From Octopus vulgaris (lineage: Eukaryota), in the NCBI GenBank assembly GCA_951406725.2, contig OX597820.1:75206001-75270000 (forward strand): a DNA stretch of 64,000 nucleotides, written 5' to 3'. The notes under the pieces were generated by a model. The model ran no database searches and had not been told where the DNA came from. It saw nothing but the letters and a program-made list of their open reading frames with translations. Positions 1 to 64,000 of the stretch are shown here, piece after piece. Both the position numbers and the translations under genes were made by a program. Position 1 is the first letter of the stretch; every line of letters begins with the position of its first letter.

Positions 1-2820
1 TTTTAAATTGGACATCGGTCTGTTTCGTTGTTCAAAGTTATAATCTTGAGGAGAGGGGACAAGGTAGTTACATCGACTCCAGGACTTGATTGGTGTTTTA
101 TCAACGTCCACGGGACAAAAGGCAGCATTGGCTCTGGTTGTATTTCAAATACAAATCGGAATGGAAACAACACAAAGTAATGCTGTTAGATATTTTGCCT
201 AGCGTGCTAACAATTCTACTACCTCACCGCCTTTCTCTAAGGTACCCACGAATATATTCCATCTACATTGCATATCATTCTGTTAGCTTTAACCTGACGG
301 CTGAGATTTGAGGCGTCTCAACCGCTATTTTCAGCGCTTCTTATTGCTTGCTTCAACATTTGTGTTGTAAACATTCTAGATGGATTTCCGTGATATGAGA
401 TTTTCCTACTCAGGAAAGATATTTGAGTGATTCATATGGTCTTCGTGTATCATACTTAAACTTACAGCATATGAAACCTATGCAATATAACCCTTAAATA
501 TTCAATCTTAAATGTGCGCACAACCGACACAAGGATAGATACAAAGCTACAGGCTATTCGTTTCCTTTCACTACATAGTCTTGTATCATAGGCCGATCTA
601 TTGCTGAAAAAGAACAAATATTTTTAACAAAGCAACAACTATTGGCCAGCCAGGACGAATCCTAAACATCGATCTGAACATAACAAATAGATATCAAGCA
701 AAACAATATGATTATAATAAAAAAGGGAATTTTATTTCATTAAATATTTGAATAAATGCCAGCTTCTCCAAACCAGCGCCAAATTACAGTCACTGAAATC
801 TTCGAATTTTAGTTTGTACTCAAAAATATCTAAAAATAAATAAATAAATAGAATAGAATAACTATATAGCGAAACAATAAAATGCCACGTAATCTCGATG
901 TTTGTATGTCTGCATAGAAAGGTTATTGCAGGTTTGGGTTATATAAACATGGAAAAATATTTCTGCAGTTATCGATTTAAAAAAAAAAAAAAAAACAGAA
1001 TGCGTCTTGGTTGTTTAAAGGCTTTAGATATTAAACACTGACGTTGTGAGTACATAGGATGAGAAATGTGCTCATATAAATGCCGAACATTTGAAATGAA
1101 AATCAGTGTTTTTGAATTCCGGTTAACAGTTTTATTACGAGCATTTATGTGCGTTTCCATATGCATACCTATACAAATATATGCATAAATAGACTGAACC
1201 ATACGACTAACAGTATTCTGAATCGCGAGTGCTGTTATAATGGTTAACATTTTCAAGATGATCGGCGTCACTATCTATGCCTTTGTGAACACAGCCTACT
1301 ATTTTTTGTCATAAAAACCGGTAATCTAAGATTCTTTAGATCTTTCTGGTATCGCCAGGACAAGCTACGGGTGTATCATAATAGTCTGCTTTCCGAGAAA
1401 ATAACTCTTAATTAGCTAACACCATGAAAATTCTAGATATAATATTCCTAATGATGGACCTAATCCCTACTCTAAGTTGACTGGAATATCTTAGCATATT
1501 GCAGGTTCTTCTTCGATTTATGATACGGACAATAAAGTTTGTGTTTTGTTCTTATGTTACATTTGAAAGTTACTAGCATAACAGATAGCTCTAGATTTAT
1601 GAAAATCTAGGACTATCTATTTTGTCTAGGACTATCTATTATAGCCTCATCCCTATATAGACTGCAGTTCATTTGAGAGAACTACCTACTAATGCAATAT
1701 AAGATTTAAATAACTACGTGATCTGAAACTTACAATGAGTAAATGCATCCCATGGTTATATTAAAGTGATAAGTCTGTTATTTCTCGTCCTTTGAATTCA
1801 ATAATTGTCCGTTAATAGTCGTTAATAGAGTAACTACACACTGCTTTGATAACTGAGGGTGCTTCATAGCGTAAATAAAACTTTTGTTGATGGGAATACA
1901 AGAAATAAATGCGGATAAAATCGTTAATAGGTATAATTTTAAAATTGAATTTTGTAAAAATCTAATTTAAAAGGAACATCCCAGAGATAATAAACTAACT
2001 TTTAAGTGAAACGTTCATAATTTTGATTTTTTGGGGACGTACGGTAATTATTCACCTTAACTTCAAAAAACGAACTGAGCCTTAATCGTCTAAGATGACC
2101 CCGAACACACTTGGTTCTATGAGTAATCTTTCGGCTTCAAAATCAGATGCAGGAAACAAAAGTAAAAAATAATTCAAAGAGTCACACCTGTATTGTAAAG
2201 GTGTTTTGAACTTGTAATCGAACACTTTATAAGTAAACATTCATTTTAAAGGATTAAATAATAGAAAAGAAATTATATTTATGACAATAGAGTTTTTCTA
2301 GTTATTACTCATCTGGTATTGAATTTGAAGTTAAATGTTGGGCGAGGAAGAACTGACCTAACAACTTTGCTATAATCATATGATGCAGTGACTCAGAGCA
2401 GGTTACAGATTTTGTGAATATTTACATTTTACATTGCATTAAAAGTTTCCTGAAATGGGGGTGGATCTCGCTCTATACAGGGGTGATACTCTTTTTGCAT
2501 TCTGTAAATATAATAGAAACTATTGAGGAATAAATAAAAGACAAAACTAAAACAATTTTTTTTAAACATTAGGACTATTAGGGTGGGAAATATATGTATA
2601 TATAAGTTAACTAAATTTCTTGGTGTAGCGTGAGGACTCACCCTAGGCCTTTATCGTCCAGCACACGAAGAGCAGATCTTATAGATTCTTGAGAAGATAT
2701 TCTGGTGCTTCTAATGTATCCTCTGTTTTACAGCATTTTAAAAATATCTCTGACATTCTCACTAATTCATATGTCGTTAACCGTGTTGCATTTCCAAGCC
2801 AGGCAACATCGTAATTAGTA

Positions 2821-3183
2821 CTCTTTACTCTTTGACTCTTTTACTTGTTTCAGTCATTTGACTGCGGCCATGTTGAAGCACCGCCTTTAGTCGAGCAAAT
2901 CGACCCCAAGACTTATTCTTTGGAAGCCTAGTACTTATTCTATCGGTCTCTTTTGCTGAACCACTAAGTTACACACACCAGCATCGGCTGTCAAGCGATG
3001 TTGGGGGGACAAACAGACACACATATATACGATGGGCTTCTTTCAGTTTCCGCCTACCAAATCCACTCACAAGTCTTTGGTTTGCCCAAGGCTATAGTAT
3101 ATGACACTTGCTCAACGTGCCACACAGTGGGACTGAACCCGGAACCATGTGATTGGTAAGCAAGCTATTTACCACACAGCCAC
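2821..3183 (-). mobile_element. tRNA-derived SINE family B (CORE-like central domain), near full length
   Basis: Head gtggctgtgtggtaa...gggttcagtccc, internal TG/TA microsatellite, tail gcagtcaaatgactgaaacaagtaaaagag. Confidence 0.82.
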
Positions 3184-3577
3184 AGTACATGCAAGTTTTC
3201 TACTTTACAATACTTGCCAACTGGAATTCCACCAGTTTTTCATGTAGAGCTTGATTATTAAATATTCAGTATGAATGATAACTGATTTTCATTTCTCGAG
3301 TCTCGAAGTGCTGCAAAGACTATAGGAACTTCTTCAGACCTACCCGGAAGAAAAGGGAGTCATCTGTTCTTGCTTTATCTGCATCACATTGAGTATATTG
3401 ACTACAATAAATACTTCGGAAGGAGAATACAAGCAAATAGAGATCATTTGATTCATGATATGAGTCATCCAAATTGTTCAGTGATAATATATTTTTATGA
3501 ACAAATTTATAAAGAAAATTTCAACAGGCAAATAAATCAAAACAATTACCATTACTCATGCAATATTCCTTTTCAAA

Positions 3578-4150
3578 GACGGTGAGCTGGCAGAAACGTT
3601 AGCACGCCGGGTGAAATGTATAGCCGTATTTCGTCTGCCGTTACGTTCTGAGTTCAAATTCCGCCGAAGTCGACTTTGCCTTTCATCCTTTCAGGGTCGA
3701 TAAATTAAGTAACCAGTTACGCACTGCTTTCGATGTAATCGACTTTGTCTGTCCTTGTTTGTCCTCTCTGTGTTTAGCCTCTTGTTGGTTGTAAATAATA
3801 GGTATTTCGTCTGCCGTTATGTTTAGAGTTCAAATTCCGCCGACGTCGATTTTGCATTTCAGCCTTTCGGGGTCGATTAAATAAGTACCAGTTACGTACT
3901 GGGGTCGATACAATCGACTTAATCCGTCTGTCTGTCCTTGTTTGTCTCCTCTGTGTTTAGCCCCTTGTGGGTACTAAAGAAATAGATATTTCGTCTGCCG
4001 CTATGTTCTGAGTTCAAATTCCGCCGAGGTCAACTTTGCCTTTCATCCTTTCGGGGTCGATAAATTAAGTACCAGTTGCGTATTGTGGTCGAATTTATCA
4101 GCTGGCCTCCTCCTGCCAAAATTTCGGGCCTTGTGCCTAGAGTAGAAAAA
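3578..4150 (+). mobile_element. tRNA-derived SINE family A, trimeric array
   Basis: One head (ggtgagctggcaga A-box-like), then three bodies each with the B-box gagttcaaattcc and the core gcctttcatcctttcggggtcgataaattaagtaccag. Junctions at ~3801 and ~3985. One TSD, aatattccttttc (3562-3574 / 4151-4163). Confidence 0.88.
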
Positions 4151-4527
4151 AATATTCCTTTTCCTTATTACGACTGGGAATAAAGAAAGCTAAATCTCAG
4201 TTTTATAATTGTTTAGTCAAATATAAGGAGTATAATTCACGACTGTTGAACAACAGAATTTTCGATGACAAACATAGACATTGTTTACAATTTAAATGCA
4301 TGTTCTCAAAAAGTTAAAGCATTTTGACATAGTCGGAATTTAGCCTAAGTATAAACAATCAGCATAAAATAGTAAAAAGCTTCCTAAAAATCATCTAGTT
4401 ATAGTAAAGTAAGTCTACATTGTTTATGTTACAATTACTACGATGCGTCTCCGTTCACCCATCTGCAGTTATTTGCAGTTGGCGTAAGTGATCTATATTT
4501 CGAGTGAGAGTAATGGTACATAAAAAT

Positions 4528-4922
4528 ACTTTCAACTATAGGCACAAGGCCTGATATTTGGGGACGGGGAACAGTTGATTACATCGAATCCTGTAGTCAG
4601 CTGGTACTTATTTTATCGACTCCGAAATGATGAAAGGCAAAGTCGACTTTGAAGGAATTTGAACGCTAAGCATTTCGCCTGGTTTGCTAACGATTCTGCC
4701 AGCTCACGCCTTCCTTTCAGATATATTTATAATCCTTTCTACTATAGGCACAAAGTTTGGATATTGTGGGGAGGGGGGACAGTCGATCAAATCGATCCGA
4801 GTACTCAACTGGTAGTTGATTTATCGACCACTTGAAGATGAAAGGCAAAATCGATTTCAGCGGAATTTGAACGCTAAACATTTCGCCCTGTGTGCTAACG
4901 ATTCTGTCAGCTCATCGCCTTC
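4528..4922 (-). mobile_element. Two tandem SINE family A copies
   Basis: 4528-4712 and 4733-4922 each carry the tail ctactataggcacaa, the core and the head, and share the same internal deletion. Confidence 0.8.
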
Positions 4923-4963
4923 ATTTTATATATATTTATAATGATTTATCTTTATACGAGTGA

Positions 4964-5282
4964 GGGCGCGTGGCTTAGTGGTTAGGGCATTCGGCTCATG
5001 ATCGTAAGGTTGTGAGTTCGATTCCCGGCGACGCGTTGTGTCCTTGAGCAAGACACTTTATTTCACGTTGCTCCAGTCCACTCAGCTGGCAAAAATGAGT
5101 TGTACTTGTATTTCAAAGGGTCAGCCTTGTCACTCTCTGTGTCACGCTGATTATCCCCGAGAACTACGTTAAGGGTACACGTGTCTGTGGAATGCTCAGC
5201 CATTTGCACGTTAATTTCACGAGCAAGCTGTTCCGTTGATCGTATCAGCTGGGACCCTCGTCGTCGTAACCGGCGGAGTCTT
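4964..5282 (+). mobile_element. tRNA-derived SINE family C (CORE-like)
   Basis: A box tggcttagtgg, B box gagttcgattcc, then tgtgtccttgagcaagacactt...ttgctccagtccactcagctg. Confidence 0.82.
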
Positions 5283-8200
5283 TAGGATCTTTATATGGCA
5301 ATGATTATACATTTTATTGGTGGCACGAAGATATATGTAAGAAAATATATTACGTAAAATCAAAATTCAAACAACAATAGTTTTCCAACAGGTAGAACTT
5401 ACTCAATCAAGTACCTGAAGGAGATTTTGAGTCACGTTGTGAAATGTGATCATTATCTTTTGCGCGTTTTTATTTTGTCTGCAACAAAACGCTGAATTCA
5501 ATATGGCTTCTCTATTTAACATATATGAGGTCTGTACTACAAGAAAAATAAATTAAAGAAAGAAATCTATTGCTTTACATAAAATTGATTCAGACTAGTT
5601 TCCTTTTAAATTGTTTCCTTCAACATTGATACATCTATCTAAGTGATTTTTTTTTTTATTGACGCTTTTATACCTACACTGAAGGCGTCTGTTGAACTTA
5701 ACTTATGGTTGAACACTTTCGAAGTAATTAATTGATTTCAAGGGTCAAATAATAAGGATGATATTAAATCTAACGCAAATAGACATTTCTAGCTATTACA
5801 CATTTGTTACTAAATTTGCGGGTAAATATTGGACTAAGAACAGACCTATCATGCTTGACATAACCATGAGATCGAATGACGCAGGGCTACTTTACAGCGA
5901 ACGCTTTACAGGCGCACTGCGCAGTTCGTGTAGCAAATTTCCTTCTGCATCATTTCTTTTAGCAACAGAAATCGGAGATCATTCGGGGAAGATGTCTTGC
6001 GCTTCGTCAAAAACTTACTTAACGGGTAGCATATGATAGGTATATTATCGAGGTGCAGCATAGAAGTTTTGTTTGCGTGTGCACATGGCCACTTCATTGT
6101 CGTTCCTCTATCATGAGACCCGGCACAAAATTTTCCAGATCTAGTTTTGAATCCCAATTCTCGGCGCAATAACTTCCCATATTGAAACGAAATTTACATT
6201 TCAAGTAACAGGAACATTGTTGACTTATCCATGACGATGTAAAATATTTTTGAATTGTTCGAAATTATAAAACCTCTCGAGTTAAAATTCTGAATTCTCT
6301 GCTCCCATAGATTTATAGCTTTGTCGGATTTCTCTAGCGTCCTATAAACTTCAATCAAAAGGAAAATTAAACAAAAAACATCACAACTATTATCCACCCT
6401 CTCGAACATTTTCAATACATCTCTGTTTTGTTTCTGTTTATCTGCCTGCCTGTCGTCTCTGCCCCCTCCCCCATTTCTTTCATTAGCGACAGATCTGGGC
6501 AGTCACTCATGCTGCACAAACTCTCTCACGTATTTTATAATGGTGCTCTTATTGTTTCAAATGGTTATTCTTGGGTAAGGCATTCTATCATAAAAAGTAC
6601 GTACACATTTATCTTAAACTGGACCTTAGTAGAAACAGAGTTATCAATGAAGCGTTTTGCCCCTATATGCGAATATATTTCTAATAAATTTCCTGGATTA
6701 CATCAGAATCATTGCACATCTCAGGTTCGCTGAAATGAGTCTGAGCTCTCACTGTTGTAGCCAACATGGTTAAATAATAAGTAATTTACTTTCAGTTGTG
6801 TATTACATATGAAAAATGATGCTCGCTATTACAAGATCAATTTTAAGATGTAACTTGAGTATCGATAAAATATGCGAAAACAACCAGAATAATGCAGATG
6901 CAGAGACGTAAAAAGATGATTCAATAATTGTTTTAACACTCTAAAAGAACTAATAAATATCGTAATTTTATTACTTCGATATCTACTAACACCACCCACA
7001 ATTTTCGAATGTAGAAACACCTTTGAGAATACATGACACCCGGTGAAATTGATAGAGAAATGTGGAAGAAGTGCACTAGCATACAGATCAGAGGTTAAAA
7101 CTGTGATTACGAAATGAGTTAAAGAGGATTATGTAATGTAATTCGAACGGAATTAAACAGAGGCTATCCTAAGTATAAATACTTAAGCACTCTTGATATA
7201 TTTTCCAGTGTAAGAAATCAATAACTAAATAACGTAAGCAATCAATATTCTATATTGCACGTTGCAGTTGTATGAGAAGATAAAAGACAGCCATTGCAAA
7301 TATCTGACGTCATCAAGTGAAATTACACCAGTAAAATATAGGCAATGATATACTTTAGCTACAACGGCTAGCAAGATTAGAAGGAAATGACACTAACTCT
7401 GTAACATAGAGAATATTTGAAATCGAATACAAATTGATATTTACACTATGGTTAGGTGTATTTCTAAAAGTTGTTAAAACTGCAAGAATTATATGACGGA
7501 TATATTACTGCATTGCCAATAAAAGGAGCATTTTTACAACATTGATAACAATAGGATACGCACGCATGGTCGAATGTTTAAAATGCCCTCGTTTCAATCA
7601 CGCGGTCCAGAGATCAATTCCCCAGAGCTTCGCATTGGAAAAGTGTCATTTACTATAGCCTTTACTCAATTTAATCCACTTAAGTAAGAGAAATTATGGA
7701 GACTGGAATTGCGCAGAACCTTCGAGGTTATGCTGCAGCTGTAATTCCAATATCTCAGGCTTGTCAATGTGTCATGGCGATTATTTCTCAGTATTACGTT
7801 CTAAGCACACATAAATTTATTCAGAATAATCAGCCTATTAAGCAACAAACCTATGAAATTGTTGGATTCAAAATGTTATTTTGACCTCCACCAGAGCGCA
7901 TGCGGATAAGAAGTTCGATTCGCAATGACGTGGATTTTGGTTCAAACTTACTGAGTAGCAAATTAGATGTGTCATTTATTATAACGTCGAGTGAGTTAAA
8001 GCAGTGCAAGTGGAATTTGGAATTAAGGAACTGCATGGAGCCAAATTGAAAATAACATTTCCGTTTATGAGTGGCTTGCTTAAGTCATCGTGCATTTTAG
8101 AGCACCAGAAGGTCTTGGGGGTCCTTTTAGAACAATCAGCTCAGTTTTAAACTTTCGAGGGTGAGATCTTCGGTTTGAGTCTGAGGATAACTTCCCCAGT

Positions 8201-8911
8201 TGTTTTCGCATGTCTCAGAGTCCTTGAAAAAAACTATCATCTGCAAAATTCTTCCGGATATCAGGAATTCCTGTTTAACATATACACCTTATTAGCTTGA
8301 GTATCTTTAGCGGTGACCACTTTGTCGTAAGCGTTTAGACCAGATGTCCATTGTCATTATTTCCTCCGTTCACCAGTCACGGAAGATCTGGAAAGTATTA
8401 AGCACACAAATAACATAAGTAAGAATCGACGCGAGAACCGATCAATGGCAGGAAAAAAAGGTATAACAACAGTAACAATATTTTCTGCTTAAAGGAACAA
8501 GGAGGGACTAGTCAGTTACATCGACCCCAGTATTTGACTAATACTTAGCTTATCGACCCCGAAAGGATGAAAGGCATAGCCGACCTCAGCGGAATTTGAA
8601 CCGACTTGATAACAACACTAACATTAATACTGAAATAGCAATAATAAGAATGGTCTTCTACATCTAAGCATGTAACTGATACAATAACTTAGTGTTATCG
8701 TTTCTAACATTATCCAACTAAATTATGTTACCAATCTCCCCCATGGCTAGTCTTTTTAAAATCTTCTCCTCATAAAGAATGAAAAGTTAACATTTTGTTT
8801 CACTCAGGTTACCTTACTCTAGCAATATTTAGGTTTAGGGTTACTACTGGAACTGTTGTGACTATGGTTGCTACTGTAAACTGACTGTTATATAAGAATA
8901 TTTACCATATA

Positions 8912-9390
8912 GGCACAGGAGTGGCTATGTAGTAAAAAGCTTGCTTCTCAACTACATCGTTCTGGGTTCAGCTCCACTGCACGGCACCTTGGGCAAGTGT
9001 CTTCAACTATAATCTGGAGCCGACCAAAGCCTGGTGACTGCATTTGGTAGACGGAAAGAGAAAGAAGCCCCTCGTGTGTGTGTGTATATATAAACACATT
9101 GTGTGTGTAAGATATAAGTTAGAAGTAATATAACCATCTAAGGAATAGATGTATCCATAGGCACCCCTGGTATTACCTCAGTATGTATGGTCCTTGTTAT
9201 AAGGTATACGGTAGCAGATAATTTAAAAGGTAAACCTTGGTTTAATATATATAAAGATGACAAGAAATGGAGAAATAAGCAGTGAGAAGTGGATCGTTGG
9301 TGTCATAAAGAGAGTATTTAATTAAATTATGACTTTATAACGCCAATGATTCACTTCTCACTGCTTATTGCTCCATTCTTTATCGCCTTG

Positions 9391-9464
<74 letters not shown>

Positions 9465-9860
9465 TGAGAATCTACAAAAAGAAAAAGAAAACAAAAGTCG
9501 AAGACGGGTGTGTAAACAACAAACAGATGTATTAGTTTAACGCTTGGGAAGTGAGAAAGTCTATTACGTTTCGAGCCTATGCTCTTCGACACAAAGGAAC
9601 ACAGAAATAAACAGGAAGAGAAAACAATAAAAGGTTTAGTGGCTAGCGATCTATCATGGCGAAGATATACATGTATTTGCGTGTATATAAACATATGCAC
9701 GCATGAATGTATTTGTGTGTGTGTGTGTTTGTCCCCCATCATGGCTTGACAACTGAAGCTTACAAAGAATAAGTCCTGCGGTCGATTTGTTCGACTAAAG
9801 GTAAAATGACTAAAAATAGCCGCAGTAAAATGACTGAAACAGTTAGAAGAATAAAAGAGT
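8912..9860 (+). mobile_element. SINE family B split by two inserts in its internal microsatellite
   Basis: Head at 8912-9085 and tail at 9700-9860. Inserts at ~9100-9395 (fold-back) and ~9463-9665. Confidence 0.72.
9266..9377. repeat. Fold-back with 45-bp arms and 22-bp spacer
   Basis: 9266-9310 versus 9333-9377, 5 mismatches, next to (TA)n. Confidence 0.85.
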
Positions 9861-11154
9861 TCTTTGACCTGTACTGACAGCTAGGAAGACCAGTTCAGTA
9901 TTCTATCTAAAGTTTTGACCATTAAGAATAATTTTCTCTAAAGCGCTCTACGAAGAACGATGTTAAAAGTGATGCATCACATGTGCTAACGGTACTTAGT
10001 CATAAACAATAGCAATTAAGTTTTTTTTTCCCCTAAAATTGGATAGTTTTTAGTGGTGGCCAATACTCTAATAAATTCAGACACGCAAAAGTGGCATTCG
10101 TGTTATCGATATCCGGAAGTAAATAGAAGTAAAGTAGCATTTCGATTCTTAAGACCTATAGGAACGATTACCCTGTTTCCAATGCGCAGATATGACTGAG
10201 ATCGCAACATCTCCTCTGAACGAAGTGCCAGTCCGTCGCAGTGTTACTCATTTACCTCTGAACATAATGAAAGAACGGGAAATGAGGTATTTTGCTCAAG
10301 AACACAACGGACCACTCGGTCTGGAAGATGAAACTACGATCTTGCGAACACTTGAACATGCACTTTCTATACCGGAAAGAATGAAAGTTAATCTCGATCA
10401 CAAAGGTATTTCCTACCTTCGAAGAGCGCGATTTTGATTTGTCCAGAATATTACTTTGAATAAGAAAGCCATAATAAGATCATTTCCAGTTAATTGTAAT
10501 TCCATTCAGAACTTATCGATCCACGACAGGATGAATTCTCGACATAATGGCGCTAGCTCTTTCTATTACTCGTTGTTGTCTTATCTTTCCACGCTGACAA
10601 ATTGTGGGATGGACGAGAGGCTACTGCGGTTTAGTGATTAGCACTGACAAGCCATCGGTACTCAAACCGAATTTGAACTCAGAAAATAGTGTCAGAGCAG
10701 CAACAACAAAGTAATATTTTCTTTCAAGATGTAACTACGAAGCGAAACTAACTGGACTGATAATTTATTTGTATACACCGAATGAATAAATGACAGAATT
10801 GATCTTGAAGAATTTTCAACTCAGAAAGCAAAAACCTGGAACGACCATGGCAGGACACTCCATCCATGGCTTTAACAACTCTACATATTCACCGCCAGTA
10901 ATAATATCAGAATGGTGAAATATTGCTTTAGTACACAGCAAGGTATTGGACAGAGTTTGAAATAGTATAATCGATGTATTGATTATACCTGCAACTCTAA
11001 CTTCACTAAATTCTTCTGTTGATGATATTTCGAGAGCAGCAGAAAGTAAATGAGATTACTACTGTAAAACATTTGTCACCATTTTACCATTAACCCTCCC
11101 GCCCCGCCTCTTCCTCCTCGTCGTAGTAGCAGTAGTAATCATAATGATAATAAT

Positions 11155-11480
11155 AATCCTGACTGCTATAGGCACAGCGCTTTGAAATTTTGCGGGAGGA
11201 GACTGGTCGATTACATCGACCCAAATACACGTCTGGTACTTATTTATATCGACCCGGAAAAGTGGACCCGGAAAAGTGGACCTCGGCGGAATTTGAACTC
11301 AGAACGTAAAGACTGAGTAAATACCTCTAAGCATAACGCCCGACTTACGAACACGGTGACAGTAACAATCCTTTCTACTGGAAGCATAAGGCCTCATATT
11401 TGGTTCTTAATTTTTCATCCCCGAAAGGATGAAAAGCAAAGTGGACGTCGGCGTAATTTGAACCCAGAACGTGAAGATGG
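11155..11480 (-). mobile_element. SINE family A copies (one near full-length, one deleted)
   Basis: Core and B-box ggaatttgaactc, with an internal tandem duplication of gacccggaaaagtg. Confidence 0.7.
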
Positions 11481-12473
11481 ACTAAATACGCATATAGCCC
11501 GGCTTGCTAACACTATTATAGTAGTAATACTACGGCAACTACTGCTGTTGTTGCATTTTTCTTACGTTAACGATTATAATGATATTTATAAAATACATTC
11601 TTTCAGCAATGAAAGGGCTTTTATCGTTGTAAATGACTTTCAGTAATGTAAGCGCCTCCTGAATAAATCTATGTTTCTTTCAAAGTTCCATGTAGAATTC
11701 CGCAGCAAAAACAAAATCAATAGCAATTAACCAAGGAATTAAAAAGAGGAAAATAAGAAAATAAATAATACCTGTATCTATGTATTATATCGATGACAAT
11801 GTTCAGTGTTCATAAACCTCGCTTGTGATAACGTTATTCATTTTAAATACTCTTCATAATTATGATTATATCTGGATAAGTTAACTGTCTAGAAGAAATT
11901 TCTCAGACTATCAAGGATGGCGCCAAGAATTAGCTCGCTGCCCATCATCAGTTTTAACTTTTCTCTGATCCTCTACTGGACATTGTTCCCAATATGTTGT
12001 GCAGAAATAAGTACTGTGTACACTTGGCAACATTCTGTATGCAAAATGTTCAACGGCCGTACTGTTTTGACCCACAATTTTGGTTAAGTCAAAGAGTGAA
12101 TATTATCAAACTCAATTCCATCATCAAAGAGTGTTGTTTCAGAGAAAATTTCCACAAAGCTCTATGGACTTGCCTCTCCGGAGAAGCTGGAAACTCACTG
12201 CATACGATATTCACACAAGAAAATACGACTCTGCTGAATGATTGAGTGGAAAAACCATTCGATATCTCCAACTGCTGGATCAATAAGTGGGGCGCCAACA
12301 TATACAGAAAAGATGAGAGGAGATGCTCATGGCAAGACGAAGCACTTTCGAGAAGCGCTGTTCTGTTTGACCAACTCACTAATTCATACTTGAGGAAAGT
12401 AGTGAAAAGAGGAATCTAAGCAGGAAGAAATAATGACGCTGTCAATATGCAATTATCATAAAACTGAAATATA

Positions 12474-12612
12474 CCTTTCTACACAAGGCACAAGGGCCGA
12501 AATTTGGTGGAAGGGAGCCAGTCGATTAGTTCGACCCCAGTACGCAAATGGTACTTAATTTATCGACCTCGAAAGGATGAAAGACAAAGTTGACGTCGGC
12601 GGAGTTTGAACT
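12474..12612 (-). mobile_element. 5'-truncated SINE family A
   Basis: Tail and core up to the B-box. Confidence 0.75.
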
Positions 12613-12942
12613 GAAATTTAAGCTAGAGGTTGAATATGAAAGTTGAATAATCTTAATAAATTAAGGTCTGCTTTAAACTGATTTTCTTCTTGGGTAATTT
12701 GCATATACATATAGGTCACTAAAACTAAAATCACTGATATTGAAAGTGATTCGTATTGATTAGGTGGTCACGGCATCTAAAACATTATTCTTCTTTAAGC
12801 ATTGGACTGTTTGCCTTTGTAGGTGTATAGTTTTTATATACGAGGCAATGAGAGGCATTTATCTGAGAGTTCTTGCGATTCCTTATTTTAGTATTGCTCC
12901 TTAGTGTATTTTCTACAATGATGTTTCAGCTACTGATAAATA

Positions 12943-13483
12943 CGTAAATACTGATAGAACAGCATATATAGGATAACATCTTTTTAGAGCAGAAAAGCTT
13001 GTTGGCAACCACCTATGAGGATAGAACTCACCCTATATAATATCTGGTTGCCGACAAACTTTTCTGCTCATTAAGGATTTTATGCTATATATGCTGTTTT
13101 ATTAATATTTACGCGTTGAAAAACAAAAAGTATCGTTATACTTGTTCTACAATACATTTGAACGATTCAGACAGAAACTTATGTTTGTTTACATACAACG
13201 TAATCTATATAACATCTGGATGACTTTATAACTGTTCTAAAAGTGCAGAAGAATTTGTTGGTCGCCAGTTTAGCTTAAAGGTGAGCACTCCGACCGGGTA
13301 TTAAAGGGGTGAGAGTTTAATCCTCATGGCTTTTTGCTGACAAAATGTTCTTCTATAAAAGCATTTTATTCTATATATGCTGTTCTATCAGTATTTACAA
13401 GTTGAAAAAAAAAATTTCTACTTGTTCTACAATACGTTCCAACGCTTCATAAACAAACTTATGTTTGTTTACGTATGGCGTAC
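12943..13483. repeat. Fold-back plus direct-repeat complex (MITE-like)
   Basis: Hairpin 12943-13113 (~68-bp arms). 13085-13203 is repeated at ~13370-13483. 12945-13035 is inverted at ~13307-13398. Confidence 0.7.
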
Positions 13484-14294
13484 TGATAAATCGCTTTATT
13501 CAAACAGTCGACGAAGTTTCAGCACAGCAGGTTTCTTCAATTTCAAATAATTCTTCATGACATTTGCTGTTTTATAAATATAGAAGTTCTTTTCATAAAC
13601 AGTTTCAAATGCAACTTCACAGCATCACATTTGATGTAGATGGACAACGCTTTTGAACGTATATGAAACAGACTTTTAGAGAGAGAAATTCGAGTTGAAA
13701 ACTGCGCTATAAGTATTGCTGAATTGGATGGGAAAGAATCATTAAATTCTGAAAATCAAAACGTCTTAAATTATTTTGTTTTGTATGAAAAAAGACTGAC
13801 ATTTGTCGTAGTTCTCTAAATCTCAAAAGGATCTAGTGATTACATATTACGACAGTACTAAGTCCTTATATATACAGTAGTAAGTATCTTCTTTTACCGT
13901 ATATACTTATAAGTAACTTCTTACCGGATATACAGTACTAAATTACTTCTTCTTAGACTTTTAGTACAATAGATTTACGTTACCCGTACCACTGTGGTGC
14001 ATTGTATCAACGTATTTCAAATTCCGGCGTGGATGATCCGTTTTCGGCTTAGATGTGACACTTTATGGTTTTCAAACTTTGCAGATTATACATAATTTTA
14101 CTCATGGCAACTTTATGACGCAAAACGAATGTTAACAAGTGCTCTCAAAGATAATACGTCACTGCATATGCTTACGTATCAATTTTTCATTTAAGTTTAT
14201 ATGTAATTTAGGTACTCAAATTAGCCACAATTATTTGCGTCGTAATCTTTCTTTTGACACACTCTTCAAAAATATTCTTGTCTACTAATAACTC

Positions 14295-14731
14295 TTTCTT
14301 CTAATGACACAAGGCCTGAAATTTTGGGGGAGGGTTCTAGTCGATTACTCCGAACCCAATGTATCAATGGTACTTAATTTATCGGCCCTTTCAAAGGATG
14401 AGAGGCAAAGTCGACCTTGGCAGAATTTGAACTCAGAAGGTAAAGACGTTTAAAATGCCGCTAAGCATTTTACCCGGCGTGCTAATGGTTCTGCCAGCTC
14501 ACCGCCTTAAATAATATTTTCTACTAATGAGACAAGGCCTGAAATTTTGGGAGAGGAGACCAGTCGATTACTTTGAACCCAGCACATGAATGGTACTTAA
14601 TTTATTGATCCTTTCAAAGGATGAAAGGCAAAGTCGACCTCGGTGGAATTTGAACTCAGAACGTAAAGACAGATGAAATGCCGTTAAGCATTTTGCCCGG
14701 CATGCTAAAGGTTCTGCCAGCTCACTGCCTT
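14295..14731 (-). mobile_element. Two tandem SINE family A copies
   Basis: 14295-14510 and 14518-14731, flanked by the repeat ctactaataac. Confidence 0.82.
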
Positions 14732-15339
14732 CCTGTCTACTACTAATAACAAGCAATACTTATTTCGTATGACGGATGAAGACCCATTTTTTTTCTTGTT
14801 CCCGACATGTTCCTCCTTCTCCAGAATGTATGTTACCTCTAATCGATACTTAGGTTCCGTAGTCAGAAGTAACTGTATTGATAATCATTGACATAAAACT
14901 AGCATTTACAGAATATGTCAACTCTAATGTCAACGTAGTTACATCTTTTACAATCGAAAGTGACGTCTCTGAGGACACCATCATGACTACTGCTAACCCA
15001 GCTTATAGGACTATAATATTTTTCTATCACTTAATTCTTCGGTAAAAATCATTGCAAGAGAGACAATAAGAGCTAATACGATAATCACTGATGTCAGCAA
15101 GTGACACTACCTTATTGCAGACACCTTAGTGACTGTTCAAAAAGTGAATTCTTTATATGTTCCATATAAGACATACAAAAATGAGAATGCCTACTGACGA
15201 TTACGATATACGTCGCTCTATTACGAAAGACTACATCAATCTAAATATCGTAATGCTTGACACCGATATGATATCAACTGACTTCTCGTTGAGTATCTTC
15301 AATATTTATTAAACAACATTTAACAAGAGGTCTCGGAAT

Positions 15340-15880
15340 GTTACATTTGTCAAAAGTTAAATTCATGCCAGAGCATCAGATTTATGCATCTGTTTGTCCG
15401 CAGAAGATTGAAGCTGATTGCTCTGTTAATGTCAACTATAAATAGATGTTTGTAGAATACTATTCGTGTCTTTGTTGTGACATTTCTTCGACAATCCTTT
15501 ATTACATCAGTTATTTCTTTTAATTTTAAATTTACTTAAATGTGACCAATAGAACGAATCTTCGATTTGTCTTCCGAATTGGTGTCTTTTTAACATTGTA
15601 TGAGTGCAAATTAACTGTTTGGACCTCCGCCCATCCTATTCTACAATAAATGATCAGCATGAGCCTTATGTTGACACTGTCTCTTAAGCAGTGATATTAG
15701 TTCTAGAATCGATAACTATGCCAATCTCCGCGTGTGAATGTATTCTGCCTGCAATGTTTCTCTCGCTATAAACTGTATCTACTATCAACACCTTATGAAT
15801 CCGCTGTACATGTGTGCAAGCCACCTGAGAAGATACTGGTTGATTAAGTGCATCTTACACGTTCTATTTCCCTATGGATA
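15340..15880 (-). pseudogene. Very degenerate CR1/Jockey-like RT relic
   Basis: Collinear motif remnants on the minus strand: GNRTC (cf. GRSC), VDTVY (cf. VDxxYLDF), LFIVDIN (cf. LFxIYIND), SAD, GMNLTFDKC (cf. MxFNxxKC). Confidence 0.33.
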
Positions 15881-18844
15881 GAAAGCTGCTGTAGTAATTA
15901 AAACTGTCAAACGAACGATACTGTCAAGCGAAACACTACTGAGGCTTGGTATGGGGAAATTGCTTCAACTGAAATATAAATATTCCTGAAAATTGACTTG
16001 ACATATCTATCGAAACTCATAAGGTAGGCGCATACAGAGAAAGCCGATGAAGCATATTTTAAGCTAATAAACCGTTGGTGGTCATAAAGTCGTGTTGTTC
16101 TACTAAAATTTACGACATATTGAAAATTATTGTTACACCTGGAAATTTAGTGTTACTCGTTCACGCTTGAAAAAGTTTAAATTTTATGATATACTCTGGC
16201 TAATTAGTGCGTACTTTTCATGAATGTTTGTCGGTGTATACAATGAATGTAATCATTGAATATATATTAATGTCTGATTTCAACTACATTTCGTTTTGCG
16301 TTAGTTGACTTCACAATAAAAATACAGTTGGGCAAAGAATTAAATGGAGGACAAAAACCGACATCAGCAAAACGCGCAACAGAGTCCCGTCACTAAATAG
16401 AGTTCTTTAAATAAACCCACTAAGCGTAGCCCACGGAATTCACAAGACTCTTCTGTTCTAAATAGTCATGTGCATTGTATATGATCACCTAATAATATAT
16501 TTTCTACAGCTGGAAGAATGCCTGAAAGTTGAAGGAGCGCGGTCTAGTCGATTACAGTAACCCAAGAACTTAGCTGTTACTTATTTCATCAACTCCGAAA
16601 AGATGAAAAGCAAAGTTAATCTTTGAAGAATATGAATTAAGAGCGTAAAGACGGTCGACGTGCTTCCAAGCATTTTGTGCAGTGTGATACCGATTCTGCA
16701 CGCCACACATTCTGCACGTTTTAATTCAATGAAAAATATTCTTTTAATAATTAAAACCCGATTCTGAAGAGGTTGAATTTGCATTTCGTTCTTTCGGGAA
16801 CGCTGAAATAAGCACCAGGAGAACACAGTGGTCAATGTAATCGACTTACAACCTACTCCGATATTGTTGGACTTCTGCCAAAACTGTATATCAATAATTG
16901 ATACTCGGTTCTGTACAAGACCAAGCACAAAAAGCCTGCTTACAAAACTAAAATTCTGCATGACAGCCATTTAATCATGTGACACAAACAACACCATACG
17001 TACAGTAAACAGTATAAAGGTGTATTATCTACAATAATAATTGAGAAAGCAAAACAAACATGAAGCTAAATCAAAAGTGAGTACAAATTCTACTCAATAA
17101 CCACAGACCACTTAATATATAGCAGAACGGACACAACACACGTCTAAAGATATAACCACTTAGCAATTTTCACATAAGTCACCCAATCAAGCTTTCTATA
17201 AAATAATGAACCATAGGCGGCCATATTGCCCCGTCATTTGACTCGAATTTAAACGGCATATTGAAACTTACAGCAACATAAGATTTTAGTATGTATTTTG
17301 AGAGTTCTAACACATTTTTCGTATTTTGCTTTCTTTGTTTGGAGGGTGGGTTACAATAGATGTAATATTTGTTGTCGGATAGAGGATGATTTAAACTTTC
17401 GATTTGCGTTGCCCACATTCACAAAGTTAATATAGCACGAATTATAATCGCATCGTACGGTTGGACTGAGACAGACGTGGACAAGAAAAAAAAAACGAAA
17501 CAAACAAACAAACTAATCTCATGCAAAGTTCTGTGTTTAAGAAGCTGTCTTAAAACAATAACGTGCTTTCGAATGCAATCTCACTACGCATCACCTTCGG
17601 CAGGTACGTTCTGCTAAAGCCCGGGACCGAGCGATACCTCGAGGGTGAGTTTCGTACAGAGCAACATTTGTGGAAACCCGTTATATGATGGCGCGTGTAT
17701 GTGTGTGTGAGAGTATGTATGTGTGTGTGTGAGTATGTGTGTGTGTGTGTGTGTGTGTGTGTATTCGAGTGTGTATTTAGTTATGTCTTTGTGTTTTATT
17801 TTGTTTACACCACTGCTTGAAAACAGGTATTGGTTTGTTGATGCCCTCGTAACAAAACGGTTCAATAAAAAAGATCCCATGGATGAAGTACTAGATTTTG
17901 AAAATAAGTAGAGTGTGTGGAGTGCGGCGGCATTTTATCGTCCGTACTCTCAAGGCAGCACCTTAGCTACAGTCCAACAACTGCAACAAGTAAAATGTGG
18001 CGACACGTTAAAATGAAGATATGATTTCACAGTCACAGCGAATGCAATGAAAATAGCATCTTCGAGAATATCGAAAGTATTTGCAGTATACAAAGATAAT
18101 TCTACAGCCTTAATGGACACAAGAACAGCTTTAAGAAAAAGAGAGGTTTGAAAAATTGAAACGTAAAATAGCATAAGTTAGACTTCTTTAATATATCCCA
18201 AGTACGTAAATATGTAACAAAGTACCGCAGCATATATATGCGCGTGGTTGGGAGAGGACTATGTGTGTGTATGTGTGTGTGTGTGTGGGTGTGTGTTTGT
18301 GTGTGTGTATATTTCATTAAGTTGTTTATACTAGAAAACACGCAGTCAACGTTATCAATGGATAAAAGAATTGATAGCTCTTTGAATTTTCAAGATACGG
18401 AAGTACAACGGAACATACAAAGGTATCATCATGCGATGCTGAAGCAGAAAACGCGATGGACGAAATGAAGAAAAACGTCGTCTGATGCTAATAGTTAACC
18501 ATTATATATGCTTATAAATGCTTTCATATTATACAAGCTATCAATGCATCGATACGGGAAACAACAATTTCCCAGAATCCACCTGTATAGAACAAAGAAT
18601 CTCTGATCACAAAAGACAAATATTCTGCCACGCAAACAATAACGATACAAAGAGAAACAGAGGGAAACATTGGCTGATGCTGAAAATGAAGGTTGTAATG
18701 TGAGTTACACTTTTAGTGGTGCAATAAAGAGCGTAAATTGCGTTAGCGATGTTAATAGCATTAATGCTGGAAGTATTAACAATGATTTCTATTCTTCACA
18801 ATAATGAATTTCATTATTAATAATGAATATAAAGCGGAATTTAA

Positions 18845-19415
18845 GAGCTGGCAGAACCGTTAGAGCCTTGGACAAAATGTTAAGCGGCATTTCTTACAGC
18901 ATATTACGTTCGAGTTCAAATAACAACGCGTCGATTTTTCCTTTCATCCTTACGGGGTCGATAATCTAAATACCAGTTGAACACGGAGGTCAATGTAATC
19001 AAGTAACGCCCTCTCCTTAAAATTACTGGTCCTGCGCGAAAGTTTGAATCCATTATTCTTCCAGCACAATAAAAGTTCACCGACTTTAACTTTGCTTTTT
19101 ATTACATCGGTCTCATAATGTATAAGTGAACCACTTGGGACAATTACTTCGAATGACCCCATAACTCTCAAAATTACAAGCGATGCAAGCTTCCTAAATT
19201 TCAGACAACTAATAACAGTTTCAAAATTTGGCACAAGATGTGTGAAAATCCATTACTTCGATCCTAGTGTTCAAATGGTACTTATTTTATCGACCCCGAA
19301 AAGATGAAAAGCAGAATCGACGTCGGCGGAATTTGAACGTAAACTAAATGACGGAGACGAAATGCCGCTAAGCTCTCTTGCAGACGTACTAACGATTCTG
19401 CTAGCTCGCCGCCTT
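18845..19415. mobile_element. Two SINE family A copies in opposite orientation (18845-19052 +, 19215-19415 -)
   Basis: Both carry the head gagctrgcagaa and the tcatc...cggggtcgataa core. Confidence 0.75.
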
Positions 19416-20748
19416 TCAGATAATTAATACTAATCACTCTAAGTTGTCTATCTGTTACAACCACCCGGATGTCCATAAAAACGCAATGCGAAATTTCTTC
19501 TGAATTTTTCCGCCAAGATCAACGAAGAATTTAGATAAAATATAGTGGCATTGGGTCGATGTCATCGGCTAACAACGATGTCATCGGCTACACTCGAAAA
19601 TACCGTCCTTGTGTCTAAATAAGAAACATTTATTGTTTTTAGTAATGACTGTGATTATCTAACTGCCAGAATTGATAGTGTTCGAAGTGCTAGGTATTCG
19701 ATTTGCAACCTTTTAGCATTTTTCTCCAGATTCAGGAGTCAGAAACCATTAGCATAGAGTACGGTAATTTGGCATAATCGTTAGCGCGTCGAAATATTTT
19801 CTTGGGCTACTATGTCCTCGCTCATTACGCCATGAGTTCAGATCCCACTTAGGTCAAATTTGGTCTATACCTATCCTGTTTCGATAAAATAACGTATCAC
19901 CTACCCTGGAACCTAAATTTCTATCTGTGTATAAATCAGAAATTATGTTTAATATTGTCTAAGGCGGTTAACTAAGAGAATCGGTAGCACACAGGACAAA
20001 ATGCTTATCGTCGTTTTGTCTGTCTTTACGTTCTATGTTCAAATTTTATGGACAGCAAGAGTGTATCTTCTGCTGTTCAAGTCTATGACGTACAACCTTA
20101 TATTCCCTATACAGCTACTCTATTGGTTTTTTATCCTGGGAACTAAACAGCCTCATCGTAAGATCAATCACGCCGACACTCAATTCTCTAATACATTATA
20201 GCCATTCATATTTTCTTCATCACCTATTCCCTGATCTCACTAATTTCACAGATCTTCCAGCCCGAACTTCAACTCTAATGGAATTTATTTCATAGTCAAG
20301 TTTTTGTAGCAATCTTCATTTTGAAACTGTTCAATGGTGTTCAATGGAACATGAAATGCCTTGATGTCAACAGTCTCAGAAGGCTTAGGAACTCCTTCTC
20401 CCTGATCGCGCTATTAAAATTATCTAGAATCCTGTCACATTCAGTAGTGACTAGCATTTGACGTCACTTGTGAACAAGTACGTTATAGCAACCGTTTAAA
20501 CGCTTCCTAGAGCAGTCGTCGCAAACCATATGGAAAATGCTATTGAGATAACTGTATAATTTAATATGCAATGTACATTGTTAAACAGTATCATAGCATG
20601 TAAATAGTATTTTATATATAATGTCTTGTTATAAAATGTAAGCGACCAATATATATCAAATGTTTAGATGTATGAAGACCATTTTTGAAATCAGGTAACT
20701 TAGGAAACATGCTGTCGCTAAAATTGAAAGAAAAGTACATTTTGGACT

Positions 20749-21122
20749 AACAACGGCACTCAGAGAGCGCAAACCTCTGCCAATGCGGCATCAAAGTCTT
20801 CTTCACGATTAACCGGAAAGGATTTTTAAAATGAAAATATCTGAAATAAACTCGACTGCCCTGACAAACGAGAATACTAAAATTGAACACGACCGCTCTG
20901 AAAAATTAAGTAAAAAGACAGGGAAACATAATCCAGAATCCTCGTCCGGTACTGGATTGATCTCCAAATCTAATCAGTTCGTGCCAGTCACGAGGCCAAA
21001 AATCCCTGGTAGTTTCATCCGAATCCATCCAGTGTTTCTTGAGATATCTTGTCCGCGGACAAACAAACAAACAAACACACGACGGAAAACAATAATTCTG
21101 CCTTTGCTTAAGCGGAGGTAAT
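20749..21122 (+). mobile_element. Non-autonomous Helentron-associated (HINE/DINE-1-like) element
   Basis: 5' subterminal acctctgcc versus 3' gcggaggt, (CAAA)n microsatellite, 3' stem-loop ttctgcct..aagcggag, A-rich flanks. Confidence 0.5.
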
Positions 21123-21853
21123 AAATATAGACAATTCTGAAATTTGGGGTTCTTAAATTTAAAACAAGATATTCACTTTAATTAAGAGATAATGTGTGAA
21201 AAACGGTTTTCTCAAGGGAATATATTTGAAAGCAACCAAAGTTCTTATACTTGACCACGTGCAACAACAGTATGCCTTCCAAAAAACAAATAAGATGATA
21301 ACTTATTTTCAAACACATAAACATTGAGAGATGTAAGTAATACGAATTCAAAAACTGGTTGGAGGTGTATGTGGCCACGATAGGAATTGGAATAGAATTT
21401 GACCAAATTATTAGAGTATTTGATTAGAGACTTGTAAACAGATTCACAAATTGGAAATGTATTGACATGGATGATGTTTACACTTGATTGTGGTTTTTAT
21501 TTGACAAGCTGGTTATCCAAATGATTGAAGCTTCGATTCAGCTCTCGAGAATAACCCTTTCCTTGTTCCCAATTAGGCTCTTTCTTTCACTACACTGACG
21601 ATGTTTAAGAACAGGCCAATTTAATTATTGTTTGCTTCAGCTTTTATCCTTCCATAACATACGAACACACATACACACACACAAATATATTCATACATAT
21701 ATAGATACATACGTAGATACAGACATACATACATGCATACATGCATATATACATACATACATACATACATGCATATATATATATATACCTACAGATATGC
21801 ATGCATACATGCATGCATATATATATATATACATATACATATATACATATACT

Positions 21854-21918
<65 letters not shown>

Positions 21919-21920
21919 TT

Positions 21921-21995
21921 ATTTATTTTATGGAAGGAGCTTCTACAGGACTAGAACAGTTCTAGTCCTGCAGAAGCTCCTTCTATAAAATAAAT
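21921..21995. repeat. 75-bp palindrome heading a short insert in (TA)n
   Basis: 37-bp arms, 1-nt centre, 2 mismatches. Confidence 0.9.
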
Positions 21996-22058
21996 TAATT
22001 TACTCTGCTATGTATTGGGTACCTTATTTACTGTGGTTAACCCCGACTCAACCCGGTA

Positions 22059-22104
<46 letters not shown>

Positions 22105-22268
22105 CAGACATGCATACATATTTGTGTGATCAGCTTGGAAATTTGTTTAGACACTGGGATATTTTCTTACTTTGCTTTACAAGAAACCAATGGTAGCCTT
22201 AATCCACAGATAAAGAAATTATAACCACCAATGCGGTGTTGAACACTAATTTTCATCGTTAGACATTA

Positions 22269-22329
<61 letters not shown>

Positions 22330-25300
22330 TAGATAGATAGAGAGACAGACAGATACATTGATAGATAGATAGAGAGAGAGAGGGAGAGGGAGAATAAGAG
22401 AGGGAGATCAAATATCAAATCAAATACAAAACAAAAACAACAAAATTTCAATGTAACGTTACCAGTTTATATGAAGTTGACTGTGGAAAAATGAAGAAAA
22501 TTGTTCGTTAGAAGTGAGACTAGCTTTAGGAAAAATGCTGGTTGATCACGTTCCCATGTGTACCGCTCTCCAAAATATTAGATTAGTGAAGGTTTTCAAT
22601 AATACAGCTTCAGTACACTAGAACAGAGGAATTGCATTCCTTAAAAGCTACCTGATCAGTACCTTGTTAACGAGAGGGTTCTCGAGAATAAGAACTTGAA
22701 GTGAAAAGAACCGATGCTATAGTTTGATCTTTTATTATTTCCAGGTACTTGGATAGATTGATGATCGTATACTGCTTTCGATACATTGATGCATTTTCTC
22801 AAATCCATGAAGTGCTCAAATATGCGGATGTATCATCGAACTTTTTTACATGAGTAGCTGAAAGAATGTTCTTAGAGTATCAAACGAGCTCACGGCTTTA
22901 AGCACTAACTTCGAATTTCCTTGCTTCGTAGAACCTGTTAATATCATGTATTCAGTAGTAATGTCTCCCCGCCCCCTAGGTCAGTGCAGTATTTTTTTTT
23001 CAAAAGTGATTCCATTATTGGACATTCCAAGATGAGAGTCCATTTAATCTGTAGATAAATCTATGGTCGTTGATCTTGATTGGCTAATATAAAAGTCCAG
23101 TCTGGATAAGTGTATCGGAAAATCGAAAAGTGGTCTCAACTAACATATGCGAAAGTAGATTTAAATGTTAATTGTTTGCATGAAAGCTGGAAAAGCATAT
23201 CTTTCATTCCTACACGATGCAAAAGACATATGCAGCTCAAGACCAGATTTTATACCCTAAAAATATCTCGAAATGTCTATAACGTGGATGCCAAATATCA
23301 AAATGAAATACCATGAAAAATTACATCTGTATAGTGTGTGGGTGTGTGTCCATATTTCCACTTAGCCAAATGTGGAGAAGCAATAACCTTTTGTTACAAG
23401 CTTTCTGATATTAGCCTTATTAGAATATGCATGCACACACAAACATACGTACCCACTCATTAGCTACTTATATTCATTTGGCAATATGTAAATATTATGA
23501 GATTAAGATACACAACAAATAGTACGAACAGCAATTAGGAGAAATTCTTACTCGAAATGACCAAGTCGTAATACTCTTGAATGTTTGTATATAAACGGAT
23601 TATGAAATTAAATATATTTAGTATAATTAAAGATGAATAAAGAAAGGATGTCTTTTTATCAATATTTTAAACTAATTAGAGTAGAGGTTTGCTGTAAAGG
23701 ATGTTGAAGAATTCTGAAAATGCAAAAATTTGGAAAGAAAAGAAAAACATTTGTGAGGTGGTAATATAAGTTCTCTTATAGTGGAAGCATTGCAAGCAGT
23801 TAAAGGGAAGATTTTCACAAGAAAATAAATTTGAATTATATCCGCCTCTACATGTTGCAAGAGAAATCGCATTTTTACCAGGAAAAAAACATTGAAGAAA
23901 TATAGTTGTGATTTTCAGCACAATCAAATACTTTGCTTTTCCCCAGAAGGAACCATCGATCAAGTTATCCCGTATTTGACTTCCACATAGTTCATTTCAG
24001 TCCGGAAGGATAAAACTACAAATTGTTGGGTCTTCACCTAAAACTCCCTGACTAACAGCCATTGGGACTTTTGTCTGCCGCTCTAAAAATACTTCTAGCA
24101 TGGACAATGACAATATCGATTATGCTGATAATAATTTAGTTATAATTTTATGGTAAAACTATTAAAATCAGGTAATGTCTTGGGAGGATCATTACACCAA
24201 CAATAATAACACAGTCACTAGATCAATATCAGTTTGTTGTTGTTTTTACTGCCCTAACGACCTTGTCAAGACACAACAAAAATTCTTTGTCAACACAGGA
24301 GTTCTCATCAAGAATCTTGCAAACAAAATACAAAAAGAAGTGTAAAAATCAGCTTAAACTATTATTTGAAGACAACTGATTCTTGTTTTACCAAAACTAG
24401 AAAGGATGAAAGTAATAAGATGTTGTCACTATATTATTGTAGGGTGACCGAAATATTAACATATGTTAGAAATTTGTTCAGCCAAGTGATTTCAAGTTGT
24501 CCATTCATACATGAATGCAGTTTTGAATGATTTTCCAAATATAAAAACTGTTTGAACCGAAATATTATTACATACCTATCTCCTTGAGTATGATTATCCC
24601 AATGATAACTTCTTACACTACAATTGAGATACAACTCCTCCCTTATATATAAAGAAAAGACGTCAGTAAGAAAGCAGGTGAGAAGCTGACTGATTTTATC
24701 AAAGACACGAACCAACGAGGGTGTCCCTTAGTGGCTATCCGACCTACTGAGGAGACATCAACTAAATTCTTCTTATATCATATTCTATCCATTTAAAGAA
24801 AGGAATAAAAGAGAAACAATTGCCAATGTCGTGAAGATATAAAGGATTTCCTGAAGATGGCCACGTTTGGTACGTCATTTTTATAGGTCGCTAACATCAG
24901 GTTTGGCATATTTCCAAAGATAATTAGGAAAAAAGAAAGAGAATATTAAATATATTGCACCTGCACGCACTTGTTGATAACTGAAACATCCAAAATTTAG
25001 CAACGCGCAAGGAGCTTAAGATAAAGATACGTAAAGCTTAAGGTCTGAGATTAGGTACAAAGAGTAAAGAAGGGTTATGGAGGCGTTGGGTGTTATGAGG
25101 GTTTTGGATTCCTGTGAGAAATAAACACTTAATTTATATTTATATTTAAATATTTCTGAGTCAAAATTAGAATATGAGTAGGACATATGTTTTTAGAAAG
25201 CAGAAACATAACGGAATATGTGCAAACGTCCAATAGAATGCCATTACGTAAGACCTCGCCTTTTCAGAAAATTCTATAAAAATCATTTATCACAGCAGAT

Positions 25301-26269
25301 AAGACACAAATTCACTCGTCTACTAGTATATTAAATCATACACATAGTGGATGGGATAGTACAACGATATACATCTTATAAACAACTGCGCAAATTTGCT
25401 TCTGTTTGTTTAAATAATGTACTTTTTTTGCTTTATTTAACAAAAGAAAATGGTGAGGGAGCGTTTTTAAATCGCCGTTCGGTGAAAGAGGACGTTGAGT
25501 TATTTAATGCTTTCTGATTTGTTAAGGAAGGTCTTTGACAGTTCTGTTGTAACTGCGTACCAATAAGACACGGCATCCTGTGAGCATGTACACGAGTGTC
25601 TGTCAGTGATATACAATTTTATGGCTAGATTTGAATGTATGCTTAAGAAGGGCTCTTCACAACTAAATGACATTCATTTCAATTTAACAGCACACGTATG
25701 ATTTTTAACGTATCCGCGGAAACTCACACAAGGAAAGGAGGAAGTTTTATTTAGACGGAAGCTCTACTCCTAATACATACAATTTCTGTCTGCTTAGTTT
25801 CAGGCATTTGGAGTCGATTGAACCGACGCAATCTTCCGTCAGGATTCCTGCCCCGCGTCTATGCTAGAAAATATTGGTCATACACATCTATGATATAGGA
25901 ATATATGTGAACATATTGCAGTATGTTTATGTTTGGTGGGAGGAAAATGTGTGTGGCGACACAGAAAATAAAGAGAAAAATTGTGTAAAGTAGAATTACA
26001 CACAACTTATACAGAATTAAAAACTTTTGAGTCTGGTATGATAATAAATAAGTGTATAGCAAAGTAGAGAGCCAGGAAGGTAATAGGTCTGATAAACAAT
26101 TATGAATATTTATTTGGCATATCGTGGAGAAAGGAAAAACGAAATCAGCAACGAAGGGAGATGAAATGGAATCAGTATGGTAAAGGACGTGAGGAAATAC
26201 AGCGAGGTATATTGGGAAATAGAGTCAGAATCGGAAAAGAAAATACCGATAATGATATTATTGATAATA

Positions 26270-26296
26270 GATAATAATGACGACAACGACGATGAC

Positions 26297-26346
<50 letters not shown>

Positions 26347-26363
26347 GAATGATGATGATGATT

Positions 26364-26422
<59 letters not shown>

Positions 26423-26590
26423 GGTGGTGTTGACGACAACGACGAGGACAAAGGCAGCAATGAGGATAATGATTAAGAACTGGATGGTAGTGTTGATAAT
26501 GCTATGAATAATTTGATGATGCAGATTATATGACGACGACGATGACAATGATGATGATGATGATGATGATGACGACGACGACGACGCCGG
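26270..26590. repeat. Compound trinucleotide microsatellite (GAT/GAC/GGT)n just inside the HS3ST intron
   Basis: Directly visible; source of the spurious poly-D/M/I ORFs. Confidence 0.95.
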
Positions 26591-26656
26591 CGACAACATC
26601 TATTACGATGACATTGAGGATGATGACTATAAGGAGACGATTTCAAAGAAGACTTA

Positions 26657-27973
<1,317 letters not shown>

Positions 27974-29586
27974 TTAATCGTTGATTGTTGGGTCCAGTTC
28001 GGTGAAGCGTTAAATGCCCATTTTGTACGCACTGCTGTTTCAAGTAAAAAGTTTAGTAAATCCATATATTCTTCTTAAAGTGTCATTATCTTATCCACAC
28101 GTAAGCAATGTAATCAACAAGTAAAGCTATAACTTAAAAAGAAAGAAAAAAGAAAGCCTCTGTCATGTTTCAGCATATAGAGGCATGTGCAGAAAAAGAA
28201 AGTGACCTGTTCCAGTTTATGACGTGATAACTAACTACTAATAATAAATATATATTACTTGGAGATAGCTCTCGGAAATGCCGTAGGTGTGTCTAAGCAT
28301 ATTGATAATTGTTTGTTAGATTAGTTATCTCCTGTCACTTGTCACGTTAAATTTCTGAGTTTCTAATGGAGAGAGAAAAATAATCATATTTACAAAAAAA
28401 AATTATATTAAAAAAAATCTAACAAAGTATTTATGATACAATAAAATTACTTCCGGTGATTCGATCTGACATGTTACTTCAGATATGACGCTATATATAT
28501 ATATATTTATTTTTTTAAATTTCCATGTGACTGGTTCTTTTTATCTCAATCAAACGTACATCTCCTCTTACTTCCTGGAATTATTTTATATAATGTTCAT
28601 CTTAATAACACTGTTTCCTTCATTCAGTATTTTTCTCCTTCTGTGAAAAACTCATTCGTTCAGACCTCCAAAATATACAATACTGTTCGCGAAATTGCAA
28701 TGCATACCTTCACACAGGTAGTCAGCTTGACAAAACACTATAAATTTTCAAAATAAACTTAGAGACATACCTGTAGCAGTTTTATAATAAACGCATTCAC
28801 TACTCACTTTCTTTCAAAGTACTTCTGTATACTTTCTTCGACGTCCTTCTTTTCCTCAAGTTTGCAATTTTGTTCCTTATATTCTACCAGCTGGTATTTA
28901 GTATCCATCCTCATATTCTCCTTTCTGTTACTTTTATCACGTTTTTATTATTATTATCATGAGTTTGGTATCCGAATTCAGTCCATTAAAGTGGTAGATT
29001 TGATCCACTAACACCTTGACCGAAATTATTTGGCCTTCAACCTATGCTAAAAGGGATTATTATTATTATTATCCATTAAAAAAATGTCTAAAATACTACT
29101 AATATTATCATCTTCCTTTCATTTCCAGCCATCTGGGTACTTTGGGATATATATTTTTCTAAAGTAGAAAACAATATTTATTTAGTTATTATTTAAAAAA
29201 AAAACATCTTTTCAATCGTTTCTGAGCATAACGCTTGTTTCTTTTCTTTCATATTTATCTCCACTACAACTTAATTATGAATTAAATCAAATCAGATACC
29301 ATTCATACTTATATTGTAAATCATGTTAAATTCGAAAAAGCAAATTACCTTGTATGTATAAACAAAACTATAATTATAATCTTTGTGATAATTACAAAGA
29401 TTATCACGAAAAAATAAATGAATCATTAACTGTAAAAGAACTAAAAAGTGTATAGCACCAATTGCAGTAGCAGAATTTTTGTTAATCTTCGAACATTTTG
29501 TACCTTTACAGCAGTTAAACTTTCACTTGTCGATTAGTTTTGTGTGTGATATATACTTGTATTGGTGAACAAACGAGCAGTGTATA

Positions 29587-29686
<100 letters not shown>

Positions 29687-29892
29687 TTGTATATATGTAT
29701 ATATATATGTATGTATGTATATATACTCACACTCACTAAGATAAGTGGAGTAAGCAAGAGAGAAAGAAAAATGAAGAGATGTGTATTTATATGTGTGTGT
29801 GTGTGCATATGTGTGCGCGTTTGTATGTATATGTGTGTACGGAGGTGATTATTATATTTTTATGTATATATGTAAGTGTGTATATGTGTGTG

Positions 29893-29933
<41 letters not shown>

Positions 29934-30679
29934 ATGTGTATATATGTGTGTGTGTGTGTTTGTGTGTGTAAAATATATGGAGTGTATATATTACAAGTTT
30001 TAAATTCAAACAAAAATAATCGCCTTTGAAAAATTCTAGCAGTAGTTACAGGTAATCTTGAAGCTTATGTTGTTGTGATGCATCTTTTGTTTTCTTTCTC
30101 ACAACACATTTTTTTTTCAACAAAGTCTATCTCTGTATATTTTCATATTGTTTGTGTCCACGTAACTCTAGTTTCTCTGTACTTTTTCCTTCATCCACAT
30201 AATATCACAACGTTCGCGCATTGTAATCTGTCCACTATGAAGCAACAGCACTACGCTCTACACTTCGCTGCATGCTTTTCTAGTTCTAACTACCTCTAGT
30301 AAAAACACAACTTGTTGGTTGTAGTTCCTGATTTCTTCCGTCTTTCCGTCTTTCCGAATTGCTCGCTCGTGTAAAATCCACAACGTTGTATCTGTTGCTA
30401 CTCAACTCTCCAGCAGCTTCCACCTCATCATTCATTTACATAAACTCTTCATCACATTGTTTTCATTTTCCTTCTTCCTTTATTCGTTCTAATGTATTTA
30501 TAGATTAGCAAATCATTTGTTTTTCTTGCTTTTTTTTATATATTTATTTATTTATTTATTTTATCTTCTCTTTCATCGACCGCATTTTACTATCTTTCTT
30601 ACTATCAGCGCCCATCTAATCTCTCCATTTCTCGCCTTCTCTATCTACCTATACAATTTTTTTCACCTCAGGAACAAAA

Positions 30680-31294
30680 CACATCTCTCTCTTTCTCTCT
30701 CTCTCTCTCTCCCTCTCTCTCTCTCATACACACATACACACTCATTCTTTCTTTCTCTCTCTAACACACATTCTCCTACTTTCACTTTCACTTTCCAGCT
30801 ATAACTATTTCTCTCTTTCTCTCTCTCTCTTTCTCTCATAAAACGTTTCATAAAACCCAGCTCTCTTTATCTTTCTTTCTCCTCCTCTCTCTCTTTCTCT
30901 CAACTTTCCTTTACGTTTTACATCTACTTCCATTACAAGTTTTTTATCTCTCTCTCTTTCTCTCTCTCTCATACTCTTACCACGCTCTCACATTCTCTCT
31001 CTCCTTTTAAACATGGACATATTCTATTAGGATGGTCATTAATGGAATATGTCCATACTAAATAAAACTAAAAGAAAAATAGACACACCCACTCCCACTC
31101 CTATCGCCACGTGTTTCAGCTGCTTTCATAATTCGTTTAATTAATTACTTTATTCCTCTATATTTGCATTAGTACCTCTTGTAGCATTATCATTCTTATC
31201 ATGGACATTACTAGTACTACTACAACTTTAAGTAGTAGTTGTTGTTGTTGTTGTAGTGGTGGTGGTGGTAGTAGTAGTAGTTGTTGTTGTCGTT

Positions 31295-31339
<45 letters not shown>

Positions 31340-31470
31340 ATTGTGGTAGCAGTAGCAGCAGTAAAAGTAATAATGATCTGTTACATCAGCATAAGACTTC
31401 AAAGAAGAGAGCGAGGGAGAGAGAGAGGGGGGGCAGAGAGGGAGAGAGTGAGAGAAGAAGAGATAGAGTA
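30680..31470. repeat. (CT)n-rich tract, (AGT/GTT/GGT)n and (GA)n upstream of HS3ST
   Basis: Directly visible simple repeats. Confidence 0.88.
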
Positions 31471-31619
31471 AAAAAACAGAAAGAGAATATAATCAATGAT
31501 GGAACCGAACTAGTGTTTACTTTGGTGACATATCTTGGTATATAAAAATCAAAGTCAATACTAACAGGACTTGAAATCGCAACATAAAGATATGTAGCTA
31601 ACTAATATAAATAAATTTA

Positions 31620-31781
31620 GGCTTGGCTTGGCTCTGTGGTTAAGAAGCTCGCTTCGCAACCATCTTAGTTCGGGTTCTGTTCCATTGCACAGCAACTTAG
31701 TCAAATGTCTTCTGCTGTAACACGGATTTACAACGCCCTGTAAGTGAATTCAGTAAGCGGTAACCCGTTGAAGTCTATCGC

Positions 31782-31849
<68 letters not shown>

Positions 31850-32200
31850 GTCTATCTGTCTATCTATCTATCTATCAACCTATCTGTGTGTGTGCGTGCA
31901 TGTTTATATAAATATACATATCTACGTATGTATGTAGATATGGGTATGTCTTTTTATTCGGGTTTATCTTCGCCCCACTGCTTCTCATCAGACGCTAGTA
32001 TGCTCAAATCTCCGCTATATGGGTCTTTCACAATGAGAATGAGGCATAAAAGCTATATAAGGAGTGGCAGTGTGGTAAGAAGCTTGCTTCCTAGCCACAT
32101 GGTTCTAGGTTCAGTCCCATTGCATGGCAGCTTGGGCTGACTAAGGCTTTGTGAGTGGATCCGGTAGGCGGAAACTGAAAGAAGCTCGTCGTATATATAT
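31620..32200 (+). mobile_element. Two SINE family B copies (31620-32050 diverged; 32060-32200 5' part)
   Basis: Heads tggctctgtggttaagaagc and gtggcagtgtggtaagaagc with B-box-like motifs. Confidence 0.65.
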
Positions 32201-32530
32201 GTATATATATATGTACCGGAGAGTAAGCACATAGATGTGAAACAAGGTGGAAAAAAGAGTACTCAAATGCCAGAGGTAGAGTAATATGCTTTATATAAAA
32301 GCAGCTGAAATATAACAAATCTTTATGTCACGCACCTTTGCAGGTGTTGTTAATTCAATGGAAAGAATGAGATAATGTGCAACAAAACGTTTGATTGCTG
32401 TAAGTAAATCATCTGTTTGGTTGTTCAGCAAAAAATGTAACACCCTCTTCGTCTAATGGGAACATACAGTTATTTATATTTACACACACACACATATATA
32501 TATACATATACATATATATATATATATATA

Positions 32531-32741
32531 TGTAAGACCAGTCTTACAGATGTTTCCAGGATATTAATTATATCCCTTCATCGGAGACGGTGTGAGAAAA
32601 TGTTTAAGCAATAGTTTAGATAAGATACGAAATAGAGAGTGAAGTGGAGGAATGAAAATAGATGTGAGATATGCAGGGATATTGCATTTGTAGATCCATT
32701 ATTTGGGCAGAATGGTATACATATAAGATTCCAATACCTTA

Positions 32742-32745
<4 letters not shown>
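32531..32745 (-). mobile_element. Shorter copy of the same pLTR-like family inside (TA)n
   Basis: Aligns with 54030-54240, has (TA)n on both sides, and ends in an 8-bp fold-back tgtaagac-ca-gtcttaca. Confidence 0.6.
32541..32588 (-). ncRNA. Second copy of the 54-kb hammerhead (stem III loop mutated)
   Basis: gucu-CCGAUGA-agggauau.aauua.auauccug-GAAA-CAUCUG-UA-agac. Flanking sequence is homologous to 54030-54240. Confidence 0.6.
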
Positions 32746-32794
<49 letters not shown>

Positions 32795-32880
32795 TATATT
32801 TGTGTGTGATATTTATACATGAATACAAGTGTACCCGTGTACCATTGTCTACACATCACATGATGTGTTTAAAGGTATAT

Positions 32881-32912
<32 letters not shown>

Positions 32913-33495
32913 CACGCTAGTGTCAGAGTGAATGAGAGCTCAACACGGCATTAGTGCATAAAATTTCTTCAATTGTAGATTAAAAGCGATATGAATAGTT
33001 TAATGTCAAAAAGGTCTCTATAACTTTCAAGCGATCCACTTGGGATGTTTATAATCGTCTTCAAAATGAAGATGAAATTTATTAAATTTTTTATCATCTT
33101 CTCGAAAGTATACGCACAACTGTGAAAGCGATATATATTCAAAAGCATACCCCATTTTTTAGAGATCCATCCTATTCTTTTGATGTACGCAGCAATGTAC
33201 GAGCTGTCGTCATTAACAAACAACTTAATAACGTCGAAAGATATAGGATGGAACTGCAGCCTTATATTTTTGAGTCGCTCTGTGCTTGAAGACCATTGCA
33301 ATTTGGACGACTTCGCTCCTCAACCCTTTGCTCCGATAGTTCTCAGGATAATCCCATGTATCTCGGCGCTCATTCCCCTCTGTTTATTCTGGGATATATG
33401 AAGAGACTCTTCACACTTGACGTTCACAGTTAATACCTCTTTCATTAGATTTACATTTTAAGATATTTTTCATGAATTTAACGCTGTAGGTATCA

Positions 33496-34022
33496 TCGAG
33501 TAAGGATGATAGTCCAGTGATGAGGAAGTGAAAACTGTAGTGAAGAAGTGACTCAAAAGACAGTCAGCAGAATTTTACGGGGCAGAGATACATGCTCTCG
33601 TTCGAAGGTGAAACATTGCTATCGAGAGAAACGGTGACTACGTTGAGCAGTAGGGATGTGATCCACAGAAGACCAGCTTCTTTTTGATGCATGATACAAG
33701 TTTCTGTGTTGGTAATTATACCTGTCCTAAACAAAATGGCGTTACTTTTTGACTCAAAGCAATTTCAAATAGATTAATGAATTAATTCGCTTTTAACGGT
33801 GAAATACGTAGTCGATAAAGTGATAGATAGAAGCATGTAGTTACTGGGTAAAAACAAAGACACACTTTGCATTGAAACAACCGAAAATAGGCACATGGAA
33901 CACGAACCTAAATCTTCTGTTAATAAGACAGTCATTTCTTCCATTTCAGGTTTCTTATTACCAACGAACGTTCTACATTCTCTACGTCATAGAGTTAAGA
34001 AACTTCGAAAGAACGGGCAGCC
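33496..34022 (+). repeat. Inverted duplication arm (mariner 3' end plus flanking DNA); partner at 36114-36641
   Basis: ~527 bp that are the reverse complement of 36114-36641, with only scattered substitutions. Confidence 0.9.
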
Positions 34023-34566
34023 GGGCAGTAAGAACGGGCAGTATAATAGATTTCTTTTAAGTTATTTTGTTATTTTTGTCTTTCTAAAAAGTAAATTACA
34101 ATTCATTTATAAAACATCCTGTACGTCCCACAAAACATTTAAACTAATAGAAACTATTGAAATATTTTGTCGTGTACAAGGTGAAGTAATCTCCTCATTG
34201 CAGATTATGAAATTAGACATAATACGAAGCAAATTTTTTGCACAACTTTTTTTAAAATTTTATTTGCCGAAATTGGTGTCGGTTGATGGAGGAATGTTTC
34301 ACAAGACTATTGTATACTGGTGTGGTCTAATTTGTCGGGAAAAAGCCTGAATAGGCAGCATTTAAGTGCTTCAAAGTACAGAGTATTTCCTTTGAATAGC
34401 TAATTTTTTTAATGAAATCCATGATTAATACGTCACGCAATCACTGACACATTCAGGTATTTATCCGTTATACACACATATATGTGCGCGCGTGTGTGTG
34501 TGCATGTGTGTATACATAGATACATATGTACATATACATAAATGTATGCATATATATATATGTGTG

Positions 34567-34611
<45 letters not shown>

Positions 34612-34651
34612 CTTTATTTAAAAGCAGGAGAAATATAACAAAAGCTGTTAC

Positions 34652-34892
34652 AACCTAAATTTGAGACGCCAGCAAAAGAAGAGACACAGAGACTTTTTCT
34701 ATTCCAAAGAAAAACGATTTTATTCATTTTATCGATCGCATTCTCACCTGGAATCGATTTTGTAATTTTTTCAAGACTTATACACACCCTGATACTGTTG
34801 GTATCTTCATATCAAATTTGAGCGCAATCAGATGGAGGATGCCCGAGATCCTAGAAGACACACACAGAGACAGACAGAACGGATTTTATATG

Positions 34893-34895
<3 letters not shown>
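34652..34895 (+). mobile_element. Probable non-autonomous Helitron-like 3' fragment
   Basis: aaatttgagcgcaatcagatg...(gaca)n...ttttatat end, a layout typical of small rolling-circle elements. Weak evidence. Confidence 0.35.
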
Positions 34896-34963
<68 letters not shown>

Positions 34964-35027
34964 TATATCTATCTAGCTATCTAGCTATCTCTCTCTATAT
35001 ATATACATACATACATACATACATATA

Positions 35028-35123
<96 letters not shown>

Positions 35124-36377
35124 GGTATATATATATATATACATATGTCTGCGTGCGTGTGTGTGTGTTTCATTCCTTTTTTATCTTTTGTTAGCGAGTT
35201 TGTTGGTGTGAATTCCAGTTTGAAACTTATATCGTTGTATCGTTGAAAGGTCATTACGCCAACAATAAAAACAGTCACTGGTTCTCTTTCAAGTCGTTTA
35301 TTATTATTGTTCCACTATTTAGCAGTTTACCCAATAAAATTGATTGTTTGTTTGATTAATCACTCAGTCAATTAATCGATTAAAATGTTAAAATATTAAC
35401 TAGTGGACTAATAATTGAAAAAAAAAACAAAATAGAAAAAAACAGAAAATAGAAAAAAGTGAAAGACAAACATTGAGTGTGTCTATTATTTGCATAACGA
35501 CCCTACCGAGATACAACAGTGCATTTATATACATACATGCATACATGCACACACACACACATGTATATCTTAGAGTTTATACGTTTAGTAAATCAGTGCA
35601 GTTCACTCTTCTGTTATACAACTATTTCACTATTAGTCAGGAAACTGAATTTGTTAGCAAATGTTTCGATATAAACAAGTCATTAGCATATATGTTAGAT
35701 CTTCTGCTCCATATGATTGATTTCTAACTTCTTTGATGAATCGAATATATCTATAAGGATTTGAAACATATTTGAATATTCAATAACATCTTTGAGAATT
35801 CTTTGAAAATCGAATGACTCTTAGCAAAAATACTTAAATCGTCCATCGCTAGAATGGTGATATCTATTATAGTTTAAAAGCCTATATTACGCTCTTCATT
35901 TCTCGATTTTATTCTTAGTGCTTAATATCGTTGTGAAGTTTTGTTATATCAATTCGTATTAGATGTGTTTGGCAATGTATTTATATATTCATTAATGTTT
36001 AGATCATATGAATTTGGAAACTTCGAGTCAATGTGAAATAATTCATATTTAACGGAGAAACGTAAAGTAGATAAAGCTATGCAAAGATAGCATTGAGGGT
36101 AGAAAAAGTCAAAGGCTGCCAGTTATTTCGAAGATTCTTAACTCTATTACGTAGAGAATGTAGAACGTTCGTTGGTAATAAGAAACCTGAAATGGAAGAA
36201 ATGACTGTCTTATTAACAGAAGATTTAGGTTCGTGTTCCATGTGCCTATTTTCGGTTGTTTCAATGCAAACTGTGTCTTTTTTTTGACCCAGTAACTACA
36301 TGCTTCTATCTATCACTTTATCGACTACGTATTTCACCGTTAAAAGCAGATTAATTCATTAGTCTATTTGAAATTGC

Positions 36378-36942
36378 TTTGAGTAAAAAAGTAACGCCAT
36401 TTTGTTTAGGACAGGTATAATTACCAACACAGAAACTTGTATCATGCATCAAAAAGAAGCTGGTCTTCTGTGGATCACATCCCTACTGCTCAACGTAGTC
36501 ACCGTTTCTCTCGATAGGAATGTTTCACCTTCGAATGAGAGCATGTATCTCTGCCCCGTTAAAATTCTGCTGACTGTCCTTTGAGTCATTTCTTCACTAT
36601 AGTTTTCACTTCCTCATCACTGGACTATCATCCTTACTCGACTATCATCTCTTCGAACCCATGAAAGAGGATTTGAGAGGTAAACATTATTCCAGTGATG
36701 AGGAAGTGAAAACTGTAGTGAAGAAGTGGATCAAAATGCAGTCAAAATAATTTTACGAGGCAGGGATACATGCTCTCATTCGAAGGCGTAACATTGCTAT
36801 TCAGAGAAACGGTGACTATGTTGAGCAGTAGAGATGTGATCCACAGAGGACCAGCTTCATTTTGATGTATGATACATGTTCCTGTGTTGGTAATTATACC
36901 TGTCCTAAACAAGATAGCGTTACTTTTTGACTCACCCTCGTA
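36378..36942. mobile_element. Palindromic mariner derivative made of two head-to-head 3' ends
   Basis: 36640-36942 (+) encodes DYHLFEPMKEDLRGKHYSSDEEVKTVVKKW...FYEAGIHALIRR...NGDYVEQ* and ends in the TIR ttactttttgactcaccctcgta. 36378-36625 is an inverted, diverged copy of the same 3' end. Confidence 0.8.
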
Positions 36943-37091
36943 GAATCATATCTTTAAGTACTTATACGTGATATCGTGTGATGGTGTAAACATCTACCCA
37001 TAAGTAATTTTAAACTTATTCCCGCATTTACATATCTGAAATGAAACTTGATCTCCGAATGTGAGTTTGTCGTCTTTCAACGAGTCTACTT

Positions 37092-37134
<43 letters not shown>

Positions 37135-37384
37135 AGCGCGTGCGCGTGCGTGTGTGTGTGTCCATGTATGTATGGATGAATGTTCTTCTCTTTCCTATAT
37201 TAATTTAGAATAAATTTATCTCGATCGGCCACCTTCTTGGTAGCAAGCCTGTGAAGAAAAGCATTTCCTTTTGTTCATCATCCTTTAGAAGCTCTAGCAG
37301 ATTTTTACCGTCCTAGATATCTCGATCATTTGTAGTGTATGAATTAGGAATTTGGGCTTTCTCCCCAAAAAACTAAGTTCAACC

Positions 37385-37555
37385 ATACTTTACTCCAGTA
37401 GGGTTGGTAGGTATCCTTTTGCTCCAATTATAATGAATATCAAGCTGAAAGTGCATCTCGGGTACCAGATTTGCAAACACCTTATCAATTGTCCATAGAC
37501 GCCCTCTTTCACTTGTCCTCTTTCGAACCATATCAGTGTCCAGAGAGCATGTATG
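37385..37555 (-). pseudogene. RLE-type (R4/Dong-like) non-LTR retrotransposon endonuclease fragment, copy 1
   Basis: VKEGVYGQLIRCLQIWYPRCTFSLIFIIIGAKGYLPTLL resembles the K..KY..L......P..IGALG.P tail of restriction-like endonucleases. Confidence 0.6.
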
Positions 37556-38499
37556 CACCAATTTATTAATTTTTTTTTTATATGTGTCTGGCGCCACATA
37601 AGTTTTTATGCGTGAGTTTCTCTCTGTGTGCCTGAATTTGTATCTGTTATTATATTTAATTATGTACTTGAATGTATGCATTTGTCCGTTATGTCTAATG
37701 TATATTATTTGTCTCACTGTATGTGTACTTATAAATGCCCATTTGTATGTCTCTCTACGCATTTGTATATCAATTCTGCTGTTATTTCTGTTTTACTAAA
37801 CGCAAACTTAACAGGGAGCTGTCGCTTTTAAATACAGTTGAATCGTTTACTCCATTTTGCAATGGATCTCCTTTACTGTAAATTCCGGATCGTCTAGAGA
37901 CACGTGAATATGCAAGACTAGAAAAAACGTGTCATCTTTATATTAGACTTACAACAGACTTTTGACAATGCTAAACTCTAATTACAGACCACGAGAAGGA
38001 AATTAAATATGACCCTGTAATTATATTTCATTCCACCTAGGATCAGGAATTACCCAAGAATGTGCACGATACCCGTAAAGCACACCAAAAGAAAATAAAA
38101 ATCAAATAAACAAACAACAGGACGTTAATAACGAGCAGACATCATCAGCAACCATGTCTTTATAGGGAATAACATTTAACTTCCCTTCCTAAGTAAGCCC
38201 ATATTCAAGGTTACAGAACCTAGACATTTCTCAGTCACATGAACGAAGACAACTCTCCTTCAAATTGTCATATCCGACCTAGACATGTATTTATTATATT
38301 TAAATATTACATTGTCAGTCAATGGTCGATATTTAGTATTATTGCATAATTTTATGCCTCAGTATTTAGAATGCTTAAGGCAGCGCGCTGACAGAATAGC
38401 TAACATGCCGGGGAAAGTGCTTATCGACATTTCGCCAATCTTTGTGCTCTGAGCTCAAATACCATAAAATTTGAAACAAAGTTTAAAATAAAGTTTAAT

Positions 38500-38663
38500 G
38501 TGGTGAACTGGCAGAATGGTTAGCTCTGGACAAAATAATTAGCGGCATTTTTCCATCCTTAGTTTCTGAGTTCAAATTCAGCCGAGATCGACTTTGCCTT
38601 TCATTATTTCGAAATCGATAAAATAAGTACGATTTGAGTACTGGGCATCAATGTAATCGACTA
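38500..38663 (+). mobile_element. SINE family A, interrupted by the SINE at 38667
   Basis: Head, B-box and core are present; tail absent. Confidence 0.72.
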
Positions 38664-38666
38664 CTA

Positions 38667-38966
38667 GTGGAGGCACATGGCCTAGTGGTTAGAGCAGCGG
38701 ACTCCCGGTCGAGGGATCGCGGGTTCGAATCTCAGACCAGGCGATGTGTGTGTTTTTGAGTGAAACACCTAAGCTCCACGCGGCTCCGGAAGAAGATAAT
38801 GGCGGACTTCTGCTGACTCATTCGCCACAAATTACTCTCACTCTTTCCTCCTGCATCTTGCAGCTCACCTGCGACGGACCAGCGTCCCGTCTGGGTGGGG
38901 AACCTATACGCCAAGGAAACCGGGAAACCGGCTCCTATGAGCCAGGCATGGCTTGAGATGGAACAA
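38667..38966 (+). mobile_element. tRNA-derived SINE family D (V-domain-like 3' region)
   Basis: A box tggcctagtgg, B box ggttcgaatct, 3' region cctgcgacggaccagcgtcccgtctggg...ggaaaccggg. GC-rich. Confidence 0.8.
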
Positions 38967-39034
38967 TCTACTGCCTATAGTACAAAGGAATATTTAAAAT
39001 GTTTGTGCGTCTATTAGGTTAGATCTAGGACTGA

Positions 39035-39205
39035 CAGAGAATACTTTGGTCCAGACGGGTTGGTATGTATCCTATTGCTCCAATAATCACGGGTATGAAG
39101 CTGAAAGTGTATCCTGGGTATTGGATTTACAAAGTTATTGATGATCCCTAGATAACTTCTTTCACTTGTAATTTTCGAACCACATTAGTATACAGAGTGC
39201 ACGTA
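39035..39205 (-). pseudogene. RLE-type (R4/Dong-like) endonuclease fragment, copy 2
   Basis: CTLYTNVVRKLQVKEVI*...QYPGYTFSFIPVIIGAIGYIPTRL. Diverged direct repeat of 37385-37555. Confidence 0.62.
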
Positions 39206-40095
39206 TGTATATATGAATGTATGTATGTATATATGTACGTATGTGTATGAGTACGTGTGTGTGAGTGCGTGTGTGTGAGTATGTGTGTATGTGTGTATGT
39301 GTGTGTGTATGTGTGCGTGTGTGTGTGTGTATGTGTATGTGTGTATACTAGTAATTTCTAAGTCGAACAAACAAAAATGAATATCTTTCGCTGATGAGAT
39401 TTAAGAAGATTGAAACCCAGCAGTTGCTTTCTCCACGTGGCTTTAAAAATAAGATCTATTCCATTCGCTGCCTTTTTCCAAAGTTATAAATGTTTTTTCA
39501 CTTGCTTGTTTTTCTTTTATCTTTATTCCCGACTTGCATAACTTTAATAATCCAATTTTTTCAACTCATACTATCAACCGCATAAGATCGTTCGCCAATT
39601 TGTGATATTGTCTTACTATGACGCTATTTCTATTTCCATAGATGCCCAATAATGTAAATGTTTATCGGTTAGTAACAGGATAAAATATATGTCTGGCGTA
39701 AACGGAAGAGCGCAGTTTAGTCCACTTACATCATTCATTATGTAAGGCGGTAATTGCAAATTTTCTGACCACTTACACATAAAATCGCAAGTAATTTCAT
39801 GAATTTGCTTGACATTTTAGAATAACTAAGCCTAATTATAACTAGCACCTTCATTTTTAATTGCTTTGTCGGTCTCCAGTGTAGCATGAGATAAGATGGG
39901 TTCCCAGGTCATCACTGAGAACAGCTGTGTTGTTATCAATTATGGAGCATTTAGGATTTTAAGGTATGCTGCCCTCACACGTAAATATCATGTCTTCCAA
40001 ATTTAGTGATTATCTTCCTGTTACATACTGGTGCTGTTGTCATAAGGGGCTAGCAAAATATCTACAAAGAGATTGATACTGATTGTCCCAATGGT

Positions 40096-40098
<3 letters not shown>

Positions 40099-40163
<65 letters not shown>

Positions 40164-40338
40164 CTGCGTGAGCGCAAGCGCGCCTACATACGTGTAAACA
40201 CAGACTTGTACACACAAACACACAGATATAAACGTAGGAATATATTTAGATATATATACATATATATAAATAAATATGTAAATATATATATTCATATATA
40301 TATGTGTGTATATATATATATATACATATATATGTGTG

Positions 40339-40369
<31 letters not shown>

Positions 40370-41296
40370 GCATATACATATGTATATATGCATATATATA
40401 TGTATACATATATGTATATAGATAAATGTACATATATATATATATATATATATCCATATATGTATATAAACACACACATATATATATACATATATGCACC
40501 TATATACATATATACATATATAGAAAATATTTGTATAAATATATGTATATGTATATATATATATACATATACATACACATATATATATATCATATACATG
40601 CATGTATACACACTTACACGCATATATTTATCATGACTATTATTTTCTATGTGAATCATGGTTATTAACAATGGCACATTGATGAATTCAACTAGAATCT
40701 ATTAATGAGAAATCAAACAATAGCTTAATTAATTTCACAACATTAATGCAGTATCAGATTATATCTGATAATTGGTAGGAAATGGCTAAACAGAATTAAA
40801 TACAAAGTGTCAATGAGAATTGATCGTCTGACGACAATTTCAAATTAGCGATGTAATCATTAGAACAAAACGATATGTAAATGCAACCGTTTATAAAGTT
40901 TAGTATTAGTGAAAGAGAGAAGTCGCTACGTACAGTTGGACCTCTGAGACGTAGGAGTCAAATCGTATCGACATTGCACGTTGCAGTGTCAAAGAAGAGA
41001 GATAATAGATATGGACGCCACAGACATATATATGTATATGTATAAATCGAGCTCTATCACTTTCTATTTCTTTATCTGTGTGTGTGTGCATGTGTGTGTG
41101 TGCTTGTGTGTGTGTGTGTGTGCGCGTGCGTATAAACACATTCACATATATCTTTCTATATACATATACGTAACGTGTGTGTGTATGTGTGTGGGTTTGA
41201 GTGTGAATGTCTGTCTGTACGTACGTATGTATGTATATGTATATATGTATATATGGATGTATGTAATGATAAATAGATAGAGAGATAGAAAGATTG

Positions 41297-41362
<66 letters not shown>

Positions 41363-41382
41363 TGATTGATAAATAGATAGAA

Positions 41383-41423
<41 letters not shown>

Positions 41424-41440
41424 CATACATACAGACAGAC

Positions 41441-41509
<69 letters not shown>

Positions 41510-41510
41510 T
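40099..41510. repeat. Microsatellite cluster (CA)n, (TA)n-rich, (TG)n, (GA)n, (GATA)n
   Basis: Directly visible; two blocks separated by ~400 bp of non-repetitive DNA. Confidence 0.92.
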
Positions 41511-44500
41511 GTTTCTTTATTAGCCACACAGGGCTGCACACAGATAGAACAAATTACAAGGTAGAGCTTTTCTTTTGAAGGTTTAAAAAAAAAAAAAAAA
41601 AAGGAAGGGGGGAGTTTCGATCAAAAGGGATCGTAAAAGGAGAGAAAGAGGACAAAAAAAGGGGGGTTAAAAAAAGGGGGAGAGGAAAAAAAAAAAAAAA
41701 AAATGATCAATAGGGATCGTTATCACAGAAATGTCAATATGAAGTGTAAAGGGGAGGACAGGTGAGGTTTACCCGTGGAAAGAAAAGCCTACGGAAAAGA
41801 CCACGGTAACCTCGGTCAATGATGTCACATTTTATATTTCTTTTTTTTTTTTTTGCAAATAAGCAACTCTCTGTTTTCGATTTCTGGGTTCATAGGACTA
41901 TGCTCAAGGTGGCTTCGTCATTCATACGCGCCATTCTTGCTACATTCACCCATCTTTTTTTAAAACATTCGCTAGACAAAACTTGCCTCTCTACTCTCAC
42001 TTTCCTTTTCAAGTGGTACTTGAAGAAGTTGATGAGAGATTGACCAGAGAGGAAAGTGTTTGTCTCCAATCCTTTCAGACGCGTCCACCAGATACATTCT
42101 TTCGCCATAGCCACAAGGATGATGAAAATAGCTCTTCCTTCCCGTTTGAAGGAAGGAGGCGTGACAATATTGACGATAGACTCAGCTGATAAACCGACTC
42201 GTCCCACACGTGACAGCAGTTGTTCGACATAAGCCCACAGGTCGGAAATTGTTGGACACTGAACGAGTGCGTGCAGAACGGTTTCGTCGCTCTGACCGCA
42301 TCTCGGGCAGGTCGGCCCCGTGTTTCTCGAGCCGTGTCTGTAGAGCTTATCCCGAACGGGTAGCGCTTCTCGGTAGCACTGCCAGGCCAGGGATCTCTGG
42401 AAGTTGTCCATGGGCCCTGGCCCGAAAGTCGTCCTGAACAGGCGGGTCAGGTACTCCTCGTCGACGTCCAGGTTCGCCCCGAGCTCGTCGTCGTACCTCC
42501 CCTCCACTAAACCCCTATAGAATGCTTTGGTTGTGTTGAAGTCACTTAAGGTCGACCCAGGACGGCAGAGTTGCTTGAGAGCAACGCGACACTCCCGGTG
42601 CCATTCGCCCTTCCTCGGCCTCTTTTTGATCCACGACTGCAGTTCGGTCATGGAGACGAGCTGCGGGAAAGCGTGCCTCACAAACGGCGACCACACCTGT
42701 TCACCGTCGTCTACATAGAGCCAGAGATGCCGCAGTCTCAGCGCGTGTCTGCGCATCATCAACCACGGCATGCCCAGCCCTCCTTTTAACGGGTGTTGAC
42801 AGCAAATGGATCGCCTGACCATCGGGACGCATCCTTTCCACAAGAAGCGAAAGAGGATGCGTTGTAGTTTGGTGATGGTAGGGTCGGGACAAGGTACGAC
42901 GGTCAGGCGGTAGTAGATGACGGACGCGATGTACGTGTTCGCCACCTCCGCTCGACCTTTTAGGGACAGTTTCCTCTCGGCCCATTGCCGGGCGAGAGTG
43001 ACCACCCTACTCGTTATCTCGTTCCAGTTCTTCTCCACTTGGAGGTCCGGACCAAACCAGACCCCGAGCAACTCAACCGGGCCGTCGGTCCAGCGTCCCA
43101 CGACGGAGGCGCTGGTGGACGGCATGGGCTTGCTTCTCCAGGTGCCTAGTCGCAAGCCCACTGACTTTTCCCGGTTGATTTTCGCTCCTGTCACCGCTTC
43201 GTAGTTTTTCAGTGTCTCGCCGACCAGCTCGATGTGCTCGTGGCTAGACACTATGACGGTGACGTCGTCCGCGTATGCAGACACGCTCGTCCCGTATCCC
43301 AATTCTCGCGGGATGCCCCTTAGAGTCGCCAGCTTCCGCAGTAGTGGCTCAAGAGTCAATACGTATAGAAGCGCCGAGAGGGGGCATCCCTGACGGACCG
43401 AACGTGCAATGTCGAAAGGTCTCGATAGATGTCCATTTACGCGAATTACCGAACGGATGCCTCTGTACAAGGCAGCTATCCATCCGCGGAAAACGGGACC
43501 GAAACCAGCCGCTCTCAGGACTGCCCCCAAGTATCGATGGTCTACCCTATCAAAGGCTTTCGATTGATCCAAGTTGATCAGGGCCCCACCCATGCCAGGT
43601 TCGTTAACTACCCTGTCTATGATGTAGCGCATCAGATGGAGGTTGTCATGGATGGTCCGGCCTGGCACGGCGCATGTTTGCGCCTTGTCGACCAGTTTCT
43701 CGATGACAAGCGCCAACCTCTTGGCTAGCACCTTGGCCAAAATTTTCAAGTCTGCATTAAGCAGAGTGATGGGCCTAAAGTTATCTATTACATTTCCCTT
43801 GTTTAGATCTTTCTTCAGCAGTGTTACGGCTCCTCGGCTCACAAAACCAGGAATGCTCCCGTTTTGCTGCCAGTTGCAGTACACCGCCGCCAAGAGATCT
43901 CCAAACAAGTCTGGCATACAATTGTAAAGCTCGTAGGGTAGACCATCCAAACCCGGTGATTTGTCCCTCGAGCATTCTGCCATCGCTTCCCGCACTTCCG
44001 CCGCCGTGATGGCACCTTCGCAGCACCCTGCCTTTCTTGTCGAGAGTCGTGGTAGGCTATGTAGGTAGGCACTGAAGTCCACCCTACGTTCTTGCCCTCC
44101 ACTCGTTCCGAACAGTCGGGCAAAATGCTGCTGAAAGGCTTCACACATTTTACTTGGCTCGAGCAATTCGTGCCCCTGTTCATCTACCAGTGACCGAATG
44201 GTGGCTTTGTTGCCCTGTTGCGCCTCTGCCACCCGGGCCTCTCTCGCGGCTCCAACACCTTCGTTCCTTAGAGCACGCATCCTAGCTCTGACAGCACATC
44301 CTTCGTGTTTGGCGTTGAAGTGTTGGTCGAGGGCCAACCTCGCCGCCAAAACGTCGGATGCGATGCCGCTTCTAATTGCCTCTTCTAGCTTCTTAACTAG
44401 CTCACCCTCTACTCTATTTCTATCTATGGCTAGTGCTTTGCTGTACCTAATCGCTTCTGCTTTTACTGCTCTCTTGAGGGCAAACCACCATTTGTTGTTG

Positions 44501-44901
44501 ATGATGGCTCCCGTCAAAGCCCTCTTTACTAGTGTGCTAATCCGGTCTCTGAAAACTTGTCTCGATGGGAAAGACGCGTTTAGTTTCCAGTATCCGGGAC
44601 CCTGCCTAAGTGTCTTACCTAAGTCTAGCGTACATGTCACAAGTTTGTGATCCGTGTAGCTGACTATGTGGAATTGTGGACATCCTATGCTATCTCTATC
44701 TACTGTCCTACACAGTATCCTATCTAGATACGATCTCGATGACCCGATGCGGTTGCTCCATGTCCACGTTGGCGCATTCGGGTGGTCTAGTCGGAACCTG
44801 TCAGACAGTTGAAAGCGTCTGAGCAGGTCTCTGAGGCATTTGCATCCCCGTCTATTCCTATCTCTACCCACGTAGTCTACATGCGTGTCCAAGGTAGCAT
44901 T
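41511..44901 (-). mobile_element. Tx1/L1-clade non-LTR retrotransposon, 5'-truncated inside the APE endonuclease, with 3'UTR
   Basis: GC-rich block containing ORF2. The 3'UTR (41889-41511) ends AATAAAGAAAC. Candidate 13-bp TSD: gatagatagatat (41498-41510) / gattgatagatat (44902-44914), at the edge of a (GATA)n tract. Confidence 0.92.
41890..44901 (-). CDS. LINE ORF2 (partial APE endonuclease + reverse transcriptase + CCHC knuckle), ~1000 codons without stops
   Basis: APE C-terminal motifs NATLD, SYLDRILC, TDHKLV. RT motifs KSPGLDGLP, NFRPITLLNADLKILAK, LDQSKAFDRVDH, RQGCPLS, YADD. Zinc knuckle CPRCGQSDETVLHALVQC. The first ~27 aa of the tracked ORF are read-through from flank/SINE. Confidence 0.92.
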   Translation of the reverse strand, partial: NATLDTHVDYVGRDRNRRGCKCLRDLLRRFQLSDRFRLDHPNAPTWTWSNRIGSSRSYLDRILCRTVDRDSIGCPQFHIVSYTDHKLVTCTLDLGKTLRQGPGYWKLNASFPSRQVFRDRISTLVKRALTGAIINNKWWFALKRAVKAEAIRYSKALAIDRNRVEGELVKKLEEAIRSGIASDVLAARLALDQHFNAKHEGCAVRARMRALRNEGVGAAREARVAEAQQGNKATIRSLVDEQGHELLEPSKMCEAFQQHFARLFGTSGGQERRVDFSAYLHSLPRLSTRKAGCCEGAITAAEVREAMAECSRDKSPGLDGLPYELYNCMPDLFGDLLAAVYCNWQQNGSIPGFVSRGAVTLLKKDLNKGNVIDNFRPITLLNADLKILAKVLAKRLALVIEKLVDKAQTCAVPGRTIHDNLHLMRYIIDRVVNEPGMGGALINLDQSKAFDRVDHRYLGAVLRAAGFGPVFRGWIAALYRGIRSVIRVNGHLSRPFDIARSVRQGCPLSALLYVLTLEPLLRKLATLRGIPRELGYGTSVSAYADDVTVIVSSHEHIELVGETLKNYEAVTGAKINREKSVGLRLGTWRSKPMPSTSASVVGRWTDGPVELLGVWFGPDLQVEKNWNEITSRVVTLARQWAERKLSLKGRAEVANTYIASVIYYRLTVVPCPDPTITKLQRILFRFLWKGCVPMVRRSICCQHPLKGGLGMPWLMMRRHALRLRHLWLYVDDGEQVWSPFVRHAFPQLVSMTELQSWIKKRPRKGEWHRECRVALKQLCRPGSTLSDFNTTKAFYRGLVEGRYDDELGANLDVDEEYLTRLFRTTFGPGPMDNFQRSLAWQCYREALPVRDKLYRHGSRNTGPTCPRCGQSDETVLHALVQCPTISDLWAYVEQLLSRVGRVGLSAESIVNIVTPPSFKREGRAIFIILVAMAKECIWWTRLKGLETNTFLSGQSLINFFKYHLKRKVRVERQVLSSECFKKRWVNVARMARMNDEATLSIVL

Positions 44902-44931
44902 GATTGATAGATATATGTGTAATAATATATT

Positions 44932-45052
44932 CTTTTCTACTCTAGGCACAAGGACCGAAATTTTTGAGGCGGGGGCTGTCAATTAGATCGACCCAAGTAT
45001 GCAACTGGTGCTTAATTTATAGACACCCGAAAGGATGAAAGGCAAAGTCGAG
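44932..45052 (-). mobile_element. 5'-truncated SINE family A next to the LINE 5' junction
   Basis: Tail cttttctactctaggcacaagg plus core, flanked by atatgtg(ta)ataatatatt repeats (44913-44931 / 45063-45079). Confidence 0.78.
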
Positions 45053-45628
45053 CATGGTTGGAATATGTGATAATATATTTATAAATACATTCACAGCAGA
45101 AAACAAAAGAGAGACTGGTCACGTGTGATGGTTTTCAAACAACACCATCGATAAGAGAAAAATTAGTGCTCATTTTATGATGCGAGTAAATAGCAGAATA
45201 TATGTAAAAAAATTTCTTTGGATAACATTATATTTTGAATTCTTTCTAGTCACCAGTAAATCGGTCAATATTGGTAACAATTAGTAAACGTTTGTATTAC
45301 ACTATGGTCGGTAGTATAATGCTCTTATTCGGTTTAACTATACCTGCTATGCATTCTCTAGTTAAACCAATGTGAAGTAAATTAATAAACGATGAAAAAA
45401 TCTAAGAAGCAGACAACTTTATATTTGCCATTGTAAATCAACGATTCCATCTTCACCAGGATTCATTGCAACGAATGCCATTTACAAGTTATTTGAACCT
45501 AACACTAACATTAGAAAATAAATTCACGTACATTGATTGTCTTAGTAATAAATAGTGCTTAAGTAGAACAGTTAACTACGTGTTCGCTTCCCTTGAAAAA
45601 TATTTCCATGATTAGTAGAAATGACACT

Positions 45629-46025
45629 GCGAACTGGTAGACTTTAGCACTCCAAGCAAAATGCGTAACGGTATTTCGTCTGCGTTACGTTGTGAGTTCA
45701 AATTCCGCCGAGGTCGACTTTGCCTTTCATCCTTTCGGGGTCGATAAATTAAGTACCAGTTACGCACTGGGGTCGATGTAATCGACTTAATACCTATGTC
45801 TGTCCTTGTTTGTCCCCTCTGTGTTTAGCCCCTTGTTGGTAATAAAGAAATAGGTATTTCGTCTGTCTTTACGTCCTAAGTTCAAATTCCGTCGAGATTG
45901 ACTTTACTTTTCATTCCTTTCGGTGTCGATAAAATAAATACCAGTCGAGCACTGGGGACGATGTAATCAACTTAACCCACCCCAACTCCTGAACTTGTTG
46001 GTCTTGTGCCAAAATTGGAAACCAA
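45629..46025 (+). mobile_element. SINE family A, dimeric array
   Basis: Same layout as 3578-4150, with junction aataaagaaata|ggtatttcgtctg at ~45853. Confidence 0.85.
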
Positions 46026-48280
46026 TAATCAGTAAAAATAAAGCAGAGTGTAAAGTTTGAAGAAAAATATTTATAGGAAATATATCTCTGTTTTAATTTT
46101 AACTTTGTGGTTTGTGTAAAGCAACATTGCAAAAACAGTTCTATACATAATTGCTATATGTATGAGAACATGAGCCGCAATGCTTGCGTCTCGATTAACA
46201 GAGCGCGTGATCCGATATTTATTTACCGCTGAAACAATACTGTCGATATAAAAAGAACATCAATAACATTGACTTTGCTAATGGGTATCTTTGATTATTT
46301 CACACGAGAAATTTCAGATAAATTATCGGCAATCTGTTTGTGTGATATTCTTATTCGCTGCAGAGTAGCTAAATACTATCGGTGAACATACCAATGGAAA
46401 CATAGTGTACGATATAAAAGTACCAAAGGTGAGAGCGTTAGATCAGGCTGTCCCCTCTCTTATAACAAAGAAATGTTTCAAATATGTTGAGATATAAGAC
46501 ACAATATATTTGCTCCTTTAAGATTGGGCTTTGTCTACAAACGTTTGGTTCAAAATATATTGCTATTTCTTATCCATTTCTCGCAGGCATTTCCTGCTAT
46601 CATACAAAATGTATAACTTGTACAATAGCACGATAATGTGATAAATGGAGAAATTTAATATACATATATGCGAGTAAGATCCTGATCGGATATAAAATGC
46701 CATTTGGAAAGAAGCTCTAAGAGAAAATGGTAAACCGATATCTTATTTCTGTTAAAATCAGTTGAATCATGAAAGCAAGTGATTTCCGTAACGCTGTTAT
46801 TCCGTTTAGAGATGCCAAACGGACAATACATTTTCTTGTATGATAAGAAAAAAAGTGGCCTGGATTTCTCATTAGAATTTCCTATATGATGGAAATTCTT
46901 TCTTAGAATACCGAAAGCACATTGCTATGTAATCCTTCTTTGTGTATGTGCCTTGTTATAAAACCTACACATCAAATCTCTTTATTGGTAATCCAGATAT
47001 TCGGCCTATGTTAATGTCTTTATTTCGACACTAAGTTAACATGTCGAGCGTTAGTTTATTTTTATTATCTTAAAAGACAGAGTAGTGATTCAGTGCAAAA
47101 TAGTGATTTTACAAAATTAAGATATATATACGTACATATATACATGCATACATACATACACATGAAGAAAGCAAGTGAGAGAGTTGTGTATGTGTGTGTC
47201 TGTGCGTGTTTACATATGTATATATACAAATACACTTACATATATTTCTATTTCTATATACAGACACATTACATACACATACACAAACATGTGTGTATAT
47301 ATATGTGTGTGTGTGTGTACCTATGCATATACATATATATACATATGTATGTATATACATATGTATATATACATATATATACATATATATATATATATAT
47401 ATTCATATATATATGCATGTATACATGTATGTACGTACTATGTAATTATGTATGTAACATACGTAAAAAATGAAAACTTTTAAAATGTGAAAAAAGGAAA
47501 AAAAGACGAGATCAACTTTTCGTGTCAACATTATCGTGTTTTAAGTGCTTATGTGTTAAAATATTCTGGAAACTGCTGGTTTAACAGATTTAATGTACTT
47601 TCCTTGACAAAGCAATCGCATTTACGGATCTGTAGGATGTCTATATAGGCAACAGAATACAACGAATATGAAGTCGTAACATGGCTGCATTTCTGACAAG
47701 CAAAGGCTGTTTTAATAAATCGGTTCTACTCTTCCATCCGTTCTGATCGCGTGACATGTTTGCCGGGCATTTTCAGTGTCACTAGGCTGTCTACACCATC
47801 CAAAACCCTTTCTATTTTGCTTATTTTAGTTATTGGACTTTGGCCACAATGGGGCACTGTCTTGGAGTGTTTAGTCGAACAAATCTAGTTTTTATGTCTC
47901 GTTTTTTTTTTACTCTTATTTATTCAATTTCAATTTTGTACATTACAGGTGATACACAAAACATAATGCTGCTTAAAATATATTTCCAAAGTGTTCATGC
48001 ATCTTGTATAATACATATTTCCAATTATTTTCAACGACTATGGTAACTTGCAACTTATGAAATGAGAACGTTATATTACTCAGAACGTACGATGAAACAA
48101 AGGCCAAATAAACGTCTGAAAGTATGCATGGGCATTTAGGACAAACTTATGAAAATTCTTTGAACAGGCAAAGGGTTAATTTACCAAACAGCTCTTGTAT
48201 TATCAATACAGCCAATGAAAACTGGTGTCGTATATTTATATGAGCAGCACACAGAAATATGAGAGTCTTTTCTCAGCATA

Positions 48281-49166
48281 TACGCGGTCTGATCAATAAG
48301 TATCCGGTCTGTTGCCATAGTAACGAAGCTAAAATACGAAGAGTAAAGCCGCTAGGCAAAAGTTGACCTTGAACTCTGTTGTGTATGTACATTACGTTTT
48401 GGAGTTCTAGCTCACTTCCACTGTTTACTGCAGTGATTGGAAGGAAGCTGTGTAGCGTGTGATCGTCGTATTGACCATGACAGAGAAAGTTCTCATGATG
48501 ATACCTGCTCAGAGGCCTACGCAAAGTTGCTGAAAGTGTATGAAGAAAAGGGTATGAGCTGCCCACATGTGTACGATTGGTTGAGACGTTTCCAAGATGG
48601 CTGAAAAAACACCAATATTCACGAACGTTTAGAGAGACGCACAACTCGCATAACTCAGAAAAACATCGTAGATGTGCATTTAGCTGTCAGTTGAAGTCGT
48701 TGAATCACCATCCGTGAGTTATCAGAGTTATGAGAGGATGTGAAGATTAGTTACGGTTTTGTTCAGTCCATTTGGGTATGAGACGCGTGTCTGCCACGTT
48801 TGCGCCAAAACTGCTTTCAGCTGACCAACAAAACATTCGGGTTTCAGTTCTACAAAATTTCCTTAACTGTGTCGAGAATGATGAAAAATTCTGAAGATTT
48901 AGCGTAGGCCTCTGACCAGGTATCGCCAAGCTTTTGGCAAAATTTGAAACAGATTTTCTGCTCTACTTTCTCTCTCATGTTGAATGCAACGATCACACGC
49001 TACATACCTTCCTTCCAAACACTGTTGTAAATAGCGGAAGTGGGATAGAACGTTAATACTTAGTGGGCATGCACAGCAACGTTCACGGTCAATCTGTGCC
49101 AAGCGGCTTCACGATGTGCCTTGTTACTATAGCAACAGTCCGGATACTTATTGATCAAACCACGTA
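48281..49166 (+). mobile_element. Mariner deletion derivative with both TIRs
   Basis: ~45-bp TIRs tacgcggtctgatcaataagtatccggtctgttgccatagtaac / gttactatagcaacagtccggatacttattgatcaaaccacgta, with TA ends. Internal N-terminal transposase relic YDWLRRFQDG...ITIREL...GMRRVSATFAPKLLSADQQNIRV. Confidence 0.85.
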
Positions 49167-49457
49167 AAACTATTACTGTGAATATACGTCACTGACAACA
49201 CGACCAATGATGAAAATATTGCATTTACTTTTAACAAGCATTTACTACAACAGAAATTGCGGCTTGAAGTTCCAAAATAACGTAGAGACTGCTTCACGTA
49301 ATTAAAAGAGTTTGTCTTTAGAGCAATACAAGAATAATTACAGAAAATAATGTGATATTGTGTAGATATTAATTTTGCTTTTTGCTGCAACATATATTTC
49401 TTAGAAAAGTCGATTAATCATAGAAACGTGTATCGGTGTTAAAAAAAAAACAACATA

Positions 49458-49880
49458 CAGGCGTATGGGTGATAAGGAGCTTGCTTCCCAACCGCATGGT
49501 TCCGGGTTCAGTCCCACTACGTGGCACATTTGTCAAATGTCTTCGACTCTAAGTCTCAGGCCGACCAAAGCCTTTTGGGTGAATTTGGTAGACGAAAACT
49601 GTAAGAATCCTGTCGTATATATATGCCTTATATGTTTATGCGCGCGCATGTGTCTTTGCGTTTGTCCTCATCACCGCTTGAGAACCGGCGCTGGTGTGTT
49701 TACGTTATCGTCAATTAGCGGTTCGGCAAAAGAACCCGATAAAATAAGTGCTAGGCTTGCAAAGAATAAATCCCGGGGCGGGGGGGGGGATTTCTTCGAC
49801 TACAAAAGCAATCCTTTTAAGGCGGTGCACCAGTATGGCCAAAGTCAAATTACTGAGAGAAATAAAAGAATAAAAGAGTA
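49458..49880 (+). mobile_element. SINE family B, full length
   Basis: Head gggttcagtcccactacgtggcac, body agcggttcggcaaaaga, tail aataaaagaataaaagag. Confidence 0.8.
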
Positions 49881-51028
49881 CATCTGAAGTAGACGGTGGT
49901 CACTCCTGTTGCAAGCGACAGTTGAGGGTGCCTGAACCCCTGGCTGAGTAACCTACAGAGATGATTGGCTTATAGTAATCAAGTGATTGTATGGCAATTT
50001 AGCTCATTCTCTCCATCAGATCAACTTTGTTTGTACAGCTGCACGATGTGCCATACATCAGATATCCAGGTGGTCGTAGATCAACGTCAAATTAAATGCA
50101 TTGCTAGTGAACACAACTCACTGTTCTGTCCAGGAATCGAAAATATGATATGGAGATCGCGAATGAACACCCTAACCATTGGGGCACATAGATACTGTGC
50201 ACGTAAATAGATAATATCCGAAATAATTCATTTTTTAGCAATTAGGAAAGACGTTGAAGGAGGAACATGGAATATATTCTGTAAACTTATAGCATGCATA
50301 AATATATTGAAATATTTCTTGAGCTATTCATGCAGAAATTCATTACTTCAGCGCAGAGCGCTACGAGATGGAAAATAAAAAATTGCTGATACAATAAAGC
50401 AATCAAATGCTACGCAGAGACACACACATGCGTGTACACAGACACACACATGTATAACCTTGTATACACATACTTGCACACAAACACACTCACGCACACA
50501 CATATAGAGACATATGCATGCGCATATCCATACTTACATATATACACAGAAGCCTTCATAAATATGTACACACATATATGTACATATATACACATCTATT
50601 TTATTATATAATTATGTACATATATACACATGTCGAGTTAGAAGTATCTGCCGTACAGTAGTTCTATACACTGAAAGACCAGCTCATTGATTTAGCGTAC
50701 GAAGTGGCTGAATTTTCCATGAAACCTGTACTCTTAATGGAAAACTACATATTCTTCGCGTGACATAAGGTGAAATGAAAGTTCTACTACACTCCATATG
50801 ATGGAGTTTAAAAGGATTCGCTTACGCAACTTCATTCTGAAGGTTTGGGTCGAATAGAGGGCAAGAAAATGTATTTAGCCAAACAGTAACTGATTTTTAT
50901 CATGAAGGAAATATTGCCGCGGGGCTTTTAACATTTAAAGGAAAGGTATAACTTTATCAACCAATAACAGAAGAAACCGTTCCTTGAGGATTGAACAAAT
51001 AAACCACGCACAAGTACAGAAACACATA

Positions 51029-51175
51029 TATTTCTTTATTGACCACAAGGGGCTAAACATAGAGGGGATAAACAAAGAGAGACAAAGGGATTAAGTCGAT
51101 TACATTGACCCCAGTGCGTAACTGGTACTTTATTTATCGACCCCGAAAGAATGAAAGGCAAAGTCGACCTCGGGT
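51029..51175 (-). mobile_element. 5'-truncated SINE family A with the alternative (Tx1-like) tail
   Basis: Core plus tail ...ctatgtttagccccttgtggtcaataaagaaata. 14-bp TSD tacagaaacacata (51015-51028 / 51176-51189). Confidence 0.85.
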
Positions 51176-51529
51176 TACAGAAACACATAGGGAAACAAAT
51201 GTAGATATTCATATTATATATGCGCGTGTGTGTATGTATTATATGACGGCCTCTCAGCTTCTGCACAGTTTCCGTCTAACAAATTCACTCAAGAAAGCAC
51301 AGTATCACTCGAGGTTATATTAAAGGTCACTTGCACAAAATGGAATGAACGCTAAACCATGTGTTTGCTTCTTAACAGCAGAGGTAAGCCAGCATTATAC
51401 ATGTACATACACACATACGCACACACACACATATACACACAAATGAGTATGTGTATATATATATATGTGTGTGTGCGTGTGTGTATATGTGTGTGTGTGT
51501 ATAAATATATATATACTCACACATACACG

Positions 51530-52357
51530 CAGGGTGTGATGAGTAAATTGCCACCTATATGGTAGGGACAGTTGGATATCGTCTGTGAGGAAAACAGCTC
51601 CATGACGCAATTCACTCTGCCAGAAATTTGGGAACAACATGCTGTGCTGCTTGGCATTCGCGCCGGATGCTCCAATACAAACCTTTCAAAGTGTTTGGGT
51701 GTCGATCTGAGGAGAGCGCAATTTGAGGACATGTACCAAGAGTGATAAAAATCAAACATCCAATCAACATCATGGTGTTTGGAGTGATCACTAGTGAAGG
51801 CGACGCTATACCACCATTCATCTTCCCACACGGCCTCCCACTCAACACGGAGGCGTACATCAAGTGGTTAGAGGAAGTAATACTGCCCTGTGTCAAGTGG
51901 GTGACTGCTAGAAGACCCTATATCTGTCAACAGCACTCTGCTACATGCTACACAAACGGGAGAACCCAGTCATGGCTGTCAGATAATTTCTGCGACCACA
52001 TCACCCATAACATTAGGCCGCTCAACTCCCCAGACTGCAACCCCCTTGATTATTATCTGTGCGGTGCGGTCGATCGAGAGACAAAAAAAAAACCTTGTAA
52101 CACCAAAAATGAACTGAAGGCAAGGATTACGGTAGCATTCACCAACTTAAACAAGAGTACCGTCCAGAAGAGTTGCAGGAAATTCCGAAGCCATCTGAAG
52201 GCTATGGTTGAAGCCAATGGCGATATTATTGAATAAATTTATTCTTTAGTATTCCAATGTATTTTTATGTAATTTTGGTAACTATATGTTAAAATGAGAT
52301 GCCAGTGTTATTTTCAGTTTTGCGTAATTTGAACAAGATTTTATTCACCGCGCGCTG
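51530..52357 (+). mobile_element. Tc1/mariner superfamily DD37D (maT-type) transposon, internally deleted, inactive
   Basis: ORF 51742-52236: MVFGVITSEG...QQHSATCYT...NSPDCNPLDYY...LKAMVEANGDIIE. There are 37 residues between the second catalytic position (D->H here) and the third D. Imperfect TIRs cagggtgtgatgagtaaa / tttattcaccgcgcgctg. Confidence 0.85.
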
Positions 52358-52371
52358 CATCTATCTATCTG

Positions 52372-52454
<83 letters not shown>

Positions 52455-52660
52455 GTGTGTATGTGTATTTAGAAATATATACTATTTTACGGACATGTAA
52501 TGACACTCGTTCTTTTCGCAGACCTTTTCCGTATTTTCATCCTGTCTAGACTTGAGCCATGCTTGAAACGTCACTGCTAATTTTCGATATGAAACTTTCA
52601 CTGAGCGTCAATCTTATATATCGACTTTCTACATCGAATTGATTTTTGATGCATCTTCTT

Positions 52661-52708
<48 letters not shown>

Positions 52709-53277
52709 TGTCATATATGTGTATCTTACATGTGTGTGAGCGTTTGCGTGTAAATAAAGATACGTATCTTTACATACACGCATAGCCATATACATGTGAT
52801 AAATAAAGATATACATATATACATAAACCTATAATATATGAGTGCGTGTTTGTATTCGAAAATATAGATATAAGAAAAATATATAAAGTATAAATAGATA
52901 TGCACACGTTGTTGAATAGTCACTGACTACTCATGCGTTCCTCCACCGTTTGTCGGTTTTACTTTTCGCCCTGCAGTGTATTCAACAATCTGAATTATAC
53001 AACCGGTTTTACTGGGTAACATGTTACTTGTAGCGCTCAAGAACGGTCTCCTGTTTCGATTCAAATTACCGAACGTCTGGATTACTAGGCAGCAATCAAA
53101 CCAACACCAGTCTTCTAGTTGTGGTGTAACTCAAATACAAAACTCCGGATTATCTGCTCCTTTCCTTCCCTCTGGACTTTTTCCTTCTTCAAACGAACAG
53201 TATTAATCGATGCGCCATTTCCAGCATACTTTTTTCTATCTAAAAGTTTTGCTGATGGTCAAACTAATATACACTAT

Positions 53278-53398
53278 TTTACTCTTTTACTTCTTATAGT
53301 CATTTGACTGCGGCCATGCTGGAGCACCGCCTTTAGTCGAGCAAATCGACCCCGGGACTTATTCTTTGTAAGCCCAGTACTTATTCTATCGGTCTCTT
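53278..53398 (-). mobile_element. SINE family B, 3' fragment
   Basis: Near-identical to 2835-2950. Confidence 0.8.
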
Positions 53399-53516
53399 AA
53401 TATTGATATATTAAGATATATTAAATACATTCTAATGTAGATGTCTATAGCAATTAAAACCAAAAAGGCAAATTAAATAAACGATGGTGATATATTATAT
53501 ATGTATATGTATATAT

Positions 53517-53594
<78 letters not shown>

Positions 53595-53602
53595 GTATAT
53601 AC

Positions 53603-53643
<41 letters not shown>

Positions 53644-53687
53644 AAAAAAGTCAAGATAGAAAATGCTAAAATGATTTCATAAAAACA

Positions 53688-53729
53688 TTTCAGTACCGGT
53701 TTCAGTCATTGAGACTTTTTCAATTGTAA
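53688..53729 (-). ncRNA. Hammerhead-like motif with compensatory U3-A8 core
   Basis: UUGAAAA-aguc.ucaau.gacu-GAAA-CCGG-UA-cug. Stem II is a perfect 4 bp and stem III is palindromic (ACCGGU). Stem I is weak in this copy. The motif sits between (TA)n tracts. Confidence 0.5.
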
Positions 53730-53766
53730 CAATTAAACAATTAAATTTAGAAAAATTAAAAGAAAA

Positions 53767-53812
<46 letters not shown>

Positions 53813-53815
<3 letters not shown>

Positions 53816-54355
53816 TTATAAGAGGTAATGGTGTCATTGAGACATTACGTGTCAGGTAATGCTGAATAAGTTCTATAGACAGACCATAGTTATGTTCCAG
53901 GTTCGGTAATTTTGTGAATAAGGCGTTCAAAGTTGGTTCTATGTCAGCGTCTGTATATAAGAATTTTTTGCGTAATGAGATAAAAAAAAAACAAGGCTGT
54001 GTAGATATTAGAAGATTTATAGATAGAATGTCTTACAGCTGTTTCCAGGATATTTATTGATTATATCCCTTCATCGGAGACAGTGTGAGAGGATGGTTAA
54101 GTCATAGTTAGTTCAGATGTAATACAAAATAGAGAGTGAGGTGGAGGAAAGAAAATAGATGCAAGATATGTAGCGATATTGAAGTTGTAGATCCACTTTT
54201 TAGGCAGAATAGTGTATATGTAAGATCCAATACCTTATGAGAATGGTATATATGTAAGATTCCAATACCTTATGAGTAATGTCCAACAGAGTTTAAAATG
54301 GGTCCTTCCATACAGTCTATACACAATGTAAGATTATAATCTTACATTGTGTATA
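53813..54355 (-). mobile_element. Non-coding PLE pLTR-like fragment with hammerhead and a 38-bp perfect palindrome at its 5' end
   Basis: Abuts (TA)n at 53771-53812 and contains the HHR at 54029-54082. Palindrome tatacacaatgtaagatta|taatcttacattgtgtata at 54318-54355. Homologous to 32531-32745. Confidence 0.6.
54029..54082 (-). ncRNA. Minimal type I hammerhead ribozyme (U4C variant, GUA triplet) in a PLE pLTR-like repeat
   Basis: ugucu-CCGAUGA-a.gggauau.aaucaauaa.auauccu.g-GAAA-C.AGCU.G-UA-agaca. Stem I is 5 bp, stem II is 7 bp, stem III is palindromic. Confidence 0.72.
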
Positions 54356-55099
54356 AACTCTTATTTTGGTTTCCATCTACCAAATCTATTAACAAGACTT
54401 TAGTTTGCGCCTGTTATAATAGAGGATACCTGCCTAAGGTGACACATAATGAGACTGAACTCGGAACCCTGTGGTTGTAAAGCAAACTTTTTACCATTCA
54501 ACCACGCCGGCACTTGAAGATATATATATATATATATATGCATACAAACGTACATACAAACAACCACACAGAAACACATACACTATATATGTGTGTGTGT
54601 GTGTGTGTGTTTATAAACAATAATCACTCCTAGATATTTCCGGGCCTATTGAAATCTTTATTTTATTGATAGATTTATATTTCAACAATTTAAAGCATTA
54701 ATTAAATAAATATGTTGTTTTCGTTTTGGCTCTTTGTCATTCACGTGCTTTTGGCAATAAATCTATGGAAATTTATCAATTTAGCAGTTCGGTTTGTGTT
54801 ATATTTTATATCAACAAAGAAATCAAGGAACGTTTTAAATTCGGAAAACAGCTTCTGGCAGGCCAATTACATTCCAAGTAGCATTGGAATCTTTATTGAA
54901 GTCAATTGATTTCACTTACGCTAATTATTCCCTTGTTAAAATTTATTATGCTCACACAGACTTATTCGATTATCTTCACTATATACCCTTGTGTAAAATA
55001 GAGAATCACAAATGTTAATATAGTCTTTTCATCTGTGACACATTACTTCTTCCTATTGCAGAATTGGTCTATTCGCAGGCATTACGTCTTAATCGAACA

Positions 55100-55500
55100 T
55101 AAACGCTGCTGAGGCTGCATGTTAAGAAGTCTAGTTGACAACCACCAGTTATTGGGTTCAGTCCCACATTGTGGCACTTTGGATACATGTCTTCCATTAT
55201 ATAGTTTTGTGAATATAGCCTTGTTAATGGATTTGGTAGAAGAAAACTGAAAGAATCCCATCGTATGTGTGTGTGTGTGTGTGTGTGCGTGTGTTTATGT
55301 CTGAGTTTGCCCGTCTCCACCGTTTGATAATCAGTTTTTGGTATATTTACTCACCCGTGATTTAGTGGTTCGGCAAAAACTACTGATGGAATAACTTCAG
55401 AAAGAAAGTACTGGAGTCACTTCGTTCGACGAAAATCCCTCAAGTCGGTACCCCAGCGTGGGCGCAGTCTCAAGACAGATACTAATAAAACATAAATGAT
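55100..55500 (+). mobile_element. SINE family B, diverged
   Basis: gggttcagtcccacattgtggcac...ggatttggtaga...gtggttcggcaaaa. Confidence 0.7.
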
Positions 55501-55704
55501 AGGGGATATCAAATCCAGTACTAATTTCTCTCTTTAAAATCTTTTAATTATTTTCTTGTCCTCTTTTATCAGAATGCTAAGCTGGAAGGACGTAAACAAA
55601 CCAATAAATGTTGATACGTGGTAGGAGGACAAAAACAGACACCAAGAGACACACACGTGTATATATATATATATACACAAATATATATACATATATATAC
55701 ATGC

Positions 55705-55824
<120 letters not shown>

Positions 55825-55935
55825 GTATATCTATCTATCTGACTATCTATCAATCTCTCTCTCTACATATATATATAGCTCTCCACTAGTATTTGTTTGT
55901 CTTTCACGGCTGCTGAAGAGAACTAAGGTGTTATA

Positions 55936-56205
55936 ATGGAGGCAGTCGAGTGCAGATCCGTGATCAGGTTCTTATACTTGAGAGGTCGTACACCAAAAGA
56001 AACTTTCCATGAGATGAAAGAAGTTTTATGATGACGATGCACCATCATACAACGTGGTCAAGCGCTGGTATCGCCAGTCCATTCTTGGACGACCACATTA
56101 CGTCATTGATGACGACACAACCCTTAGAGTGGAGGCTGCCATTCCTCATCTTCTTACTCTCCCGACCTTGCACCATCTGACTTACCCTTCTTTGCAAACG
56201 TGAAT
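55936..56205 (+). pseudogene. Mariner transposase relic with large internal deletions
   Basis: MEAVECRSVIRFLYLRGRTPKETFHEMKEV...DDAPSYNVVKRWYRQ followed directly by YSPDLAPSD. Confidence 0.8.
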
Positions 56206-56229
56206 TTTTTTTTTTTCAGGGGGTGACAA

Positions 56230-57110
56230 GTTTCATGCAGTAATCTGAAAAAATCTGACTTTGAAAATACTTCCTTCTTCTTTTTATGAAGTGTCCAGCC
56301 TACTATGCCCCAGAATTGTTCAATAGAATTTATATCTGGCGACTGGGTTCGCTATGGGAACCTTATATTGCCATTCTCATCCAACAAATCTTGAGTTACT
56401 TTAGCCGAGTGACAAGTATCCCCATCTTCCACAAATAAAGAGTCTTCTTTAATCATTTCACCACTGGAGAAGATTGGAAGGTGTTCTTTCTGCAATATGG
56501 ACACATATATATCTGAGTATATGTTTTCGTGAAACTCCACCAGCTCTGATCAGCCATTGCTCCAAATTTCTCCACAGATCATCACAGAATAACTGTCTTG
56601 CTTCATTTTCGCTGCAATCATTTCACATCAAATTCTTGATAACAGAATCTCCGGACCCACGCTCGACTACTGTCAAGAAATACAGTAAATGTGAACTCAT
56701 CATAGAATATGAGAGTGTCTCAAAATGCTAGTGGCCTCTCCCCCATCTCACTGGCCCAATCCTTACCCCGCTTGATGCTGGCTGCTCTAAGTAGCTTCCT
56801 TCTTACTGCTCTGACATAGTAATCAAGTTTGCTATGTCAGAGGCATTACTACGAGGATTAAACTCCACCGTTCTCTTAACGAAGAGAAGGGTCCTGTTAG
56901 AGGCCTCTGGTTGATCTGGACGAGGTGATGCATACTCCTTCCCCTCTCTGGTAAATTGCACAACCACTCTATTAACTGTAGACAGCGGGGTCCCAGGGTT
57001 TTCTGTGATTTTACGCAATGTCCACGTTTAGAATGACCACAATATAGCCTCTTTGAAATTCAGACAGCTTCAAGGTTGTTTTTTTTTTTACATGGTATGA
57101 TTAAACAGTC
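56230..57110 (-). pseudogene. Tc1-like DD34E transposase relic
   Basis: HTH-like GTPLSTVNRVVVQFTREG. Catalytic region FVEDGDTCHSAKVTQDLLDENG...QSPDINSIEQFW with 34 residues between D and E. Contains stops and frameshifts. Confidence 0.8.
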
Positions 57111-57758
57111 ACATTAGAACCTGAAACAAAGATGTCAATTAATAAAAAATATAAATCATTACAAGTTCGAATAAACATAGAACGATGTTTTATGGCGTGT
57201 TAATTTACTTCTCTCATGTCTATGTATATCTATATATGTGCGTGTGTGTGTGTATGTGTATTTACATATATGCCAAATTTCGTTGGCATATAAACATTAA
57301 TATATATATATATCGTAATGTTTATTTCCCAACGGAATGTGGCAGTTGTATAAAAGACGATGTTTCTGTTTTTTAGCCCCAGGAAAGCATCGTTTCCAGC
57401 AGGCTATCAAAACATAGTTTGTGTTTGTATAGCATTGGCAAGGGAGGTCATTGCTCCCATTTCTAGCCTTACCTGAAACTCACTGACCTTGGTTTCTGGA
57501 TCAGATGTAGCACGGTATTTTGTCAGTGAACAGTTCGCGGTTTCAAATCGACGAAAATTTTTTGACAAATTAAATTTAAATACTGAAATGAGTATAACGG
57601 TTTTGTGTGTGTGTTTTTAATGGTTTATAAACTCCTTCCACGCTGCAATTGTATATATATATATGTGTGTGTGCGCGCGCGCGCACGTGTGTGTGTGTTT
57701 GTGTGTGTGCGTGTGTGTGTGTGTATGTGTGTGTATGTGTGTTTGTGTGTGTGCTCTA

Positions 57759-58000
57759 CTGCATTTCAGCCTCTGTGGCATTATTTATTGTGCAATCGTT
57801 GGTAAACATGAACTCGCACATTTTCTCCTCTTCCAATTTGGTCTTGGCCTGTGGTTTTCTTAGGTTGAGGGGTCTGTCTTCAGTCGTGAATCTGGTGTTG
57901 ATCATGCTTTCGTCGTTGTTAGAGAAATCTTCACCCAGAATAGTAGAAAACAACATGCTGAAAAGTGTAGGTATGAGTACACAGCCCTGACTCCGTTAGT
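57759..58000 (-). pseudogene. RTE (BovB-like) LINE reverse-transcriptase core fragment, inverted
   Basis: TNGV/QGCVLIPTLFSMLFS...RFTTEDRPLNLRKPQAKTK...FMFTNDCTINNATEAEMQ matches RTE RT GVKQGCVLAPTLF...LFNLRRLQAKTK...LFADDCAL. Confidence 0.85.
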
Positions 58001-58510
58001 GAGAAATGTGTTATATATCAATTGGCAAGACAAAGTCCCAGTCACAGAAAACCTCTCCCGAGCTAATCCGCCAAGCATTTACACACACTGCTGAGGACAA
58101 TGGAAATCAGGTGGTCGGGCCACTTTGTTCGAAGTCTTGACACGCAATTGCCCAATTAACTGCTTAATAGCGAACTGATTCCCGCAAGGTGGAGAATGAA
58201 AGCATTTCAAGGTCATTGAAAGCGTCACTAAGGAGCTTTAAGATTAACCCCGACACCTAGGAGAGCTGCACCAAAAGAATTGCCATCTTCTAGGAACAGA
58301 ACACGATTGCAGGGACACAACGAAAATGAGTACTTCGCATGTCCAGAGCTAACCTCTTGACTTCGGCTCTGATAGCCCGCCAGTATCTGGCCTAAATCGG
58401 AGACTTCCGAGCACGCATGGGACTGATTGACCGCAGTCGGTTACTCTGGGTCCCTCCTTCACCCATGTTACAACCTTTGTTATCGTCGACACGGAAGGTT
58501 GAACTAATTA
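58001..58510 (+). pseudogene. RTE (BovB-like) LINE 3' fragment
   Basis: RNVLYINWQDKVPVTENLSRANPPSIYT / IRWSGHFVRSLDTQLPN*LLNSEL / LKASLRSFKINPDT* / GDFRARMGLI are RTE ORF C-terminal motifs, followed by a short tail. Confidence 0.82.
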
Positions 58511-58559
58511 ATTTGTGTATGTGTGTGTGTGTGTGTGCGTGTGTGTGTGTATGCTTGTG

Positions 58560-59712
58560 TGTATTGTTATATCTGTAGATGGTCATTTCTTTTTCTTGAC
58601 AAATTTGCACACACCATATATATTCATTCTTCATTTGTTTATTATTTTTCTTATTTTATGTCCTATGTCTTGAAAGCTTTCGCCGCACGCACACTTGTGA
58701 CACCTTCGGCGACTTTCCATCCCACCTGTGTCCTCCTGTTCTGTTTAGTTGATTCTGCCTTTCTGTGGTGCGTCTCTTTACCTGTTCATGCGTTTGTGTT
58801 TGTATGCATGTGCGCGCGCGTGTGTGTACGCATCTCGATGTGTTCTGTGTGTTTTGCGTGTGTATATGAGCTTGTTCACTATAGTATTTATATCTGTGTT
58901 CTCGATGCATTCATTTATTTTCATTTACTCATTTATTTCTCTACTTTTCATCATTTCACCTTAAATGTGTGCATGTGTGTCTTTTGTGTATATATATATG
59001 AGTTTACGTAGTATAATGTTTGTATCTGTGTCTCATTTTTTGCTCCCGTCCTCTCTTTAGTCGTCATGTTGGGTAGTGCAGTTGTGTTGGGTGTTATTGT
59101 TCCATTCCTATTTGCTGTTAAAGCTCGGTCTGTTTATTACTATGTGTGTGGCTTCTGTTTTCTAAGTGCCGTGCCTGTTGTATGCATTGATAATGCCTAA
59201 ACATCAATATTATTTACCGGATCTCTATGTTCTAATTAAGCATGTTGGTAAAGTACTGATGAGAGTTTCTCTTCTTTGAGCTCCAGCCAGTGTGCACATG
59301 ACCGCTCTCCTATGCTACATGTCGTTTCAACAATGTAACATTTCTTTTGTTTTTCCATCATCACTCAGTACACCGAATGCAAACAGAACATTCCTAATCC
59401 TACAGTTAGCTTGTGGGCTCATACTATATACTATATAGTTTTTCTGCGTACACGGGAGCCTTTTCAATGAATATGTTCTAGAGATAAGGAATTGTATGGG
59501 GGTGCCTGGACTTTCTACTACTTTAATCGTTGATTTACTTTATCTAATGTATTCCTAAAAAGATATGCTAGTTTGTCGCTAGATGTAACATCAGCGGACA
59601 CGATAATCTGGTATTTTCGGTTGTCATAATATGTGCTGGCTATCTTCTGGATCTTTTCTACGTTGTTCTAGGATTTACTACTGTATAGAGGACGGATCCA
59701 TTTTGCATCAGA
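58560..59712 (-). pseudogene. Penelope-like retroelement relic: RT-EN linker, GIY-YIG endonuclease and probable 3' pLTR
   Basis: Minus-strand translation through stops/frameshifts: WIRPLYS...TIKVVESPGTPIQFL...NCRIRNVLFAF...CYIVETTCSIGERSCAH...SSVLYQHA...EATHIVINRPSFNSK. This matches the PLE GIY-YIG pattern (NVVY / YIGET..R..EH / EA..I....P.LN). A degenerate hammerhead-like motif lies at 58667-58713. Confidence 0.72.
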
Positions 59713-59752
<40 letters not shown>

Positions 59753-59961
59753 GATGAGAGTTTCTCTTCTTTATATATATATATATATATAACATAAGGG
59801 ACGAAAGCCATCGGAATATGGCTAGGGACAGGGCAGGGTGGTGGGGGTGTTACTGTTGCATTTAGCCCCAGGCGAACATCGACGTCGCCAGATAGGCTTG
59901 ACACCATCACGGTGTCCTTTAACCTGCAAAGGGAGATAATTCCCCGATGAAGCGGAAACCA

Positions 59962-60007
59962 CACACGGACCGTGGTTTCAAGGTGTATTGCCTATCGTCA
60001 ACGTGTG
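59962..60007 (-). ncRNA. Mirror copy of the hammerhead in the left palindrome arm
   Basis: Reverse complement of 60441-60486 with one change that breaks the stem III palindrome (CCACGG instead of CCAUGG). Confidence 0.6.
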
Positions 60008-60440
60008 GTAGGCCTCCGCTTCCTCGACGAAATCTCACTCTGCAGGATGTTCATATATAGATTTTCAAGCAAAATACATTTGCTGATTTCGAAAATCTGT
60101 TCGACAGCAATAATAATTCTCTAAAAGAGATATAGACAGTAACTGCTCGATAACATAAGGGACGAAAGCCATCTGAATATGGCTAGGGACAGGGCAGGGT
60201 GGTGGGGGTGTTCGCCTGGGGCTAAATGCAACAGTAACACCCCCACCACCCTGCCCTGTCCCTAGCCATATTCAGATGGCTTTCGTCCCTTATGTTATCG
60301 AGCAGTTACTGTCTATATCTCTTTTAGAGAATTATTATTGCTGTCGAACAGATTTTCGAAATCAGCAAATGTATTTTGCTTGAAAATCTATATATGAATA
60401 TCCTGCAGAGTGAGATTTCGTCGAGGAAGCGGAGGCCTAC

Positions 60441-60486
60441 CACACGTTGACGATAGGCAATACACCTTGAAACCATGGTCCGTGTG
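60441..60486 (+). ncRNA. Minimal type I hammerhead ribozyme (C3U core variant, GUC cleavage triplet)
   Basis: cacacg-UUGACGA-u.agg.caauaca.ccu.u-GAAA-C.CAUG.G-UC-cgugug. Stem I is 6 bp, stem II is short, stem III is palindromic. Predicted cut after 60480. Confidence 0.7.
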
Positions 60487-60700
60487 TGGTTTCCGCTTCA
60501 TCGGGGAATTATCTCCCTTTGCAGGTTAAAGGACACCGTGATGGTGTCAAGCCTATCTGGCGACGTCGATGTTCGCCTGGGGCTAAATGCAACAGTAACA
60601 CCCCCACCACCCTGCCCTGTCCCTAGCCATATTCAGATGGCTTTCGTCCCTTATGTTATCGAGCAGTTACTGTCTATATCTCTTTTAGAGAATTATTATG

Positions 60701-60737
<37 letters not shown>

Positions 60738-60994
60738 TACGTTTTATTTATTTTATTCTTTAAAAAATCAAGGTAGTAAAATATCAGCTATTTTTCTGTG
60801 TGAAACAAATTCAATATTTTATCCTTGAACAGTCTTTACATCACAGCGGCGTAATGTACAGGGCCATCATATTAAAAGTAACGCATTTTATATTTTAGAT
60901 GAAACGTCGAATTTTTATTATTGGAGTTTTTCTGCTATATTTTAGCAAATCTAGAGAATATTAAAGCTACAATTTTCATGTAATCTTGAAGTAT

Positions 60995-61355
60995 ACGGTT
61001 ATGTTGCCTGCTTTGTAACCGCGTGGTTTCATGTTCAGTTCCTCTGCGTGGCACCTTGGGTAACTGTTCTTCTATTACAGTCCCGGGCCGACTAATATCT
61101 TTTAAGTGAAGTAGGTAGGCAGAAGCTGTGGAAAGCCTGTCGTGTGTTTATGTGAGTCGTTTTGTGTGATTGTCACCTCTTCCCCACTGTCTCAAAGCTG
61201 TTGCCGAGTTTTTAAGTCCCCGCAACTTAGCAACTCGGCAAACGAAACCTAAATAATAATATGTATTGATATCGATTTGTTCGGCTTCAATCCTTCATGT
61301 CGGTGCCCCAGTATGGCGGTGCTGTAGTCCAATGCCTGAAACAAGAAAAAAAGAT
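60995..61355 (+). mobile_element. SINE family B, diverged
   Basis: gcgtggcaccttggg...gtccccgcaacttagc...ggtgccccagtatggc...gaaacaag. Confidence 0.7.
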
Positions 61356-62124
61356 AAGTTAAAAGATTATCATCTAAAATTATTATTATGAAGAAATATA
61401 TTCCTCCTTAATATTAGATTTCACACTGGATCAAATGAAATTTTATTAAATCTCATCTGATGATATTTTCATTAAAAAGAATTTTTTTTCTAAATTTATA
61501 AGATAATTTCCAGATCAAAAATTTTAATATTTTAAAGTAGGAAATATTTCTTTGCGTTTCATTCTGTTAAAAACAGGGTTATTTATCAACGAATCAAGAA
61601 GTAATTTAAACCATTAAAAATGATTACAATTGATTAAAGCAGATTTTGCAATATATCTCAGTTTATAGATTTAAACCGGCTGTAGCCACTCGCTAATTTA
61701 CTAATTTTTATCGTTGCATAAATTTTTAGAAAAAGCTACACAAAAAAAACAAAAACATCATAATAAATATTATGCAATCTATAAAGTGGTTCGTATTTTA
61801 ATGTTAAAAAAAAAATCAAATGTGTTATTAGCTCGAGTTGTTTAATGAGAATCTATATATAAGGCAAATGTTTGCTTGACATAATTATCAAACATATTTA
61901 GCCAACCATATCGTTAGAAGTTCATATTTTTTATGAAACCATACAGCTTCTATTGCAAATCGATTGCAATTAAAAAGTTCAAGAGCAATAGAAACGTTAT
62001 GAAAGATCTATTTGATTTCAAAACAATTAGATATACGTAAAAACATTCAAGCAACCTTAAGCATATTTGATATAGTAAAACATGAGCGTTCATTACAAAG
62101 TGTTTTACAGAATATCTTTCTCGT

Positions 62125-62330
62125 GATGGCAAGTCGGCAGAATCATTAGCCCATGGAACAAAAATGCTTACCGGCACTTCACCTGCTTCTTTACGATCCG
62201 AGTTCAAATCCGGCTGGGGACAACTCTACTATCCATCCCTTGGGGTCGATGGAATAAAGCACAACCCCAGCATTGAAGATGATATAACAGATCGGACCCT
62301 TCTCCTTGAAATCGCTTGCTTTGAGCCTTG
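62125..62330 (+). mobile_element. Diverged SINE family A
   Basis: ggcagaatcattag head, gagttcaaatcc B-box, ccatcccttggggtcgatgga core. Confidence 0.62.
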
Positions 62331-63448
62331 CAACAGATCGGTCTCCCTTTCAGGTGGAATGCTGTCACCTCGATTACCCATACGTCATGAAACCTGCTAA
62401 TCGGTGTTAAATATCGAAGGAGCTGAGAAATGTTTTACAGACTACTTCTAAATTGAAAAACTCGTTAAGACGAATAATTTCATCTCCTATATTTATTCAG
62501 ATTATCATTGGCAGTATTACTTGTATATAACTGATTCTGTACTACTATTGTTATAGCTTCTGCTCATAAGAAATGAATGGCCTCAAGTAACTTCGAAGAA
62601 AACTCTCCCCAACACTCGTCACCCTTATCATGTTGCCCTCCTCAACGGACCTAACTGAACATTATCAACATATTTTCCCTTTCTTTGAAGTTTTAATCTT
62701 TGAAATGTTTCTTATGCGACATCGATTTGTTACTATCCTAGAAGAATAGAGAGATTTTCCATCTTACTCGTATCGGAAGGCATCCGAATGCCTTGGACCG
62801 AATTATTATCCCTAATACAAAGCAGATTTGCTGTCTCCAGATGTTATTGCTAAGCTGTTGCTACACAAGAAAAGCAGTAACAATGACTGTGTTCTGTTTA
62901 AAAACGAATGGAAAGTAAACATTCTCAGGTCAATTAAGCCCCACTTTTAGTCTATTAATCTGTCTACTTAAACCATGACTGTGCAGTAGTAATTGAAATC
63001 AATTCATTGTAGCAACCCTGTTATTTTACTCAACATAAAATATTATAAGTATAGAAATATTGAAGCGCTAATACAGGAACGTTCTTTCTTTTTTCTTTTA
63101 ATTTTTGTGAAAAACAAAATTTGCGCTGTAAAAAAATACTGGTGTAGAGCGCTTAACTTGAAGCCTGTTAAAGTGTCTCAAGAATGTCGGAAGCAGAGTA
63201 AGTGTTTCAAAGAATCTACCTAAGTCGATAGCGGTTATTGACTTCAGTTGGAATAACGAAGGCGATGCTTTTTGCGTAACAATTATTTGACTGAATTAAA
63301 CGATTCTGTTCTTCTTCAATAAGCTACTAGCACTGCTTCCTAGTTTCGTGGGAAATAGCATACGTTGAACATAAATGTAAAAGTGAGCACATAATAATTA
63401 GCACAATTTAAATTAATATACAAGTTGCAGCATCCACCCCACAAAAAA

Positions 63449-63492
63449 ATAATAATGATAATAATAACAACAACAACAACAACAACAACAAT

Positions 63493-63535
<43 letters not shown>

Positions 63536-63549
63536 TCAACAAAAATAAA

Positions 63550-63632
<83 letters not shown>

Positions 63633-63880
63633 TAAAACGAAACAAAGGAATTACTGATTAGGTTACATTTGACGGCATTGTACATATCTTATCTACATTC
63701 ATTAAAAAAAAATACAATTTCTTGTTAACTTTTCCATACTGATTACAGGAAACAACAGCAGATTTTGTCAGTTATACATTGTTCTTCATGCGTACTATCT
63801 GTCCCTCTATTTTACCTTCTACCTCCCTTCCTCTTTCTATACCTATCTATCTATCTTTCTATCTATCTATCTATCTATCC

Positions 63881-63924
<44 letters not shown>

Positions 63925-63964
63925 GTATATCTAGCTGTCTGTCTATCTATCCCTCTAGCTATCC

Positions 63965-64000
<36 letters not shown>
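63449..64000. repeat. (AAC)n/(AAT)n and (TATC)n microsatellites
   Basis: 63449-63630 and 63840-64000. Confidence 0.95.

What the first reader, a model, noticed from the sequence alone, without database searches (positions are those of the whole stretch)
59789..60698. 361-nt hammerhead-bearing, rod-folding, circularly permuted unit: candidate cephalopod retrozyme / circular-RNA retroelement
Seen: the sense arm (60209-60698) is ~1.35 copies of a 361-bp non-coding unit. The unit carries a minimal type I hammerhead (60441-60486, GUC, palindromic stem III). The hammerhead caps a long imperfect rod at 60402-60525 (cctgcagag/ctttgcagg, gagat/atctc, gaagcgga/tccgcttc, cacacg/cgtgtg). The rest of the unit is also made of hairpins (gacacc-gtgat-ggtgtc, agccat-attcag-atggct, agcaaa-tgtat-tttgct, tctct-ttt-agaga). 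Known: metazoan non-LTR retrozymes are tandem repeats of a few hundred nt with type I hammerheads that yield circular RNAs and are thought to use PLE enzymes. Inference: more-than-unit-length, permuted cDNA fits reverse transcription around a 361-nt circle or tandem transcript. This copy has only one ribozyme per arm, so it is a product rather than a source of monomers.
Basis: partly seen in the sequence, partly recalled or inferred. Interest (0 to 1): 0.85.

Follow-up and report, generated by a model that had tools for sequence, protein, structure and literature searches.

The report
Octopus retrozyme-like, Penelope-type insertion
A many-copy, non-coding 361-base repeat in octopus DNA carries a hammerhead-like RNA motif with an altered core and shows the insertion footprint of Penelope-like retrotransposons, so it is likely a small parasite copied by their enzymes from a longer-than-unit, possibly circular RNA; self-cutting and RNA circles are untested.

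Summary
The 361-bp period, the hammerhead-like motif (60441-60486) and the 124-nt rod are real. The insertion has the Penelope-like-element (PLE) footprint: an inverted arm, a partial tandem, a 43-nt tail on one side only, and (TA)n flanks. Contigs from 4 public runs (3 organism codes) show a many-variant family covering the whole unit. One run shows the same two ends running into (AT)n, and a separate 325-nt contig bridges the stretch from the ends to the ribozyme, so the period is not private to this locus. It reads U3 opposite G8 here and C3-C4 in the other main form; no listed difference gave the consensus C3-U4. Only the rod folds beyond chance (z -8, against -1.2 and -1.6 for the rest). 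Best reading: a non-autonomous, retrozyme-like element moved by PLE enzymes (about 0.85). Its template was more than one unit long: a circle (about 0.5) or an uncut tandem transcript (about 0.35). Cleavage, circles and multimers are unshown. The kind is known; I found no cephalopod report in the library searched.

The parts
60209..60702 (+). Sense arm, 494 nt = 1.37 units (partial tandem)
59789..60212 (-). Inverted arm, 424 nt = 1.17 units; reverse complement of 60236-60659 with 3 mismatches (against 60399, 60476, 60635)
60209..60569 (+). One 361-nt non-coding unit (46% GC)
60441..60486 (+). Type I hammerhead-like motif with canonical helix sizes, non-consensus core (U3 opposite G8; U10.1-U11.1) and palindromic helix III; predicted cut after 60480
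   Evidence: class definitions
59962..60007 (-). Second copy of the motif in the inverted arm; one change breaks the helix III palindrome (self-duplex -8.9 against -12.6 kcal/mol)
60402..60525 (+). Imperfect rod that extends helix I and closes over the motif; the only part that folds beyond chance
60660..60702 (+). 43-nt 'tail' present on the sense arm only. Its two borders match unit positions 60298 and 60342, where contigs of run X4 run into (AT)n; inferred to be the two reverse-transcription start sites
   Evidence: PMC11167929
60209..60239 (.). Centre of the palindrome: 4-nt microhomology (60209-60212 with 60236-60239) around a 23-nt spacer
59773..59790 (.). Left (TA)n flank (target)
60703..60735 (.). 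Right (TA)n flank (target)
59744..59772 (+). 29-bp copy (97%) of 59249-59277 lying inside the left TA run; possibly filler templated from nearby DNA during insertion or repair (inference)

Best explanation
This is one insertion of a many-copy, non-coding 361-nt octopus repeat with a non-consensus hammerhead-like motif, likely pasted in by the reverse transcriptase-endonuclease of a Penelope-like element (PLE) acting in trans on an RNA template that was probably a 361-nt circle. Shown: the anatomy, the family, and the fixed ends. Inferred steps: (1) rare head-to-tail copies elsewhere are transcribed; (2) two weak hammerheads pair through palindromic helix III and cut slowly; (3) the rod holds the ends of the monomer together and a host ligase closes it; (4) PLE protein nicks (TA)n DNA on both strands and starts reverse transcription at two fixed internal sites 43-44 nt apart, 179 and 222 nt downstream of the cut site; (5) the cDNAs read through the cut site and past their own starts (494 and 424 nt); (6) the two cDNA ends join through a 4-nt microhomology, or one cDNA snaps back on itself there, leaving the palindrome with a one-sided tail. 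This copy has one motif per arm and is a dead-end product. My odds: non-autonomous, PLE-moved unit with a more-than-unit template about 0.85; the template being a circle about 0.5 overall.
For: PLE footprint: inverted 5'-truncated arm, partial tandem, one-sided 43-nt tail and (TA)n target, as described for PLEs in PMC8557442 (passages). In PMC11167929 the tail is the stretch between two internal RT start sites, and the enzyme cleaves and extends both strands of AT-rich DNA. Family evidence (4 of 4 runs laid): 1343, 394, 679 and 9 contigs; 28 of 28 bins covered in the 3 large runs; share running on into unlike sequence 0 in those three; wrap-around joints from the end of the unit to its start in all 4 runs; loose ends into (AT)n at 60298 (1 contig) and 60342 (3 contigs, different flanks) in X4; one 325-nt contig in X13 with 6 differences and no gap across 60209-60525. 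20 of 24 listed runs from 13 studies and 7 organism codes hold part of the stretch (only 4 were laid). The helix sizes and the U-U base of helix II resemble the axolotl retrozyme motif HHR_Amex2, which cuts weakly as a monomer and well as a dimer and yields circles (PMC7229834). The linear monomer opened at the cut site folds with helix I and the rod intact, holding the 5' end against the 3' part. A family whose cDNAs can never exceed the parent's length would decay, so some length-restoring step such as a circle is needed (inference).
Against: The core is non-consensus. This copy has U3 opposite G8; the natural U3 variants I read about come with A8. In one search, position 3 read C only together with C at position 4 (96% of summed depth in X1, 16% or less in X4, 2% in X5, and the single X13 contig there), so no consensus C3-U4 form was listed; forms under 85% alike or under 4% would be missed. 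The cleavage-competent fold lies 7.9 kcal/mol above the MFE. Rfam does not recognise the motif. For a coding PLE, hammerhead mutants did not affect insertion in vitro and unprocessed RNA was the main substrate (PMC11167929); 8 of 9 predicted Xenopus retrozyme dimers did not cleave (preprint). No multimer, circle, RNA end or autonomous partner was seen. Assembly contigs of a repeat do not show single molecules, X13 is only guessed to be RNA, and only 24 of 150 loose ends were displayed. Of the 12 listed family substitutions, 7 fall in predicted pairs and 4 of those break the pair, so structural conservation is not demonstrated.
Confidence: 0.5

Rival explanations
1. Same non-autonomous, PLE-moved unit, but the hammerhead is dead or irrelevant. 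The template is an uncut linear transcript of a head-to-tail copy, and no circle is made.
For: Non-consensus core in both main forms. Hammerhead cleavage is dispensable for Poseidon insertion in vitro. The cDNA crossed the cut site seamlessly. Putatively non-autonomous PLEs with head-to-tail insertions are described in Chlamydomonas, in a clade that mostly lacks canonical hammerheads (MRC1; PMC8557442). Unchecked scan notes describe similar units with a tRNA in place of the ribozyme.
Against: All other core positions (G5, A6, G8, A9, GAAA, GUC) show no listed variant in 4 runs, which suggests they are still constrained. U4C and U10.1-U11.1 occur in natural hammerheads that keep some activity (PMC3088659). 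This route does not by itself explain how full length is restored.
Confidence: 0.35
2. An ordinary 5'-truncated insertion of a coding PLE. The 361-bp period is only where this copy's reverse transcriptase stopped and restarted, and the unit is the element's pseudo-LTR.
For: Inversion, partial tandem, tail and TA target are standard for coding PLEs. O. vulgaris has 190 Penelope-like families covering 6.83% of the genome (PMC13282606 supplement rows). A rare coding parent could be hidden among the 126 loose ends not shown.
Against: The stretch just 3' of the ends (60343-60440) is covered at depth of the same order as the rest in X1, runs without a break into the ribozyme in an independent, diverged contig (X13), and almost nothing laid runs into foreign sequence in the three large runs. 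The motif has retrozyme-type rather than minimal PLE-type helices.
Confidence: 0.1
3. A DNA-level product (fold-back or replication-slippage duplication of a SINE or satellite monomer in a TA run), or an assembly artefact, with a chance hammerhead look-alike.
For: Long near-perfect palindromes can arise by fold-back or in assembly; this junction was not checked in raw reads; Rfam gives no hit.
Against: The arms differ at 3 sites. Both outer ends coincide with (AT)n-joined ends of other copies. The descriptor's chance rate is 0.06 per window, and the rod folds at z -8.
Confidence: 0.05

Closest known systems
Metazoan non-LTR retrozymes (Cervera and de la Pena 2020, PMC7229834, parts 2-4 of 6 read; Li, Clavereau and Pollet 2026, bioRxiv 10.64898/2026.07.22.740005, parts 1-3 of 5 read)
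   Same: Non-coding unit in the size range of mussel (350-390 nt) and axolotl (330/350 nt) retrozymes, GC under 50%, head-to-tail repeat, type I motif with canonical helix sizes; U-U at the base of helix II and a 2-bp helix III as in HHR_Amex2.
   Different: The core departs from CUGANGA in both main forms; only 1.37 units and one motif per arm here; cleavage and circles unshown; no cephalopod in the parts read. This copy shows the PLE inversion-plus-tail footprint, which the parts I read do not describe for retrozymes.
Endonuclease-bearing Penelope-like elements and their pseudo-LTRs (Craig et al. 2021, PMC8557442, passages; Frangieh et al. 2024, PMC11167929, parts 1-2 of 4; Cervera and de la Pena 2014, PMC4209133, Results and Discussion)
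   Same: Partial tandem, adjacent inverted 5'-truncated copy, one-sided tail, AT-rich or (TA)n target, hammerhead upstream of the two ends.
   Different: No ORF; the unit closes on itself at 361 nt; the tail is 43-44 nt against the quoted 30-40; helix sizes are canonical rather than minimal.
Non-autonomous PLEs such as MRC1 of Chlamydomonas (PMC8557442, passage)
   Same: Putatively non-autonomous units that form pseudo-LTRs and head-to-tail insertions.
   Different: Chlamys clade in algae, mostly without canonical hammerheads; an autonomous partner sharing the 3' end was not found here.

Membership tests
Metazoan non-LTR retrozyme | Non-coding unit of about 150-450 bp, GC under 50% | tested here: met
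   361 bp, 46% GC; longest circular ORF 89 aa; no Pfam hit for the 76 residues scanned. PBS and PPT absence was not searched.
Metazoan non-LTR retrozyme | Type I hammerhead with canonical helix sizes (I 6 bp, II 4 bp, short III with palindromic loop) | tested here: met
   against the definition; helix II is 3 bp plus a U-U mismatch
Metazoan non-LTR retrozyme | Consensus catalytic core (C3 U4 G5 A6 N7 G8 A9, GAAA, UH) | tested here: not met
   U3 with G8 in this copy; other main form C3-C4; consensus form not listed in 4 runs; no Rfam hit
Metazoan non-LTR retrozyme | [quoted passage not shown] | tested here: inconclusive
   Not met at this locus (one motif per arm). For the family, contigs close the loop, but no genome or long reads were available.
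Metazoan non-LTR retrozyme | Multi-copy, dispersed family | tested here: met
   1343, 394 and 679 variant contigs in three large runs; different flanks at one end. No copy number can be derived.
Metazoan non-LTR retrozyme | RNA self-cleavage, and accumulation of monomeric circular RNA | not testable with these tools
   Needs the bench; only contigs were available and no holder is on record as RNA
PLE-type insertion | Partial tandem with an adjacent inverted truncated copy | tested here: met
PLE-type insertion | One-sided tail between two fixed ends; AT-rich or microsatellite target | tested here: met
   43 nt here; the same two ends join (AT)n in run X4, on 1 and 3 contigs
Autonomous PLE | ORF with reverse transcriptase and GIY-YIG endonuclease | tested here: not met
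   No such ORF in or beside the insertion; the only reverse transcriptase ORF found in the window (41890-44982) is of a different, LINE type
Minimal PLE hammerhead | Long helix II (6-8 bp), short helix I (2-5 bp), G10.1-C11.1 | tested here: not met
   Helix II 3 bp plus U-U, helix I 6 bp

The most novel reading that the evidence does not exclude
A retrozyme family that has spread through several octopus genomes with two alternative non-consensus hammerhead cores (U3-U4 and C3-C4) and no consensus form. It would be a throttled ribozyme that cuts only as a dimer or with protein help, so that its circles stay closed, and every insertion would record both PLE start sites. This would be footprint-level evidence that PLE enzymes reverse-transcribe retrozyme circles, and a natural test of how much cleavage the cycle needs.
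Probability: 0.3. Interest if true: 0.65.

Novelty: new variant of a known kind. Interest (0 to 1): 0.42.

Why it matters
Which enzyme moves animal retrozymes, and whether the hammerhead matters for PLE-type transposition, are open questions. The 2020 paper names PLEs as candidates, the 2026 preprint adds co-occurrence and phylogeny, and the 2024 Poseidon work finds cleavage dispensable in vitro. This family carries the PLE-specific tail and inversion on a retrozyme-sized non-coding unit and comes in two natural core variants, which makes both questions testable in one system. It is not a new kind of element. The unit may already be in octopus repeat libraries under a Penelope or unknown label, which I could not check.

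Tried and rejected
No whole genome is held for the window, so copy number, multimers and an autonomous partner could not be counted. Rfam: no hammerhead hit in 57000-64000 at E<=1, in 60400-60530 at E<=10 or in 54010-54110; the microRNA hits are below gathering score and come from the palindrome centre. Exact-pattern scans found nothing in metagenome contigs or viral contigs. No RNA holder is listed on record; X13 is only a guess, so expression is not claimed. Summed contig depth was not used as copy number, and the depth dips at 60404-60455 were not interpreted. No other full copy lies in the window; the only further match is a weak 34-nt one at 57361-57392 (E 0.08), rejected. The second hammerhead family in the window shares no significant sequence with this unit, so it is rejected as the partner. 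An ORF starting in helix III (89 aa as a circle) has no Pfam hit over the 76 residues scanned, and its start codon is changed in the left arm: rejected. The CUGAUGA-like word in the 29-bp flank piece has no downstream GAAA: rejected. Motif searches in the Craig et al. supplement were blank, but long sequence runs are cut there, so this says nothing. The supplement of PMC7229834 could not be read and may list a cephalopod example; bioRxiv supplements are closed; one supplementary file of PMC4209133 was not searched. Lunse et al. 2017 and Arkhipova et al. 2017 are not held (titles only, from a reference list) and may describe such core variants. Look-ups in earlier scan findings by sequence, by genome and by two word sets gave nothing; one search gave only unrelated bacterial and viral notes.

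Full report
Host and setting. The window is from an Octopus: the exon at 26657-27970 is 95% identical to a protein that a source names as Octopus bimaculoides (1 hit among 4422 candidates). No whole genome is held. No ORF of 120 aa or more with a Pfam hit lies in or beside the insertion (25 ORFs listed, 4 translations scanned).

Anatomy. The sense arm runs 60209-60702. Its first 130 nt recur 361 nt later with no mismatch, and three more bases match after a 1-nt gap. The inverted arm, 59789-60212, is the reverse complement of 60236-60659 with 3 mismatches in 424 nt. The arms meet at a 4-nt microhomology around a 23-nt spacer. The sense arm is therefore 43 nt longer at its outer end than the inverted arm. 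Both outer ends abut (TA)n. A 29-bp copy of nearby DNA (59249-59277) sits in the left TA run. Partial tandem, adjacent inverted truncated copy, one-sided 30-40-bp tail and microsatellite target are the arrangement described for PLEs (PMC8557442, passages). Frangieh et al. showed that the tail is the stretch between two internal reverse-transcription start sites and that the enzyme cleaves and extends both strands of AT-rich DNA (PMC11167929, parts 1-2 of 4). Both arms (494 and 424 nt) exceed one unit and cross the predicted ribozyme cut without a scar. If they come from two priming events they are two witnesses; if one cDNA snapped back at the microhomology they are one. The sequence cannot tell these apart.

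The ribozyme-like motif. At 60441-60486 there is a 6-bp helix I, core positions 3-9 reading UUGACGA, a helix II of U-U plus 3 bp with a 7-nt loop, GAAA, a 2-bp helix III with a palindromic tetraloop, and GUC. A relaxed descriptor, written after seeing the motif, gives 4 hits in the window against a mean of 0.06 in 50 shuffles, so it is unlikely to be chance. The helix sizes are those that Cervera and de la Pena call canonical, not minimal. A U-U base of helix II with a 2-bp helix III is described for an axolotl retrozyme that cuts weakly as a monomer and well as a dimer. Against activity: position 3 is U while 8 is G, whereas the natural U3 variants in the papers read covary with A8. The competent fold is 7.9 kcal/mol above the minimum, in which the core mispairs. 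Rfam does not recognise the motif. The helix III palindrome self-pairs at -12.6 kcal/mol, and one change in the left arm weakens this to -8.9.

Folding. The rod 60400-60527 is real (z -7.8; 0 of 200 shuffles as good). The remainder is at chance level (z -1.6 and -1.2). The circle is branched, with 7 hairpin loops and 64% of bases paired. Of 12 family substitutions, 5 fall at unpaired sites, 3 keep a predicted pair and 4 break one (two of these four are in pairs of probability 0.4). Covariation could not be tested, because the variants cannot be phased from short contigs.

The family. 20 of 24 listed runs, from 13 studies and 7 organism codes, hold part of the stretch. I laid 4 of them on one unit at 85% likeness (all are assembly contigs). 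1343, 394, 679 and 9 contigs were laid. The three large runs cover 28 of 28 bins, and their share running on into unlike sequence is 0 (0.5 in the small run). All four show the wrap from the end of the unit to its start. In X4, loose ends go into (AT)n at 60298 (1 contig) and 60342 (3 contigs with differing flanks); these are the unit positions of this copy's two outer ends. A 325-nt contig in X13, with 6 differences and no gap, spans 60209-60525 and so bridges the stretch between the ends and the ribozyme, where a coding PLE would have its ORF. The 361-nt loop is therefore a family property, not a truncation point of this copy. Limits: contigs of a repeat do not show single molecules; 126 of 150 loose ends were not displayed; the best DNA run may be the window's own source; X13 is only guessed to be RNA; depth is not copy number.

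Core variation. Position 3 read C only together with C at position 4: 96% of summed depth in X1, 16% or less in X4, 2% in X5, and the X13 contig. Otherwise both positions read U, as here; position 7 is often U. No listed row gives the consensus C3-U4, although forms under 85% alike or under 4% would be missed, and depth dips in this region. No variant is listed at G5, A6, G8, A9, GAAA or GUC. U4C is reported to lower activity considerably in vitro while still permitting viroid infectivity (PMC3088659, passage). A second, unrelated hammerhead family in this window also has C at position 4.

Mechanism. Shown: anatomy, family, fixed ends, absence of coding. Inferred: mobilisation in trans by a PLE protein from two internal start sites (about 0.85). 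The template was longer than one unit and intact at the cut site. A circle (about 0.5) is favoured by the retrozyme-type motif, by the rod that holds the monomer's ends together, by the precedent of circles from weak dimer-dependent motifs, and by the need to restore length across generations. An uncut tandem transcript (about 0.35) is favoured by the altered core, by the finding that Poseidon insertion does not need cleavage, and by 8 of 9 Xenopus dimers failing to cut. A plain truncated coding PLE (0.1) and a DNA-level or assembly origin (0.05) fit poorly. This copy cannot release a monomer, and a transcript through it would form a 424-bp hairpin.

Relation to what is known. It works like a non-LTR retrozyme and inserts like a PLE. 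I do not file it as a retrozyme proper, because the consensus core is not met and two-ribozyme units, cleavage and circles are unshown. More-than-unit reverse transcription of PLE circles was already proposed in 2014, and retrozymes as non-autonomous PLE derivatives in the 2026 preprint, which sampled no mollusc in the parts read. Searches combining octopus or cephalopod with hammerhead, retrozyme, ribozyme or circular RNA, and retrozyme with inversion and tail, listed no report of a cephalopod retrozyme; searches for the core variants listed none for this pairing. The 2026 O. vulgaris repeat annotation does not contain the word ribozyme in its main text or supplement. The library lacks most subscription papers, two relevant papers were not held, and one relevant supplement was unreadable.

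Verdict. A real feature and a new variant of a known kind; interest 0.42.

Noticed in passing
window 32541-32760 and 54030-54256, - strand: Two copies (81% alike over about 220 bp) of a second, unrelated hammerhead-bearing repeat with C at core position 4, a long helix II, a 4-bp helix I and a short helix III (palindromic in the 54077 copy), i.e. PLE pseudo-LTR type. The first sits between (TA)n runs; the second has a short upstream partial duplication and a small inverted repeat at 54314-54359. No Rfam hit for the second.
   Followed up: partly
window 59744-59772 and 59249-59277: A 29-bp piece of DNA from 495 bp upstream is copied into the TA run beside the insertion; a TAGTAC word lies at the end of a TA run on both sides of the element. 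Possibly templated filler plus target duplication.
   Followed up: partly
window 41890-44982, - strand: Uninterrupted 1030-aa frame with RVT_1 and zf-RVT domains in a GC-rich block; likely a young LINE (an L1/Tx1-like look is recalled, not tested).
   Followed up: partly
window 26654-27973, - strand: Long first coding exon of a sulfotransferase gene (weak Sulfotransfer_1 hit at its end; heparan sulfate 3-O-sulfotransferase-like by recall). Its O. bimaculoides relative carries sulfotransferase Pfam domains but is named 'nuclear transcription factor Y subunit gamma' by the source, probably a misannotation.
   Followed up: partly
window 51727-52236, + strand: 169-aa frame that looks like a Tc1/mariner transposase fragment (recalled resemblance; no Pfam hit at E<=0.001).
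   Followed up: no
window 60049, 59972, 59813: All three arm mismatches appear to be private to the inverted arm, since no matching family variant is listed; replication error, later mutation or a second template are all possible.
   Followed up: partly
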